Source: Candidatus Marinacidobacterales bacterium (lineage in GTDB: Bacteria > Acidobacteriota > Vicinamibacteria > Marinacidobacterales > DATDRI01). Taken from it: DNA of 64,000 nt. The stretch spans positions 1,824,001 to 1,888,000 of the forward strand of contig OZ245365.1 of the NCBI GenBank assembly GCA_965226495.1. Reading direction: 5' to 3'. The notes beneath the pieces were generated by a model. The model was not told where the DNA came from. It did no database searches and saw nothing but the letters and a program-made list of their open reading frames with translations. Of the stretch, positions 1 to 64,000 are shown one piece after another (the stretch's first letter is position 1; each line of letters begins with the position of its first letter). A program made the position numbers and the translations under genes.

Positions 1-144
1 TTTCACTAGGAAAAAATAGACCACGCCGCCGAGCGGCACAAAGAAGATGATCCAAGGCCAATAACAGGCCTCGCGACGCTTTATGGAGTCCGCCACAAGC
101 CACACCTTGAAGACGAGAACGAGGGCAGGTAACAGACGGATCAT
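1..144 (-). CDS. Partial membrane protein with PLDc_N-like N-terminus (runs off the window)
   Basis: Hand translation from the ATG at 144: MIRLLPALVLVFKVWLVADSIKRREACYWPWIIFFVPLGGVVYFFLVK; two hydrophobic helices with the D..W.WII..P..G..YF pattern. Confidence 0.7.
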   Translation of the reverse strand, partial: MIRLLPALVLVFKVWLVADSIKRREACYWPWIIFFVPLGGVVYFFLVK

Positions 145-282
145 CTTTATTCGGCTAGGCCTTGTCGAACATCGCCGGACGCCACGCCAATTCGACTTTG
201 GATTTTTAATTGGGTTATCTACATTTTTACCATAAAAATTGCATTTGATCTAATGGCAGTGCGTGGGTCCCAACTGGGTGAT

Positions 283-299
283 CTGGCAGGAGATTTGCA
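283..299 (+). promoter_or_regulatory. Sigma-54 (-24/-12) promoter candidate
   Basis: CTGGCAGGAGATTTGCA has GG-N10-GC spacing; upstream AT-rich tract with the inverted repeat ATTTTTA-cca-TAAAAAT at 223-239. Confidence 0.6.
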
Positions 300-389
300 C
301 CTTGGACGCCGTGCCAACCTCGTCAGACCGACCAGAGCACACACACCGCGATACGATATTAGACGGACAATACGGACAGGGGGAAGAGA

Positions 390-875
390 TTGGGGTTACA
401 GGTTCTGATTGCAGGCTGCACGGCCGATGAAAAGTCACGAGTAGATCGCGCCGTCAGAAAAACGATCGGAAATCGTGCCGAAGACGGCCCCTGGAGCATT
501 TCTCTCGTCAAACTCGGTGCCGAGTGGTCGGTAACGATCGACGGGCCGGAGCCTAAATACAAGGGGCTGACGCTTATGGCACCCGAGATCAGTCTTCAGA
601 ATGCCCTGGTCGAGGCTCTCACCAAACCCCGGGTCGGCGCCGATGTGGAAGCGAACGCTCCTCCGCCAGCCGCGGCCGCCTCTTCGTCGTCGGGGACCCG
701 CGACCAACATCAATGCCCGAAGTGTGGGAACGACTTCGTAGTGGTCTACGCGGCGCAACCAGGCGAGAGAACCGCCGATGCACCGGTAGCGTGCCCGCAC
801 TGTTGGCAGGTCACGAAGGTTCCTGTAGCGGCGAGTGCTGCCCAGCACGAGGATTACCGAGCGGAAGCCCTGTAA
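390..875 (+). CDS. Hypothetical protein with C-terminal zinc ribbon
   Basis: 161 aa ORF; Pro/Ala/Ser linker then CPKC...CPHC; purine-rich RBS before the TTG start. Confidence 0.7.
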   Translation: MGLQVLIAGCTADEKSRVDRAVRKTIGNRAEDGPWSISLVKLGAEWSVTIDGPEPKYKGLTLMAPEISLQNALVEALTKPRVGADVEANAPPPAAAASSSSGTRDQHQCPKCGNDFVVVYAAQPGERTADAPVACPHCWQVTKVPVAASAAQHEDYRAEAL

Positions 876-889
876 ATATGGTCTCTTCG

Positions 890-977
890 TCCTGTAATCC
901 CTCTCCTCCGGGAGAGGGCCTAGAAGCCTTCCTCCTGTAATCCCTCTGCCCTCCGGGGAGAGGGCCGGGGTGAGGGG
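890..977. repeat. Tandem REP-like palindromes (CCCTCT..GGAGAGGG type)
   Basis: Two copies starting TCCTGTAATCCCTCT (890 and 933), each followed by GGAGAGGGCC, forming hairpins. Confidence 0.75.
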
Positions 978-1052
978 CGCAGGACACCGGCTTCCCATCC
1001 ATTCTCCGGAATTTTCTGCTGCGGAGGCTGTATGCTTAGTGGGGAGGCCGCG

Positions 1053-1958
1053 ATGACAAGAATCCTATGGACCGCAGTGATCGTCGGCGTTTGCCTGTCT
1101 TGTGGTAGCGCCGACGTGCCGTTTGAAGAGGAGATGGCGGAACAGATCGCGGCGGGGTCGGTCCCGGCAGCCCCGGCACGGACGGGTTTGGCCATGGTCG
1201 CGGCGGAGTCACCCAGGTTGCAGCAAACTCAGCCTCCAGCCACACCCGCCCCGCTTGCAGACAAGCGGAAGATCATCCGCAACGGCTATCTAAACCTGGA
1301 GGTCTCTTCGGTCGAAGAGGCATTAGCCGACATCAAAGCCCTCGTGGACTCCGCGAATGGATACGTCGCGAACGAGTCGGTGAGCCAAGACCAATACGAG
1401 ACCAGGTCAGGCACCATCACCTGTCGCGTTCCATCGGAGCAATTGGACGGGACTCTCGAAGAGCTCAAGAAACTCGGCAAAGTGGAGCACGTCTCCATCA
1501 CCGGAAATGACATCACTGACCAGTATTTTGATCTCGAGATCCGGATGCGCAACCAAAAGGAGCTCGAGGAACGGCTGGTGGCGCTTCTGAAACGTCCATC
1601 CAACAAGCTCGCCGACCTTCTGGCTGCAGAGCGGGAACTGGCTCGTGTCCGAACTGATGTCGACGCGATGGAGGGTCGGAAGAGACTCTGGGACAACCAG
1701 ATCGCCTACTCGACCGTCACCATCAACGTGCGTGAGCCCGGTCCCGCGGTTCAGGGAGGCGGAGTCTTCCGTGCGCTTTGGAGTTCTTTCGGTCGGTCGG
1801 GGGAGAACTTCGTTCTCACCGTTGCCGAGCTCATTGCGCTGACCGGAACTCTCGTGCCTCTAGCAGTAGCGGGTCTATTCGCATTTTGGGGAGGGCGTAG
1901 GCTATGGAGGCGTCGCCGGAAGTCCTCAGATTCTTCGGCCAAGACTGGAGCTAACTGA
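1053..1958 (+). CDS. DUF4349-domain lipoprotein
   Basis: Lipobox-like CLSC; RKIIRNG..LEV; DITDQYFDLE..R; coiled coil; C-terminal TM followed by a basic tail. Confidence 0.85.
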   Translation: MTRILWTAVIVGVCLSCGSADVPFEEEMAEQIAAGSVPAAPARTGLAMVAAESPRLQQTQPPATPAPLADKRKIIRNGYLNLEVSSVEEALADIKALVDSANGYVANESVSQDQYETRSGTITCRVPSEQLDGTLEELKKLGKVEHVSITGNDITDQYFDLEIRMRNQKELEERLVALLKRPSNKLADLLAAERELARVRTDVDAMEGRKRLWDNQIAYSTVTINVREPGPAVQGGGVFRALWSSFGRSGENFVLTVAELIALTGTLVPLAVAGLFAFWGGRRLWRRRRKSSDSSAKTGAN

Positions 1959-1963
1959 CGAAC

Positions 1964-2467
1964 ATGCATATCACCGAGCCCATGACTATGATCACGGACT
2001 ACCTCCTGGCGGGGCAGGCCGTTTTCCTGGCGATGTCTCTTTGGCGGAAGTCTCGCGCGGCGGGGAAGGGCTCGGTCGGTCCTTGGGTGCTCGCGTTTCT
2101 GGTTGCGGCACTGGCCGCCCTAGCCGGCGGGACCTCGCACGGCTTCCGGCTTTATCTCGGCGAAGCGAATTGGTCCATCGTCTGGACGGTCACGGTATGG
2201 TCCATCGGTGCCGGTTCGGTGTTGATGCTGATCGCGGGGCTGCGGTCGGCGCTGCGGCCGGAGACCGACAACCAAGAGCATCGCAAAGTCGGTGTCAGCT
2301 CGCTAAGAAAGGGAATCCTCGTGAGCGCGATCGGCATCACGCTCATGGTAGCCAAGGTCTCCTTTCACAAGCACTTCAACCAGAACGACCTCTACCACGT
2401 TATTCAGATGGTGGGGCTGTTGTACTTCTACCGCGGCGCAGTACTTCTACACGGCTTGGAAGGCTAA
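1964..2467 (+). CDS. Integral membrane protein (DUF6962-like)
   Basis: EPMT..TDY, GG.SHG and FNQNDLYHVIQM motifs; multiple TM segments. Confidence 0.7.
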   Translation: MHITEPMTMITDYLLAGQAVFLAMSLWRKSRAAGKGSVGPWVLAFLVAALAALAGGTSHGFRLYLGEANWSIVWTVTVWSIGAGSVLMLIAGLRSALRPETDNQEHRKVGVSSLRKGILVSAIGITLMVAKVSFHKHFNQNDLYHVIQMVGLLYFYRGAVLLHGLEG

Positions 2468-2500
2468 AAAAAAGCCCGGGCCACAACCAGTGACCCGGGC
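2466..2500 (-). terminator. Intrinsic terminator of the radical SAM gene
   Basis: GCCCGGG/CCCGGGC stem (2474-2480/2494-2500) with an A8 tract on + (U tract on -), between convergent genes. Confidence 0.75.
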
Positions 2501-2517
2501 ACCGAGAGCGGGATTAG

Positions 2518-3801
2518 CTAGAAGCTACCGCTCACACCCTTAAAGCCGCGCATGGCTTGCTTGGCGCCCCACCACAGCACCCGCCGCGTGTTGTAACAGA
2601 ATCCCAGGATGTAGTTGCAGGTGGACAAGCAGCGCTTCGTGCACTCCTCTTTCATCTCGTCGAGCTGCTGGTGATCGAATTTGGGATTCCCCACGGTACC
2701 CCAGTCGTGGCTTGCGGAGTACATCGGGAAGCAAGGTGCGAGCGTTCCCTCCGGGCGAATGATCAGCATGTTGTGGCCGGCGCGGCAGTTCCAGCGCTGC
2801 TTCACTTCACCACGCATGAGGTTCTTCATCTCACGAAGATGCGAGAGCGGGTTCACGATCCTCTGGCCGCCCTCGTGCCTTTCGATGATCCAATCGAGCA
2901 AGTCGTCTACTTTCTCGTAGTCTTCCGGCCGCAGATAGGTCTCGTTGACTTCGAGATGCTTGAAGTGGTCTTGCTGGATCATGGGAGCCTCGTTGATGTG
3001 GAAGTCAATCGAGATATTGTGCTCCTCGGCGATGTGCGTCAGCTTGACGACGTCATCCATATTATTACGGCAGATATTGGTGTTGATCGCGACGGTGTAG
3101 CCGTAACGGTGCTGCCGCTTCAGCATATAGTCGAAGTGGTCGCGTATGGGATCGAGCGCCTTGGGTAGCGAGGGCTTCACGGCCACGCTATCGATGGCTA
3201 GATTGATGGCGGCCAACCCGGCATCACCTACCTTGTCGATGACCTCCGGGCGCATCAAGCGGCCGTTGGTCGGCAGGTAAACGAAGAAACCTTTCTTTGC
3301 GGCATAGTCCGTGACCTTGTGAACGAAGTCCGGTCGCAGGAGAGGCTCACCACCCATCAAGGCGAGAACCCGATTGCCCATGGACTCGAGCCAGTCGATG
3401 GAGTGTCGGGCGGTCTCTTCCGTCATGCCTTTGACGGCGTTGTTGTAGGCCCAGCAGTAATGGCAATCCAGGTTGCACTTATAGTCAGTGAACAAATACG
3501 CGATGATGGGGCGGAGCTCCTTGCTGTTCTTGGGCGAGCGCGACGCAAAGTATGACTTGCCCCACGAGTGCCATGTCCGCATGGCGTTCGTCCTTTGGTA
3601 CTCGGTCTTCGTGGGATCGGTCTCGTCCGAATAAGCTCGCTGAGGGTAGACCGGCTCAGGCAGTTTCTGACCAGGAGAAACAGGCTGTGACACCTCGCTG
3701 CCCTTTGGCTCTGTCAAAATGTCATGGAGCTTCACATCGATACGATAGGGTTCCGCGGTCGCTGTCGCGCCAGTCTGCTGTCCAGTTTGCTCTTCCGCCA
3801 A
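2518..3801 (-). CDS. Radical SAM protein with twitch/SPASM-like C-terminus
   Basis: CNLDCHYC, GGEP and TNG motifs; C-terminal CRAG..I.PEG..APC..C...C...C. Confidence 0.9.
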   Translation of the reverse strand: MAEEQTGQQTGATATAEPYRIDVKLHDILTEPKGSEVSQPVSPGQKLPEPVYPQRAYSDETDPTKTEYQRTNAMRTWHSWGKSYFASRSPKNSKELRPIIAYLFTDYKCNLDCHYCWAYNNAVKGMTEETARHSIDWLESMGNRVLALMGGEPLLRPDFVHKVTDYAAKKGFFVYLPTNGRLMRPEVIDKVGDAGLAAINLAIDSVAVKPSLPKALDPIRDHFDYMLKRQHRYGYTVAINTNICRNNMDDVVKLTHIAEEHNISIDFHINEAPMIQQDHFKHLEVNETYLRPEDYEKVDDLLDWIIERHEGGQRIVNPLSHLREMKNLMRGEVKQRWNCRAGHNMLIIRPEGTLAPCFPMYSASHDWGTVGNPKFDHQQLDEMKEECTKRCLSTCNYILGFCYNTRRVLWWGAKQAMRGFKGVSGSF

Positions 3802-3989
3802 TCTATACGATCTCCTTGTATTGCTATCCTTAAGGGCCAGCCTCGGGCCAACCCACCTGAACTCGATATATTAAACTAAATTTAGCCTGCATGGCAAAAT
3901 TAACCTTCTTAGAAAGGTCACATTTAAGCGCCTGGATTTGCGTGTTTTGTTCGCTTCCGGCCCAATGACATGCGTTGGGGTCTAGTTTG

Positions 3990-5411
3990 CTACTCCGACG
4001 AGAACGCCTTAATCAAGTCGTACCAATAGTCTACGGCGTCATTGAAGGCATCTACCGCGACCCTCTCGTCCTGGCCATGCGCCCGCGAATCGTCAGGGTC
4101 CTCGAAAATGGCCCCGATTCCATAGGTCGGTACACCCGCCCTTCGGACATACATCCCATCGGTGGCGCCGGTCTCCATGACCGGGACCACCGGAACCCCC
4201 GGGAAGTGTTTGGCGGCGAGGCGCTCGATGGTGTCGACGACCCTCGGCGAAAGGGGTGATGGCGGGCTAGGCGTCGCCTCGCCGAGGCGCGTAATCACGA
4301 TTTGCTCATCACCCACCACCCGGGTGAGCGTGCGTTCGACTTCATCGACCGACTCGCCGGGGAGTATGCGGCAGTTCACAACGGCTCGCGCGGTTTGGGG
4401 TAATGCGTTCTCGGCGTGTCCCGCCGACAACATCGTGGCCACGCAGGTCGTTCGCAGCATGGCGTTGTAATAGGGAGATGTCGACAACCGGGCAACAGCG
4501 GCAGGATCGAGAGGCACTTGCAGAACTGCCTTCATGTCTTCCACCACGGGGTCGAACGATTGCTCGGCAGACTTCTGGAAGAAGGCCCTTGTCACGTCAT
4601 TGAGCACCACTGGGAATCTAAACTCTGCGAGTCTTGTCAAAGCTGCGGCAAGACGATAAATGGCGTTGTCTTCAGTAGGGCGCGAGCTATGCCCCCCCTT
4701 GTTGGTGACCTCGAGTCGAAAGCTCAAATAGATTTTCTCGCTGGCTTGGAGCGAGAGCCTTGTTCTTTTTCCGTTACCGAGGGTCCCGAAGCCGGCATCG
4801 GTATTCAACGCGAGCTCCGCCTTCGCAAGGTCTTGGGGTGGTTGCATGAGCCAACGGATTCCGTTCTGCGTCGATTCCTCGTCCCCGGTAATCACCATGA
4901 TCAGCTCGCGGTCCGGAACGAATCCTTCTTGTCTGAGGCGAATGAAGATCGCCACCAACTTGGCGACGCCCTCTTTGTTATCGGTGGTGCCGCGGCCATA
5001 GAGGAAGCCGTCCTGCTCGGTCAGCGCGAACGGATCCATCGACCAGTCTTCGCGGAGTGCGTCGACGACGTCGAGGTGGGCAAGAAGAAGTAGCGGGCCA
5101 CGGTCGGATCGGTTTCCCCGCCAGTGCACGACCAGATTGCCCGGGCTGTCTGCTGGTCCGACGACCCGGACATCATCCGACGGGAAGCCCGCGTCCCTCA
5201 AGCGAGTCGCCAGGGCTTCGGCTGCTCTTACGCTGTTACCCGTTCCGGCCACGGTGCGTAGGGCCACCAACTCTGCCAACACTTCCCGGGCGAACCGGTG
5301 GAGATCGTCCGACTGGGCGCTGGAAGCGACTGCGGTGGGCAGAGAGGAGAGCATTAAAACCATTGCTGTAGCCGCCGCAAGACCCCCACCTACGCTGTTG
5401 ATTGCTTTCAT
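3990..5411 (-). CDS. Secreted M20/M28 family metallopeptidase
   Basis: HLDVV, GRGTTDNK, DEE, GGHSS and HGQDER motifs; signal peptide after MKAINS (start 5411). Confidence 0.9.
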   Translation of the reverse strand: MKAINSVGGGLAAATAMVLMLSSLPTAVASSAQSDDLHRFAREVLAELVALRTVAGTGNSVRAAEALATRLRDAGFPSDDVRVVGPADSPGNLVVHWRGNRSDRGPLLLLAHLDVVDALREDWSMDPFALTEQDGFLYGRGTTDNKEGVAKLVAIFIRLRQEGFVPDRELIMVITGDEESTQNGIRWLMQPPQDLAKAELALNTDAGFGTLGNGKRTRLSLQASEKIYLSFRLEVTNKGGHSSRPTEDNAIYRLAAALTRLAEFRFPVVLNDVTRAFFQKSAEQSFDPVVEDMKAVLQVPLDPAAVARLSTSPYYNAMLRTTCVATMLSAGHAENALPQTARAVVNCRILPGESVDEVERTLTRVVGDEQIVITRLGEATPSPPSPLSPRVVDTIERLAAKHFPGVPVVPVMETGATDGMYVRRAGVPTYGIGAIFEDPDDSRAHGQDERVAVDAFNDAVDYWYDLIKAFSSE

Positions 5412-5666
5412 CGGGCAACGGCTTCGGCGCGGCCTCGCCGGAGCCTTGCGTCCGCCTCCGCCATCGATTTGCCTAAGGCTACAGCGGGACCTGGCCATAG
5501 CCGGTGATTTCTGGGGCAACGTCACCGGCGAAGGCCGGAAGGCGGGCGTCGCGTTCACTCTTAGTCTCAATGAATCCTGCCTCTGATAGGGTCTATTCTA
5601 TGCGATGACGGAACGGCTTGCGCACCGAGCCTCTATGCGATAAATCTCAAGCAGGAGGTCTCTCTC

Positions 5667-6031
5667 GTGAAGATGACAGTCAAGCGTTTCGATTCCCCGG
5701 ACGGCAGCCGAATTTTCTCGAAGGGGAAGTTCGAGCTCTCTCCACGGGCGGTACGACGGTGGGAAGGGCTAGCTATGCGCCGGGCTGGAAGTGGTCCGAG
5801 CACGTCGGCCCTTCGGTCGGCGAAAAGAGCTGCAAGGTCGAGCACGTCTGCATGGTGGTATCGGGACGTGCCATGATCGCGATGGACGACGGCACCAAAG
5901 CGGAAGTCGGGCCCGGCGACGTGTTTTATGTCCCACCCGGACACGATAGCTGGGTGCTGGGGGACGAGCCCTACGTCTCCCTCCACTTCCTCGGGTCGGA
6001 GCACTACGCTGAGCAGAGCTCCGGCCAGTGA
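5667..6031 (+). pseudogene. Cupin-domain protein with one frameshift
   Basis: N-terminus MKMTVKRFDSPD..FSKGKFEL after a GGAGG RBS is in one frame; PGWKWSEHV..C.VEH..PPGHDSWV is in another; shift near 5738. Confidence 0.75.
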
Positions 6032-6073
6032 CGTTTCTGACCGCGGACCTAGCCGATACCTTTTGCACGCTGA

Positions 6074-6355
6074 GGCGAGTACGCCAATCACACGTTTTCA
6101 CAACGGTTCGGCTACCCGCCGGCTTTCATCTATTCGATCTGCGCGGTGCAGCTGGTCTGCTCGATAGGCATTCTCGTGCGTCCCCTCGTGTCGTGGGCAG
6201 CGGCAGCGCTCACCGTTATCACGCTCGGCGCGATCGCCTCACATCTGAGGATCGGGTCACCCGAGACCGCGCCGGTTGCGATCGTTTACACCGCAGTCCA
6301 GGTGTGGTTCGGGCTCGAGAGTCGCGCTAAAAAGCTTGGCGCCGCTGACCGCTGA
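6074..6355 (+). pseudogene. DoxX-like membrane protein fragment
   Basis: FGYPPAFIYSICAVQ..GAIASHL motif; in-frame stops at 6050 and 6071, so no intact N-terminus. Confidence 0.5.
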
Positions 6356-6375
6356 GTTCGACTTCGTTTTCGCAA

Positions 6376-6729
6376 TCAACGCTCCACGAGCGCGGCTAGC
6401 ATTCGCTTCAAGGCCACGTGCCGATAGCTCGCCAACATCAGGCGCTCGACCTCGGCCCAGTCGACTTTGCCGCCCACCTTCAGGGAAGTCCATCCGTGTT
6501 TGCCGACGTAGGGCGCCACGAAAAAGCGGGTTTCCTTACACAGCCGGCGTTGCTCCGCACGCGTGGCTTTGAAACAGATCGTCAGGTCGCCGTGATATTC
6601 CTCGACGACGGCGAAGGTCTTCTTGCCGGCTTGAAACGTGGGGTGACCGAAGGTCTTGGTTTCCCGAACCTCGGGAAGGGGGAGGCAGAACTTTCTTAGC
6701 TTAGTAAGGACCTGTTTTTCCGTGGCCAT
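6376..6729 (-). CDS. MmcQ/YjbR family protein
   Basis: FGHPTF..KKTFA, APYVGKHGW and SYRHVA motifs. Confidence 0.85.
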   Translation of the reverse strand: MATEKQVLTKLRKFCLPLPEVRETKTFGHPTFQAGKKTFAVVEEYHGDLTICFKATRAEQRRLCKETRFFVAPYVGKHGWTSLKVGGKVDWAEVERLMLASYRHVALKRMLAALVER

Positions 6730-6731
6730 CG

Positions 6732-7094
6732 CTATTTCTTCCTTCGCGCCGGCTGTGGACGGCGTTTCTTCGATGGTGCCTCGGCGCCGAACCAGTGGAG
6801 CCATTCCCCGGTCACCGATTGTAGTCTCCGCTTGTTTAGATGGTAGATACGCTCACGCCCACGCCGTTCGACATCGACCAGCCCCGCGCCCTCGAGCTCT
6901 CGCAGGTGCCGGGTCGTCGTCGGCCAGCGACAAGAGAAGCGTTGGGCGATCTCTCCTGCCGTCATCTCGCCGCCACGAAACCTAAGTACCAGCAAGATGT
7001 GTCGTCGCGAAGCATGCGCCAGGGCCCGGAAGACGGCGTCGGTATCGGCGAGTCGGGCCTGCGCGGTTCTAGTGGAGCTCGACCCGCTCGACAT
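6732..7094 (-). CDS. ArsR/SmtB family transcriptional regulator
   Basis: VFRALAHASRRHIL..TAGEIA..TRHLRELEGAGLV..GRERIY; start uncertain. Confidence 0.9.
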   Translation of the reverse strand: MSSGSSSTRTAQARLADTDAVFRALAHASRRHILLVLRFRGGEMTAGEIAQRFSCRWPTTTRHLRELEGAGLVDVERRGRERIYHLNKRRLQSVTGEWLHWFGAEAPSKKRRPQPARRKK

Positions 7095-7398
7095 GGGGGA
7101 ACTCCATGGACGGCCGCCCACCTCGGTCGGCGCAATGTTTACCCATCGGCTCCCAGATCGCCATGACCTCGGGAAGCTGGTGGGCGGTGTCGACCGCGGC
7201 CTGATCTCGCCACGCAAAAACCTCTACGTAAAACGGCTCCGCGCCTTCGTCCTCTCCGCGAAAGATGAGAGGGGGTTCGTCGGTGGCGAGGTTGTGCTCC
7301 CGTAGCGTGGGCCAGTGTTTCGCGAGGTGCCCTCGAAAGGCGTCTTCTTCTCCCTTTTTAACTCGATACGTGGCGATGACGGTTATCGGTTTGGACAT
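7069..7398 (-). CDS. Dimeric alpha+beta barrel (ABM-like) protein
   Basis: VIATYRVKKG.E..F, EVFAW and AHQLPEV..IW pattern; AAGGAG RBS. Confidence 0.65.
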   Translation of the reverse strand: MSKPITVIATYRVKKGEEDAFRGHLAKHWPTLREHNLATDEPPLIFRGEDEGAEPFYVEVFAWRDQAAVDTAHQLPEVMAIWEPMGKHCADRGGRPSMEFPHVERVELH

Positions 7399-7412
7399 GA
7401 CATTCTCCTTAA

Positions 7413-7468
7413 TTAGCCATTTAGCTAAGTATTAGTCAAATATTAACCAGGTCGCCCTCCGGTTGCAA
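7413..7468 (-). promoter_or_regulatory. Sigma-70 promoter with putative ArsR operator
   Basis: On -: TTGCAA (7468-7463), N17, TAATAT (7445-7440); palindrome TTAGC-N6-GCTAA at 7413-7428 next to the RBS. Confidence 0.65.
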
Positions 7469-7547
7469 GTCTTTTTTGTGATTCGCCCCGCCGAAGCCTA
7501 GACGTCAGTTGTGGCTCTTGGGAATCGTCCCCCAGGGGCGGGAACGG

Positions 7548-7575
7548 TTGACAGACGTCTCATTTGTAGTAGTCT
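7548..7575 (+). promoter_or_regulatory. Sigma-70 promoter of the cox cluster
   Basis: TTGACA (7548-7553), N16, TAGTCT (7570-7575). Confidence 0.55.
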
Positions 7576-7735
7576 CAACGACGCCAAACACGCCAGCCGT
7601 AAGAGCTTGGCGCTCTGAGGGGTTCCCAAGCTCCCGCCGTTAGACGGGAGGAAGTAAGTTGCCATCGGTAACCCCTCGCGGGCGAGAGCCTTCTCGCGGC
7701 GGCTCGAAAACTCATTCGCTAGCGGAGGCACTCAT

Positions 7736-8212
7736 ATGAAAGAGGCGTTGTCCATCACAGTAAATGGGGCGGGCCGCTCTCACGAAGTCGAGCCACGCAC
7801 GCTGCTCGTGCACTACCTCCGGGATGTGCTCGGACTGACCGGCACCAACGTCGGTTGCGACACCAGCCAATGCGGCGCCTGTACGGTGCTGATGGACGGT
7901 ATGGCCGTCAAGTCTTGCACCGTGCTCGCGCTACAGGCCGACGGCAGCGACATCACTACCATCGAGGGACTCGCCACCAACGGCAAGCTTCATCCACTAC
8001 AAGAGGCGTTTTGGGAGCACCACGGTTTGCAATGCGGATACTGCACTCCCGGAATGATCATGACCGCGCTCGAGCTCCTCAAGCGCAACCCGAAGGCAAG
8101 CGAAGAAGATATCCGGGCCGGCCTGGAAGGTAACGTGTGCCGCTGTACCGGCTATCAGAAGATCGTGCAGTCGATTGCATCGGCGGCAGTCGGTAAGAAG
8201 GGAGGCGCCTGA
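7736..8212 (+). CDS. coxS: Molybdo-hydroxylase small [2Fe-2S] subunit
   Basis: [19 protein letters not shown] and CRCTGY motifs. Confidence 0.95.
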
Positions 8213-10581
8213 TGGCCAAGCACGTCGGTAAGCGGGTCAAGCGAGTAGAGGACCCTCGGTTCATCCAAGGCCAAGGGAATTACGTTGCGAATATCTCCCT
8301 GCCGAACATGGTTCATTTGGCCATCAAGCGAAGTCCCTACGGGCACGCGAAGATCAAGAAGATCAATATCAAGAAAGCTCAAGCGCTCGAAGGTGTGGTG
8401 GGAGTCTTCACCGGCCAGGATCTCATCGACGGTGGCTGCCACCCGTTGCCCTGCGGCTTCAACGTACCCGACATCAAGGTACCGGCTCACCATGCGCTGA
8501 GCGTCGACAAGGTCCGGCACGTCGGCGACGGCGTTGCGGTGGTGGCAGCGGAAGATCCGTACATCGCCAACGACGCACTAGATCTAATCAAGGTGGACTA
8601 CGAGCCCTTGCCGGCGGTGGTCGATGCGCGCGGAACGACCGAGAAGAACGCGCCGCAGCTTCACAAAGACGTACCCGATAACACCGCCTTCGAGTGGTCG
8701 CTAGGAGACAAAGAGGCTTGTGATGCGGCCTTTGCCGAAGCCGAACACGTTGTCGATTTGGATCTCGTCAATCAAAGGCTGATCCCCAACGCCGTGGAGC
8801 CTCGCGCCGCTGTGGCTCAGTGGAATGCCGGGACCGAGGAGATGACTCTTTGGCTCACCAGCCAGAATCCTCACTTGGTTCGCCTGTTGATGAGCGCCTT
8901 TACGATGGATATTCCCGAGCAGAAGCTCCGGGTGATCTCACCCGACGTGGGTGGCGGGTTCGGGAGCAAGATCCCGCACTACCCGGAGGACATCATAACC
9001 ACCTGGGTGGCGAGGAAACTGAACCGTCCCGCGAAGTGGGTTTGTACTCGTAGCGAGTCCTACGTGACCGATGCGCAAGGCCGCGATCACGTGACGTCCG
9101 CCAAGATGGCCCTCAAGAACGATGGAACCATCACCGGCATCCGGGTTTCGACGTGGGCGAACATGGGCGCTTACATGTCGACGCTCGGCTCGCTCATCCC
9201 CACCGCCCTTTACCTGCCGCTACTGTCCGGCATCTATAAAGTAAAGGGCCTCTTCGGTACGGTATGGGGGACGTATACCAACACCGTTCCTACCGACGCT
9301 TACCGGGGAGCGGGCCGGCCCGAGATGTCCTACCTGCTCGAGCGGTTGGTCGACGTGGCGGCGCGTGACCTGGGAATGGATCCCTTGGAGATCCGGCGCA
9401 AGAATCTAATCCCGTCGTCCGATCAACCCTACCAAACCCCCGTCGCCTTTCTTTACGACAGCGGCAACTACGAGAAGCTCCTCGATACCGCGGTGAAGCT
9501 TTCGGATTACCACGGACTGCGGAAGTCACAAGAAAAGGCACGCCGGGAAGGTCGGCTCGTTGGCGTCGGTCTGAGCAGCTGCATCGAAGCGAGCGGTCCT
9601 GCCCCTTCGGCAGTCGTTGGCTCGCTCGGACTGGCCGTGGGTCTTTGGGAATCTGGATCGATCCGCGTACACCCTACCGGCAAGGTCACCGTCTTCACCG
9701 GCTCACATGCCCACGGCCAGGGACATGAGACGACGTTCGCGCAGGTCGTCGCCGACCAGCTCGGAGTTGGCATGGAAGACGTCGAGGTCGTGCACGGCGA
9801 TACCGGACGCATATCGTTCGGCATGGGAACCTACGGGAGTCGGAGCGCGGCGGTGGGCGGTAGCGCTCTCGTGCGTAGTGCCGAAAAGATCCGGGCCAAA
9901 GTCATCAAGCTGACGGCTCATTTGCTCGAAGCGGCGGAGGAGGACATCGTCTACGACCAGGATTCAGGAAAGATCTATGTCAAGGGCTCGCCCGATAAAT
10001 CGAAGCAGTTCGGGGAGGTGGCGTTCGCCGCGTACACCGGTCACAGTCTTCCCGAAGGGATGGAGCCCGGTTTGGAGGAAACTTCCTTCTACGATCCTGC
10101 CAACTTCACGTTTCCCAACAGCGCGCACGTCGCGCAGATCGAGATCGACCCCGACACCGGTGAGGTCACGCTTCAAAAGTATTACGCGGTCGACGATGTG
10201 GGTAACGTCATCAATCCAACAATCGTCGAAGGGCAGATCGAGGGCGGTATCGTTCAAGGTGTGGGGCAAGCCTTGTGGGAGCATGCCATTTACGACGAAG
10301 AGGGTCAGCTTCTCACGGGCTCATTGATGGAGTACGCCGTGCCTCGCGCTGAGAGTTTTCCCAAGTTCGAGCTCGATCGGATCGTCACGCCGTCGCCACA
10401 CAACCCGCTCGGCGTCAAGGGAGTGGGGGAGATGGGCACGATTGCCGCGACCGTTACCATCGCGAACGCGGTGATGGACGCCTTGGCACCACTCGGAGTC
10501 AAGCACGTCGACATGCCGCTCACTCCGGAGCGAATCTGGCGAGCTATGGAATCGGCTCGGAAGTTACAGGAAACGGCATAG
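8212..10581 (+). CDS. coxL: Xanthine dehydrogenase-family molybdopterin subunit (form II CoxL-like)
   Basis: GGGFGSK, active-site AYRGAGR (form II), HGQGHETT and KGVGE motifs. Confidence 0.95.
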   Translation: MAKHVGKRVKRVEDPRFIQGQGNYVANISLPNMVHLAIKRSPYGHAKIKKINIKKAQALEGVVGVFTGQDLIDGGCHPLPCGFNVPDIKVPAHHALSVDKVRHVGDGVAVVAAEDPYIANDALDLIKVDYEPLPAVVDARGTTEKNAPQLHKDVPDNTAFEWSLGDKEACDAAFAEAEHVVDLDLVNQRLIPNAVEPRAAVAQWNAGTEEMTLWLTSQNPHLVRLLMSAFTMDIPEQKLRVISPDVGGGFGSKIPHYPEDIITTWVARKLNRPAKWVCTRSESYVTDAQGRDHVTSAKMALKNDGTITGIRVSTWANMGAYMSTLGSLIPTALYLPLLSGIYKVKGLFGTVWGTYTNTVPTDAYRGAGRPEMSYLLERLVDVAARDLGMDPLEIRRKNLIPSSDQPYQTPVAFLYDSGNYEKLLDTAVKLSDYHGLRKSQEKARREGRLVGVGLSSCIEASGPAPSAVVGSLGLAVGLWESGSIRVHPTGKVTVFTGSHAHGQGHETTFAQVVADQLGVGMEDVEVVHGDTGRISFGMGTYGSRSAAVGGSALVRSAEKIRAKVIKLTAHLLEAAEEDIVYDQDSGKIYVKGSPDKSKQFGEVAFAAYTGHSLPEGMEPGLEETSFYDPANFTFPNSAHVAQIEIDPDTGEVTLQKYYAVDDVGNVINPTIVEGQIEGGIVQGVGQALWEHAIYDEEGQLLTGSLMEYAVPRAESFPKFELDRIVTPSPHNPLGVKGVGEMGTIAATVTIANAVMDALAPLGVKHVDMPLTPERIWRAMESARKLQETA

Positions 10582-10609
10582 GCCTACGCCTTCGGAAGGG
10601 AGATAAGAG

Positions 10610-11482
10610 ATGTACGCCGCAAGTTTCGACTACTACCGTCCAAAGAACTTGAAGCAGGCCGTGCAGCTTCTGCGTAGACACAAAGATGCGAAGATCCTCG
10701 CGGGTGGACACAGCCTCCTCCCGGCGATGAAGCTTCGGGTAAGCTCACCGTCGGCTCTTATCGACATCGGACGCATCAAAGGACTGTCGGGGGTCAAGGC
10801 CTCGGCGCGCTCGGTGCAGCTTGGCGCCATGACGACTCATGCGACCATCGCCTCGTCGAAAGCCTTGAGGAAAGCGTGCCCGGTCCTCGCTGACGCCGCG
10901 GCCCAAATCGGGGATACTCAAGTCCGCAACCGGGGCACGATAGGTGGCAGCCTGGCGCACGCCGATCCCGCCGCGGATTTTCCAACCGTGCTCGTGGCCC
11001 TCGGCGGAAAACTCACCGCCACCGGTTCTCGAGGAAAGCGCCAGATTCCGGCCGAGAAATTCTTCAAAGACTTTTTCACAACCGCTCTCAGGCCGTCGGA
11101 GGTCTTAACCAGTGTTCAAGTTCCGGCAATGAAGTCGGGGATGGCGGGCGTCTACCTGAAGCACCGACATCCTGCCTCCAGCTACGCGGTGATCGGCGTC
11201 GCAGCCGTTGTGACGATGAAGAAGGGCGTGTGCTCCAAAGTGAGGCTCGTCGTTGGGGGTGCGACCCCGAATCCGGTCGTCGTTTCGGCGGTGGAGAAGA
11301 TCTTGGTCGGCGAGGCGCCGAGCGCCAAGGTCATCGCTCAGGCGGCGGCCACGGTTGCAGATGCGATAGGGGAGCCGCTCAGCGACTCATACGCCTCGGG
11401 GGAGTATCGTGCTCACCTGGCGACAGTGATAACTGAGCGAGCGCTTAGCGCGGCAGCGGCCAAGGCGAAACGCAAGAAATAG
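10610..11482 (+). CDS. coxM: FAD-binding medium subunit
   Basis: AGGHSLLP.MK.R and QVRNRGTIGGS.AHADPAAD motifs. Confidence 0.95.
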   Translation: MYAASFDYYRPKNLKQAVQLLRRHKDAKILAGGHSLLPAMKLRVSSPSALIDIGRIKGLSGVKASARSVQLGAMTTHATIASSKALRKACPVLADAAAQIGDTQVRNRGTIGGSLAHADPAADFPTVLVALGGKLTATGSRGKRQIPAEKFFKDFFTTALRPSEVLTSVQVPAMKSGMAGVYLKHRHPASSYAVIGVAAVVTMKKGVCSKVRLVVGGATPNPVVVSAVEKILVGEAPSAKVIAQAAATVADAIGEPLSDSYASGEYRAHLATVITERALSAAAAKAKRKK

Positions 11483-11585
11483 AAAAGCCAATCGACCTGC
11501 GCCTCAGGTCCACTCCTCGCTTTGATTTGTCTACCGGGGAACGTCTATTCTGGAACGAACAATTAGGGCAAGGAAGACGACGAAC

Positions 11586-12473
11586 TTGAACATTCAGTCC
11601 ATCGACGATCTTCAGGCCGGCCTCCGTGAGCACCTCTATGTAGCCGATCGGGGCTTGGCGACCGCGATCTACCTGTCCCTAAAGCTCGGGCGGCCGCTGT
11701 TTCTGGAAGGTGAGGCGGGCGTCGGAAAGACCGAGGTGGCCAAGGTCATGGCTCGGCTTCTCGACACCGAGCTCATTCGGCTTCAGTGCTACGAGGGTTT
11801 GGACGTGCATCATGCCATCTATGAGTGGAACTACTCGCGGCAGATGATGCACATCCGACTAGCAGAGTCCCGCAAGGAAAAGCCCGACGAGGCAGAGCTC
11901 TTCGGTCCCGAGTTTCTGTTGAAGAGACCGCTGCTGCAGGCCATCGACCATTCGCAAAACAAAGCTCCGGTGCTGCTCGTCGACGAGGTCGATCGTAGCG
12001 ACGAGGAGTTCGAAGCCTACCTGCTCGAAATCCTATCTGATTACCAGATCACCATCCCCGAGATCGGGACCATCACCGCGACTCATCGTCCGGTGGTCAC
12101 GGTCACGTCCAACCGCACGAGGGAGGTCCACGACGCGCTCAAGCGCCGCTGTTTCTATTTTTGGATCGATTACCCGTCGTTCGAAAAAGAGCTCGCTATC
12201 GTGCGTACCAAGCTACCCGATGCCCCGGGCCAACTCGCTCGGCAAGTCACCCACTTCATTCAAGAGGTGCGTCGTGTCGATCTCTACAAGTTCCCGGGCG
12301 TGGCCGAGACCCTCGATTGGACCGAGGCGCTGATAGCGCTCGACCAGAAGGCCCTCGCCGAAAGTGTCGTGGAGGAAACCCTGGGCGTCATACTCAAGTA
12401 CCAGGATGACGTAGAGAAGATCAGCGGTGAGAACGCGCGCGCGATTTTGGAGCGCGTCCGGGCTACCGGCTAG
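11586..12473 (+). CDS. coxD: MoxR-type AAA+ ATPase (CoxD-like)
   Basis: GEAGVGKT, RLQCYEG, LVDEVD and SNRTREVHDALKRRC motifs. Confidence 0.9.
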   Translation: MNIQSIDDLQAGLREHLYVADRGLATAIYLSLKLGRPLFLEGEAGVGKTEVAKVMARLLDTELIRLQCYEGLDVHHAIYEWNYSRQMMHIRLAESRKEKPDEAELFGPEFLLKRPLLQAIDHSQNKAPVLLVDEVDRSDEEFEAYLLEILSDYQITIPEIGTITATHRPVVTVTSNRTREVHDALKRRCFYFWIDYPSFEKELAIVRTKLPDAPGQLARQVTHFIQEVRRVDLYKFPGVAETLDWTEALIALDQKALAESVVEETLGVILKYQDDVEKISGENARAILERVRATG

Positions 12474-12495
12474 CGCTCGCCGAGGTTCATCGCCT

Positions 12496-13719
12496 GTGCC
12501 ATCAATTTCGCCATTAATTCCAGACCCGCCTCAGGCAAGCAACTTCTTTCACAATCTGATTTTGTTCGGTCGCTTGTTGCGCGGACTCGGCCTGGACGTC
12601 AATCCGGGACGGATGATGGATCTCGTGCACGCTCTAGGACACATCGACATAGCAAGGCGTGACGATTTTTATCACGCGGCGCAAAGCCTCCTGGTTCACC
12701 GACGAGAGGACCTGAAACTCTTCGACGAGGCCTTCGAGATGTTTTGGCAAAAGTCGGTGGACGAGTGGAAGACGGTGGAGTTGAGTCTTGGCGTAAAGAA
12801 GACGCGTCGCCGCCCGCTCGTCGCTTCGCGGCCTCTACACAAGGCAGACCAAGACGAGGGCAAAGAAGCGGCGGACGATGCACCACCGGTTGTCGAGACC
12901 ACGCGCACCTACGGTGCGCAGGAGGTCTTGAGGCAAAGAGACTTCGCAGATCTATCCGGCGAGGAGTTGGAAAACATCAAGCGCCTCATGTCCGAGCTCA
13001 TCTGGCAACTGGGAGAGCGACGCACTCGACGGCAAAGACCAGGGCATGGGAGTCGACTCGATTTGAGGCGTACGATCCGGCAAAGTCTTAAGCGGGGGGG
13101 AGAGATCGTCGAGTGGGCTCGTCGGGAGCCTCGATTAAAACCGCGTCCTCTGGTAGTCTTGGCGGACATCAGTGGCTCGATGGAGCGCTACACGCGTTTG
13201 CTGCTGCACTTCATCTACAGCCTCACGCGAGGACTGGATCAGAGGGTGGAGGCATTCCTTTTCGGTACTCGACTTACGTGTATCAGCCGGGAGATGAGGA
13301 AACGAGAAGTCGAACGTGCACTTACTGAGGTCTCGCGGTCGGTCCGTGATTGGTCGGGTGGCACCAGAATCGGGCAAGCGATCAAGGATTTTAATTTCAC
13401 CTGGGCGCGGCGAGTCTTGGGGAGCGGAGCCGTCGTTCTCCTCATCAGTGACGGGTGGGATCGGGGCGATCCGGAGCTACTCAAGAGAGAAATGGGCAGG
13501 CTTTCGCGAAGTTGCTACCGATTAGTCTGGCTCAACCCGTTGCTGGGCTCGCCAGAGTACGAGCCGTTGACTCGGGGCATGCAGGCGGCCCTACCTTATG
13601 TAGATGACTTTCTGCCGGTGCACAACCTGGCCAGTTTGGAAGAGCTTGCATTGCATCTCGCGAACCTAGATCGGAGGAAGGCTCCGAGACGTCGTTCGCT
13701 TGGGAGAAAGGCAGGCTGA
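12496..13719 (+). CDS. coxE: VWA-domain protein (CoxE-like)
   Basis: MIDAS DISGSM, WSGGTRIG, ISDGWD and WLNPL motifs; start GTG 12496 inferred. Confidence 0.9.
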   Translation: MPSISPLIPDPPQASNFFHNLILFGRLLRGLGLDVNPGRMMDLVHALGHIDIARRDDFYHAAQSLLVHRREDLKLFDEAFEMFWQKSVDEWKTVELSLGVKKTRRRPLVASRPLHKADQDEGKEAADDAPPVVETTRTYGAQEVLRQRDFADLSGEELENIKRLMSELIWQLGERRTRRQRPGHGSRLDLRRTIRQSLKRGGEIVEWARREPRLKPRPLVVLADISGSMERYTRLLLHFIYSLTRGLDQRVEAFLFGTRLTCISREMRKREVERALTEVSRSVRDWSGGTRIGQAIKDFNFTWARRVLGSGAVVLLISDGWDRGDPELLKREMGRLSRSCYRLVWLNPLLGSPEYEPLTRGMQAALPYVDDFLPVHNLASLEELALHLANLDRRKAPRRRSLGRKAG

Positions 13720-13724
13720 GCCAA

Positions 13725-14750
13725 ATGTTCGACGTTCTAGAAGATATCGAGCGCTGGAGGGCCGAGGGGCAGCCGGTGGCGCTGGCCACGGTGATCGAGA
13801 CCTGGGGATCCGCGCCGCGCGGGGTGGGAGCCAAAATGGCGATGACCGCGGACGCCCGCATTGCGGGCTCGGTAAGCGGTGGGTGCGTCGAGGCGGCGGT
13901 GGTCGAGGCGGGTTCGGAAGTATTGAAGAGCGGCGCACCGCGCCTACTGCACTTCGGCGTCAGCGATGAGACGGCTTGGGAAGTTGGCTTGGCGTGCGGG
14001 GGCAAGATCGAAGTCTTCGTGGCGGTTCTTGATCACGAAGCGCACCAGCGGGTCAAGGAGTCGCTCGAGGAGGATCGCGCCATCGCGTCCATCACCATCG
14101 TAGGCGGAGCTTCGACTGGTCACTCGATCCTGCTCGAAGAGGACAGGACGGTCGTCGGAGCTCCTGCAGATGTGATCGATGAGACGGTGATCGGAGAGGC
14201 CGAGACCGCGCTTTCCGAGGGCGTTCCACGTCGGTTCCGGCAGGGGGACACCGAGATCTTCATCGATGTCGTTCTGCCCCCGCCCACCATGGTCGCGGTC
14301 GGGGGAGTCCATATCGCCATCGCCCTGACTTCTCTCGCCAAGACGCTTGGTTATCGTACGGTGGTCGTCGACCCGCGTGAAGTCTTCGGCAGCGGCGAAA
14401 GATTTCCGCACGCTGATCGCCTCATCTCAGAATGGCCATCGGAAGCGCTGGAAGAGATCGGAGTGAATCGCTCGACCGCGGTGGCCACACTGACTCACGA
14501 TCCGAAGCTGGACGATCCGGCGCTGCAGACCGCGCTGCGAAGCAGAGCCTTCTACGTCGGAGCGCTCGGAAGTCGAAAGACGCAGGAGAAACGCCGCAAA
14601 CGATTAGCTGCGGCCGGACTGTCCGCATCCGAGATCGGTCGTTTGTGGGCACCCATCGGTCTCGACATAGGGTCCAGAACACCCGAGGAGATTGCCCTGG
14701 CAGTGATGGCACAGGTCGTCGCGGCGCGAAACGGCAAGCTCCCCATCTGA
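13725..14750 (+). CDS. xdhC: XdhC/CoxF molybdenum cofactor insertion chaperone
   Basis: GSAPR..GA, GSVSGGCVE, GLACGG, THDPKLD and PIGLDIG..TPEEIA motifs. Confidence 0.92.
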   Translation: MFDVLEDIERWRAEGQPVALATVIETWGSAPRGVGAKMAMTADARIAGSVSGGCVEAAVVEAGSEVLKSGAPRLLHFGVSDETAWEVGLACGGKIEVFVAVLDHEAHQRVKESLEEDRAIASITIVGGASTGHSILLEEDRTVVGAPADVIDETVIGEAETALSEGVPRRFRQGDTEIFIDVVLPPPTMVAVGGVHIAIALTSLAKTLGYRTVVVDPREVFGSGERFPHADRLISEWPSEALEEIGVNRSTAVATLTHDPKLDDPALQTALRSRAFYVGALGSRKTQEKRRKRLAAAGLSASEIGRLWAPIGLDIGSRTPEEIALAVMAQVVAARNGKLPI

Positions 14751-14775
14751 GAACGATGAGAATGTTCTCCTCTTC

Positions 14776-15459
14776 ATGAAGACCGATCTTCCGGCGCTGG
14801 TCTTTCAAGACGTCTCGAAAACCTACCAGCAAGCGAGCGGTACGGTTCTTCACGCGCTTCAGCATGTTTCCATTCAGGTGCCGGCCGGGAAGAAGGTCGC
14901 GATCATCGGCCGTAGTGGCAGCGGAAAGTCGACGTTGCTTCATCTGGCGGCGGGTATCGATGTGCCAACCGCAGGTGCGGTGATGTTCCTCGGGCGTAAC
15001 TTGGCCGACCTATCGGATCGCGAGCGGACACTTACTAGGCGGGAAAATGTCGGACTCGTTTTTCAGTTCTTTCATCTCCTTCCGCATCTCACCGTCTGGG
15101 AGAACGTCGTGTTGCCAGGTTGGATCGCCGCCGACTCTCCGAGTGAGAACGACGCTCGGGCCCGAGACCTTCTAGGGCGTGTCAACCTGCTCGATCGAGC
15201 CGGAGATCCCGCTCAGAAGCTGAGCGGAGGAGAGATGCAGAGGGTGGCCATTTGCAGGGCTTTGCTCCGTCGCCCGCGACTCCTGCTCGCCGACGAGCCC
15301 ACGGGAAATTTGGACGATGAGAACTCCTTCAAGGTCATGGAGCTTCTGGTGCGGCTGGTGGAAGAAGAGAAGAGCACCTTGCTCTACGTCACTCACAGCC
15401 TGGAGCTCGCCGCTCTGGCTGACGAGACCTGGCGTCTCCACAGCGGCATTCTCGAGTGA
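14776..15459 (+). CDS. ABC transporter ATP-binding protein (LolD/MacB-like)
   Basis: GRSGSGKS, LSGGE, LLADEPTGNLD and VTH motifs. Confidence 0.95.
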   Translation: MKTDLPALVFQDVSKTYQQASGTVLHALQHVSIQVPAGKKVAIIGRSGSGKSTLLHLAAGIDVPTAGAVMFLGRNLADLSDRERTLTRRENVGLVFQFFHLLPHLTVWENVVLPGWIAADSPSENDARARDLLGRVNLLDRAGDPAQKLSGGEMQRVAICRALLRRPRLLLADEPTGNLDDENSFKVMELLVRLVEEEKSTLLYVTHSLELAALADETWRLHSGILE

Positions 15460-17987
15460 TCCGCTACTTCCTTCGGGACCTGCTTGCACAATTCCGCAGC
15501 GGGCGGAGCCTCTTCCTGTTGAGTCTCCTCGGCGTCGCGCTGGGCGTCGCCTCCGTTCTGTCCATACAGATCATCAACCTCAATGCTCTGGGGACCTTCC
15601 AGGGAAGCGTGCGGGCGATCAGTGGAGAGGCGGATCTCAGCATCGTGGGTCGCACGCCGTCGCTTTCCGAAGAGATCTTCCCTGAGGTCCTGTCCACCGA
15701 GGGTGTGACCGCCGCCTGGCCTCTTTTTCGTTTGGAGGTGGCGCTCGCCGAAGAAGAAGAAGTCTTGCTCGATGTGCTCGGCTTCGATCTTTTCGCACCT
15801 TTGAAATTGCCTTGGAAGTCTCCGCCCGCCGAGCTTTCGGCGACCTTGGGCGAGAGCGGTTGGATCGCGGTGTCTCCCGGTTTCGCAGGAGAAAGAGGTT
15901 GGGACGTCGGCGATCGCTTCGAGGTCTTCAGTGGATCCCGCCGAGTCGAGCTCCGTGTCGGAGCCCTAGTGGACTTCAAGAAGGCCACCCCACTGGCGAG
16001 CCGGAAGCTGGCGGTGATGGACATCGCGCAGGCGCAGAGTCTTTTCGGCAACGTCGGGGAGATTCACCAGATCGATCTGAAAGTCGAAGAAGAGCCCGAG
16101 CGCGTCGCGTCGGTGCTTCAAGAGAGACTAGGCCCGTCGGTACGTGTTCTCACGTCCGGGCAACGGGAGAACCAGGCGACGAACTTGCTGAGCGCGTTTC
16201 GGCTCAATCTCACCGCCCTGAGTCTGATCAGCCTGTTAGTTGGCGCTTTTCTCGTCTTTTCGAGTACGCAGGCGTCGCTCGTCCGACGGCGGGTGGGGTT
16301 CGGACTTCTCCGGTCGCTCGGCGCGACGCGTGGCCAGCTCTTGGGGCTGATTCTCGCGGAAACAGGGTTCCTCGCCTTGCTCGGGGTGGCGCTCGGGATC
16401 CCGTTGGGTTACGCCGCAGCCGTCACCTATGTCGACCAAGTGAGCGCCACCCTGACCAACGTCTATCTTCTCGAGGAGATCGAGTCGCTGGTAATCCCGG
16501 CCTGGCTATTTCCGTTAGCCACTCTAGTGGGTCTGTCGGGAGCGTTCCTCGGTGCGATCTTTCCAGCCATGGACGTTAGCCGCAAAGATACGCGGGCTCT
16601 CTTGGCGGCGTTCACGCTTCACGAAAGGATTGGCGCCGCCGCACTCCCGCTCTTCTTTGCCGGTCTGATGCTTCTCGCCGGAGCCGGAGCGATCTATGGG
16701 CTGGCTGGAGAAGGGTGGCGACCGGGCGGTTTCGTCTTGGCGCTGGGTCTCGTTCTATCCATTCCATTGATCGCACCTTTACTGGTGCAGCAGGGTGCCC
16801 GCCACACTCGAGGTCGAGGCTTTGGTTTTGCGTTTGGGTTGAGAGGGCTGGGGCAGCAGCTGCAGACGACGCCCTTCGCTATTGCGGCGGTCGCGGTGGC
16901 GGTGTGCATGATGGTCGGCGTCACCGTGATGGTCGGAAGCTTTCGACAAACGCTCGAGATCATGGTTGATTCCACGGTACGTGCGGATATCTACATCACG
17001 AGCAAATCTTGGACGCGCGGCCGCACCGAGGCGACGCTCGATCCGCAACTCGTATCGGATTTGGCCTCGCACCCAGGTGTTCGGGCTATCGATCGCCTCC
17101 GGCAGCTTTTCGTCTATCCCCTCGGCTATCTCGATGACCACCGCATCTCCCTCGCCGGCGTCGACATGGGGCTCGAGCTCAGCGAGGCGCGTTTCTCTCT
17201 ACTCGAAGGTGAGTCCGAACAGGCGCTCCGCGAAGTTCGCGAAGAGGGAGCGGTGATCATCAGCGAACCCTTGTCACGGAAATTCGGACTCGCTACCGGC
17301 GACCGTTTGGCACTCTACACACAGAGTGATGAGGTCGAGTTTCCCATTTCCGCGGTCTACTACGATTTCAGCACCGAAGGCGGCTCCGCGTTTATGGATC
17401 TCTCGACGATGGAAGAGCACTTCGGTCCGGGGGAAGTCAGCAACTTGGCTCTCTATCTCGCTCCCGGAATCGACACCGAGCGGGCGGTTGATGAGTTGAT
17501 GACTCGCTTCTCCGATCGACCGCTCGAGATCCGGAGCAATCGGCTCCTTCGCGAAGAGGTGTTCAGCATTTTCGACCAAACCTTCGCGGTGACACAGTTA
17601 CTCCAGGCAATGAGCCTTTTGATTGCGGTTTGCGGTATCACGCTGACCCTTCTGGTTATGGCCCGAGAACGTGTTTCAGAGCTAGCGCTCTATCGTGCGC
17701 TCGGCGCGGAGCGGCAGCAGATCTTTCGGACTTACCTTGGAAAAGGAATGGGGATGGCGGCCTATGGTTTGGGTCTGGGCGGAGCGGGGGGCGTCATGCT
17801 AGCGTTCATCCTGATCTTCATTATTAACCGCACCTACTTTGGCTGGACCATTGCACTTCATTGGCCATGGGCAAGTTTGGCGATCGAGGCAGCGGTCATT
17901 CTCATCGCGGCGGCCGCGGCCAGTATCTATCCCGCCTGGCGGGCGGCGCGAACTCCGGCCACCGAGCTGAGAAGAGAGGACATTTGA
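15456..17987 (+). CDS. FtsX-like duplicated ABC permease
   Basis: Two MacB_PCD+FtsX halves (LRSLGAT, YRALGA); overlaps the ATPase stop (GTGA). Confidence 0.9.
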   Translation: MIRYFLRDLLAQFRSGRSLFLLSLLGVALGVASVLSIQIINLNALGTFQGSVRAISGEADLSIVGRTPSLSEEIFPEVLSTEGVTAAWPLFRLEVALAEEEEVLLDVLGFDLFAPLKLPWKSPPAELSATLGESGWIAVSPGFAGERGWDVGDRFEVFSGSRRVELRVGALVDFKKATPLASRKLAVMDIAQAQSLFGNVGEIHQIDLKVEEEPERVASVLQERLGPSVRVLTSGQRENQATNLLSAFRLNLTALSLISLLVGAFLVFSSTQASLVRRRVGFGLLRSLGATRGQLLGLILAETGFLALLGVALGIPLGYAAAVTYVDQVSATLTNVYLLEEIESLVIPAWLFPLATLVGLSGAFLGAIFPAMDVSRKDTRALLAAFTLHERIGAAALPLFFAGLMLLAGAGAIYGLAGEGWRPGGFVLALGLVLSIPLIAPLLVQQGARHTRGRGFGFAFGLRGLGQQLQTTPFAIAAVAVAVCMMVGVTVMVGSFRQTLEIMVDSTVRADIYITSKSWTRGRTEATLDPQLVSDLASHPGVRAIDRLRQLFVYPLGYLDDHRISLAGVDMGLELSEARFSLLEGESEQALREVREEGAVIISEPLSRKFGLATGDRLALYTQSDEVEFPISAVYYDFSTEGGSAFMDLSTMEEHFGPGEVSNLALYLAPGIDTERAVDELMTRFSDRPLEIRSNRLLREEVFSIFDQTFAVTQLLQAMSLLIAVCGITLTLLVMARERVSELALYRALGAERQQIFRTYLGKGMGMAAYGLGLGGAGGVMLAFILIFIINRTYFGWTIALHWPWASLAIEAAVILIAAAAASIYPAWRAARTPATELRREDI

Positions 17988-19126
17988 GAGCTACCCTGTC
18001 TTTCTTGCTTCTGTCGATCACGGCGACTCTGCTGTTCGCGAGTGACTGGAAGTTGGCTGAGCCCGACTACCCATGGTCTTTTCCGCGGGACCACTGGTCC
18101 CATCGGGAATACCGTACCGAATGGTGGTACTTCACGGGGCACCTCGTCACGACGTCCGAGCCGGCACGCCGTTTCGGCTATCAGTTCACTTTGTTTCGAA
18201 TCGGTCTACTGACCGAGCGGCCACCCTTCGATTCGAACTGGGCCACCGACAGTCTCATCATGGGACACGCGGCGGTCACCGATACGGACCAGGAAGAGCA
18301 TCGCTTCAGCGAGCTCCTTTATCGCGAGATTCCTCTCCTTGGTGAGTTTCGAGGGTTCCCCGACCCACTCGTGGCTTGGGTGCGAGGCCCGGTGGGCTCT
18401 GCCGACAGATGGACGCTTCGGTGGAACGGGCGGTCATTCGATTTTGCGATGGCCGACGATGCAAAGGGGTTCGCGTTCGACTTGCGCACGGAACCCACGA
18501 AGCCATTGGTGCTGCAGGGGCCGAACGGTTTGAGTCGCAAGGGAAGTGAGCCCGGTGCCGCGAGTCTCTACTACAGCTTCACCCGATTGGCGACGGAAGG
18601 GACGCTCCGCCTCGACGGCGAGACTCTGGAAGTTCGCGGAGAGAGCTGGATGGACAAGGAGTTTTCTTCGTCGCAGCTCACTGAAAGTCAGGTTGGTTGG
18701 GACTGGTTTAGTCTTCAGCTCACAGACGGCCGGGAGCTCATGCTCTACGTGCTTCGGCGCAAAGACGGATCTTCAGATTTCCGACATGCCACGCTGGTTA
18801 GTAAGGAAGGAGAAGCCCGATACCTCGATCCCGAGGAGTGGAGCGTCCGGGCATTGGATTCTTGGGAGAGTGAGGATACGGGAGCTGGCTATCCCAGTCG
18901 CTGGTCTATAGAAGTCTCTGGCGAAGTCCGCGGCCAAGTCCGCGGCGAGGCGCTCGTGCTCGACGTGAAACCGGTTGTGCCCAATCAGGAGAACCGGAGC
19001 GGACTGCCGGGCGGAGTCTACTACTGGGAGGGCGCGGTCACCATTCTTGGCCCCGCGGGAGAAGAGCTAGGGCAGGGCTACGTGGAGCTCACCGGATACG
19101 GTGAAGACAACAAACCTCCTGTTTAG
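17984..19126 (+). CDS. AttH/CrtC-like lipocalin-fold secreted protein
   Basis: FPRDH..H..YRTEWWYFTG, SWMDKEF, GWDWFSLQ, YWEGAV and GYVELTGY motifs; TTG start overlaps the upstream TGA. Confidence 0.88.
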   Translation: MRATLSFLLLSITATLLFASDWKLAEPDYPWSFPRDHWSHREYRTEWWYFTGHLVTTSEPARRFGYQFTLFRIGLLTERPPFDSNWATDSLIMGHAAVTDTDQEEHRFSELLYREIPLLGEFRGFPDPLVAWVRGPVGSADRWTLRWNGRSFDFAMADDAKGFAFDLRTEPTKPLVLQGPNGLSRKGSEPGAASLYYSFTRLATEGTLRLDGETLEVRGESWMDKEFSSSQLTESQVGWDWFSLQLTDGRELMLYVLRRKDGSSDFRHATLVSKEGEARYLDPEEWSVRALDSWESEDTGAGYPSRWSIEVSGEVRGQVRGEALVLDVKPVVPNQENRSGLPGGVYYWEGAVTILGPAGEELGQGYVELTGYGEDNKPPV

Positions 19127-19284
19127 AGTGCGATGCGGCCGGTATAGACAATCCAAGAGGGCGGTGTTAAACTCCGGCCGCTTGGCAGGCAGTTCACCAG
19201 GCTCGCGCTTCAAACCAACAACAGGCCGGCGGTCAGCGGAATTGCTAGTCGGCCGCGTTCGCATGTGAACAGGAAGGGGCGAAT

Positions 19285-20064
19285 ATGGTTTCCGAGGCTT
19301 TGGAAGCTATCTTTCGATGGATGCACGTGTTCGTCGGAATCATTTGGATCGGGCATCTCTACTTCTTTAACTGGGTCAATGGCCCGTTTGCGGCAAAGCT
19401 GGACGGGGCAACGAAGAAAGTCGTGGTTCCGGAGCTCCTGCCTCGGGCCCTGTTTTGGTTCCGATGGGGAGCCGCTTGGACCTGGATCACCGGTGTCCTG
19501 CTCCTAGCGCTCGTCTACTACATGACCAACAACACGACCGCCGGCGAGTGGACGACTGGTGCCGGTGTCATGATCGCCGTCACGTTCCTGGCTGTGTTCG
19601 TCTATGATTTCTTGTGGAAGACGTCGCTGGCCAAAAACGTTCGGCTCGCGTTCGGTGTCTCTTACATATTGTTGGCCGTCGTCGTGTATCTCTTCGTGCA
19701 CGTGGGCGGGTTCAGCTATCGGGGCACGCTGATTCACACCGGCGCCATGTTCGGAACGATGATGGCGTTCAACGTCTGGTTCCGAATTTGGCCCGCCCAA
19801 CAGAAGATCATCAGAGCGATCAAAGGGGGCAATGCGCCCGACGGTGATCTCGTGAAGTTGGCAGGCCTTCGGTCCAAACATAATACGTATCTGTCACTTC
19901 CTTTGCTGTGGGCCATGATCGGCCAACACACGACCTACTTCGCGGGCGGGAACCTCGGCCTCACCGCGCAGACGTGGTGGATCGGTTGGCTCGTTATGAT
20001 TGCCATTGGCCTGCACATCATCTTCCAGTGCTACAAGAAGGCCGGCAAGGTCGAAGGCTTCTAA
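19285..20064 (+). CDS. puuD: PuuD-type urate hydroxylase N-terminal (membrane) domain protein
   Basis: RWMHV..GI.WIG, FRWGAAWTWITG, GTMMAFNVW..IWPAQ and RSKHNTY motifs; no CxxCH domain. Confidence 0.75.
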   Translation: MVSEALEAIFRWMHVFVGIIWIGHLYFFNWVNGPFAAKLDGATKKVVVPELLPRALFWFRWGAAWTWITGVLLLALVYYMTNNTTAGEWTTGAGVMIAVTFLAVFVYDFLWKTSLAKNVRLAFGVSYILLAVVVYLFVHVGGFSYRGTLIHTGAMFGTMMAFNVWFRIWPAQQKIIRAIKGGNAPDGDLVKLAGLRSKHNTYLSLPLLWAMIGQHTTYFAGGNLGLTAQTWWIGWLVMIAIGLHIIFQCYKKAGKVEGF

Positions 20065-20069
20065 CGCTA

Positions 20070-20111
20070 TTTCGGGGACAGGTTATTTAACTGGGTAGCC
20101 TGTCCCCGAAA
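20070..20111. repeat. GGGGACAG-type palindrome (terminator or miniature element)
   Basis: TTTCGGGGACAGG (20070-20082) / CCTGTCCCCGAAA (20099-20111), perfect 13-bp stem. Confidence 0.75.
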
Positions 20112-20141
20112 CTTCTTTCCGCCGAGCTCCCCCCTTCACTC

Positions 20142-20521
20142 ATGACGAGTGCTAACGAAGAGCTTCTTCGCATTAGCGAAGCGATCCTTCGCGCCATTGC
20201 CTCCCGTAGCCCGGAATCCCTAAACACCATCCTCGACGAAGGCTTCGTGCACCTTCAATCGGGCGGCGAGCGCCTGACGAAGGAAGAGTTCGTCAGCAAC
20301 ATCGTCGACGCTCCGTACACAATCGAAGAGATCGATTTCGAGTCCATTCGCGTCGAAGTCCAGGAGAAGTCGCGGTGGCGGTCGGTATACAACGGGCGAA
20401 AGTGCGGCTGCCCGACGGTGAGACACTCGTTTCCCGAGGAAGCTTCACCGACGTCTTTCAGAAGAAAAACGACGGCTGGAAGCTATGGTTGGCCCATTCT
20501 ACGGAGCTTGCGACTCAGTAG
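20142..20521 (+). pseudogene. NTF2-like (DUF4440) protein with one frameshift
   Basis: First frame reads to SIRVEV; the second frame continues EVAVAVG..FTDVFQKKNDGWKLWLAHS to TAG at 20519-20521. Confidence 0.7.
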
Positions 20522-20538
20522 GAGGCGAAACGAACTCC

Positions 20539-22005
20539 TTGTCCGACGAAACGGTCGTTCTTCTCGGCTGCGGCGTTTACCTCGCGCTGCTCCTGGCGGT
20601 CGGTATCTTCGTCGGTCGTCGCGTCAAGGATAGCGCCGATTTCATCGTCGCCGGACGTCGCCTACCCTTGTGGCTTTGCACCTTCACTCTCTTCGCGACT
20701 TGGTTCGGCGCCGGTACCTGTATGGGTGCGGCGGGTGCGGCGTACGGAAGCGGGGTGCTCGCCACGATCGCCGATCCCTTCGGGGCCGGACTCTGTCTCT
20801 TCCTCGCCGGGCTGTTTTACGTCCGCGTTCTACGCCGCATGAAGCTGTTAACCGTCGCTGATTTCTTCCGCACCCGTTACGGCCCCCGCGCGGAGCTTCT
20901 GGCGAGCGTTGCTATTGTACCGGCCTACGTAGGGTGGACGGGCGCGCAGTTCGTCGCCTTCGGTTACATCCTGCATGCGTTGACCGGCATCGACACCACG
21001 CTCGCCATCGCGATCGGAGCGGCTATCGTCGTTGCATACACGATCGCGGGTGGGATGTGGGCGGTGGCGGTCACGGATTTCTTCCAGGCGATCGTTCTGA
21101 TTGCAGGGCTCGCCATCCTCCTTCCCCTTGTTCTGAAGGATGCGGGTGGTTGGAGCGCGGTCGAGGCGCAGCTCGGCAGCGAATACTTTAGATTCTTCCC
21201 CGAGCGCTCCTTCAAAGATTGGCTTTGGTATATCGAGGCATGGGTGGTCATCGGGTTTGGGAGCATTCCCGCCCAGGACCTCTTCCAGCGCGCCTTGGGC
21301 GCCAAGGACGAGAAGGTCGCGCAGAATAGCGCGTACTTAGCTGGTCTCCTCTATCTCACGGTGGGATTGATTCCAGTCGCTCTCGGGATTGTGGGCGCAA
21401 CGGTCATCAAGGACATCGCCGATCCCGAGCTCATTCTTCCGGCTCTCGGCTTGAAGTACTTGCATCCGGTGGCGATGGCGCTTTTCGTTGGCGCGTTGCT
21501 CTCCGCATTGATGAGCTCCGCCGACAGCGCGCTTCTCGCCCCCGCCAGTATCGTTGGCCAAAATGTTGTGAAGCGCTTCAAGAAGGACGCCGGCGATGGA
21601 GACTTGCTCCGGTTCATCCGCGGAACGGTTCTCGCGATTGCGATTCTATCGCTAGGGATCGCGTTTTACTTCCAGAATATCTATGAGTTGATGGTGAACT
21701 CTTGGGCCGTGCTGCTGGTGTCTCTCTTCGCTCCTCTCACGGCGGGTCTTTATTGGAAGAAGGCCAACGGCCCCGCTGCGCTGGCTAGCATCGTTGTGGG
21801 CTTCGCCGCTTGGGTCGTCTTCGCGTATGTGCAGTCCGAGTATCCGGCGGATTTGATAGCGGCGGCCCTCTCGGCGCTTGCGTTGGTTTTGGTCACGTTC
21901 GCGACACATAAACAATCGCCGCCGCTGCCCCTGTCCGATCTCGAGGGTAACCTCGTCGCCTACCAGGACCGTCTTGGCATCCTTGGCCTGGGCCGCGAGA
22001 ACTGA
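20539..22005 (+). CDS. Sodium:solute symporter family transporter
   Basis: DFIVAGR.LP, ATWFGAG, GGMWAVAVTD..Q, QDLFQR and MSSADS motifs; many TM segments. Confidence 0.92.
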   Translation: MSDETVVLLGCGVYLALLLAVGIFVGRRVKDSADFIVAGRRLPLWLCTFTLFATWFGAGTCMGAAGAAYGSGVLATIADPFGAGLCLFLAGLFYVRVLRRMKLLTVADFFRTRYGPRAELLASVAIVPAYVGWTGAQFVAFGYILHALTGIDTTLAIAIGAAIVVAYTIAGGMWAVAVTDFFQAIVLIAGLAILLPLVLKDAGGWSAVEAQLGSEYFRFFPERSFKDWLWYIEAWVVIGFGSIPAQDLFQRALGAKDEKVAQNSAYLAGLLYLTVGLIPVALGIVGATVIKDIADPELILPALGLKYLHPVAMALFVGALLSALMSSADSALLAPASIVGQNVVKRFKKDAGDGDLLRFIRGTVLAIAILSLGIAFYFQNIYELMVNSWAVLLVSLFAPLTAGLYWKKANGPAALASIVVGFAAWVVFAYVQSEYPADLIAAALSALALVLVTFATHKQSPPLPLSDLEGNLVAYQDRLGILGLGREN

Positions 22006-22016
22006 GCTTATTCTGT

Positions 22017-22997
22017 TCAGGGCAGCCTGAGCAGGTCCTCCCTCACCAAGTATTCGTAGATGCGGTCGGCGAAGATCTGGTGCGCATGGGTGTTGGGATG
22101 GTTGTCGATGGGTAGGATTCGATAGTCCGAAAGATCCGTCGCTTTGAAGGCCGAGCTCACGTCGAGAAAATGTTCGATGCCGTTAGCTAGCGCCAGCTCC
22201 TCGAGCGGTTGGTAGTTTTCCGCCTGGTTCGAAAGGTACGCCAGCACAATGGGGATGTCGTCCGCTTTGCTGAGCGCCGCCAGCTCGCCGAAGACTCTTT
22301 CCAGGTAGCGAGCTTGCCGGTCGGTGAGCCGGCCCCTTTCCTCTTCCACTTGGGGTTCTTGTAATTTGACGGCGATTGCGCCGACAACGAACGAACCGTA
22401 GAAGGGATAGGTCCGCCCCTTGGGACGGTAGCGATCGGGAAATCGGTCGGGAAGAAACACCTTGTGATCGTTACCGGCGCAAAAGCCGATGAGGATCAAG
22501 TCCGGATCGTATTCCATGGCCTTGTGTCGAATCGCGCTTAGATATTGCTGCATGGTGTACGCGCCCACCGCGAAGTTGATGAATTCGTAACGGACTGACT
22601 CACTGCCCGAATTCAAGCGATCCTCGAGTAGGGAATGAAACGCGTCTTCGATGGCCACGCCGCTGGGTAACGTGAACGAGTCGCCGAGCACGGCGACACG
22701 AAAAACACCCTCTGGTTTGCCGGGTGTGTATTCCTTGTCGCGTAATCCACGAGAGTTAGTCCTGAAGGGGACCAGTTTGAAATAGGTATCGACGTTGGGC
22801 TTGAGCTCGAAGACGAGATCCGGATTGGAGGACGGCTGCAGCAGGCCGGAAAGCCCGAGCGCGTTCACACTGTTCACTTTCTCGATGGAAAACGCATCCC
22901 ATCCGAAAAGATAAAAGCGATAAGCCGTCTCTAGGAGGATGAGACCAAGGAGCGTCGAGAGCGCGAGAACGATGAGGTTGCCGAGAAGTTTCTTCAC
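22017..22997 (-). CDS. Membrane-anchored SGNH/GDSL hydrolase
   Basis: NSRGLRD, LGDSFT, ND and DNHPN..AH motifs. Confidence 0.85.
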   Translation of the reverse strand: MKKLLGNLIVLALSTLLGLILLETAYRFYLFGWDAFSIEKVNSVNALGLSGLLQPSSNPDLVFELKPNVDTYFKLVPFRTNSRGLRDKEYTPGKPEGVFRVAVLGDSFTLPSGVAIEDAFHSLLEDRLNSGSESVRYEFINFAVGAYTMQQYLSAIRHKAMEYDPDLILIGFCAGNDHKVFLPDRFPDRYRPKGRTYPFYGSFVVGAIAVKLQEPQVEEERGRLTDRQARYLERVFGELAALSKADDIPIVLAYLSNQAENYQPLEELALANGIEHFLDVSSAFKATDLSDYRILPIDNHPNTHAHQIFADRIYEYLVREDLLRLP

Positions 22998-23000
22998 GGA

Positions 23001-23795
23001 CTATGTAGAGCTCTCGCTTTCGAGGTGTAGCGTTTGTTCCTTGGCTCGTGCGAGCTCGTCTTCGGTCAGGAACCCCGCGCGTGACATCCAGCCGAGTATC
23101 CGCTCCTGTCGCACCTTGAGCGAGTCAAGGCGTTTGGCGGGGTGGAGTCGGCGGGGGTCGGGAATCATCGCCGCGAGCAACGCCGCTTCCGCGGCATCGA
23201 GATAGGCGGCTGGCTTCCCGAAGTAGGTTCGCGCCGCGGCTTCAATGCCGTAAATGCCATCTCCCCATTCGATGACGTTGAGGTACAGCTCGAGGATGCG
23301 CTTCTTCGTCAGTGCGTTTTCGAGTCGGTAGGTCAGAATGGCCTCTTTCAGTTTGCGTTGGAGCGACTTCTCGGTGGAAAGAAAGAGGTTCTTTGCGAGC
23401 TGCTGGGTGATAGTACTGGCGCCGCGAGCATACTCACCTCGTTGGAAGTTCTTCCGGACCGACTCGCGGATCTCGTGAAAATCGAACCCCGGGTGGCCGA
23501 AGAATGCGGCGTCTTCTCCCATTCGGACCGCTTGGATCACCGGTTCGGAGATCTGGCTCAAGGGGACCCAGTACTGTACACGCTTCGGTTCCGCCCTCTT
23601 CGCGCGGGCCTCGGCGGCGCGGGCCGTCATGAGGCTCGTCGTGTCGGGGTTCTTTGACCGCAGAAAATCGACCGCGGGGAGACTGACCGTTAGGTAAGTC
23701 AAGTAGGCGATGAAAATGCCGCTGAGCGCCGCGAACGCTGAGAGGAGCGGGTGCCGCCTGAATAATCCTCGTTTACTTGCCGGCTGGTCGGTCAT
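23001..23795 (-). CDS. mtgA: Monofunctional peptidoglycan transglycosylase
   Basis: EDAAFFGH.G.D, GASTITQQLAKNL, RKLKE and ILELYLN motifs. Confidence 0.92.
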   Translation of the reverse strand: MTDQPASKRGLFRRHPLLSAFAALSGIFIAYLTYLTVSLPAVDFLRSKNPDTTSLMTARAAEARAKRAEPKRVQYWVPLSQISEPVIQAVRMGEDAAFFGHPGFDFHEIRESVRKNFQRGEYARGASTITQQLAKNLFLSTEKSLQRKLKEAILTYRLENALTKKRILELYLNVIEWGDGIYGIEAAARTYFGKPAAYLDAAEAALLAAMIPDPRRLHPAKRLDSLKVRQERILGWMSRAGFLTEDELARAKEQTLHLESESST

Positions 23796-23879
23796 CTTTC
23801 ACGGCGATGCTAGAGAACGGTCATCGAAGTGTCAAATCTTCTTGTCGAAGCGTTCGGTGTTTCCTATACTAACCATACA

Positions 23880-25022
23880 ATGAACTTCGAATTCAGCGAC
23901 GAACAACAGGAAATGCGCCGCGTCCTGCGCGATTTCGCGGAAAAAGAGATCTTGCCGAACTCTAAGGAGTGGGACGAAAAGAAAATCTTTCCCATGGAAA
24001 CGATCAAAGCCCTGGGCGAGCTCGGCTTTCTAGGAGTGATCTTCCCGGCGGAATATGGTGGCGCGGGTCTCAAGTACGTCGACTACGCCCTGGTCATCGA
24101 AGAGCTGGCGCGCGCCGATGCCTCGGTGGCGATCACTCTATCCGCACATATTTCTCTTTGTTCGAACCATATTTACGAACAAGGGACGGAAGAACAAAAA
24201 AAGGAGTTTCTGACCCCCTTGGCCTCAGGCAAATGGATTGGGGCTTGGAGTCTTACCGAGTCGGAGGCAGGAAGCGACGCCGGCGGCACCCGCGCGACCG
24301 CGGTGCTCGAGGGAGACGAATGGGTCGTGAACGGTAGCAAGACGTTTACGACCAATGGGAGTGTCGCCGATGTGGCCATCGCCATGGCGGTCACCGACAA
24401 GGACAAAGGCTCCCACGGTATCTCGGCTTTCATCGTCTCGCGCGGCACGCCCGGCTTCAAAAACGGAAAGAAGGAAGACAAGCTTGGCCATCGAGCGTCC
24501 GACACGTCGGAGATGATTTTCGACAACTGCCGCATCCCGAAGAGGCTCCTCCTCGGGCAGCAAGGAGAAGGGTTCGTGGCCTCGCTCAAGGTGTTGGACG
24601 GAGGGCGGATCGGGATCGCGGCGCTCGGATTGGGGATAGCCCAGGCCGCTTTCGAGTGTGCTTTGGATTACTCGCAGAAACGCAAACAGTTCGGAAAGAC
24701 CATCTCCGCTTTTCAAGGTATCCGCTGGAAGCTAGCGGACATGGCAACGGAGATCGATGCCGCTCGCTTACTCATGTACCGTGCTGCTTCCCTCAAGGAC
24801 GACGGTAAACCGCACACCAAAGAAGCAGCGATGGCAAAGCTTTACGCCAGCGAGGTAGCGGTACGGGCCGCGAATGAGGCGGTGCAGGTCCTAGGCGGCT
24901 ACGGTTACATCAAAGACTATCCGGCCGAACGCTATTACCGTGATGCGAAGCTGACCACCATCGGCGAGGGGACGTCTGAAATTCAACGTCTGGTGATCGC
25001 CCGCCAGCTTCTTTCCAAATAG
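23880..25022 (+). CDS. Short/branched-chain acyl-CoA dehydrogenase
   Basis: LTESEAGSD, NGSKTFTTN, QFGK, GGYGY and IGEGTSEIQR motifs. Confidence 0.95.
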   Translation: MNFEFSDEQQEMRRVLRDFAEKEILPNSKEWDEKKIFPMETIKALGELGFLGVIFPAEYGGAGLKYVDYALVIEELARADASVAITLSAHISLCSNHIYEQGTEEQKKEFLTPLASGKWIGAWSLTESEAGSDAGGTRATAVLEGDEWVVNGSKTFTTNGSVADVAIAMAVTDKDKGSHGISAFIVSRGTPGFKNGKKEDKLGHRASDTSEMIFDNCRIPKRLLLGQQGEGFVASLKVLDGGRIGIAALGLGIAQAAFECALDYSQKRKQFGKTISAFQGIRWKLADMATEIDAARLLMYRAASLKDDGKPHTKEAAMAKLYASEVAVRAANEAVQVLGGYGYIKDYPAERYYRDAKLTTIGEGTSEIQRLVIARQLLSK

Positions 25023-25092
25023 ACTCCTCCAATTCCCTGCGGGAAGGCCTCGCAGGCGACCCGCATCTCTAGTACGATCCATCCTTCAAGCG

Positions 25093-26016
25093 ATGACTGT
25101 GCAAGATCTGGCGGCGCGAGTGCGGGCGGGGGATCGTCGTGCGCTCGCCCGTGCCTTGACCCTCGTCGAGAACCGCCGACCGGAGGGGCGCGAGCTTGTG
25201 GCGGAGCTCTATCCCGAGACCGGAGAGGCCACGGTTTGGGGGTTGACCGGGCCACCGGGCGTTGGGAAGAGCACCCTCGCCGATGCGGTAGCAGCCCGGG
25301 CCAACGAACACGGCAAGAACGTCGCCGTGCTCGCGATCGATCCAAGTAGTCCTTTTACCGGAGGTGCGCTGCTTGGCGATCGCACCCGCATGGAAACGGC
25401 TAACCAGAGCCCCGACATCTTCATCCGCAGCATGGCGACCCGTGGACACGTCGGGGGATTGGCCGCGGCGACGTTTGAGGCGATCACACTGCTCGATGCG
25501 GCGGGGAAGGATTTCATTCTGGTGGAAACCGTGGGTGTCGGTCAGGATGAAGTCGAAGTGGCTGCCGCGGTGGGTTTGACGCTCGTTGTTCTCACGCCCG
25601 GATTTGGAGATGCACTTCAAGCCAACAAGGCGGGGCTCCTTGAAATTGCCGACGTGCTAGTGGTAAACAAGGCCGACCAAGATGGCGCCGATCGCCTGGC
25701 CGAGGAACTGAGCTCGGCTCGCAACAACCCCTCCGGCACTCCCCCCGTTGTGTGTACTACCGCAACGACGGGAGAAGGAGTGGAACGACTGTTCGAGGAG
25801 GCGGCGAAGTTTGACGCGGTCTCGGTTCGCGCCCAGGCGCACCGAAGGCGCTTCGTCGAGGGTTGGCTCCACGAAGTACTGCATCAGCGACTGAGGGAGG
25901 AAGTGAAGGACGAAGTTTGGAAGGACGCCGTGGATCGGGTTCTGGCGCGATCTGCCGATCCGTTTGCGGCAGCCGAGACGCTCCTGGCCTCAATTAGAAA
26001 AAAGAAGAATCCATGA
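25093..26016 (+). CDS. meaB: Methylmalonyl-CoA mutase-associated GTPase
   Basis: GPPGVGKS, DPSSPFTGGALLGDR, ETVGVGQ and NKAD motifs. Confidence 0.93.
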   Translation: MTVQDLAARVRAGDRRALARALTLVENRRPEGRELVAELYPETGEATVWGLTGPPGVGKSTLADAVAARANEHGKNVAVLAIDPSSPFTGGALLGDRTRMETANQSPDIFIRSMATRGHVGGLAAATFEAITLLDAAGKDFILVETVGVGQDEVEVAAAVGLTLVVLTPGFGDALQANKAGLLEIADVLVVNKADQDGADRLAEELSSARNNPSGTPPVVCTTATTGEGVERLFEEAAKFDAVSVRAQAHRRRFVEGWLHEVLHQRLREEVKDEVWKDAVDRVLARSADPFAAAETLLASIRKKKNP

Positions 26017-26408
26017 AGATCCATCACATCGGTATCGCAGTGCATGACCTAGACGAGGCAGCGACTCGATTGGGTGGACTTCTCGGACTCGACCGGGGCC
26101 AGCGCTACGACTTACCCGAGTGGAAGGTGTCGGCGCTCTTCATGCCGGTGGGAGACAGCAATTTAGAGTTGCTCGAACCTCACCAGGAGTATTCCAACGT
26201 GGGGAAGTTCCTGGCCAATAGAGGGGAAGGACTCCATCACATTTGTTTCGAAGTCGAGGATATCGAGGCGAGCCTCCGAGAATTCGAAGAACAAGGGGCC
26301 AAGCTCATCGACCCAAAGCCCCGGCCGGGCGCCGGGGGACACCTGGTAGCGTTCATCCATCCGAAGTCGATGCATGGTGTGTTGGTAGAACTAAAGCAAA
26401 AGGAGTGA
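26013..26408 (+). CDS. mce: Methylmalonyl-CoA epimerase
   Basis: HHIGIAV, GEGLHHICFEV and FIHPKS..GVLVEL motifs; follows meaB. Confidence 0.9.
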   Translation: MKIHHIGIAVHDLDEAATRLGGLLGLDRGQRYDLPEWKVSALFMPVGDSNLELLEPHQEYSNVGKFLANRGEGLHHICFEVEDIEASLREFEEQGAKLIDPKPRPGAGGHLVAFIHPKSMHGVLVELKQKE

Positions 26409-26417
26409 CTAAGAGAG

Positions 26418-27281
26418 ATGGCACAAGCACAGATCGGAATCATCGGAGGAAGCGGCCTCTACCAGATGGACGGGCTCACAGATGTCGAAAAAGTATCTCT
26501 CGAGACCCCTTTCGGTTGGCCTTCCGCAAAATACATGGTCGGCACGCTCGAGGGTAAGCGCGTTGCGTTTCTTGCCCGTCACGGAAAGGGCCATCGCATT
26601 CCTCCGAGTGAACTGAATTTTCGGGCCAACCTCTTTGGATTCAAGCTGCTCGGCGTCGAGTACATTCTGTCGGCCAGCGCAGTGGGGTCTTTGAAAGAGG
26701 AAATCCCTCCGTTGGATATCGTCATTCCCGATCAATTCATCGACCGAACTCGAGGACGCGTATCGACGTTCTTCGGTACCGGACTGGTCGCACACGTCGC
26801 CTTTGCTCAGCCGTTCTGCTCGATTCTTTCCGAGCACCTCTTCCAGGCTGGAGCTGGCACCGATGTCAAGATTCATCGAGGAGGGACGTACCTGTGTATC
26901 GAGGGGCCTCAGTTTTCGACTCTGGCGGAGTCCAAACTCTACCGCTCCTGGGGTTGCGATGTCATCGGTATGACCAATCTGCAAGAGGCGAAGCTGGCCC
27001 GTGAGGCGGAGATTTGTTACTCCACGATGGCCCTGGTGACGGACTACGATTGCTGGCACGAGAGTGAAGAGGCCGTGACCGTGGATGCGGTGATCGCGAA
27101 CTTGACAAAAAACGCAGAGACGGCGCGTCAAATGATTAGGGAGACGGTCAAGAAGCTGCCCTTCGAGAGAACGTGCGAATGTGCCACCGCACTAAAGTTC
27201 GCTCTCATTACGCAGCCCGACCATATCTCGCCCGCGATGAAGCGGGAGCTCGAACCGCTCGTTGGCAAATACTTGAAATAG
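26418..27281 (+). CDS. mtnP: S-methyl-5'-thioadenosine phosphorylase
   Basis: [25 protein letters not shown] and TDYDCW motifs. Confidence 0.93.
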
Positions 27282-27303
27282 AGTAAAGGAGAGATTAAAG
27301 CGC

Positions 27304-28218
27304 ATGTCCATTCTTGCTGTTGGTTCGGTAGCATTCGACACCTTGAAGACGCCGTTCGGCGAAGTCGATAAGATTTTGGGAGGGGCGTTGAGTCACTTCT
27401 CATTGGCGGCCTCCTTTTTTACGAACGTCGGGATGGTCGCTGTGGTCGGCGAGGATTTTACGGACAAGGAGCGGGAGGTCTTCGAAGGGAGGTCCATCGA
27501 TCTAGCGGGGCTGCAAACCGCTCCGGGGAAGACGTTTCGTTGGGGGGGCGAGTATAGCTATGACCTTAACGAACGTACCACGCTCTTTACCGAGCTCAAC
27601 GTATTCGAAAACTTCAAACCTACGATCCCCGACGCCTATCGGACATCGGATTTTGTTTTCTTAGGGAATATCCACCCTACCTTGCAAGTGGATGTCGTCG
27701 AACAGGTGAAAAGCCCTAAGCTGATTGCCGCCGACACGATGAACTATTGGATCGAGGGTACCCCCGATGAGCTTCGCCAAATGCTGAAGCGTGTGGACGT
27801 CTTGTTGATCAACGACTCGGAGACCCGGCAACTCAGCGGGGAGTACAACTTGGTGCGGGCGGCCGAAAAGGTCCACGCCATGGGTCCGAAGACCCTGGTC
27901 GTTAAGCGGGGTGAGCACGGAGTGCTCTTGTTTAACGAGAGCCAGCGCTTCGCGGCGCCGGCCTACCCCCTGGAGACCGTATTCGACCCTACCGGGGCGG
28001 GGGACTCCTTCGCGGGTGGCTTCCTCGGCTACCTGGCGAGCCAACCATCCATGAGCGATGATGCCCTTAGGCAAGCCATCATCTACGGGAGTGCCCTGGG
28101 GTCGTTCTGCGTCGAGGACTTCGGGACCCGACGGCTGGAGTCCATCAGCCGTGCCGACATCGACGCTCGATACCGCGAGTTCAAGAAGCTTACCCACTTC
28201 GAGGATATTGCTGTCTGA
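27304..28218 (+). CDS. PfkB family carbohydrate/nucleoside kinase
   Basis: GSVAFD, DTMNYWI and DPTGAGDSFAGG motifs. Confidence 0.92.
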   Translation: MSILAVGSVAFDTLKTPFGEVDKILGGALSHFSLAASFFTNVGMVAVVGEDFTDKEREVFEGRSIDLAGLQTAPGKTFRWGGEYSYDLNERTTLFTELNVFENFKPTIPDAYRTSDFVFLGNIHPTLQVDVVEQVKSPKLIAADTMNYWIEGTPDELRQMLKRVDVLLINDSETRQLSGEYNLVRAAEKVHAMGPKTLVVKRGEHGVLLFNESQRFAAPAYPLETVFDPTGAGDSFAGGFLGYLASQPSMSDDALRQAIIYGSALGSFCVEDFGTRRLESISRADIDARYREFKKLTHFEDIAV

Positions 28219-28362
28219 CTAGGTCCGGGCTTTGCTACGCGTAGTTTGACGGCCCTCTGATCTGGGCCCGTAGTCCGAACCAGGGGTTTGACCTCCTTGA
28301 CTGGTACGATTCCGCTACCAGCAGTCAGTCCCCTCGCCTGTAACGTCCACACCATCAAAACT

Positions 28363-28391
28363 TTGACGCGGACGGTAGGGCGTGTTAATTT
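28363..28391 (+). promoter_or_regulatory. Sigma-70 promoter of the pspC-like gene
   Basis: TTGACG (28363-28368), N17, TAATTT with an extended TG; GGAGG RBS follows. Confidence 0.55.
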
Positions 28392-28406
28392 TGGGGCGGA
28401 GGCTTG

Positions 28407-28895
28407 ATGGCGGCAAAACGACTCTTCCGCTCGCGCCGAGACGCCTTGGTCGCTGGGGTTTGCGGCGGCTTGGCCGAGTATTTCAACATCGACCCATCTC
28501 TGGTTCGACTGGTCTTCATCATCGCGATCTTCTTGGGAGGAGCCGGGTTGGTCGTCTATTTGGTGGCCTGGCTCATCGTGCCGGGGAATCCCGAGCAGAG
28601 TCCGAGTCCCTCCTTCGCCAAGAACCAGAAGCTGAAGGAAGACGTCGTCGGAGAGCTGCGGCGAGTAGGCAGCTCGCTGGCGGAAAAGTTCGAGGCGACT
28701 GTCGAGGACGACGAAGATCGGCCGGAGCGCCGTTCCACGGTTTTCGTGGGGCTGGCTTTCATCGTCATCGGCGCAGCCTTCTTGTTCAAGAACTTCATTC
28801 CCTGGCTGGAGCTCGAGAAGCTGTGGCCGATTCTGCTTATCGGCGTTGGTGCCCTACTGCTAATCGGGGCCGCGCGTCGAGAGAAAGTATCGTAA
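28407..28895 (+). CDS. pspC: PspC-domain membrane protein
   Basis: RLFRSR...VAGVCGGLAEYFNIDPSLVRL; C-terminal LWPILLI TM hairpin. Confidence 0.9.
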   Translation: MAAKRLFRSRRDALVAGVCGGLAEYFNIDPSLVRLVFIIAIFLGGAGLVVYLVAWLIVPGNPEQSPSPSFAKNQKLKEDVVGELRRVGSSLAEKFEATVEDDEDRPERRSTVFVGLAFIVIGAAFLFKNFIPWLELEKLWPILLIGVGALLLIGAARREKVS

Positions 28896-28983
28896 GAGAA
28901 CAGCCAGTCGTCTAGAGGCGCAGCGAGGTTAGCCCGCTCCCGTTTTCTAGAGCTCGGCTAGTGGGTCCACATGTGAGGCGAGA

Positions 28984-29058
28984 TGGTGGGCGATGCAGGA
29001 TTTGAACCTGCGACTTCTACCGTGTGAAGGTAGCACTCTCCCACTGAGTTAATCGCCC
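28984..29058 (-). tRNA. tRNA-Val(CAC)
   Basis: GGGCGATTAACTCAG..CTACC-TTCACAC-GGTAG..GGTTCAAATCC..ATCGCCCACCA cloverleaf with encoded CCA. Confidence 0.97.
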
Positions 29059-29067
29059 AGCCTTCGA

Positions 29068-29096
29068 ATGCTATAAGAAGGTAGATTCTTCGTCAA
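29068..29096 (-). promoter_or_regulatory. tRNA-Val promoter
   Basis: On -: TTGACG-N17-TAGCAT immediately upstream of the tRNA. Confidence 0.65.
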
Positions 29097-29109
29097 GCGA
29101 GGCGTTTAG

Positions 29110-30124
29110 ATGCCGTCACCGGGTGCGCGAACCACGGCCGTCAACTCCAAGACAAGCCCCTCGTCCGACCCTCGCTCGGACCCCACCAGCTGTGTGGAAG
29201 GGCTTCGTCGATCGGTCGAGGGGGTCATCCGTGGCAAACCGGAGGTCGTCACTCACGCGTTGGTGGCATTGTTCTCGGAAGGCCACCTGCTGATCGAAGA
29301 CGTGCCGGGTGTGGGAAAGACGATGCTCGGTCAGGCTCTGGCTCGATCTCTGGCCGGGACGTTTCGGCGCATCCAGTTCACGAGCGACCTCCTACCCTCG
29401 GACATTATTGGAGTCTCGATTTTCAACCCGACGAACTCCGAGTTCGAGTTCAAGCCGGGGCCGCTCTTCGCCAACGTGGTTCTCGCGGATGAGATCAATC
29501 GCAGTACCCCCAAGACACAGTCGGCACTACTGGAAGCGATGAACGAATCGCAAGCCAGCGTCGATAATACGTCTCATCCGCTTCCCAATTCCCAAGCCGT
29601 TCATCGTGATCGCGACCCAGAATCCCATCGAGCACCATGGCACCTACCCTCTTCCTGAATCTCAGCTAGATCGTTTCTTGATGCGCATTCGTATGGGGTA
29701 CCCCGACGAGAACCATGAGAAAGAGATCCTCCGCGCGCAGCGGCGGTCTCATCCGATTGACGACGTGGAGCCGGTGCTTTCCAGCGATGACGTGGAAGAG
29801 ATACAGAGACAGGTACGCGCGGTAGAGGTCGAGGCCTCTCTCGCCGACTACCTAGTCCGGTTGGCAGCCGCTACGCGTCAATCGAGCGATCTCGCTCTTG
29901 GAGTCAGTCCGCGTGGCACGTTGTTGCTGCAACGCGCTGCCCAGGCCCACGCACTCATTTCTGGCCGTTCGTACCTAGTGCCGGATGATGTCAAGGCGGT
30001 GGCAATACCCGTGCTCGCACATCGAGTCGTTCCTCGCGCTCGCGCCTCGGCCGGAACCGGCAGGGGCCAGGAGGCGGATGCCGTACTGGCCGAGCTATTA
30101 GAGACGGTGCTGGTTCCTCTCTAA
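29110..30124 (+). pseudogene. moxR: MoxR family AAA+ ATPase, frameshifted by a 7-nt duplication
   Basis: PGVGKT, DEINR and ATQNP..GTYPLPESQLDRF motifs split across two frames; TTCCCAA is repeated at 29582-29595. Confidence 0.88.
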
Positions 30125-30128
30125 CAAC

Positions 30129-31331
30129 ATGTCTCCTCGTCTCCGGGCCGGGCGACGCCGAAAGTGGGGTGCCGCCCGGGGCGGAGGAGCGAAGGGTGCT
30201 CGGTTCGTCGAGTTGGCATCCGGTTCCCAGTTCAAGAAGCCTGGCTTCGGGTTTGGTGTGCGCCCCACGCGAGACGGGCTTCGGCTACTCTTCATCCTCG
30301 TGGTGATGGGATTCGCCGCGTTCAACACGCGGAACAACCTCCTTTATTTAATGTTCTCGGTAGGTGTCGCGGGCACCCTGATTTCGGTGGTCGCTGGTTG
30401 GTGGTCGCTTCGAGGGCTCGAGCTGGTCGCCATGGAGGACGAAGACCTCTACGCTGGCACCAAGTCGACGGAGCGATTCCTAGTGCGCAATCGATCGCGC
30501 GTGCTGGACGCGTACGGAATCGACCTGGAGGAAGTTGATTTCCCCGGATCTTCGCCCAAAGGGTCGGTAGCCCACCTCGGGCGGGGGCAGGCCGAAACCG
30601 TGTTTCTCGAGAAGGTGTATTCCCGGCGCGGCGTCTTCGAGAGTGAGCGGATGCGGTTGATGACTGGCTTTCCTTTCGGATTGTTTCAGGCGAGACGGGA
30701 GGTCCGGCTGGCCCGCAAGATCGTCGTGTTACCTCATATTAGCCAGGTCGACATCTCCTTCGCTTTTCAAGGACGTTCCGGTTCGGTTCCGAAACGACAG
30801 CGCCGGGGCGAGAGTGAAGAACTCCTTCGGTTGCGCGAGTACGCATCGGGCGACAACTTGCACCACATTCATTGGAAATCGACCGCTAAGCTCGGGCGGT
30901 TGATGGTGAGGGAGTTCTCCGCCGAGCAACGACGGCGTTTCAACATCGTTTTCGATAACACCCGTGAGGAAACACCGAGCGCGCCGGTTGAGCCTTTCGA
31001 GCCCATGGTGAGTGCCGCCGCATCTCTCGCATGGCACCTCTCGGCACACCGTTTATCTTTCAGCTTCGCTTCAATCGATGACACGTTTCCTCACGGAGCA
31101 TCCATCGAGCACCTGAGAGGGGTTCTTTTGTACTTGGCGGTCGTTCACCCCCGCCCACACTCTTCGGGGCCGGACCTTATGACTTTGGCCAGGGAGGCAA
31201 CCCGTCGTGACGAGACGGTTTTCGTTTTGAGTTATCGAGAAAACGGGCCGCTATGTTTTCTATCCGCGCCACAGCTTCACCTGGTCGATCCGGCGGCGGT
31301 ACTTTTTCAGGAGCAGACAATTGGTGTCTGA
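30129..31331 (+). CDS. DUF58 domain protein
   Basis: NNLLYL, FPFGL and LREY..GD...IHWKSTAK...VREF motifs. Confidence 0.9.
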   Translation: MSPRLRAGRRRKWGAARGGGAKGARFVELASGSQFKKPGFGFGVRPTRDGLRLLFILVVMGFAAFNTRNNLLYLMFSVGVAGTLISVVAGWWSLRGLELVAMEDEDLYAGTKSTERFLVRNRSRVLDAYGIDLEEVDFPGSSPKGSVAHLGRGQAETVFLEKVYSRRGVFESERMRLMTGFPFGLFQARREVRLARKIVVLPHISQVDISFAFQGRSGSVPKRQRRGESEELLRLREYASGDNLHHIHWKSTAKLGRLMVREFSAEQRRRFNIVFDNTREETPSAPVEPFEPMVSAAASLAWHLSAHRLSFSFASIDDTFPHGASIEHLRGVLLYLAVVHPRPHSSGPDLMTLAREATRRDETVFVLSYRENGPLCFLSAPQLHLVDPAAVLFQEQTIGV

Positions 31332-31364
31332 GTCTCCGGGCCCTTTGCCGAGGAGATAACTTCT

Positions 31365-33455
31365 TTGTCGGCTCTGCGCTTGACTACCGTCATATGGTGC
31401 GAGGTTTCTTCGCTCGCCGTCATTCTCACCGGCGACATACCGGTGTGGCTATCGGTCCTCGTCTTGACCGTGATTCCTGTGGTAGGACTTGCCAACGAGA
31501 CCAGCGCCTGGTTGGGTCCGGCGAGACGCGCGTCTTCGATCCTGGCCATCCTCTATCTGTTGTTTTTTCCTATCGACTGGCTCGTGCTTTCGGACCGATT
31601 GATTTTCGCTGTGGTTCACTTGATGTTCTACCTGAAGGTCCATACGCTGCTCCATTTGAGAACGAGACGGGATCGCAATCGGCTCTATGTTCTTTGCCTC
31701 TTCGAGATGCTGGCCGCGGCTTCTATGACCATCACTCTGGCTTTTCTCGTGCCCCTCATTCTCTTTGTCCTCGTGGGGTCGTTGGTGTTGTTACTCGAGC
31801 AAGCGACAAAAGACACGCTGGTGATCGACGAGAAAACGCTATTCAAGCAAGCGATGCGAACGGCGTCTGCTCTCAGTGTCGTGGTCCTCGTCCTCGCGGG
31901 GGCCGTCTTCGTGTTGCTCCCACGCTCCACTCTCGGGGGATTTCGAATTGGCGGTGTTTAAGGGATTACCTCCACCGGCCTCAACGAGCAGATTCGCCTT
32001 GGTGACTTCGGGGAGATCAAGCGGAGTCGGGAGGTCGTCATGAGGGTGGTGGTCGACGAATCCCGTCCGATCGCAGCGCCTCGATGGCGTGGTGCGTCCT
32101 ACGATCGATATGCCGATGGCCAGTGGAGCAAGACCCTGAATGGTATGTCGGAGCTTCCCAGGTCGCCCGATGGTCAGTTCCTGTTGGAGCGTCCGACGGG
32201 TGAGGAAGGGATCGCGAGCGAAGTGTTTCTCGAGCCTTTGGATACAGACCTCATTTTCCTTCCGCCCGGCTCTCAACGCCTATCGACACCGCTGCCGTAC
32301 GTTTTCGTGGATCCATACCTGGCTGTGCGGACCGGAAGGTCCCGAAGGGCCGGTCGGCGCTACACCGTCGAGTGGCAGCCCGACGCGCCTGCGGACTCAT
32401 CCTCTCTCGGAGCTGTGTGGCTGGGCTACGAAGCACGGCAGTTTTACCTCCAGGTCCCACCGTTCTCCGACGATTTCCATGGGCTGGTGCGCGACGTCGT
32501 TCCGGAGGGCAGATCGATACAGGAGACTGCTTTCGCGGTGGAGGAGTATCTCGAAGGGGAGTACGGGTACACTCTCAACACACCACAGCGCCGTCGTGAG
32601 GATCCGTTGGAAGACTTTTTATTCGAGATCCGAGCCGGGCATTGCGAATTTTTCGCGACTGCAATGGTGATGTTTTTGAGAGCCCGAGGCGTGCCGGCAC
32701 GTATCGTGACGGGTTTCCTGGGAGGTGAGCTCAACGATATCGGCAACTTCGAGGTGGTGCGAAAAGAGGACGCCCACGCGTGGGTCGAAGTCTTCGATCG
32801 ACAACGGGGTTGGATAAGCTTCGACCCTACGCCTCCTGCGCTCGGTGGCAACGAGACCCGTACTTTCGAGTTCGTCGCCAAGAGCATCGATTCCCTCCGG
32901 ATGTTGTGGGACATGTACGTAATCACGTTCGACTACGAGCGGCAACGCGGGGTCCTGAGGGGGGCGGGCGGAGTACTCGCATGGACGGTAGGCTTGGCGG
33001 GCAAGGCGATCGCCCTCGCCAAGGAGAAGGCCAAGTGGTTGGCCTTGATTGGTGGCTTGATCGTGTTAGTCATGGTTGTCGCAAAGACGCGATTCGGTAG
33101 GAAGTGGTGGACGAAGCTCCATCTGCGTTGGCCCTTCAAGCCGTTTGCGTTTGGTGGCGTAGGTCCGGCATCCGCGGTTCGGTTCTACGGAGAGTTGCTG
33201 GCAAGGTTAGAGAAAATGGGATTCGCTCGCGCTCCTGGAGTGACGCCGGCCGAATACGCTCAGTTACTGGAAGGCCGATTGCCGGGACTGACCGAGCTGA
33301 CCCAAATTTACTATCATGTTCGTTTCGGAGGCCTCGAGCTTGATCGAGGCGAGCAGGTGCGCGCCGAGCGCTTGGCTACCACGATACGGGTCGCCGCTCT
33401 GAGCGACGCCGATCTGGCTGTCATTTCTTCTTCCCTTCAACACGATCCGCGATAA
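31365..33455 (+). pseudogene. TgpA-like transglutaminase (TM DUF3488 + TGase + DUF4129) with an in-frame TAA
   Basis: ORFs 31365 and 32040 share a frame, separated by TAA at 31959-31961; GHCEFFA, HAWVE and FDPTP catalytic motifs. Confidence 0.85.
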
Positions 33456-33504
33456 AGTAGACGGTCCCGCGCTAACTGGACGCGCGACTATAACCAAATC
33501 TGCC

Positions 33505-34749
33505 ATGAACAGTTCGGCCGAAGTGCGAAAGATGTGGGTCCTCCTCATGGCCGCCTTCGTCGACATGATGGGCTACGCGATGGTGTTTCCATTGCTCCCG
33601 TTTTATGCGGTGCGGTTCGGTGGCAGCCCGCAAGTCATCGGGTGGATGGTGGCCTCCTTCTCGATTGCCCAGGTTGCCGCTTCACCTCTTTGGGGTCGTT
33701 TCTCCGACAACTGGGGCCGGCGACCTGGACTCCTGATTGGTTTGGGAGGGTCCGCGGTGGCTTTCCTCATTTTTGGATTCGCCGACTCGCTCTGGCTTTT
33801 ATTTGTCTCGCGCATTGCACAGGGGGTGAGCGGAGGGACGACCGGGATCATGCAGGCCTACGTTGGCGATTCGGTTCCACCGGAGGATCGGGCGAAGGCG
33901 TTGGGCTGGCTTTCCGCCGCTACCAGCGCCGGTGTCATGATCGGGCCGGCGATCGGATCGTTGAGCAACTCGCGGCTGGGGCCGGAGGCTCCGGGCGTCA
34001 TTGCCGCCGGCCTTTGCGTCATTAATCTCATTTTCGCATGGCGTTGGCTCCCGGAATCGAAGCCGCGTGAGTGGGAGCCGTCTACCGAAGAGGTCGAGGT
34101 TGGCACGCTGGCCGAAACGGTCGATCCCAACGCAGCGCAGCAGAGAACGAGGAAAACTGTATCGGCGATGCTATGGGAGACGCTTCGGTACCCAAGGAGA
34201 GAAACATCGGAGCTGATTTGGATCTACTCGGTGGCCATGATGGCGTTCAGTGCTCTCACCGCCGTTTTGGGACTCTTCTTGATGGAGCGTTTCCAAATGA
34301 CGGAAGCCAACATCGGTTACATTTTTCTCTACGTGGGGAGCATCTCGGTTGTCATGCGTGCAGGTGTACTGGGTAGTGTCGTTCGTGCCTTTGGTGAGGT
34401 TCGGGTCATGCGTCTCGGGGCCATCTTGTTGGCGCTCGGCCTCATCGCTTACCCGCTGCCAGAGAGTTTCTCGGTATTGTTGTTGGTTATGGTTCTCGTG
34501 CCGATCGGCACTGCACTTCTTTTCCCTTCGACGACCGGACTGCTATCGCGAAGAGGTGGAAAGGATCAGTTGGGGCAACTCATGGGAGTGCAGCAAGCGT
34601 TCGGCAGTGTGGCGCGAATCGTAGGGCCGCTTTGGGCGGGTGCGCTTTTCCAGCACGTGAGCCCCAACGCTCCCTTCTTTGCAGCTGGAGCGGTCGTGGC
34701 GTTGGCTGCGATCCTGGCGGGACGTCTCCGCCCCCAGCCTCGTGGTTAG
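33505..34749 (+). CDS. MFS transporter (TetA/DHA1-like)
   Basis: GRFSDNWGRRP motif A, G.MIGPAIG motif C and LPES; about 12 TM segments. Confidence 0.92.
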   Translation: MNSSAEVRKMWVLLMAAFVDMMGYAMVFPLLPFYAVRFGGSPQVIGWMVASFSIAQVAASPLWGRFSDNWGRRPGLLIGLGGSAVAFLIFGFADSLWLLFVSRIAQGVSGGTTGIMQAYVGDSVPPEDRAKALGWLSAATSAGVMIGPAIGSLSNSRLGPEAPGVIAAGLCVINLIFAWRWLPESKPREWEPSTEEVEVGTLAETVDPNAAQQRTRKTVSAMLWETLRYPRRETSELIWIYSVAMMAFSALTAVLGLFLMERFQMTEANIGYIFLYVGSISVVMRAGVLGSVVRAFGEVRVMRLGAILLALGLIAYPLPESFSVLLLVMVLVPIGTALLFPSTTGLLSRRGGKDQLGQLMGVQQAFGSVARIVGPLWAGALFQHVSPNAPFFAAGAVVALAAILAGRLRPQPRG

Positions 34750-34847
34750 GGCCTCCGATTTGTCGTCTCCGCCGCTCGCCGTTAGGATCACTCGAGGATA
34801 GGAGGGAGTTGTGCGTTGGTCTTGCGAGAGGCGGTGAGGTTGGCAGC

Positions 34848-35627
34848 ATGACTAGATTAAAAGTCGGAATTTGTGAGCTACACCCGGAGTTGGCTCCGGG
34901 CTCGGAGGCGTGGTCGCGTTTTGTAAACCAAGTGAGCGCGGAGAAGCCGGACGTTTTCCTGCTCAATGAAATGCCGTTCGGGTCCTGGATCTCGGCGGGG
35001 GAGAAATTCGTTCCGGAGGCCTGGAAGGCGGCTTGTGATGTGCACGCAAAGGGAGTCTCCCTACTCGGCGAGCTTGGCGCCAAGGTAGTGCTGGGGAGTC
35101 GTGCCACCGAGCTCGATGGTCGCCGCGTCAACGAGGCGTTTGTATGGACTAAGGATGATGGGTTGGTCGGAGTGCACACAAAGCAGTTCTTCCCCAACGA
35201 GGCGGGCTACTATGAAGCGCGTTGGTTCGAGCCGGGAGAGCGTCACTTCCATGTAGTGGAGGCGGGCTCGCTCAGAGTCGGCTTCCTCATTTGCACGGAG
35301 GTAATGTTTAACGAGCATGCTCGCCGCTACGGCCGCAGCGGTGCTCACCTCATTGCGGTCCCCCGTGCGACTCCGCGCGGCACCACCCGTCGATGGATGA
35401 CGGCCATGCAAATGGCGGCAATCGCGTCGGGCTGTTACGTGGTTTCGTCGAATCGAGGTGGAGTCGACTCGCGCGGCCAAAAGTTCGGCGGCACCGGGTG
35501 GGTCGTAGATCCGATTGGCGACATGATGGCCCAGACATCGACCAGCACGCCCGTGGTCTATTACGACCTGGATACGGAGCTCGTCGCCCAAGCCCAGCGT
35601 GAGTACCCCTGCAACGTAAAGGAATAG
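34848..35627 (+). CDS. Carbon-nitrogen hydrolase (nitrilase superfamily)
   Basis: Glu (LNEM), Lys (HTKQ) and Cys (ICTE) triad; SSNR motif. Confidence 0.88.
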   Translation: MTRLKVGICELHPELAPGSEAWSRFVNQVSAEKPDVFLLNEMPFGSWISAGEKFVPEAWKAACDVHAKGVSLLGELGAKVVLGSRATELDGRRVNEAFVWTKDDGLVGVHTKQFFPNEAGYYEARWFEPGERHFHVVEAGSLRVGFLICTEVMFNEHARRYGRSGAHLIAVPRATPRGTTRRWMTAMQMAAIASGCYVVSSNRGGVDSRGQKFGGTGWVVDPIGDMMAQTSTSTPVVYYDLDTELVAQAQREYPCNVKE

Positions 35628-35631
35628 GATC

Positions 35632-36740
35632 GGGGTCAGATCCAGAAATATTACAAGGGTCTGATCCAAAAATGTGCACGGGAGGCGGATCTCGATGGCC
35701 GTCGGGAGTCGGATCTTGGGAAGGAGCGACTCAGCTGTGTGGTATCTGGGCGTTCCGTGTCGGGAACCGGCGTTCACTTCAAGGTTGTTCGAATTGCCTG
35801 ATTGCTCGGCTGACTGTCGTGTAGTGGACGCCGAAATGGGCGGCGACCGTTTGCTGGGAGTAACCGCCGCTAAGGTAGGCCTTGGCCATCGCCTCGTAGC
35901 GATTCGGGAAGTTTTCCTCGAACCAGGAGAGGGGCTTTACAAGAGGACGGAGCTGCGACCGTGACACTCCCCGCAGGTCCTCTGGACTAACCAGCGCTTG
36001 CATTCGCTCCACGAACGCGTCCGAGCCCAGATAGAACTCGTTTCGGAGGTCGGTCCAAACGCTCTCTCGATCCTTGCCCGCGTTTACGAACCGCCTATAG
36101 GATCCAATCGCGTCATCGCGAGCGTCTCCGAACTGGCGGAGTAGCCAGTCTGTTTCCAACCACGGAGGGGATGGGGCCTCACCGCATGTTGCTCTATAGC
36201 TGCTCCACTGCCAATCCTCGGGGTGCAGCGTAAGGCCGGCGCGGACTGGGTTCAGAACGATATAGCGTGCGAGCTCCATCAAGTACGCTTCTTTTTCCAC
36301 GAGGATTGCCTTATAAGGTCCCTCAAAGACGTGACCAGTGCGGTCGTGCGCACGGTTGAAGCGCTGGCCGTACATCCCGTTTAGCCGCTGCATGCCCCGA
36401 CTTAAGTTGGGTTCTGGCGTCTGCACGAGGCCGTGGTAATGGTTGGTCATCAAGCAGTACCCATGGCAAGTCCAACCCCCGCGTTCGACGACGTCGCCGA
36501 ACAGGCGCAGGAAGTCCAACCGGTCCCGTTCGGTTAGGTAGATGTCTTGGCGAGCGTTTCCGCGCGAGGTGACGTGGTACAACGCACCTGGGAACTCTAT
36601 TCTCAGTGGTCGAGCCATCCTGTAGAGACGGACGAAATTGATGGCTCTAGGCCTCCCTCACCAATTCCTTTGATACCGATTGCGGCTGGAGATTGCACAA
36701 AACTGGATCAGACCCCTGTGATAAAACTGGATCAGACCCC
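35632..36740. mobile_element. Y1 tyrosine transposase element with 47-bp imperfect terminal inverted repeats
   Basis: Left 35632-35678 versus the reverse complement of 36694-36740: 37/47 identical by hand; each end carries two GGGTCWGATCCA units 24 nt apart. Confidence 0.8.
35779..36618 (-). CDS. HUH Y1 (RAYT/IS200-like) transposase with C-terminal HTH
   Basis: YHVTSRGN, MTNHYH (HUH), YIVLNPVRAG and WSSY motifs; C-terminal VAAHFGVHYTTVSR. Confidence 0.92.
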   Translation of the reverse strand: MARPLRIEFPGALYHVTSRGNARQDIYLTERDRLDFLRLFGDVVERGGWTCHGYCLMTNHYHGLVQTPEPNLSRGMQRLNGMYGQRFNRAHDRTGHVFEGPYKAILVEKEAYLMELARYIVLNPVRAGLTLHPEDWQWSSYRATCGEAPSPPWLETDWLLRQFGDARDDAIGSYRRFVNAGKDRESVWTDLRNEFYLGSDAFVERMQALVSPEDLRGVSRSQLRPLVKPLSWFEENFPNRYEAMAKAYLSGGYSQQTVAAHFGVHYTTVSRAIRQFEQP

Positions 36741-36815
36741 TTCTTTGCTTCTTCAAGACCTGGGTTCGGCTGTTTTCTTGGCATATCCGCTAGATACTGG
36801 GATAAGCTTTGGCCT

Positions 36816-39713
36816 ATGAACGGGCCATTCCTGAAGAGGGTCGCGATCTTCCTGGCCATTTATTTCGTGGGGTCGCGGCTCGGACTCCTGGTCACTCTCG
36901 GGCCCGGCCAGGTCTCACCCGTTTGGCCCCCCACGGGTATCGCGTTGGCCGCGATCCTATTACTTGGATACCGCTTCTGGCCCATCGTTGCTCTGGCGGT
37001 GGTGGTCGACCACGCGCTCCGGCTACCGCTCGGAGTTACGGCCATCATTGCCGTGGGTAAGACCGTTGAGGCGTTGCTCGGTGCCTATCTGCTTCGCCGG
37101 TTCGTAGGCTTCTCGAATCGTCTTGCTCGTGTCAGAGATGTTCTGGGCCTAGCGGCCGTCGGGGCGGTCTTTTCAACGTTGGTTGGCGCCATCATTTGCG
37201 TGGTCGGCCTGGTCCTTGCGAGCGTGGCTTCGTGGGCCGACTTCGTTTCGCTCTTGTGGCTTTGGTGGCTTGGAGACGGCATGGGCGTCCTGCTTGCGGC
37301 GCCGCCGATGCTCGTCTGGGCGGCCCGGCCGTCCGTCCGGCTCGACCGACGCACGGTTGCCGAACTGGCCCTCCTGATGACCTCGCTGCTCGTTGCTTGC
37401 GAGGCGGCGTTTGGCGGCCACCTCGCACCTTCGGAGTTCGACTTGCCGCTGGCCTACATGCCTTTCCCGTTCGTCATCTGGGCCGCCCTCCGCTTCGGCA
37501 TGCACGGTGCCGTGACCTCGGCCCTTTTAACCTCCATCCACGCCATCGCGGGTACTGTTCATGGGCACGGTCCGTTCGTGCGATCCTCGCCAATAGAGAA
37601 CTTGATTCTATTGCAGGCATTCGTCGCGGTCATCGTTCTTACTGCACTCGTGCTGGGAGCCGTAACCACCGAGCGAGGGCGGGTCGCCAGGGAGCTCAGG
37701 AAGAGTCAGGGTCGCTACAATTTGGCCACCACCGCTGGGGCGGTCGGCGTCTGGGATTGGGATCTCGAGACCAATGAGATTTATGTCGACCCCGTCCTAA
37801 AGGGCATTCTTGGATATCAGGACCACGAGATTCAAAACCATATTAGTGATTGGGACAAACTCGTTCACCCGGACGACGTGGAACGCGTCCGGGCGGAAGT
37901 GATGAGCCATCAAGTTGCAGAGGCGCCTCACTACGAGGTTGCCCATCGTGCCGTTCACAAGGACGGCAGCACACGCTGGTTTCTGGTCCGCGGGAACGCG
38001 CGACGCGACAAGGACGGCCGGCCGGTTCGCATGACGGGAACCAGCATCGACATTACGACAAATCGTCAGGCCGAAGAGGCCTTGGAGCAAAGCGAGCGGC
38101 GAGCCCGCAAGCAGCTCGCCGAACTGGAGCACCTCTATCAGACTGCCCCGGTCGGCTTGTGCCTCGTGGATCGCGAGCTTCGGTGGGTCCGCATCAACGA
38201 ACGGTTGGCCGGCTTCCACGGGAAACCTGTGTCCGAGCACATCGGCCGCCGAATGAAGGACCTGATACCGGAGATCGCGGCGAAATCAGAGCCCGTTTAC
38301 CGCAAGGTGTTCGAAACCGGGGAACCCATCGTGGACGCCGAGGTAAGCGGTGTCACCCCTGCCGACCCGGATAGCGAGAGGCACTGGCTAGCCAGCTTCT
38401 ACCCCCTTAAACTCGACGATGGGACGGTCTACGCCGTTAGCAATGTTGTTCAAGACATTACTTCCCGAAAGCGCGCGGAGATGTTGCAAACGGGGAATAG
38501 CCGCGTGCTCGAGCTGCTTGCCGAAGACCGCGACATCGTCGAGGTCTTCGAGGAGTTGGCCCGCACGGTAGAAAGCCAACTTGGTGCTTCGTCACGTTGC
38601 TCGATTCTGTTGGTCGACCGGCAAAAGAAACACCTCCGTTTTTGCGCTGCACCGAATCTCCCCAAAGAGTTCCACGAGAGCGTCGATGGTTTGCCGATCG
38701 GCGCCTCCGAGGGCTCGTGCGGTACCGCGGCGTATCGTCACCAAACGGTCATTGTGGCGGACATGATGAACGATCCCCTGTGGGAAAAATACCGAGAGGT
38801 GGCGCGGCGTTTCAACCTCAAGTCGAGTTGGTCGGTGCCGGTTCTCTCCGAATCCGACCAAGTACTGGGCACGCTATGTGTCTTCCACACTCGACGCCAC
38901 GAGCCGACCAGTCGGGAGACGGATGTCACCCAGAAGGCTGCCTCGCTAGCAAGAGTTGCTATCGAGCACACGAAAGCACTGGCAGCGCTTCAGGATCGAG
39001 AAACGGCGCTCCGACAGAGCCACGCCAAGATCCAGGATCTGGCTGGACGGCTCATAGTCGCGCAGGAGGAAGAACGGCGACGGCTGTCGCGGGAGCTACA
39101 CGATGGTCTCAATCAGCACCTGGCTGCCCTATCCTTCGAAATAGGATTCCTTCGGTCGCGGCTACCCGAGCAGAATGCCGACATGCGTGAGCGTCTTCTT
39201 GCGCTTCAGACGAGGGCGGCTCTAGTAATCGAGGATGTCAGACATATGTCTCGCGAGCTTCACCCCGCGTCACTGGAGCACTTGGGACTCGTATCGGCGT
39301 TGAGAACTCACTGCCTCGAGATCGAAAAACAAGAACCGATTCGGGCCAAGCTGACTCTAGTCAAGGTACCCGAGGATATTCCTCGGGAGGTTGCACTCTG
39401 TCTGTACCGCGTGGCGCAGGAGGCCCTTCGCAATGCGGTCAAGCATTCTGGAGCGCCAGAGGTCCGCGTGACCCTGACCGGCGCCGAAGGAGGCTTGGAG
39501 CTTTACGTTGCCGACAGCGGTTCGGGTTTCGATAGGGAGGGGACTCACGGAGGGCTAGGACTCGTAAGCATGGAGGAACGAGTGCGACTCCTCGGGGGGA
39601 GCTTCCGGCTTACATCGCAGCCCCGGCTCGGGACGCGCCTGGAAGTTCGTGTGCCGGTGAGTCAGACCCAAGAGCCGGTAGGGGACCCCACGGTTCAGAA
39701 ACACCGCGCCTGA
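36816..39713 (+). CDS. MASE1-PAS-PAS-GAF HisKA_3 sensor histidine kinase
   Basis: VWPPTG and WWLGD (MASE1); HPDD PAS; GSCGTAA GAF; EERRRLSRELHD, QEALRN..KH, DSGSGF and GLGL..M.ER. Confidence 0.93.
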   Translation: MNGPFLKRVAIFLAIYFVGSRLGLLVTLGPGQVSPVWPPTGIALAAILLLGYRFWPIVALAVVVDHALRLPLGVTAIIAVGKTVEALLGAYLLRRFVGFSNRLARVRDVLGLAAVGAVFSTLVGAIICVVGLVLASVASWADFVSLLWLWWLGDGMGVLLAAPPMLVWAARPSVRLDRRTVAELALLMTSLLVACEAAFGGHLAPSEFDLPLAYMPFPFVIWAALRFGMHGAVTSALLTSIHAIAGTVHGHGPFVRSSPIENLILLQAFVAVIVLTALVLGAVTTERGRVARELRKSQGRYNLATTAGAVGVWDWDLETNEIYVDPVLKGILGYQDHEIQNHISDWDKLVHPDDVERVRAEVMSHQVAEAPHYEVAHRAVHKDGSTRWFLVRGNARRDKDGRPVRMTGTSIDITTNRQAEEALEQSERRARKQLAELEHLYQTAPVGLCLVDRELRWVRINERLAGFHGKPVSEHIGRRMKDLIPEIAAKSEPVYRKVFETGEPIVDAEVSGVTPADPDSERHWLASFYPLKLDDGTVYAVSNVVQDITSRKRAEMLQTGNSRVLELLAEDRDIVEVFEELARTVESQLGASSRCSILLVDRQKKHLRFCAAPNLPKEFHESVDGLPIGASEGSCGTAAYRHQTVIVADMMNDPLWEKYREVARRFNLKSSWSVPVLSESDQVLGTLCVFHTRRHEPTSRETDVTQKAASLARVAIEHTKALAALQDRETALRQSHAKIQDLAGRLIVAQEEERRRLSRELHDGLNQHLAALSFEIGFLRSRLPEQNADMRERLLALQTRAALVIEDVRHMSRELHPASLEHLGLVSALRTHCLEIEKQEPIRAKLTLVKVPEDIPREVALCLYRVAQEALRNAVKHSGAPEVRVTLTGAEGGLELYVADSGSGFDREGTHGGLGLVSMEERVRLLGGSFRLTSQPRLGTRLEVRVPVSQTQEPVGDPTVQKHRA

Positions 39714-39719
39714 CGGTTC

Positions 39720-39800
39720 CTACTCATGGCGCAGCGCGAGGACGGGGTCCAAGCTTGCCGCTCGCCGGGCCGGCACATAGCTCGCCGCTAGCGAAACACC
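39720..39800 (-). pseudogene. C-terminal remnant of an FtsX/ADOP-type ABC permease
   Basis: GVSLAASYVPARRAASLDPVLALRHE-stop with no permease sequence upstream. Confidence 0.7.
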
Positions 39801-39929
39801 AGGCTGAAAGTCATCGCGCCGAACTCCATTTGCGTCCGCGAGCGGCCATTCGAGTGTCCGGAATTGAACAAAGCCCGACCCTCGACGCTCGCGTCGAACT
39901 TGAGCTATGCTGACGCCGCAAGAGCCAGC

Positions 39930-40754
39930 ATGATCGTACAGACTGCTCCCGAAGGTGCACCGCATTTCATCATTACGATGGCGGAGCATACGAGCTTCGC
40001 CGGACAGCTCGCGAGGATTTTCGGCAACGAGAGCTTCGAGCCGGTGGAGCCCCGGGAGGAAATGCTCTACTTGATCGATCATCACGATCAAGGATGGCGG
40101 GAGCTGGATGCCGAGGCCCCCATGGATCCCAAGACCCGGCTTCCTTATCATCTCGTGGAGACGCCTCTAGAGAAGATCGTCAAAACCAGCGAGCGCTCTC
40201 CGACACTGAATTCCGAAAGGCACCCCTATTGTGGGCTGCTTTCGAGTATGCACACATGGGGGCTCTACAACGGCCGCTATGGGCTATCCGACATGGTGCT
40301 GCTCGACTCGATCTCGGAAGCATCGAGACCGCTGGTCCAGTCGATGTTGGACGGTGAGCTCGAGCGGCAGGAGCGCCTGAAGGCACAACTCGCCGCGAGC
40401 CCGGAAACCGCGAAATGGATTGATGAACCCCGGCTGATGCAGAACTACAAACAGCTTCAGTTTTTCGACACCGCTGCACTCTATTTTCAGATGCGACACG
40501 ACGACGCCCGGAGCGCAGGGATATTCGACCACGTCGCGTTAAACGCAGAGGAAGACGTCGAGGTTGCAGTAACTCGTCAAGCACCGGGCCTCTATGGCTT
40601 CGCGCCGTTCCCGTTCAGCGAAGAGGGGGTGGAGGTTTCGTTCACCGGACGCTACCTTGCGCCCCTTGCCGAACAAGAGGACCGGGATCTCGCCGGAGTG
40701 TTGGCGGCGCTGCCGGAGAGCTCGCAGACGGTCAAGCTGGTTTCGGGAAGCTAG
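39930..40754 (+). CDS. DUF3891-like protein
   Basis: MIV..I...EH...GQLA, HHDQGW, LSSMH and QFFD..LY motifs. Confidence 0.7.
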   Translation: MIVQTAPEGAPHFIITMAEHTSFAGQLARIFGNESFEPVEPREEMLYLIDHHDQGWRELDAEAPMDPKTRLPYHLVETPLEKIVKTSERSPTLNSERHPYCGLLSSMHTWGLYNGRYGLSDMVLLDSISEASRPLVQSMLDGELERQERLKAQLAASPETAKWIDEPRLMQNYKQLQFFDTAALYFQMRHDDARSAGIFDHVALNAEEDVEVAVTRQAPGLYGFAPFPFSEEGVEVSFTGRYLAPLAEQEDRDLAGVLAALPESSQTVKLVSGS

Positions 40755-42228
40755 GTTTTTGACTCTGGTCGGAAACTGGAACGAAGACCTCTAGTTCCGT
40801 TCCTCCTCCTGGGCGAGACTCGATCCGAAAGGAACCGTTCAAGAGGCGGACTCGTTCTTCCATGCTGAGCAGGCCTACGCCCTGAGCGGGCCGAGCTTCC
40901 TTGATATCGAAGCCGACGCCGTCATCTGAGATAGCGAGGTGCAGTCCGTTTTTCTCTGCTGCGAGCCGCACCGTTGCGGATGCCGCGCCGGAGTGCCGCT
41001 GAATGTTGCGAAGCGATTCTTCGGTAATTCGGTACAAACACAAGGCGATATCGAAGGGAACCGGGTCGGGAGAATCGCGGCATCGATTTGGATAGAGATG
41101 CTCTCCTTCTTCCTGAAATCCTGGCAAAGCGACTTCAGGCCGGCGGCGACTCCTACATGCTCGATCCCCGCGGGATGGAGCTCCTGAGACAGGTGGCGTA
41201 CGTCGTCGATGAGGGCCACCGTTCGTTCCTGAAGGGCGCCGACCGTCTTTCGAACAGACTCGGCGGGCCCGGAAAGCTCTCTTTCCAACATGCTCAGAGC
41301 TTCTCGACAAGGCCGCCAACTTTTGGTTCACGTCCTCGTGCAGCTCCAGGGCGACGTGCCTACGTTCGGTTTCTTGCGTTTTGATGAGCTCTCCGGCCAA
41401 GTATTGAATCTTCTCGTGACCGAGGCGAAGGGCGGCCTCGCTCTCCCGCAACACCTCTTCCGCGTGCTTGCGTTCGGTGATGTCGAGCATAAAACCCCTC
41501 AAGATGTGCGGTCTGCCGTGCCGGCGCTCCACGCTTACGTGATCTTGGACCCAAACCACGTCGCCATCGGCGGAGATCATTGATACTCGTCCGCGTAGGC
41601 GTCGCTCGCCTCTTGCATTTGGATGACGTGGGCGACGATCCACTCTCGGTCTTCGGGGTGAAGGTGCTCGACCCAGAAGTCCTTTTCGAACCATTTCTCC
41701 ACAGGGTAGTCGAGGATGGTGCTCGTCTGAGGGCCCACGTAGCGCGTTTGCCACGTTTCGGCGTCGGCCTCCCACGGAATCACGTCGGTCCGCTCCACGA
41801 GCAGTTGAAAGCGCGCCTCACTCTCCTTGAGCGCATCTGCTGCTCGACGTCGCTCCGTTATGTCTCGAACTACGGCGCTAATGCCCCACACCGTGCCGCA
41901 GTCTCCGATCAAGGGGTAGTAGCTGGCATAGCCAGTCTCGGCGGCCGTCCGGATCGGTCGGGGATGGGCCGCAGACTTCGAGATCCAGGACCGGCTGCCC
42001 ATTTTCGAGTATTTGGCGAAGCACCGGCTCCAGTCGCGGTGCGACCTCCGGGATCACCTCATGAAAGTGGCGACCGATGTGCTTTGAGACCGGCTTACCA
42101 TTAATCTGAGCCAGTCTCTCGTTGACGCGTTGGTAACGCAGCTCGCCAAGCCGAAGGGGGCGGTGTCGTATAGGTGCAACAGCTCGAAGGACCTCGTCTT
42201 CGGGCCTCAGCTTTTCAGGGGCAGCCAT
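40732..42228 (-). pseudogene. Degraded PAS-PAS-HisKA_3 sensor kinase
   Basis: PAS (VNERLAQING; LHPEDRE), ETERRHVALELHE, SQELHP and DDGVGF..GLLSMEER distributed over at least four ORFs. Confidence 0.85.
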
Positions 42229-42249
42229 GTGTCTCGGATTCGTCTCTTC

Positions 42250-43032
42250 TCAGGGCGTGGGAAGCTGTGCGTCGGGGCCGAGCGGCGCTTGAACCTCCCA
42301 TACGCCGCGATCGAAGTCTCGAACCAACGTCCTCATGTGGTCCATCACTGTTTTGAATTCCGCTGTTCCGCCGATAGCCTCGGCGTCTTTGCGACGGGCC
42401 TCGGCGTTTGGATAGCCCATCTGCCAGATGACCTCCGGAAGCTCGCCAACCGGATCCACGATGCGATCCAGGACACGACCGCTCGGATACTTCAGCTGTT
42501 CGCGTACTTCACTCGCATGGATGCGATGACTCAGCATCGCACCGCGCTGGTCGGGGTTTGCGTAGTACCAGTTGGTAACGACGATCCCTCCCGGAGGCTG
42601 AGCGGTGGGGGAGAGTCCCGCCTTAGTGAGTATCACCGGTGACAACGGATCCTTAACCTGCCACAGGGTTCGCTCGAAACGCTGGATCAGAGTTCGCATA
42701 CGGTCCCGAACGCCTTCGAACGCGTCGCTTGCGGCACGTGCATCCATATCCCGATCGTGAGCGGCGATGTCGGCGAACTCACACTCCCAAATCACGTCCG
42801 GAAGCTTGTCGGCGTCGTTGATGCGCCGCAACACGCGGCCGCGAGGCAAACCAAGACGATCACGGACGACGGAGGCGTACAGACGGGTCTCCAGCACATC
42901 ATCGGCCATGCCGGGGTTGGCGTAATACATGTTGAAGACGACAAGGTGGCCGGAGTCGCCTTGGGCGTAACCCTTTTGGCAGGGCAACAAATTGAGGCCA
43001 AAGAGCACTAAAACGGTGCAAAAGGTTTTCAC
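42250..43032 (-). CDS. Secreted protein with two tandem NIPSNAP-like barrel domains
   Basis: Signal peptide from GTG 43032 (GGAGGAG RBS); internal repeat YYANP...R..AS.VR..L..P.GRVL...LP.VIW occurs twice. Confidence 0.7.
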   Translation of the reverse strand: MKTFCTVLVLFGLNLLPCQKGYAQGDSGHLVVFNMYYANPGMADDVLETRLYASVVRDRLGLPRGRVLRRINDADKLPDVIWECEFADIAAHDRDMDARAASDAFEGVRDRMRTLIQRFERTLWQVKDPLSPVILTKAGLSPTAQPPGGIVVTNWYYANPDQRGAMLSHRIHASEVREQLKYPSGRVLDRIVDPVGELPEVIWQMGYPNAEARRKDAEAIGGTAEFKTVMDHMRTLVRDFDRGVWEVQAPLGPDAQLPTP

Positions 43033-43311
43033 TCGACTCCTCCCAGATCTGAGGCTGGATGTTAATAGAGCGGAGGCGATCCGGGCAACCGGCTCGCCTT
43101 TTCGAACCGTGTAGGTGAAAAATGCCGTGCGTGTCAACTCCCGAATCCCACACAAAACTCTGCTAAGATACCGCGGCCGTGAGAGGGAGCGCCATGAAAG
43201 AGAACCAAACGCTAGGATCTGGAAGAAACATCCCGGTGAGGAGCTCGGCGATACCGGGGGCTTGATATTTCCCGCAATTTGCCGGAAGATCTACGTCACC
43301 ACTACCAAAGG

Positions 43312-43389
43312 GGCGGGGTAGCTCAGTCTGGTTAGAGCGACGGACTCATAACCCGTAGGTCGGCGGTTCAAGTCCGCCCCCCGCTACCA
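43312..43389 (+). tRNA. tRNA-Met(CAT), probably elongator
   Basis: GGCGGGGTAGCTCAG..ACGGA-CTCATAA-CCCGT..GGTTCAAGTCC..CCCCGCTACCA; paired 1:72 and no 3GC anticodon stem. Confidence 0.95.
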
Positions 43390-43418
43390 ACTTCCTCCGA
43401 TTCCATCTGTCGGAGCTT

Positions 43419-43885
43419 TTGCGGCAGTCCCGGCGTGTCGAGTCCGAGCTCGTCGCACATATTGCCGAGGTGGACGAGCGGCGACTCTATGCACGTGAAG
43501 CCTGCCCATCGACGTTCGCCTACTGCACCGAGTCCTTGAATATGTCGGAGGCCGAGGCCTATCTCCGAATTGGAGTGGCGCGCGCTTCGTGGAGACACAC
43601 AGTCAGCGTTGCACGGAACGTGACCAACTGCAGTTTCACCACCGGCGGCCCTACGTCCGTCGCGGCGACCACTCCCTGGAAAACATCCACTTGATGTGTC
43701 CCACGCACAACGCCTACCTTGCCGAGTGCGACTACGGCAAAGGAGTGATGGAGAAGTACAGGCGCTCTGGACGCTGTGTGCGGGAACCGGCGCCTGTCTG
43801 CTCCATCGAGACAACCGACTGGCACGGCCGAATCGGGGCGGTTATGTCACGTACACTGCCCAGCCACTATCAAGCAACTCGTTGA
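43419..43885 (+). pseudogene. Internally deleted DUF222-like/HNH endonuclease remnant
   Basis: LVAHIAEVDERRLY..FAYC..SEAEAYLRI joined out of frame to RC..LQFHH..P..GDHSLENIHLMCPTHN. Confidence 0.75.
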
Positions 43886-44602
43886 GGAACAAACCGCGAA
43901 TTAACTCGGGATAATCGTGCGCGGGACGGTACACGATGCACGGATTGAAAACGAGGCAATAGCCGAGCTGGTAGCCCGGGTGCTGACCGTCGCGCTTGCC
44001 GGGGATCGGCTCGCCCGGTGAGTCCCCATCTTCACGCATGTTCAGCTCCGGATTCGGTGTGTAAGAAAGTTTGGTGGGTGGATCATTGAGTAGGTAGTCG
44101 GAGGGCGCCTCCACCGACGATTCGGACGGTCCACTTTCGCACCGATGAGGGCTTCGGGTCACGTTCTCTGTAAGTCGTACCTGCCACTTGTTAGCCTATC
44201 TCGATTAAAACAGTCGGTGGGAGGTTTGACAGGAGCCTCAGAAGGGCCTGCCTGCTCCATTAGCTTTTGGGGCTTGAGAACCAGTCGGGTTTTGGAGCAA
44301 AATAATGGGGTCTCCGGACCCCGACCGGAGAGCAGGTAAAAATGGCAGGAGGAAACTCATGCGTATGAGGACGATAGCGCCGTCAATCATTGGCATTATT
44401 GTGGCGGCTAACTTCGCCGTAGGTCAGTCTCTCGCGGAGCTCGCAGAGAAAGAAAAGGAGAGGCGGAAGAGCAACGACCAGGAAGCAACCATCGTGGTCA
44501 AGAACAGGGGAGTATGGCTGGTCCCGGTGACCTGCTCCCTAAAAACTGTGACAAGTCGAAAGCAGAAGTGAGCTGAGATAATGGCCGGGAAAAGGAGCGG
44601 TC

Positions 44603-44869
44603 ATGAAGAAGAAGCGGTTCACAGAGGAGCAGATCATCGGGGTCTTGAAAGAGGCGGACGCGGGCATGGCGGTGACGGAGCTTTGCCGCAAGCACGGGAT
44701 GTCGAACCCGACGTTCTACAAGTGGCGAGCGAAGTACGGTGGCATGGACGTGCCGGATGCGCGACGTCTGAAACAACTCGAGGATGAGAACCGGCGCCTG
44801 AAGGGCTTGGTGGCAGACCAGGCGTTGGACATCCAGATGCTGAAAGCCGTGAACGCAAAAAAATGGTGA
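44603..44869 (+). CDS. IS3 transposase OrfA
   Basis: [31 protein letters not shown]; ends at the A7 slippery site 44857-44863. Confidence 0.95.
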
Positions 44870-45687
44870 GTCCTGCCGTGAAGCGCGAGGCGGCGACGTG
44901 GCTGACGGAGAAATTCAGAGTCAGTCAACGTCGTGCGTGCAGGACGTTGGAGCTCAGCCTCGGTACATGCCGCTATATCAGTCGTCGCGACGATGGTGGT
45001 GTAATACGTGAACGGATGCTCGCCATGGCCGAACAACGCCCTCGGTTCGGATACCGTCGCCTCTGGGTTCTACTTCGCCGCGAAGGCCACCGGGTCAATG
45101 TGAAGCGCGTCTACCGTTTGTATCGTATTGAAGGACTGAAGCTTCGAACGAAGAAGCGCAAGCGGGTATCCCACGAACACCGGACGCCGTTGCGTGAACC
45201 CAACACGGTGAACGAGCGATGGTCGATGGATTTCGTCTCGGACCAGCTCGCCAACTCTCTCCGATTCCGTACGCTCAACGTCGTCGATGATTGCAGCCGC
45301 GAGGCGTTGGTGATCGAAGTCGCCAGATCCTTGCCCGGCTCAGCGGTTGTCAACGCGCTCGAAGCGGTCGCTGAACTACGCGGCTACCCAGAACAGATTG
45401 TCATCGACAACGGTCCGGAATTTCGAGGTCGCATCCTCGACGCCTGGGCCTACGAACATGGCGTCGAGCTCCGGTTCATCGAGCCTGGGAAGCCGACACA
45501 GAACGCGTTCGTAGAAAGTTTCAACGGTCGGTTCCGAGACGAGTGTCTCAACCAGCACTGGTTCGTCAGCCTGGCAGACGCCCAGCGCACAATCGAACAA
45601 TGGCGCCAGGATTACAACACGGCGCGACCCCACAGCTCGCTCGGCAATCGAACACCAGCTGAGTTTGCTCGGGAACGCGTCGCATGA
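44863..45687 (+). CDS. IS3 transposase OrfB (DDE integrase core), -1 frame
   Basis: [27 protein letters not shown] and RPHSSLG motifs. Confidence 0.95.
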
Positions 45688-46319
45688 TGGCCGTGTCTCG
45701 TGGATCTTCTGCCTTCGGGTCATACTAGAAAAAGGGGGCAGGTCACCGGAGGAGCCGGAGAGTGAGGACTCGGCGGAGCCCGTCGGCGAGTCTGAGAATG
45801 CCAAGGGGCGGGCTAGCAAGCAGGAAATCCCCGCAATAGAAGAGTGTAGGGTTGCCCAGGACACTCTCGGCGACTTGAAGCGCGACCAACGACAGTTAGA
45901 GACGCGGTACCTTCAACTCCGCAGGAAGGCACAGACCGCGAGAATTCTCGACACGCACGGACGCCGGGAGTTGGAAGAGGACGATTGGCGAGTTTCCCGC
46001 GATGAGGGTAACGAGATTCTCGGGGAGCTGACAGCGGTTAGGGCCGGGCTCAACGACACGAATACAAAGGTTGACACCTACTTGCAGAGGGTCTCAGAAA
46101 CCTGCCAATAGAGTTACCGAGCGGTGCTCTAGCTTGGTGTCTCCGCCGGGACTCGCCGTCGTTCACCGGCCCCCAGGTTTTCCTCGCCGGCGGGAGTATG
46201 TTACTTTCCCGATCGAGATTTGGTCTCCGAGTATCAAAACATAGCTACTACGGCCTCCGCGCCAGGCTTCAGGTAAGCTCTGGCTCGAAGCGTCTAAAAA
46301 AGAAGATGGCCCCCTTAAC

Positions 46320-46928
46320 GTGAAGCACCACATCAAACAATACCCTCTGGAGCAAGGCGCTTTGGAGATCGAGTTCATCGAAGAGTTTTTCGGAGAGTTC
46401 GACCGGAAGAAGCGCGCCGCGGAGATTATTGAACGCCTTGCCGATCGAAGTCACCTCATTCTTTTCGCCGAAGCGGCGCTGCCCCACGACCCGTCCCAAA
46501 CGGCTCCGGTTTCGTTCAAGGTAGCGCACGAGATCTTTCAGCATGAGAAAGACCCGTCCCTGGCCGACCTCGTGAAACGACTGGACGGTCCCGTTAACTT
46601 CTACGGCCGGCGCGTACTGTATAGCTGGATCGGTGGCACGCGCCGAGATTGGCGCGGACAAGGGCACTTCCGGGCACTCACCGAACAACAGGAAGTCTGG
46701 GCGGTGGGCCAGGGTTTTCACGAGGTGGTGGTCAAGACCAAGAACAAGTTCTATGAGATGCGCGGCACGCTCACGCATCTCTGTTTCGATGTCATCAAAT
46801 ACGAACGAGACCCGACCGCTAACCAGGAGTCCAAGGTCTACCTGAGCAAACAGCTCGGGTTGGATTTGCTCAAAGAACACCGGAGCGAGAAAACAGTCGT
46901 CCAAGCGGTTTCGAAGCCGAAGGACTAA
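46320..46928 (+). CDS. GNAT family acetyltransferase
   Basis: YSWIGG....WRGQG.FRAL (motif A) and VKTKNKFYEM. Confidence 0.75.
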   Translation: MKHHIKQYPLEQGALEIEFIEEFFGEFDRKKRAAEIIERLADRSHLILFAEAALPHDPSQTAPVSFKVAHEIFQHEKDPSLADLVKRLDGPVNFYGRRVLYSWIGGTRRDWRGQGHFRALTEQQEVWAVGQGFHEVVVKTKNKFYEMRGTLTHLCFDVIKYERDPTANQESKVYLSKQLGLDLLKEHRSEKTVVQAVSKPKD

Positions 46929-47139
46929 CAGCCCCCCGCTAGTTTCGGTGGCCGATCCCGGAGACGCAAGTGGCGAGATGGGATCTGACCGTCGTCTGGC
47001 CACGCTTTTTCCTTGCACATCGTATTTTGACGGCAAAACAAGTGTCAGCGGGGCGGAACTGTTGGAAACCTCACATAAACGCAAGCTAGAGGACATGCTC
47101 GAACGGTAGCGAACGTATACTGGCGGGTGGAGGTGGTCG

Positions 47140-48129
47140 ATGCTTCTGCACGCAGTCGTCCTATACACGATGCTGGCTCCCAGCCAGAAGATCGTTCAGG
47201 TTGTTGAAAAAGACGCCATACCGGCGATCGATGATCCCAAGTTCGTGAGCGCTGAGGAGGGTGACAAGTTCCTGTCCGACAACGAGCTCGTCATCGGGCT
47301 CTTCGATGGGGAGGCGGCGAAGGCTTACTCCGCCTGGATACTCGATGGACACGAGATCGTGAACGACCGGCTCGGAGACACACCCGTCGCCGTTACTTGG
47401 TGACCACTCGCGCATACGGGCATCGTGTATGCCCGCGAAGTGGAAGGGGAGGAGCTCACCTTCGGTGTCAGCGGAAAGCTCATCGAGGATTCTTTGGTGA
47501 TGTACGATCGCGAGACCGATAGCCTCTGGCCGCAGATCGATGGGACCGCGATCTCGGGACGCTACGAAGGCAAGCAGCTTCGTTCCATCGCCTCCTCGCT
47601 CTTAACCTGGAAGGAATGGAAGAAGCTCCATCCGGAGACGCTCGTGCTCCACACCGGAGAACGCGCGCGCGGCTCGGCTTACGCGAGCTATTTCAATGAC
47701 CGTTCCATCGGGATCGGTTACGCGACGGTGACCGACAAACGCCTGCACGGGAAGGAAAAGGTGATCGGCGTCTACGTCGAGGGGCAAACGTTGGTATTTC
47801 CTCTGAAGAAGCTCAAGAAAAAAAAGTCGGCTCAAGTGCGGCTGGCCGGAGTGCCTTTGGTGGCGGCCTACGCCAAGGGTGCGAAGACCGCGGTGGCGTT
47901 TTTGGCCCGGTCGGAGAACGGCCGCGAGTTGACGTTCGGCGAAGTCGAGAAGGAAGACGATCGCCTGACGATGAAGGACGAGCAGACGGGTACGACATGG
48001 CTGGTCCTTTCGGGAGAAGCCATTGTCGGTCCTCTTAAGGGCGAGCACCTAGAGCCGGCCCGCGCTCTCGTTGCCTTTTGGTACGCGTGGCAGACCTTCA
48101 ACCGCGATTCCGAGATCTGGGGAGAGTAG
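47140..48129 (+). CDS. DUF3179-family exported selenoprotein (UGA at 47401-47403 read as Sec)
   Basis: KDAIPAIDDPKF..HEIVND..VTW-UGA-PLAHTG..FGVSGKL...LVMYDRETDSLWPQ..G..FWYAW; both ORFs share a frame; hairpin 3' of the UGA. Confidence 0.85.
47410..47437 (+). promoter_or_regulatory. Putative bacterial SECIS element
   Basis: CGGGCAT (47417-47423), loop CGTGT, ATGCCCG (47429-47435); the G-containing loop starts about 20 nt after the UGA. Confidence 0.6.
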
Positions 48130-48141
48130 GAGGAACCGGCG

Positions 48142-48755
48142 TCAGGCGGCCGCTTGCGGCTCTTTGGGCTCTTCTTCTTCGATTGCCATCAAAAATGCGG
48201 CGGCGAGGCACTCCAATAGCAGCAGCATGCTCGTAAAGGACTTCGTCATGACGACGCTTTTTTCCGCCGCTTCCGCCACTAGCTTCCGCCGGCAGACGCC
48301 CGCCAACTGGCTGTCGGCGTGACAGGTTACGGCGACCGTCTCGGCCCCCATTTTTTTTCCCAGGAGCTCGGCCGCCCTAACCGCCTCCGTCGTTTCGCCG
48401 GACCGGGAGATGACGATTCCCGCCGGCTTACCGGTTCGGGAAAAGAGGGAGCTCGGATGCAGGAACACGTCGGAAGCTGTATTTGGATGGGTGCTAGAAA
48501 TTCTAGCGTCGAGAGGGATGATAGATGGCAAGACACGGTCACGGCGCGACCGGCGCGACCCGCGATGGCGGTCCAGGCCGACGCCGCAGAGAGGGCCAGG
48601 TAGTACGAGGTCCCGCAGCCGGTGAAGAGCAATCTCTTGTCGGCAAACCCTTCGAGCGTGGCCCGGATGTTCTCTCCATCCGAACGGAAGCGGTCGAACG
48701 TTTTAGCCCAAGCCTGGGGCTGCTCTTTGATTTCAGTCTCAGTAAAGGTGGTCAT
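48142..48755 (-). pseudogene. SIS-domain sugar isomerase (AgaS/GlmS-like), interrupted and truncated
   Basis: EIKEQP, GCGTSY, ISRSGETTE and EKSVVMTKSFTS motifs; 59-nt insert at 48478-48536; second SIS domain missing. Confidence 0.85.
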
Positions 48756-48767
48756 AGTCTTAGGGAA

Positions 48768-51076
48768 CTAGTAGTGTCGGGCGCAGAAGGCGCGGGGCTC
48801 GGTGCCGGTAATGAAAGTCTCGGACTGGGCGTTGGGGCAAGATGCTCGCGCGAGCTGCCCCGTTTCGGAATCGATTCGGGCGAAGGTCACGCCGCTGGGT
48901 GGCTCGAACACTCCGGTCTCTCGACCGGAGACCGCGGACTTCATGAAGCGGGTCCAAATAGGCAATGCCGCCTGGGAGCCGGTGAGTCCCAACGGCTTGT
49001 TGTCATCGTATCCCACCCATACGACGGCGAGAAGATCCGGGGTGAACCCCACGAACCAGGCATCGCGCGTATCGTTGGTGGTGCCGGTCTTGCCGGCAGC
49101 GACCGCTCTGAAACCGCGCGCACGGATCTCTCTCGCCGTGCCCTGGTCGATGACACTTCGCATCATGTCTGTTACCAGATAGGCGCTTGCGGGGTGAGCT
49201 ACGGCATGGCGGCCGGTCTCGACACTGTCGAGGGTCCGTCCCTTCGCGTCCTGGACCTCGACGAAGAATCGAGGGTCGACGCGAACACCATGGTTGGCGA
49301 TGACCGTGTAGGCGGTGGCCAGATCCAGTGGTGTCATCTCGAAGGCTCCGAGCACGACGGACGGGTATGGCTGGAGACTACTGTGCGTCCCGATCGCATC
49401 CCAGAGCTTGACCACTCGTTCGTAGCCGACTTCTTTTCCTACTTTTGCGGTCGCCACGTTGAGTGAGCGAGCCAAGGCGCGACGATAGGTGACGTCGCCG
49501 GAGAAGCGATGATCGTAGTTGGACGGGCGCCATGGCCTTCCTCCGTGCCAAATCGTTGTGGGCTCGTCGCGCACGATGCTGGCGGGCGTGAAGTATCGGG
49601 TCGAAGAACCGCCGATGCGCGTCAACTCGTAGCTTCGCTCGAAAGCGGCGAGGTAGACGAACGGTTTGAACGCACTTCCCGGCTGACGCCGTGCTTCGGT
49701 CGCGCGGTTGAATTGACTGAGGCCGTAGCTTCGTCCACCAACGAGTGCCAGGATGTCGCCGCGCGCCGGATCCATCGCAATGAGGGCGGCCTGGACGTTC
49801 CGGGGTTTGTTCTTTCCGGAGAGCTTCTCCTCGATCTCGGTGAGGCCTTCCGCCACCGCGCGCTGGGCGGCGGTCTGAAGATAACGATCCATCGTGGAGT
49901 GCACGGTTAGGGTCACCGTAGCTTCAGGTGGGTAGCGGTCGAAGAGCTCTTCCCGGAGGGCGTCTATGAAGTAGGGGGCCTCACCGACGTCCACCGCACC
50001 CGGCTCGATGGCAAGTGGCCTCGCGGCGGCCGTCTCGGCGGCGGCTCTCTCGATGAACCCATGGCGTGCCATCTGGCCAAGCACGATGTCCCTACGCGCC
50101 CGGGCCTTGTCCGCATGGCGGAAAGGGGATGCGGCATTGGGCGCACGGATGAGGGCGGCCAAGAGGGCGGCTTCTTCGAGCTCCAGGTTCTTGACGTCTT
50201 TACCGAAAAAAATCTTGGCGGCTTGACCGACACCGCTGATTCCGAACGAGCCGCGTTGGCCCAAATACACATCGTTGAGATAGAGCTGGAGGATCTCTTC
50301 CTTTCCCGCGCGGTTTTCCAGGATGATGGCGAGAAAAGCCTCCAAGGCTTTCCGCCGCACGGTTTTTTCCGGGGTCAAGAAGTAGTTCTTGACCAGCTGC
50401 TGGCTGAGGGTGCTGCCACCTTGTTTTACTTCGCCGCTCTTGATGTCCAGCCAGGCGGCTCTCACGATTCCGATGGGATCGAGGCCGGTGTGCTGGAAGA
50501 ACCGACGGTCCTCGGTCGCCAGCACCGCCTGGATCAGGACCGTCGGGATCTCGTCGAGAGACACCCACCTCTGTTTGGTCCGCTCTTCTCCGAAGAGCGT
50601 CGTCACCGGGACGGCCTCGAGGTCTACCTTCGCGAGGGCGTTTCCATTGGGGAACTCTCGAATGGCTTGTACCGACTTGTCCCAAAAACGAACGCCGATG
50701 ATGTGTGGGGAGTCGCTTTTTCCGGAGTGGCCTAAATGTACGCGAACTTCGTCCTTCGCTTTATAAAACGTGCCCGGCTCTTGCACCGAGCTCTTGGTTC
50801 GCTGGTAGCGAACTGAGTTCAGAAGGTCAATGAACTCAGATTCCAGCAGTCTCTGCTGGTAGCGTAGCTCGAAGGGTTGCGCGTAAACCCAGTTGGGCTT
50901 CGCCAGCCGTTCGCCTTCGAGCCGTAGACCGATCTCACGAGAGAACCGGAAGTAGTGGACGATGAGAGTCGCGACCACATAAAAGAGCGCGATGCTGAGA
51001 AGGGTGAGCGCGGCGAAGGTAATTTTGAAGCGAAGGGCGAATAGCGCCGCCGCCGGGACCGACGTTTTTTGCTCAA
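48768..51076 (-). CDS. mrcB: Class A penicillin-binding protein (PBP1B-like); probable single frameshift near 51040
   Basis: EDRRF..H.G.D and GGSTLSQQLVKN transglycosylase motifs; SAFK, SLN and KTG transpeptidase motifs; basic MSKKRRSRRRR tail is in an adjacent frame. Confidence 0.88.
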
Positions 51077-51096
51077 GTCGGCCTATTATAAAAGAT

Positions 51097-52512
51097 CTAG
51101 AACCGATAAATCTTCATCATATTGGTGGCGCCCTCGATGGTGGTCGTGCCACAGACCAGAATCGCGATGTCGCCGGAATCAACCCTGCCCATTGTCGAAA
51201 GAAGTTTCATGCCCGACTCCAGCATCTCGTCCGTCGTTTCGTAGTGGCGGGACCGCACCGGAGTCGCCCCCCACGTCAGAGCGAGTTGGCGATAGACACG
51301 CTCCTGGGGCGTGAAGGCGAGGACCGCCGAGCCGGGTCGGCAGTAGCTGACGAGCCGAGCCGTGGAGCCGGACTCCGTGAAGACGACGAGGTAGCGGGCT
51401 CCGAGCTGTTCGGCGGCGCGACAAGCGCCAACCGCGACCGCCCTCGCAATCGGGGACCCTTCGAGAGAGGCGGAGTCGGAGCGTCGACGGCGTGGCCCCA
51501 AACGTTGCTCGGTGTACTCGGCAATGCGCGCCATGGTAGCTACCGACTCGACGGGATACTTACCGGACGCCGTCTCGGCGGAGAGCATAAGCGCGTCGGT
51601 CCCGTCCAAGATCGCGTTGGCGACGTCGGTAGCCTCCGCCCTGGTGGGACGATGATGGTCCACCATCGACTCCAGCATTTGGGTCGCGGTAATAACGGTC
51701 CGCCCCCTTTCATTCGCAGCGGCGATAATTTCCTTTTGAAGCATGGGTATCTGCTCGGTCGGGAGCTCCACGCCGAGATCACCGCGCGCCACCATGACCC
51801 CATCGGAGACATCGAGGATGTCGGATAGATTTTCGACCGCGCCCGGTTTTTCGATCTTTGCGATGATCGGCATGTCGGCGCGCCCTTGTTCGTGCAGGAG
51901 GTTCCGCAGCTCTTCCACGTTCTTCTTGCTTCTGACGAAGGATTGAGCGACGAAGTCGACGTCGAGCGATAATCCGAACTCGAGGTCATCCCGATCCTTT
52001 TGAGTCAACGAAGGGATGGAGAGTCGAACCCCCGGCAGATTGATGCCCTTTTTCGATTTCAAGCGGCCGCCACTCACGACCTTGGTCTTCACGTCTCCAC
52101 CAGAGATTGTTTCTACCTCCAACTCGATGAGACCATCGTCGAGGAGGATGCGCTTGCCCGGCCGAACATCCTGAGGAAGATGCCGGTAGGTCGTGGACAC
52201 ACGCTCGGCGGTTCCAACCATGTCTTCGGTCGTCAGGGTTAAACTCGCCCCTTCCTTCAAGAGGACGCCCTTCTTGTCCGAAACGTCGCCGGTTCGAATC
52301 TTGGGGCCAGAGAGGTCTTGGAGACAGGCGACCGCCTGGCCGAGCCGTTTCGCGGTACCGCGCACGGTTTCGATGGCCTTTTGGTGTTGCCGGTGGCTGC
52401 CGTGCGAAAAATTGAGTCGGAATACGTTCACCCCGCTTTCGATGAGACGCTCGATGATCTCGGCATCGTAAGACGCCGGCCCGAGGGTGGCGACGATCTT
52501 GGTTCGTCGCAT
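51097..52512 (-). CDS. pyk: Pyruvate kinase
   Basis: RRTKIVATLGP, RLNFSHG, AKIE, MVARGDLGVE and ATQMLESM motifs. Confidence 0.97.
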   Translation of the reverse strand: MRRTKIVATLGPASYDAEIIERLIESGVNVFRLNFSHGSHRQHQKAIETVRGTAKRLGQAVACLQDLSGPKIRTGDVSDKKGVLLKEGASLTLTTEDMVGTAERVSTTYRHLPQDVRPGKRILLDDGLIELEVETISGGDVKTKVVSGGRLKSKKGINLPGVRLSIPSLTQKDRDDLEFGLSLDVDFVAQSFVRSKKNVEELRNLLHEQGRADMPIIAKIEKPGAVENLSDILDVSDGVMVARGDLGVELPTEQIPMLQKEIIAAANERGRTVITATQMLESMVDHHRPTRAEATDVANAILDGTDALMLSAETASGKYPVESVATMARIAEYTEQRLGPRRRRSDSASLEGSPIARAVAVGACRAAEQLGARYLVVFTESGSTARLVSYCRPGSAVLAFTPQERVYRQLALTWGATPVRSRHYETTDEMLESGMKLLSTMGRVDSGDIAILVCGTTTIEGATNMMKIYRF

Positions 52513-52513
52513 A

Positions 52514-53269
52514 TCAACGTGGGAGAAGCGGGGTCCCCTCATGGAGGGGGGCGGCGTCTGGCACGGGAGCCAGACGACAGCGAAGGATAGTAGTGATGAT
52601 CTTCCAGCCTGCCAGGACCGTTCCCTTTACGGTACCGGTGATCTTCGAGCGGCCGATGCGGCGGTGATAGCTGACCGGGACTTCTGTCGAAGGTACTCCG
52701 GCTCGGGAAGCCTTGGCTTGCATTTCGGCGGTCCAGCCGTAATTCCGGTCTTCCATTTCTAACGAGAGCAGAGTCGTATATCGGATGGCGCGAAATGGCC
52801 CGAGATCGGTAAAACGCACGCCGTAGAGTAGACGGATCATCCAGGTCGCAAGCCAATTCCCCCAACGGGCGTGCGGTGCCAGTGCGCCGGGTTCCCGTAC
52901 TCCCAAGACGCGCGAGCCGATGACCAGGTCCGCGGCATCGGTGAGGATTGGATCGATCAGCTGGGGCAGCTCCGAGGGCCGGTCGCTATAGTCGGCGTCC
53001 ACAAAGACGACGATGTCGGGTGGATTGGAATTCAATGCCGCGATGCCGGTCAAACAAGCCTGCCCGTAGCCTTGCCTTGGCTCCGCTACCAGCGTCGCGC
53101 CACCGGCGCGCGCAACGTCGGCGGTGCGATCCCGACTCCCGTTGTCGACGACAACGACCTCATTGACCAGCGGGTGCGGTATGTCGGCCAAAACGGAAGG
53201 CAGGGATCGTTCTTCGTCGAGCGCCGGGATCACAACGACGATGCGCATGTGGGCTCCAGTATAGCCCAT
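52514..53269 (-). CDS. Family 2 glycosyltransferase
   Basis: IPALDEE, VVDNGSRD, DAD and TDLGPFRAI motifs. Confidence 0.92.
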   Translation of the reverse strand: MGYTGAHMRIVVVIPALDEERSLPSVLADIPHPLVNEVVVVDNGSRDRTADVARAGGATLVAEPRQGYGQACLTGIAALNSNPPDIVVFVDADYSDRPSELPQLIDPILTDAADLVIGSRVLGVREPGALAPHARWGNWLATWMIRLLYGVRFTDLGPFRAIRYTTLLSLEMEDRNYGWTAEMQAKASRAGVPSTEVPVSYHRRIGRSKITGTVKGTVLAGWKIITTILRCRLAPVPDAAPLHEGTPLLPR

Positions 53270-53298
53270 CCGCTTTAGGGCGACTCCCGAGTGCCGGA

Positions 53299-53760
53299 TC
53301 AGAGTTGCTTGGTATAGACGGTCTGGGTTGGAAAGGCAAAATCGAGCCCGGCTTGGTTGAACTCCGTTAGGATCGCCATATTCACATCCGTCGTCGTGCC
53401 CGAGATGTCGGTGCCCGGTTTGATGTAATAGATGAATAGAATGTTCATCGCGAAATCTCCGAAGGCGTTGAAGAACGTGAGTACCTTTTCCTCGAGGTTT
53501 TCGTTCTTGGTTGCGATCGCCTTCAGTAGCGTCATCGCCCGGCTCATCTGGTCCGTCGTCGTGTCATAGGTCAGGCCCAGGTTCAAGACGACCTTCGTTG
53601 AGGGCTCCGCGCTCACGTTTTCGACCGGGGAGTCCGAGAAGGTCGAGTTCGGAATGGTCACGATGCGGCCCTCGAGGGTTTCCAGTCGAGTGCTTCGGAC
53701 TCCGATCTCCCGAATGAAGCCGTCGTAGCCGGCAACCTTCACGCGGTCGTTGAGCGTAAA
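53299..53760 (-). pseudogene. MscS mechanosensitive channel, C-terminal fragment
   Basis: FTLNDRVKV..G...EIGVRST....EG..VTIPNS and FAFPT motifs; the N-terminal TM helices are absent. Confidence 0.75.
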
Positions 53761-53815
53761 ATGATTGCGTATGAGACTAGATGCCAGGGCCGTTGCTGAG
53801 GGAGGCTGGATAGGT

Positions 53816-53841
53816 GCGGGCCAGGGTTTCCCCCGGCCCGC
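53816..53841 (-). terminator. GC-rich hairpin 3' of the GlsB-like gene
   Basis: GCGGGCC (53816-53822) / GGCCCGC (53835-53841); no clear U tract. Confidence 0.4.
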
Positions 53842-53866
53842 GGTTTCCTACGGACTAACTGTGGGT

Positions 53867-54109
53867 TTAGGCTTTCTTGAGTAGACCAACAATGAAGAGT
53901 AGGGCGCAGGCTCCGACCACGGCCATGATGATGGAACCGAGCGCACCGTATGCCGAAAGGCCGAGTGCGCCAAAAACCCAGCCGCCCACCACTGCGCCTA
54001 CAACTCCCACGACGAGGTTGCCGATGAGCCCGAAACCGGCCCCTTTCATAATCTGGCCAGCGAGCCAGCCAGCGATGATGCCTATGACTGCGAAATAAAT
54101 AAGGTTCAT
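53867..54109 (-). CDS. GlsB/YeaQ/YmgE stress response membrane protein
   Basis: IGIIAGWLAGQIMKG.GFG..GNLVVGVVGAVVGG. Confidence 0.92.
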   Translation of the reverse strand: MNLIYFAVIGIIAGWLAGQIMKGAGFGLIGNLVVGVVGAVVGGWVFGALGLSAYGALGSIIMAVVGACALLFIVGLLKKA

Positions 54110-54173
54110 GAATCGTCCCTCCTATAGTGTTCTCGACTGAGAACGAATTGCATTTCTCCTCGTTGCCTGGCGA

Positions 54174-54614
54174 TCAGGCCTGGGGAGGAATGCGAAGCAC
54201 CTGACCCGGATAGATCAGATCTGGGTCTTTTAGCATCGGGCGGTTGGCCTCGAAGATGACAGGGTATTTCATTGCGTCGCCGTACTGCCCCTTGGCGATT
54301 TTCGACAGCGTGTCGCCCTTCTCCACGGTGTAGAAGTTCGCTTTGGGTTCTTTCTTTACTTCGATTTGGTCGTCGACTCGGGCAATTCCCGCTGTGTTGC
54401 CTACTGCCAGAACAACCTTTTCGCGTTCTTGTTGCGATTCCACTTTTCCAGACACCGTGGCGACGTCGCCAGCGATGTCGATCTTGAGCTGTTCGATCTC
54501 GAGTCCCATCTTCCGGACGTAGTTTTCGAGCTTGGCGGAGCTTTCTTGATCCACTTTGGCCTCTCCACCGAAGAGTTTTTCACCTGCACTCTTTACGAAA
54601 TCTATGAGTCCCAC
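54174..54614 (-). CDS. kbp: BON-LysM protein (Kbp/YgaU-like)
   Basis: MGLIDFVKSAGEKLF, EKVVLAVGN, YTVEKGDTLS.IA and IFEANRPML.DPD.IYPGQVLRIP; GTG start with GGAGG RBS. Confidence 0.9.
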   Translation of the reverse strand: MGLIDFVKSAGEKLFGGEAKVDQESSAKLENYVRKMGLEIEQLKIDIAGDVATVSGKVESQQEREKVVLAVGNTAGIARVDDQIEVKKEPKANFYTVEKGDTLSKIAKGQYGDAMKYPVIFEANRPMLKDPDLIYPGQVLRIPPQA

Positions 54615-54792
54615 TTTGTACCTCCATTGAAGATGCCGGTCTTTTCGCGAGTCCGATGGCTCGCGCGCCCCCCAGTGGGGGAGGCGGGTTATATAGGATA
54701 GTCGGCCTCGCGGCATAGCGACGCCAAGAATGGGCCTCGTTGACTTCCCGCGGGGCTGGTCCTATCATTGATCGAAAGGCGATAAGCTGCCC

Positions 54793-56226
54793 TTGAAGAC
54801 GAAAACGAAGATCCAAACGCCGCCGGCCAAGTCAGGACCTCCTGCCCAGGCGGACATTTGCAACAACATCCTGGCGACGATCGGTAATACACCGCTTATC
54901 CAGCTAAACTCGGTCACCCGTGGCATAAAGGCCACGATCCTTGCGAAAGCGGAGTTCTTGAATCCCGGTGGTTCGGTCAAGGACCGCATCGGGATGGCGA
55001 TCATCGAGGAGGCCGAGCGTCGCGGTGACCTCCGACCGGGCGGCACCATCGTAGAGGCCACGTCGGGTAACACCGGCGTGGGATTAGCGATTGGCGCGGT
55101 CATCAAGGGATACAAGTGTGTTTTCGTCATGCCGGATAAGATGAGTGACGAGAAAATCCGGCTGCTGCATTCTTTTGGTGCCCGGGTCGTCATCACGCCG
55201 ACTGCGGTCGAGCCCGAGGATCCGCGAAGCTACTACTCGGTTTCCCGCAAGATCGCGGACGAGACTCCCAACGCCGTCTACGCGAACCAGTACCACAATC
55301 CGGTGAACCCACAGGTGCACTACCACACAACCGGTCCCGAGATCTGGAAGCAGACCGGTGGCAAGATCGATGTCCTGGTCGTCGGTATGGGCACCGGCGG
55401 TACCATCAGTGGCACCGGGAGGTACTTGAAGGAGCAGAACCCCGAGGTCCAGGTGGTTGGTGCCGATCCGGTAGGCTCCCTGTACTACGAGTACTTCAAG
55501 ACCGGGAAGCTGGGTGCGGCGCACACCTACAAAGTAGAAGGCGTGGGGGAGGACTTCTTACCCTCCACGATGGACTTCGACGTCGTTGACGATGTCGTTC
55601 AAGCGAGCGACCAGGAGTCTTTCTTGATGGCGCGTCGCCTCGTGAAGGAGGAGGCGATGTTCGTCGGTGGGTCCGCGGGAACGGCGGTGGCAGCGGCGCT
55701 GCGCTATTCCAAAGACTTGCCGGCGGGGAAGATGGTGGTAGTCGTGCTTCCCGACTCCGGCTCGCGCTATTTGTCCAAATTCTTCAACGACGACTGGATG
55801 CGGCAGAACCGATTCTTGGAGTCCGATCTAGTGGAGGGGACGGTTCAGGACATTCTGAGAATCAAGCGACTGAGCAAGATCATCGTCGTGTCCCCGCATG
55901 AACGGATGATGGATGTCATCCGCACCATGAAGAAGCACAATATCTCGCAGGTTCCGGTGGTGGACAGGGGCGATCTCAAAGGGATGATCACCGAGGTCGA
56001 TCTCCTGAATCACATGGTGCATGAGGCGCCCCACCAGAAAGACGAGACCATCGCCCCGCTGGTGACGACCGAGCACATGGAAGTCGTCGGGCCGCGAACG
56101 TCACTCGAGGCCCTGGCAGAGATCTTCGCCCGGGGGCACGTTGCCGTCGTTTTGGACAGTCAGGATGTTGTGGGCATCGTCGCCAAGATCGACCTCATCG
56201 ACTTTCTCGCCGCCCACATCAAGTAG
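54793..56226 (+). CDS. cbs: Cystathionine beta-synthase with C-terminal CBS pair
   Basis: PLP lysine in SVKDR; TSGNTG, GMGTGGT and DSGSRYLSK motifs; Bateman module. Confidence 0.9.
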   Translation: MKTKTKIQTPPAKSGPPAQADICNNILATIGNTPLIQLNSVTRGIKATILAKAEFLNPGGSVKDRIGMAIIEEAERRGDLRPGGTIVEATSGNTGVGLAIGAVIKGYKCVFVMPDKMSDEKIRLLHSFGARVVITPTAVEPEDPRSYYSVSRKIADETPNAVYANQYHNPVNPQVHYHTTGPEIWKQTGGKIDVLVVGMGTGGTISGTGRYLKEQNPEVQVVGADPVGSLYYEYFKTGKLGAAHTYKVEGVGEDFLPSTMDFDVVDDVVQASDQESFLMARRLVKEEAMFVGGSAGTAVAAALRYSKDLPAGKMVVVVLPDSGSRYLSKFFNDDWMRQNRFLESDLVEGTVQDILRIKRLSKIIVVSPHERMMDVIRTMKKHNISQVPVVDRGDLKGMITEVDLLNHMVHEAPHQKDETIAPLVTTEHMEVVGPRTSLEALAEIFARGHVAVVLDSQDVVGIVAKIDLIDFLAAHIK

Positions 56227-56227
56227 C

Positions 56228-57256
56228 TCAGTCCAACCAGATCGTCTGCACTAATTCGGATAGCGGGACGTCTTTCTTCGACGAGAGTAAGAGGAAGCTC
56301 CCCACCTTTCCCTTGGCACCTTTCTCGTCGAGAAACGTACCGCAGTTCCAAACACTGAGTGCCTGTTCGCGAGGGCGAGCGATTGTCGCCTCGCCGGCTC
56401 GATGCGTGTGGCCGAAGACAAATCCGTCCACTCTACGTCCTCGGCAGCAGAATCGGGTGTAGGCGAGGATGTTTTGTTTGAGGCCACGATCGATAGGGCG
56501 TCCCCGCGCCCTGGCTCCGGTCAACTCGTTGAGCTTCGTGATCGCGTGAACCGCACCGACCGCACGCCGATAGATTCCCTGCCTGACCTGGAAATTGACG
56601 GCGCCGCCGTCTACGATGCTTTGGTAGAGTCCTACCCGTCGAAAGAAATATTGACGGGCCTTGGTCACGGCCTTGGTGTCCTTGGGATCGACCTTGTCGA
56701 AGGCGCGTCGCGCGTCGATGCCTAGACCTTGGCTCGCGTCGAGATAGTGCCCGTGGCCTAGAACCAACCGATGCCCGGCTAGACGAAGCTCGAGGTGCGG
56801 GTATCGGACTTCGAAGGAAACGTCGCCGCCGGCGAGGATGCCGCGCAGAAACGGGTCCCGCCAGTGACGATAGAAGCTCACCTTGCCGTGCAATCGCTTC
56901 CCGGTAGCGACCCTGGCCATTAGATACCGTTCGACGGATAGGTAGTCGAAGACTCGGTAGTCGTGATTCCCGGGGATGTAATGAACTTGGCGTGCTTCGG
57001 TCTCGCGGACCAACTCGTTCAGGAATCGGCGGAAACCCACCGAGCGGCGTCCACCGGTTCCCTCGGGAATGCCCTCGATGGCCATCGACCAATTGCCGAT
57101 CTGGAGATCGAGTATGTCTCCGAGGAGGACGACGCGCCGGATCGGCCGATGCGCACGAGCGATCGCGAGAAGTTTCTCGAGATGGCGAGAGTTATGGAGT
57201 AGGGATCGCGGATCTCCGAAGTGCAGATCGGAAAAAACGATGGCTTCTGTGCTCAT
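56228..57256 (-). CDS. Calcineurin-like metallophosphoesterase
   Basis: SDLH, LGD, GNHD, HGH and GHTH motifs. Confidence 0.88.
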   Translation of the reverse strand: MSTEAIVFSDLHFGDPRSLLHNSRHLEKLLAIARAHRPIRRVVLLGDILDLQIGNWSMAIEGIPEGTGGRRSVGFRRFLNELVRETEARQVHYIPGNHDYRVFDYLSVERYLMARVATGKRLHGKVSFYRHWRDPFLRGILAGGDVSFEVRYPHLELRLAGHRLVLGHGHYLDASQGLGIDARRAFDKVDPKDTKAVTKARQYFFRRVGLYQSIVDGGAVNFQVRQGIYRRAVGAVHAITKLNELTGARARGRPIDRGLKQNILAYTRFCCRGRRVDGFVFGHTHRAGEATIARPREQALSVWNCGTFLDEKGAKGKVGSFLLLSSKKDVPLSELVQTIWLD

Positions 57257-57272
57257 CGGCGCCCATCGAGGT

Positions 57273-57680
57273 CTACCTTAGTTCCTTCTCGGTATCGAAC
57301 AGCAAACCACTTTGGGATAATCGTCCGATCGCCTGCTGCAGACTCGAGTCACGGTCGGGTTCATCACGAATCATCAGACCGTAGCCGGGCTTCTCTGAAG
57401 ACGGGTCGCGTCGTTCGGCTCCGCTTCGCCAGACCGTGAGGCCACGAAGACTCAAGCGGCCTCCCGCGCCGGTTGGCAAGCCCAAGACCATCTTGACCTC
57501 TTCGCCGACCCACACGTCGGCGTCCAGCGTCAAAAACGCGCCCCGGGGGCTGAGGTTGTGGACGTGACCCGCCTGCCAGTTGCCGGCCGTCTGTACTAAT
57601 ACTGGAATCGGTTCTTTGGCTTCAAAGCGGTATCTTCTTCTAGCCGTTGGATTGGCGCCATGTCCGGAAGAAAGAGTCAC
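57273..57680 (-). CDS. Stand-alone PilZ-domain protein
   Basis: RRRYR (RxxxR) and NLSPRG ((D/N)xSxxG) motifs; AGAGGAG RBS. Confidence 0.8.
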   Translation of the reverse strand: MTLSSGHGANPTARRRYRFEAKEPIPVLVQTAGNWQAGHVHNLSPRGAFLTLDADVWVGEEVKMVLGLPTGAGGRLSLRGLTVWRSGAERRDPSSEKPGYGLMIRDEPDRDSSLQQAIGRLSQSGLLFDTEKELR

Positions 57681-57778
57681 AGAGATCTCCTCTAATAATC
57701 TGGGTTGGGTTCACTAAGTCTACCGTTTTTCGCGTTGCTAGGCTAGTGGGACGGGCCGGCCAAGTCCATCTGTGATAG

Positions 57779-58156
57779 TTATTTCGTTTTTCGTTTGTAC
57801 TTGACGCCGGGGATCCCTTCGAAGTCCGAGTCCTGGGTCCAGAGGGTGGCTTGGTAGAGGTGAGCGGTGGCCAATATAAGGCTGTCGGCCATTGGCAGTC
57901 GCAAACGGACACCGAGTTTCGCAGCTTTGATCGCCGTCACGGTATCCAGGTCCACGATACGGCCCTGTTGTATGAGCGCGGTCGCCTCAAGCGCAGCACC
58001 TTCATTGCGTTGCTGCAAGACGCGCTTGAAAACTTCGGCGACGCTGATGGTTGGAACGATCAGGTCTTTCGTCGATCGGATCGGGCTTGCAAAGAAGCCA
58101 GCATTGGGGCCATCCGCGAAGTATTCAAGCCAACCGCTAGAATCGACTAGGTTCAC
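57779..58156 (-). CDS. vapC: VapC PIN-domain toxin
   Basis: VDSSGWLEY, E, ADSLI.ATA and WTQDSDF motifs. Confidence 0.93.
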   Translation of the reverse strand: MNLVDSSGWLEYFADGPNAGFFASPIRSTKDLIVPTISVAEVFKRVLQQRNEGAALEATALIQQGRIVDLDTVTAIKAAKLGVRLRLPMADSLILATAHLYQATLWTQDSDFEGIPGVKYKRKTK

Positions 58157-58359
58157 AAGCGATCTTCATCCCTTTGGACCGTTGTGTCGATTCCCTTGAG
58201 GAATCCGCGCATTTTCCGGAGGTCTTTCACGCGCACCAGCTCGATCCGGCCCTCGAACTCGAACACCTGTACTTTTTCACCCGGTTTGAGCCCCAAGGAT
58301 TCGCGAATCTCCCGCGGTATGACCACTTGATACTTGGGTGAAACCGTTACCGTCGCCAT
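58153..58359 (-). CDS. vapB: AbrB/MazE-family antitoxin
   Basis: TVTVSPKYQVVIPREIRESLGL.PG; 4-nt overlap with vapC. Confidence 0.92.
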   Translation of the reverse strand: MATVTVSPKYQVVIPREIRESLGLKPGEKVQVFEFEGRIELVRVKDLRKMRGFLKGIDTTVQRDEDRL

Positions 58360-58431
58360 AGGTATGCTCCGTCCCTTATCGATAATGCACTTGTAATACG
58401 ATATCATGATCGATGGTTCAAGGCAAGACCG

Positions 58432-58662
58432 CCCGTGGGTGTGGGGCCCCACGCGCACTAGCGGGCCGGAGGCCCGTCGGCCGCGAGGAATTGCGAAAGT
58501 GAAGTGGAGCGCGCAAGGGAAGCGGCCGGGTTTTAGGCCCGAGCGCAGCCTTGAGCCGATGCGTAGTCGCGCAGTCGACGGAGCGTCTTGCGTTGGGGGT
58601 GGGGCCCCAACGCAGTTATCGAGGAGCGAGGGGCAGCGCGTGGGGGTGGGGCCCCACGCGCA
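58432..58662. repeat. Cluster of GGGGTGGGGCCCC-type palindromes and other hairpins
   Basis: Three hairpins with loop GTGGGG (about 58434-58453, 58589-58614 and 58636-58661) plus intervening stems. Confidence 0.8.
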
Positions 58663-58674
58663 GTAACTGGATAA

Positions 58675-60312
58675 CTACATGCGGTTGTACTTGGTGCCGG
58701 CGCCACCTTCGCGCGCCTTCCATCGTGGACCCAGGACGTCGGTAGTCTTGCAATCGACGCAGTTGGAGGCGTTGACGACCAGCTTTCCGCTCTGACGCTC
58801 GTAGACCGACGCAGGACACATGTGCTCGTAGAACTCGGCGACCTCAGGGGGAACGTCGGGAGTGACGTCGAGGTGCGAAGGCATGTCGTCGCGTGTGTTG
58901 TTGCCGGACCGGAAGACACCGTCCAGCTTGCTAAAGGTGAGTTTCCCGTCCGGCTTGCGCTCAGAAGCGGGAACGACGTCTTTCCGTTCAGCCGCGTCTT
59001 CCTCGACGTGGATCTTACCCCCAGGAAAAGCACCCTTGGTGACGGTCATGAGGCCCGCCTTGATGCCTCCGGTGTAGAAACCGGATTTGAAAGCGAGTCG
59101 CATATTTCGAGTGCGGTAGAGATCGTCGTGAATGTAACTCTCTTTGAGGGCGACGTCGAACGCGCTAAGCGCTTTCGACGACGTGTCGTCGGCCTTTAGT
59201 GCCTTGAAGATCGTTCGTGCGGCGAGAATCCCCGACATCATCGCATAGTGAATACCCTTCAACGACGGTACGTCGACGAAACCGGCTGTATCCCCCGCCA
59301 TCAAAAGACCGTCGCCATGAAAGCGTTCCGGGAGCGAATAGTATCCGCCCTCGGGAATCGTCTTCGCTCCCCACTCCAACATCTCGCCACCTTCCAGGTA
59401 GGGTCGAAAAAGCGGATGGGTCTTCAGGCTCTGTAAGAGCTCGTGCACGTCGAGCGAGTGCTCCCGGTAGTCGAGTCCGACGACGATGCCCAGTGAGACC
59501 AAGTTTTCTCCCATCGGGTAGAAGAAGCTGCCGCCGAAGGCGTCGAGGGGAAGTGGCCACCCGAGGGTATGGACGACGGCATCCAAAGGACGCTTTACCT
59601 CCCACAGCTCCTTCACTCCCAGGGCGAAAATCTGTGGATTCGGTGTGCCGATTTGTTGCCAGCCCAAGTAAGCCTGAGTAAGGGGGCCACGCGTTCCCTC
59701 CGAGAGCACGGTGACGCGGGCGGTTACATCGGTGGGGGGGACGAAGGCGCCACCTGGCTGGCCGTCTTTGTTGAGGCCTCCCGGGGTCGTCCGGACGCCT
59801 CGCACGCCCTTACCCTCGACCAGCAGCGAGTCAACGGGGAAGCCGGTGAAAACATTGATCCCGAGCTCGTCTGCCCTCTCCCCAAGCCAGCGCGTGACCT
59901 CGCAAATCGAGGCGACGTAGAATCCGTGGTTCTGCATCGTCGGAGGAGTTGGGAGCCGAAACTGACCGCTTTCCGTCATCAAGTAGACACGTTCTTTTTC
60001 GACCTGAGTGCGGAAAGGGAAGTCCTTGTCCTCGAGCTCGGGGTAAAGCTCGCGAAAGGCAATCGGGTTGACCACCGCGCCGGACAAACAATGATCGCCG
60101 AGGCGCTCCGCCTTTTCCATGACGCCTATCTCGAGCTCGGTGCCGTCCTTCTTGGCGAGGCGCGCCAATTCGATGGCACCGGCCAGGCCCGCGGGTCCGC
60201 CGCCCACGAACACGACGTCCATTGGAACGGCTTCCTCGCCCGGGGCCTCTGCGAGGATCAGTTTGTCCATCGGTAGCTTCGCTTGGTAATCGGCGGGTCT
60301 CAACGTCTTCAT
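58675..60312 (-). CDS. Electron transfer flavoprotein-quinone oxidoreductase (FixC+FixX-like)
   Basis: GGGPAG, SGAV, GVKELW and KGIHYAM.SG motifs; C-terminal CPA..NCVDCKTTD. Confidence 0.92.
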   Translation of the reverse strand: MKTLRPADYQAKLPMDKLILAEAPGEEAVPMDVVFVGGGPAGLAGAIELARLAKKDGTELEIGVMEKAERLGDHCLSGAVVNPIAFRELYPELEDKDFPFRTQVEKERVYLMTESGQFRLPTPPTMQNHGFYVASICEVTRWLGERADELGINVFTGFPVDSLLVEGKGVRGVRTTPGGLNKDGQPGGAFVPPTDVTARVTVLSEGTRGPLTQAYLGWQQIGTPNPQIFALGVKELWEVKRPLDAVVHTLGWPLPLDAFGGSFFYPMGENLVSLGIVVGLDYREHSLDVHELLQSLKTHPLFRPYLEGGEMLEWGAKTIPEGGYYSLPERFHGDGLLMAGDTAGFVDVPSLKGIHYAMMSGILAARTIFKALKADDTSSKALSAFDVALKESYIHDDLYRTRNMRLAFKSGFYTGGIKAGLMTVTKGAFPGGKIHVEEDAAERKDVVPASERKPDGKLTFSKLDGVFRSGNNTRDDMPSHLDVTPDVPPEVAEFYEHMCPASVYERQSGKLVVNASNCVDCKTTDVLGPRWKAREGGAGTKYNRM

Positions 60313-60348
60313 TGGATTCTTTTCCGTCCTGCGTCGTGAGGCCGAGAG

Positions 60349-62376
60349 CTATAAGCCGTATAACTCGGGCTTCCACGAGAGCGAAAGCTCGCTGGGCGGG
60401 GCCATGTAACCGAGTAGCGCGGAGGAGGCTACCACGGCGGGGCTTGCAAGAAAACCCTCGCCGCCGAGTCCCATGCGGTTTTGCCAGTTACGGTTGAACG
60501 AGGTGATGGCGCGCTCGCCCGGCTCCAATGCATCGGGACCTTGACCGAAGCAAGGCCCGCACCAGGAATCTCGGATCTGTCCGCCCACCGAACGCAAGAC
60601 GTCCGCAATGGATTCCCCGTTCAGACGAGGCTCCGGATTCTCGATGAGCTTCTTGACACCTCCGGAGCCGGGAAAAATCACGAAGTCCCGCGCCGCCTTT
60701 TTGTGTCCCGCCTCGCGCGCCGCCCGGATCACGAGCGCGGCTTGAAGCAGATCTTCGTAACTGCCGTTGGTGCACGAGCCGATGTAGGCTTTGTCGAACG
60801 AAAGCCGTTCCTTCGCGACTTCGTCGGCCGGAAACGCGTTGCCCGGGCTAAAGGGCTTCGCAATCATGGGCCTGACACTCGATAGGTCGAATTCTTCATC
60901 GATCTCATAGACGGCATCGGTCCCAGGCTGAACGACCGGGTAGGGGAGCTCGATCCCCTTCTCGCGGTACCATGCCAGTGTCGTGTCGTCAGCCGCGAAG
61001 ATGCCGTTTTGAGCCTCGCCTTCCGCCATCATATTGGCGATGGTGTTACGGTAAGCGATGGGAAGCTGCCGGTCCTTGTCTACGAACTCGACGGACATAC
61101 CTTGCGACTGCCCCGCGCCCCAGCGTTCGAGAAGCTTGAGCACGATGTCCTTGCCGCTGACCCAAGGCTGAAGCTCGCCGGTGAAGACGAGGCGTCGCGC
61201 CTTGGCGAGTGTGAAGTAGACGTAACCGGTCGACCAACCGAATCCCAGGGTTGTCGAACCGACACCGATCCCAACCGCGCCGTAGGCTCCGTAAGCGCGG
61301 CTATGTGAGTCGGCTCCCGGTACGAACTGTCCAGGCAGGATCAATCCCTGCTCGGGGAAGTAGAAATGAAAGATGCCGTCACCGGGGGTGGCATAGTAGG
61401 GCCTCTCCATCTCATGCATCTTGGCGAAGGCGCGGCCGATAGACGTTTGTTTGTCGTCGGAGTCCTTGCCGGTGAAGACGAAATGGTCGTTGGCGATGGC
61501 GGCCTGGCGCGGATAAATCGTGTTTCCGTCTGTGATCTGGTTGAACGTGTGGATGGCGAATGGGGCGGTGCCATCCGATGCCGGGAGCAGATCGGCATAG
61601 ACTCGCAAGGTGGCTCCCGGGCGGACCTCGGCGTTCTTGTCGACGCGATGCGCCCAGACGATTTGCTCGGTCGTGGTCAATCGGCGCACGGTGTTGGCAT
61701 CGGGCCACTCGATCACCGGAGGCTGCTCCACCGAACGTCGAAACTCACGTTGGCCTACCGCGAAGATGCCGCCGGTCCGGCGGATCTCGTCTTCCTTTGG
61801 AGTCAACGGATGCGGCTCGTACGTCCGCTGTTGTGTCTCGTTGGTGAGAGCGCGTGTCGTGGGATTGAAGCTGAGAATATCGTCGTCTTGCGCATCTGCG
61901 ACGGCTTCTGGAGATTGGACCACTTGCAGCCCCAGGTTCAACGCGTTGCGACGGAATATGTCACCCATGTTGTTTCCGCAGACCACGACGAGCTCTAGCC
62001 CGACTTCCTCGCCAACGGCCTTCAGTCCGGCCGGGCTCATTTCCCGTGAGGAGCCGATGGCGAAGCGGTCGCCCGCAATAACGAACGTCTCGCCAGTGTG
62101 AACTCTTTCCCGGAAGTCGGGCATCAGGTAACGGAAGGTCCCGACCTTCCATTTCTCGTCCAGCTTGTCGAGACTCTCCGATACGCAGTCTTTGGCGGGA
62201 GTGATTTGGTCGGTATCAATAGCGTCTAGCTTCTTGCCCGGTCGCTTGGCGTCCCAGAAAATGAGGGCTTTTCCCTGGATGAGGGCTCGACCGGCTTCGG
62301 TCGTGGGCTGGCTCGCAGCAGGGAGATCGTCTGCAGTCACGCCGGATTTCAGTTTAGCGGGTTGGATCGTGTGCAA
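60349..62376 (-). CDS. Aconitase-family hydratase, LeuD-like domain fused N-terminal to LeuC-like domains
   Basis: IDTDQI, GSSRE and IFRRNA.N.G, then DH, GADSH, GSCTNG, CGPC and NRN motifs. Confidence 0.88.
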   Translation of the reverse strand: MHTIQPAKLKSGVTADDLPAASQPTTEAGRALIQGKALIFWDAKRPGKKLDAIDTDQITPAKDCVSESLDKLDEKWKVGTFRYLMPDFRERVHTGETFVIAGDRFAIGSSREMSPAGLKAVGEEVGLELVVVCGNNMGDIFRRNALNLGLQVVQSPEAVADAQDDDILSFNPTTRALTNETQQRTYEPHPLTPKEDEIRRTGGIFAVGQREFRRSVEQPPVIEWPDANTVRRLTTTEQIVWAHRVDKNAEVRPGATLRVYADLLPASDGTAPFAIHTFNQITDGNTIYPRQAAIANDHFVFTGKDSDDKQTSIGRAFAKMHEMERPYYATPGDGIFHFYFPEQGLILPGQFVPGADSHSRAYGAYGAVGIGVGSTTLGFGWSTGYVYFTLAKARRLVFTGELQPWVSGKDIVLKLLERWGAGQSQGMSVEFVDKDRQLPIAYRNTIANMMAEGEAQNGIFAADDTTLAWYREKGIELPYPVVQPGTDAVYEIDEEFDLSSVRPMIAKPFSPGNAFPADEVAKERLSFDKAYIGSCTNGSYEDLLQAALVIRAAREAGHKKAARDFVIFPGSGGVKKLIENPEPRLNGESIADVLRSVGGQIRDSWCGPCFGQGPDALEPGERAITSFNRNWQNRMGLGGEGFLASPAVVASSALLGYMAPPSELSLSWKPELYGL

Positions 62377-62434
62377 GCAGTCGTCCTCCGTTCATCATTA
62401 TACTCGGAGGACTTCCGCGGACGCATCGTGAGTA

Positions 62435-64000
62435 CTACTGGTAGTTCTCGATGACGTAAGTGTCCGACTGATCGGCGTCGCGGGTATAGAAGATCTTTTT
62501 CCCATCCGGAGACCAGCCACCGTTGTGAGGGTGCCATCGGCCTCGACCCTCCGTGATCTGACCGGTGGTCCCGCGGGTTCTGGCAGCTCTCCCGGCGCGG
62601 AAGGCGGGGTTAGGGGCGATGTAGAGCTCCTGGCCGAAATGGCTGGGCCCCTTGCAGTAGGCGACGGCGCGGCCGTCCGGAGAGACGGCCATCTCGATGG
62701 TCGCACCTTCAAGTAGCCTGGCCTCTCTGCCGGTGGTCAGGTTCCTGACCACCATTTCCCGTCCACTGCCGTCGGAGACCATACGAGAGTAAATTACATG
62801 TTGGCTGTCCAGATACCAATCAAAGTAGAGGACATCGGTTAGCACCGGCCCTGCGACATCATCGTCTCGGGACACGACCCAGAGCGAAACTCCCGAATCG
62901 TCAATGGCCAGGGCGGCGATGGCCTTCCCGTCGGGAGACCACCGCGTGCCTGCCCGCACCAGGTTCGGACCGCTCTGGCCAGCCGTTTGAATCGGCTGCT
63001 CGTGTATAAGGGTTGGCGAGGTACCGTCGATCGACATCATCCAGAATTGGTATTGCCCCTCTCGGTTGGACAGGAACGCAATCTCGCTTCCGTCCGGAGA
63101 CCAGGAAGCGCCCATGTCGTTGGCTGTATTCTCTGTGAGCTGTCGCTCCGACCCGCTTTCCAGGTCCATGAGCCAGATCTCGTTATTGCCGGTACGATTC
63201 GAGCTGTACAGCAGGCTATGCCCGTCGGGAGAAGGACGCGGGTAGAAATTGTCTCGAGTGTGATGAGTGAGGCGCTCCTCCCGAGCCGTCTCGACGTGTG
63301 TCCAATATAGGTCGGTCTGATGACTGAACGGAGCGTAGACGAGAGGCCCCTTGCTTGAAACGGCGACCGAGAGATCCCACTCGCTGGTAGTGAGCTGACG
63401 TAGTTGGCCGGATCGAATATTGATGTCCCAAATGTTTTGCATACCGGCGCGGTGAGAACGGAAGAGGACACGCTGACTGTCGGCGGAGAAGGCCGCCTCG
63501 ACATTGACGTACGGCTCGTCGACGAGGGGTTGGGGCTCGCCCCCATTGGCTGGCAAGAGCCATATCGCCGGGGGGTGCTCCTTGCTCATGCGCGTGAAGG
63601 TAATCCATTCGCCGTCGAAGGACCAGGAGGGAAGGATATCGCCGGCGTGAGGAGGTGGCTCAGTGATTGGAGATTCTCGACCGGTTTCGACATGGACCTT
63701 CCAGAGCCCCATCTGTCCGGTTGGAAGCGGACGTGAGAACAAGAGCTCCTTTCCGTCAGGCGACCAGGGCGCCGCGCCCATGACACTGAAAGCTTCCCAG
63801 AACCGTTCCAGGTAAGGAATTGTCGTCTCGACAAGCGCTTTCGGGGTGCCACCGAGTGGAGGGACGAGGTATATGTTCGTGCCGCTCCCGGGATCGGAAG
63901 CAAACGCGATGTAGCGGCCGTCGGGTGACCAGCGCGGAATGATCTCGTCGGTTTCGTCCTCCGTCAGGCGAATCGCGTCACCACCGGAGGAAGGCATCAC
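62435..64000 (-). CDS. TolB-like PD40-repeat beta-propeller (C-terminal part; starts beyond the window)
   Basis: Repeated WSPDG/FSADS units and R.LT motifs. Confidence 0.88.
   Translation of the reverse strand: MMPSSGGDAIRLTEDETDEIIPRWSPDGRYIAFASDPGSGTNIYLVPPLGGTPKALVETTIPYLERFWEAFSVMGAAPWSPDGKELLFSRPLPTGQMGLWKVHVETGRESPITEPPPHAGDILPSWSFDGEWITFTRMSKEHPPAIWLLPANGGEPQPLVDEPYVNVEAAFSADSQRVLFRSHRAGMQNIWDINIRSGQLRQLTTSEWDLSVAVSSKGPLVYAPFSHQTDLYWTHVETAREERLTHHTRDNFYPRPSPDGHSLLYSSNRTGNNEIWLMDLESGSERQLTENTANDMGASWSPDGSEIAFLSNREGQYQFWMMSIDGTSPTLIHEQPIQTAGQSGPNLVRAGTRWSPDGKAIAALAIDDSGVSLWVVSRDDDVAGPVLTDVLYFDWYLDSQHVIYSRMVSDGSGREMVVRNLTTGREARLLEGATIEMAVSPDGRAVAYCKGPSHFGQELYIAPNPAFRAGRAARTRGTTGQITEGRGRWHPHNGGWSPDGKKIFYTRDADQSDTYVIENYQ

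What the first reader, a model, noticed from the sequence alone, without database searches (positions are those of the whole stretch)
47140..48129. Hidden exported selenoprotein: DUF3179-like gene with in-frame UGA in a U-x-x-A motif and a SECIS-like hairpin
Seen: ORFs 47140-47403 and 47425-48129 share a frame, and one TGA (47401) splits VTW|PLAHTG. A perfect 7-bp stem with a G-containing loop (CGGGCAT-CGTGT-ATGCCCG) lies just 3' of it. Known: DUF3179 proteins carry a TYCPLC-like CxxC at this position, so the UGA occupies the first Cys. From memory, Sec-containing members of this family exist. Inference: a 329-aa selenoprotein with a signal-like N-terminus in which the second Cys is Ala. That points to a mono-selenol extracytoplasmic redox or metal-binding site without a resolving thiol, which gene callers would split in two.
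Basis: partly seen in the sequence, partly recalled or inferred. Interest (0 to 1): 0.8.

Follow-up and report, generated by a model that had tools for sequence, protein, structure and literature searches.

The report
Split-annotated DUF3179 selenoprotein gene
This is one real gene for a selenium-containing protein of an already listed but functionally unknown family, which gene finders cut in two at the selenocysteine codon; it is unusual only in having no cysteine at all beside its selenocysteine.

Summary
Window 47140-48129 (+) is one frame of 329 codons with a single TGA at 47401-47403, and the hairpin CGGGCAT-CGTGT-ATGCCCG lies at 47417-47435.

The read-through product matches Pfam DUF3179 end to end (E 4e-84). 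The genome has selA, selB, tRNA-Sec and a selD that itself carries a TGA.

All 81 TGA-bearing DUF3179 sites I examined (20 in relatives, 61 in other phyla) have the TGA at the first Cys of the family's CxxC motif. They share the 7-bp hairpin in one fixed register: 95.5% paired, with compensatory changes at 5 of 7 pairs. The 39 Cys-coding homologs show 1-6 of 7 pairs there.

dN/dS is 0.08-0.34 on both sides of the TGA. Contigs from four studies read TGA.

Public databases hold the gene as two products of 87 and 209 aa.

DUF3179 is already listed as a prokaryotic selenoprotein family (motif UxxC/T, traced to a 2007 paper), so this is a new member of a known kind. Its particulars are Ala at the fourth motif position and no Cys anywhere. 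A further result is that the family is a tandem duplication of a Rieske-like fold.

Function remains inferred: probably an extracytoplasmic redox selenol.

The parts
47129..47134 (+). Shine-Dalgarno-like GGAGGT, 5 nt upstream of the ATG
   Evidence: Read from the sequence. No alternative start codon lies in the 10 open codons upstream.
47140..48129 (+). Complete selenoprotein gene: 329 codons plus TAG stop; DUF3179 family
   Evidence: PF11376, E 4.1e-84, residues 24-322. dN/dS is 0.08-0.34 on both sides of the TGA.
47140..47187 (+). N-terminal hydrophobic segment (residues 1-16, MLLHAVVLYTMLAPSQ), a possible signal peptide or membrane anchor
   Evidence: Model confidence is low here (pLDDT 48-65). 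Homologs carry N-terminal hydrophobic or signal-like segments. No predictor was run.
47401..47403 (+). UGA read as selenocysteine (residue 88), aligned with the first Cys of the family's CxxC motif
   Evidence: TGA is kept in orthologs of 88%, 92% and 62% identity. Contigs of 4 runs show no other letter here.
47417..47435 (+). SECIS core: 7-bp stem (47417-47423 with 47429-47435) and 5-nt loop CGUGU (47424-47428); the stem starts 13 nt after the UGA
   Evidence: 95.5% of cells paired over 77 distinct sequences, compensatory change at 5 of 7 pairs, 25-49% paired when the partner is slid.
47263..47649 (+). N-terminal Rieske-like beta domain (residues 42-170), which carries the Sec knuckle
   Evidence: hhalign of N half against C half: Prob 99.9, E 8.5e-34. 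VIA-align: Z 6.7 to the Rieske domain of 1z01_A over model residues 56-160.
47734..48120 (+). C-terminal Rieske-like beta domain (residues 199-327), a duplicate without the Cys/Sec knuckle
   Evidence: VIA-align: Z 8.4-8.8 to Rieske ferredoxins and a NirD-type small subunit over model residues 213-323.

Best explanation
Window 47140-48129 is one intact gene for a 329-residue selenoprotein of the DUF3179 family. Shown by comparison: the UGA at 47401 is recoded as selenocysteine by the genome's SelB/tRNA-Sec system, which is recruited by a hairpin 13 nt downstream (7-bp stem, loop CGUGU) that lies inside the codons for T-G-I-V-Y-A-R. From the model and profile comparison: the protein is a tandem duplication of a Rieske-like beta domain. 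The Sec sits in the N-terminal copy at the first position of the family's CxxC motif, at the end of a predicted strand and before a short turn. Here the fourth motif position is Ala, and the protein has no Cys, so the selenol is its only thiol-like group. Inferred: the protein is exported or membrane-anchored by its short hydrophobic N-terminus, and the Sec is a redox-active nucleophile that an external partner recycles. That partner would most likely be a thioredoxin-like (TlpA/AhpC-TSA type) protein rather than an internal resolving Cys. A single-ligand metal or metalloid site is the alternative chemistry.
For: Sec machinery in the genome: selB 377.7 bits, selA 570.1 bits, selD 332.6 bits with one in-frame TGA, tRNA-Sec 70.9 bits. 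All are above the curated cut-offs. TGA is otherwise an ordinary stop: it closes 16 of 32 long open frames in the window.

Family: PF11376 at E 4.1e-84 spans both ORFs.

Sec/Cys pairing: in 41 genomes of relatives, 21 matches carry one TGA. I examined 20 of them, and all 20 have the TGA at the first Cys of CTLC/CPLT/CPLC. Of 78 loci from other phyla, 58 have TGA there and 20 have TGC or TGT.

SECIS: at the fixed register, the 20 TGA sites of relatives show 5-7 of 7 pairs (15 with 7/7), against 2-6 of 7 in 19 Cys homologs. The 61 TGA sites from other phyla show 7/7 in 49, 6/7 in 10, 5/7 in 1 and 3/7 in 1, against 1-5 of 7 in 20 Cys loci. Over all 81 sites, 95.5% of cells pair against 25-49% when slid, 61 cells at 5 of 7 pairs show compensatory change, and the covariation score of 0.378 exceeds all 500 shuffles. 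One covarying pair links the Ile/Val first base to the synonymous third base of Tyr.

Both halves are under purifying selection: dN/dS 0.34/0.21, 0.08/0.24 and 0.17/0.29 (5' part/3' part) in three ortholog pairs, with TGA kept although dS exceeds 1.

The TGA is not an assembly error: contigs of 4 runs from 4 studies cover it with no other letter (one of them may be the source).

No Cys in the protein. In 16 of the 20 Sec homologs from relatives, the Sec is the only Cys-like residue of the domain.

Fold: AlphaFold2 model with pLDDT 92.1 and pTM 0.89; Rieske-type matches; internal duplication.

Redox hint: AhpC-TSA/Redoxin/thioredoxin-like ORFs flank 5 loci and a DsbD_TM ORF flanks 1 more, out of about 75 loci scanned, spread over several phyla.

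Print: review tables list DUF3179 as a selenoprotein family with motif UxxC/T.
Against: There is no experimental evidence of Se incorporation or of expression here. No run that holds the stretch is on record as RNA.

By folding energy alone the hairpin region is unremarkable (z -0.34).

The ortholog in G002 is broken into two frames just 5' of the TGA and again near its 3' end. The gene is therefore dispensable there, or that assembly has indel errors.

The ortholog in G001 has a different last ~12 residues next to an IS21-type element.

The N-terminus has no positively charged n-region, so export is uncertain.

This gene's own neighbours give no functional support: an IS3-type transposase, an unknown ORF, a SIS fragment and PBP1A.

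The thioredoxin-like neighbour signal is weak (6 of about 75 loci), is absent at this locus, and was not tested against a background rate.
Confidence: 0.93

Rival explanations
1. It is a pseudogene: a TGC or TGT Cys codon mutated to TGA, killing a DUF3179 gene. The two ORFs would be remnants.
For: Databases annotate two fragments of 87 and 209 aa. The gene sits beside an IS3-type transposase. The G002 ortholog is frameshifted.
Against: TGA stands at the same codon in all 81 homologous TGA-bearing sites examined, across several phyla. dN/dS is 0.08-0.34 on both sides with dS above 1. A covarying hairpin is present only in the TGA forms. The Sec machinery is complete.
Confidence: 0.03
2. Two separate small proteins are made (87 aa, and 209 or 234 aa from a downstream start) that assemble into a split DUF3179. 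The TGA would be a true stop.
For: A GTG at 47425 and an ATG at residue 121 could serve as starts.
Against: Residues 88-120 between the fragments are conserved and include the family's signature motif. The Cys-coding homologs examined are single chains. In the model the stop would cut the chain where a predicted strand ends (residues 81-88) and leave the next strand (93-98) uncoded. The hairpin covaries as RNA.
Confidence: 0.02
3. The UGA is read through as another residue (Trp or Cys by near-cognate or suppressor decoding) and not as Sec.
For: Low-level UGA read-through as Trp or Cys occurs in bacteria, for example when selenium is scarce (general knowledge, recalled).
Against: The genome has a dedicated tRNA-Sec, SelA, SelB and SelD. 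The site pairs with Cys, not Trp, in homologs. The hairpin stands at the position expected for a bacterial SECIS. TGA is a normal stop elsewhere in the window.
Confidence: 0.02

Closest known systems
DUF3179 domain-containing selenoprotein family (PF11376; motif UxxC/T), as listed in reviews of prokaryotic selenoproteomes and traced there to Zhang & Gladyshev 2007
   Same: Same Pfam domain. Sec at the same position, the first residue of the CxxC-type motif. The SECIS hairpin is in the same register and often has the identical stem sequence: for example L098, L101 and L111 (UPLC forms) also have CGGGCAT.cgtgt.ATGCCCG.
   Different: The fourth motif position is Ala (U-P-L-A-H), not Cys or Thr. 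The whole protein has no Cys, whereas the 51 parsed UxxC Sec forms have 1-3 Cys besides the Sec. A full-text search for 'selenoprotein' with 'UxxA' found 0 papers. The same UPLAH motif occurs in 3 Acidobacteriota MAG loci: L126, L139 and L146.
Rieske-type (ISP) fold: Rieske ferredoxins and the NirD-type small subunit of nitrite reductase (e.g. 1vm9_A, 3gce_A, 3c0d_A)
   Same: Each half of the model has this beta fold. C half: Z 8.8, rmsd 2.7, 93 residues aligned to 1vm9_A, and the first 45 of the 50 rows shown are Rieske-type. N half: Z 6.7 to 1z01_A. Foldseek gives probability 1.00 over about 100 residues but E no better than 3.4e-3.
   Different: There are no CxH...CxxH cluster ligands (0 Cys). 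There is no profile-level similarity to 25 Rieske domains from relatives (hhalign Prob 4-6%). The low-confidence alignment places the Sec knuckle in the hairpin before Rieske box I, not at a cluster-binding loop.
Bacterial SECIS of the E. coli fdhF type (SelB-binding hairpin just 3' of the UGA, inside the coding region)
   Same: A stem-loop immediately 3' of the UGA within the reading frame, with G in the apical loop. A review passage describes the SECIS as a stem-loop immediately 3' of the UGA.
   Different: Here the stem is a perfect 7 bp with a 5-nt loop CGUGU and a 13-nt spacer. No Rfam family matched this site at gathering score.

Membership tests
Bacterial selenoprotein gene (SelB/SECIS-dependent UGA recoding) | In-frame UGA with conserved, selected coding sequence on both sides | tested here: met
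   One TGA in a 329-codon frame. The Pfam domain spans it. dN/dS is 0.08-0.34 on both sides.
Bacterial selenoprotein gene (SelB/SECIS-dependent UGA recoding) | UGA aligns with Cys in homologs (Sec/Cys pair) | tested here: met
   81 TGA sites and 39 Cys-codon sites from fetched DNA (plus the Cys proteins of alignment A2) fall in the same column.
Bacterial selenoprotein gene (SelB/SECIS-dependent UGA recoding) | Stem-loop (SECIS) immediately 3' of the UGA, conserved as structure | tested here: met
   95.5% paired, 5 of 7 pairs with compensatory change, 25-49% paired in slid controls, and 1-6 of 7 pairs in Cys forms.
Bacterial selenoprotein gene (SelB/SECIS-dependent UGA recoding) | selA, selB, selC (tRNA-Sec) and selD in the genome | tested here: met
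   All four are over the curated cut-offs in G000.
Bacterial selenoprotein gene (SelB/SECIS-dependent UGA recoding) | Selenium shown in the protein (75Se labelling or mass spectrometry) | not testable with these tools
No RNA run was listed among the holders.
DUF3179 (Pfam PF11376) | Match to the family HMM above the gathering score over its full length | tested here: met
   282.9 bits against a cut-off of 27; profile positions 1-290 of 292.
DUF3179 selenoprotein as listed in print (UxxC/T) | Sec at the first motif position | tested here: met
   the review rows are.
DUF3179 selenoprotein as listed in print (UxxC/T) | Cys or Thr at the fourth motif position | tested here: not met
   U-P-L-A. In relatives the position is also D, G, S or T.
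Rieske [2Fe-2S] proteins | Rieske-type beta fold | tested here: met
   Z 8.8 for the C half and Z 6.7 for the N half. These are middling Z values by the tool's own note, but the first 45 of the 50 rows shown are all Rieske-type.
Rieske [2Fe-2S] proteins | CxH...CxxH cluster ligands | tested here: not met
   The protein has 0 Cys. hhalign against Rieske domains gives Prob 4-6%.
Sec-pathway exported protein | N-terminal signal peptide with n-, h- and c-regions | tested here: inconclusive
   An h-region-like stretch LLHAVVLYTMLA is present, with no Lys or Arg before it. Homologs have clearer signal-like N-termini. No signal-peptide predictor was available.

The most novel reading that the evidence does not exclude
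The U-x-x-A forms define a Cys-free, mono-selenol subtype of DUF3179. This covers the gene here, its orthologs, the UPLAN forms of relatives, and UPLAH forms in Acidobacteriota (the two of these that were parsed keep one other Cys). In this subtype a lone selenocysteine, at a turn between two strands of a tandem Rieske-like fold, would do extracytoplasmic redox chemistry and be recycled by an external thioredoxin-like partner. That the family tolerates C, T, A, D, G or S at the fourth position, but nearly always keeps Cys or Sec at the first, would mean the widespread 'CxxC' of this unknown-function family is really a one-residue active site. That would give a direct experimental handle on what DUF3179 does.
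Probability: 0.3. Interest if true: 0.5.

Novelty: new member of a known kind. Interest (0 to 1): 0.3.

Why it matters
The gene is mis-annotated in public databases as two hypothetical proteins, and so are its close relatives: the five nearest database entries are all C-terminal fragments. Among the DUF3179 loci most like this gene, most are Sec forms (58 of 78, a set biased towards Sec forms by the query). The family is therefore a sizeable, systematically truncated group of selenoproteins in Chloroflexota, Acidobacteriota and other phyla.

The very uniform SECIS (fixed 13-nt spacer, 7-bp stem, loop mostly CGUGU) could serve as a simple rule for re-annotation.

For the biology of the family, the Cys-free UxxA form, the tandem Rieske-like architecture and the occasional thioredoxin-like neighbours narrow the hypotheses to a single redox-active or ligand residue outside the cytoplasm. 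The function itself is still unknown.

Tried and rejected
- Rfam at gathering score: only two tRNAs in the window, nothing at this site.
- Single-sequence folding: z -0.34, not informative.
- NCBIfam: 0 families for the read-through protein.
- PDB sequence search with the family profile: nothing better than E 0.65.
- Foldseek against PDB: no match at E <= 1e-3. The Rieske-type signal came from the probability column and from VIA-align.
- hhalign of either half against 25 Rieske domains of relatives: Prob 4-6%, so no sequence-level link.
- Gene neighbourhood of this gene and of 15 Sec loci of relatives (68 flank ORFs): no recurrent neighbour.
- Wider flank scan (142 ORFs; only the longest ORF within 960 bp on each side of L099-L174): only weak recurrences, namely AhpC-TSA/Redoxin in 5 loci, DsbD_TM in 1, GNAT in 5, DUF1684 in 3, and SMC_N plus Pribosyltran in 4. 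Several of these are probably shared synteny within one clade.
- Expression: no RNA holder was listed among the runs.
- The careful maximum-likelihood tree did not finish, so a quick tree was used. A FastTree of 144 rows did not resolve whether all UPLAH forms make one clade (support 0.75).
- The protein atlas does not take a protein read through a stop, so no language-model or Atlas structure neighbours were obtained.
- One weak TGA-bearing partial match in G012 was not examined.
- Supplements of the papers were not opened.

Full report
**Observation**

- ORFs 47140-47403 and 47425-48129 share a frame.
- The only interruption is TGA at 47401-47403, in the context VAVTW-U-PLAHTG.
- The perfect 7-bp stem with loop CGTGT lies at 47417-47435 and starts 13 nt after the UGA.
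- A GGAGGT lies 5 nt before the ATG at 47140. The open frame reaches only 10 codons further upstream and holds no other start codon, so the start is well placed.
- Folding energy alone does not single out the hairpin: z = -0.34.

**What the gene is**

- Read through, the 329-residue product matches Pfam DUF3179 (PF11376) over residues 24-322. The score is 282.9 bits against a cut-off of 27 (E 4.1e-84). NCBIfam has no model for it.
- The genome (G000, one contig of 6.34 Mb) has all four Sec components above the curated cut-offs: selB, selA, tRNA-Sec, and a selD that itself holds an in-frame TGA in TSAGUASKL.
- TGA is otherwise a normal stop. It closes 16 of the 32 open frames of 300 codons or more in the window.

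**Comparative evidence for Sec in relatives**

- A six-frame search of 41 genomes (G000 and 40 relatives) found DUF3179 matches in 33. Twenty-one matches carry exactly one TGA.
- I fetched and aligned 20 of these. The remaining one, a weak partial match in G012, was not examined.
- In all 20 the TGA stands at the first Cys of the family motif.
- The Sec forms fall into four motif groups: WUPLAH(T/A)G (this gene and its orthologs in G001, G002 and G026), WUPIDHSG, WUPL(A/S/G)N, and WUPLTGSG.
- The Cys forms in the same genomes are YCTLCGSG (including this genome's own paralog) and FCPLTGSG.

**Comparative evidence for Sec in other phyla**

- A pattern scan of one genome per GTDB species returned 591 relatives. 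The best 80 were kept, giving 78 loci.
- Of these 78 loci, 58 have TGA at this codon and 20 have TGC or TGT.
- The TGA-bearing loci come from Chloroflexota (many Dehalococcoidia and Anaerolineae), Acidobacteriota, Marinimicrobia, Nitrospinota and others.
- This fraction is biased, because loci were ranked by likeness to a Sec form.
- Most of the 58 are UPLC forms. Three are UPLAH like this gene: L126 and L139 (Thermoanaerobaculia MAGs) and L146 (an Acidobacteriota MAG).

**SECIS**

The same hairpin, in the same register relative to the UGA, is present in the TGA forms and not in the Cys forms.

| Set | Sites | Pairs out of 7 at the fixed register |
|---|---|---|
| TGA sites, relatives | 20 | 7/7 in 15; 6/7 in 2; 5/7 in 3 |
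| Cys homologs, relatives | 19 | 2-6 of 7 |
| TGA sites, other phyla | 61 | 7/7 in 49; 6/7 in 10; 5/7 in 1; 3/7 in 1 |
| Cys loci, other phyla | 20 | 1-5 of 7 |

- The 61 sites from other phyla include three tandem paralogs found in the flanks.
- On the alignment of all 81 sites (77 distinct), 95.5% of cells pair, against 25-49% when the 3' partner is slid by 1-3 columns.
- Five of the 7 pairs show changes on both sides, in 61 cells.
- The covariation score is 0.378, against a shuffled mean of 0.120 (0 of 500 shuffles reach it). The 20-sequence set gave the same picture.
- Several compensatory changes involve synonymous or amino-acid-changing positions together. A-U against G-C links the first base of Ile/Val to the third base of Tyr. 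G-C/C-G against C-G/U-A links Gly...Ala to Ala...Ser. The constraint is therefore on the RNA and not only on the peptide.

**Selection and sequence accuracy**

| Ortholog pair | dN/dS 5' of the TGA | dN/dS 3' of the TGA |
|---|---|---|
| G000 vs G001 | 0.34 | 0.21 |
| G000 vs G026 | 0.08 | 0.24 |
| G001 vs G026 | 0.17 | 0.29 |

- TGA is retained in all three pairs, although dS exceeds 1 in the two comparisons with G026.
- Nineteen runs from 6 studies hold at least 0.91 of the sampled words of the gene.
- Contigs of four runs from four studies were laid on 47000-48200. They show no other letter between 47000 and 48059. One of these runs may be the assembly's source.

**Annotation state**

- The five database proteins nearest to the query are 209-239-residue C-terminal fragments. 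Full-length hits begin at 45% identity.
- An exact look-up shows an 87-residue and a 209-residue product on the 6,337,479-bp contig. Residues 88-120, which include the signature motif, are therefore unannotated.

**What is already known**

[quoted passage not shown] I saw the table rows by passage search in PMC9312934 and PMC13188914.
- PMC13188914 attributes this row to Zhang & Gladyshev 2007 (reference seen).
- I read passages and section 12 of that paper (PMC1976440). It names new families OS_HP1-3 and does not use the DUF3179 name, so the mapping is the reviews'.
- A third paper only lists a DUF3179 protein in a table (PMC9230427).
- A full-text search for 'selenoprotein' with 'UxxA' found 0 papers. 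A search for 'DUF3179' found only these three.
- No supplements were opened.

**What is particular here**

- The fourth motif position is Ala, and the protein contains no Cys at all.
- In 16 of the 20 Sec forms from relatives, the Sec is the only Cys-like residue in the domain envelope.
- The 51 parsed UxxC Sec forms from other phyla keep 1-3 Cys besides the Sec.
- Cys forms with Ala at the fourth position also exist: WCPLAN in P0012, P0112 and P0121. Two homologs have Ser at the first position.
- On a quick tree of 75 rows, the Sec label needs 3 changes, of which at least 2 are forced by well-supported branches. This gene's clade sits inside a WCPLC(G/Y)TG clade (the careful search was unfinished).
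- A FastTree of 144 rows shows Sec and Cys forms interleaved. It does not resolve whether all UPLAH forms are one clade.

**Fold**

- An AlphaFold2 model built from 40 sequences is confident (pLDDT 92.1, pTM 0.89). Residues 1-16 are of low confidence.
- Foldseek finds no PDB match at E <= 1e-3. Its best rows are about 100-residue matches to Rieske ferredoxins and a NirD-type small subunit.
- VIA-align against 48,161 chains gives Z 8.4-8.8 for model residues 213-323, and the first 45 of the 50 rows shown are Rieske-type. It gives Z 6.7 for residues 56-160 against the Rieske domain of 1z01_A. The tool notes that Z values of this size can reflect a common arrangement.
- Profile comparison shows the two halves are homologous: residues 42-170 against 199-327, Prob 99.9, E 8.5e-34. 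The C half lacks the Cys/Sec knuckle.
- There is no profile-level similarity to Rieske domains (Prob 4-6%) and there are no cluster ligands. This is a shared fold, not membership of the Rieske family.
- The H of HEIVND (residue 71) is invariant among the 40 aligned sequences. It is Arg or Val in the eight further Sec forms inspected, so it is not a universal catalytic residue.

**Mechanism**

Shown by comparison: SelB/SECIS-dependent insertion of Sec at residue 88.

Inferred:
- Export or membrane anchoring. The N-terminus MLLHAVVLYTMLAPSQK is hydrophobic but has no positive n-region. Other Sec clades and most homologs have clearer signal-like or transmembrane N-termini.
- A redox-active selenol.
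- Recycling by an external thiol. AhpC-TSA/Redoxin/thioredoxin-like ORFs flank 5 loci and a DsbD_TM ORF flanks 1 more, out of about 75 loci scanned, in Dehalococcoidia, Terriglobia, Gemmatimonadota and Dormiibacterota. This is a weak hint, was not tested against a background rate, and is absent at this locus.
- A metal or metalloid ligand role remains possible.

**Verdict**

This is a genuine selenoprotein gene, hidden by split annotation, in a family already known to contain Sec. It is a new member of a known kind, with a Cys-free UxxA variant of the motif.

Noticed in passing
window 44863-45687 (+): IS3-type transposase ORF (rve, rve_3 and HTH_21 domains) 1.4 kb upstream of the selenoprotein gene. 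The G001 ortholog is likewise next to an IS21-type element (IstB and a Mu-transposase C-terminal domain, L031:3-1369). The gene therefore sits in regions rich in mobile elements.
   Followed up: partly
window 48142-48755 (-): Two overlapping ORFs in different frames (48142-48531, with the C-terminal part of a SIS domain, and 48327-48755). They look like one SIS-domain gene broken by a frameshift or truncated, convergent with the selenoprotein gene.
   Followed up: no
L032 (G002:C1:572396-576088): The G002 ortholog (92% identity) is split over two frames just 5' of the TGA and changes frame again near its 3' end. It is either a decaying copy or the result of indel errors in that assembly, which has 9% contamination.
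   Followed up: partly
L031 (G001:C7:30173-34153): The G001 ortholog's last ~12 residues differ (…WQTFVFVHSVWPTLLI against …WQTFNRDSEIWGE), immediately beside the IS21-type element. This suggests the insertion replaced the 3' end of the gene.
   Followed up: no
window 47416-47447, run X1 (table 7): A second contig in run X1 matches only the hairpin region. Its loose end reads ...I-A-V-T-W-TGA-P-L-C-F. This is a UxxC DUF3179 selenoprotein gene of another organism in the same sample, with a near-identical (2 mismatches in 32 nt) SECIS region.
   Followed up: no
L011 (G000:C1:5696278-5700210): The genome's selD is itself a selenoprotein gene, with an in-frame TGA in TSAG-U-ASKL.
   Followed up: partly
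L050, L051, L052 (G002, G020, G016): The WUPIDHSG Sec clade carries an N-terminal extension with an EF-hand-like stretch (D-x-N/D-x-D-G-Y/F-I-T-x-D-E) between the signal peptide and the DUF3179 domain. The EF-hand likeness is recalled and was not tested.
   Followed up: no
L115, L118, L122: Some Dehalococcoidia loci hold two DUF3179 genes side by side. Both carry the TGA and the hairpin, so they are tandem Sec paralogs.
   Followed up: no
relatives: Sec-DUF3179 paralogs are multiplied in family f2 and in this genus, with up to three TGA-bearing copies in one genome (G026). All 14 matching genomes of family f3 have Cys-form (CTLC-type) matches and no TGA form.
   Followed up: partly
window 28987-29058 (-) and 43312-43386 (+): Two tRNA genes were the only Rfam matches at gathering score in the window.
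   Followed up: no
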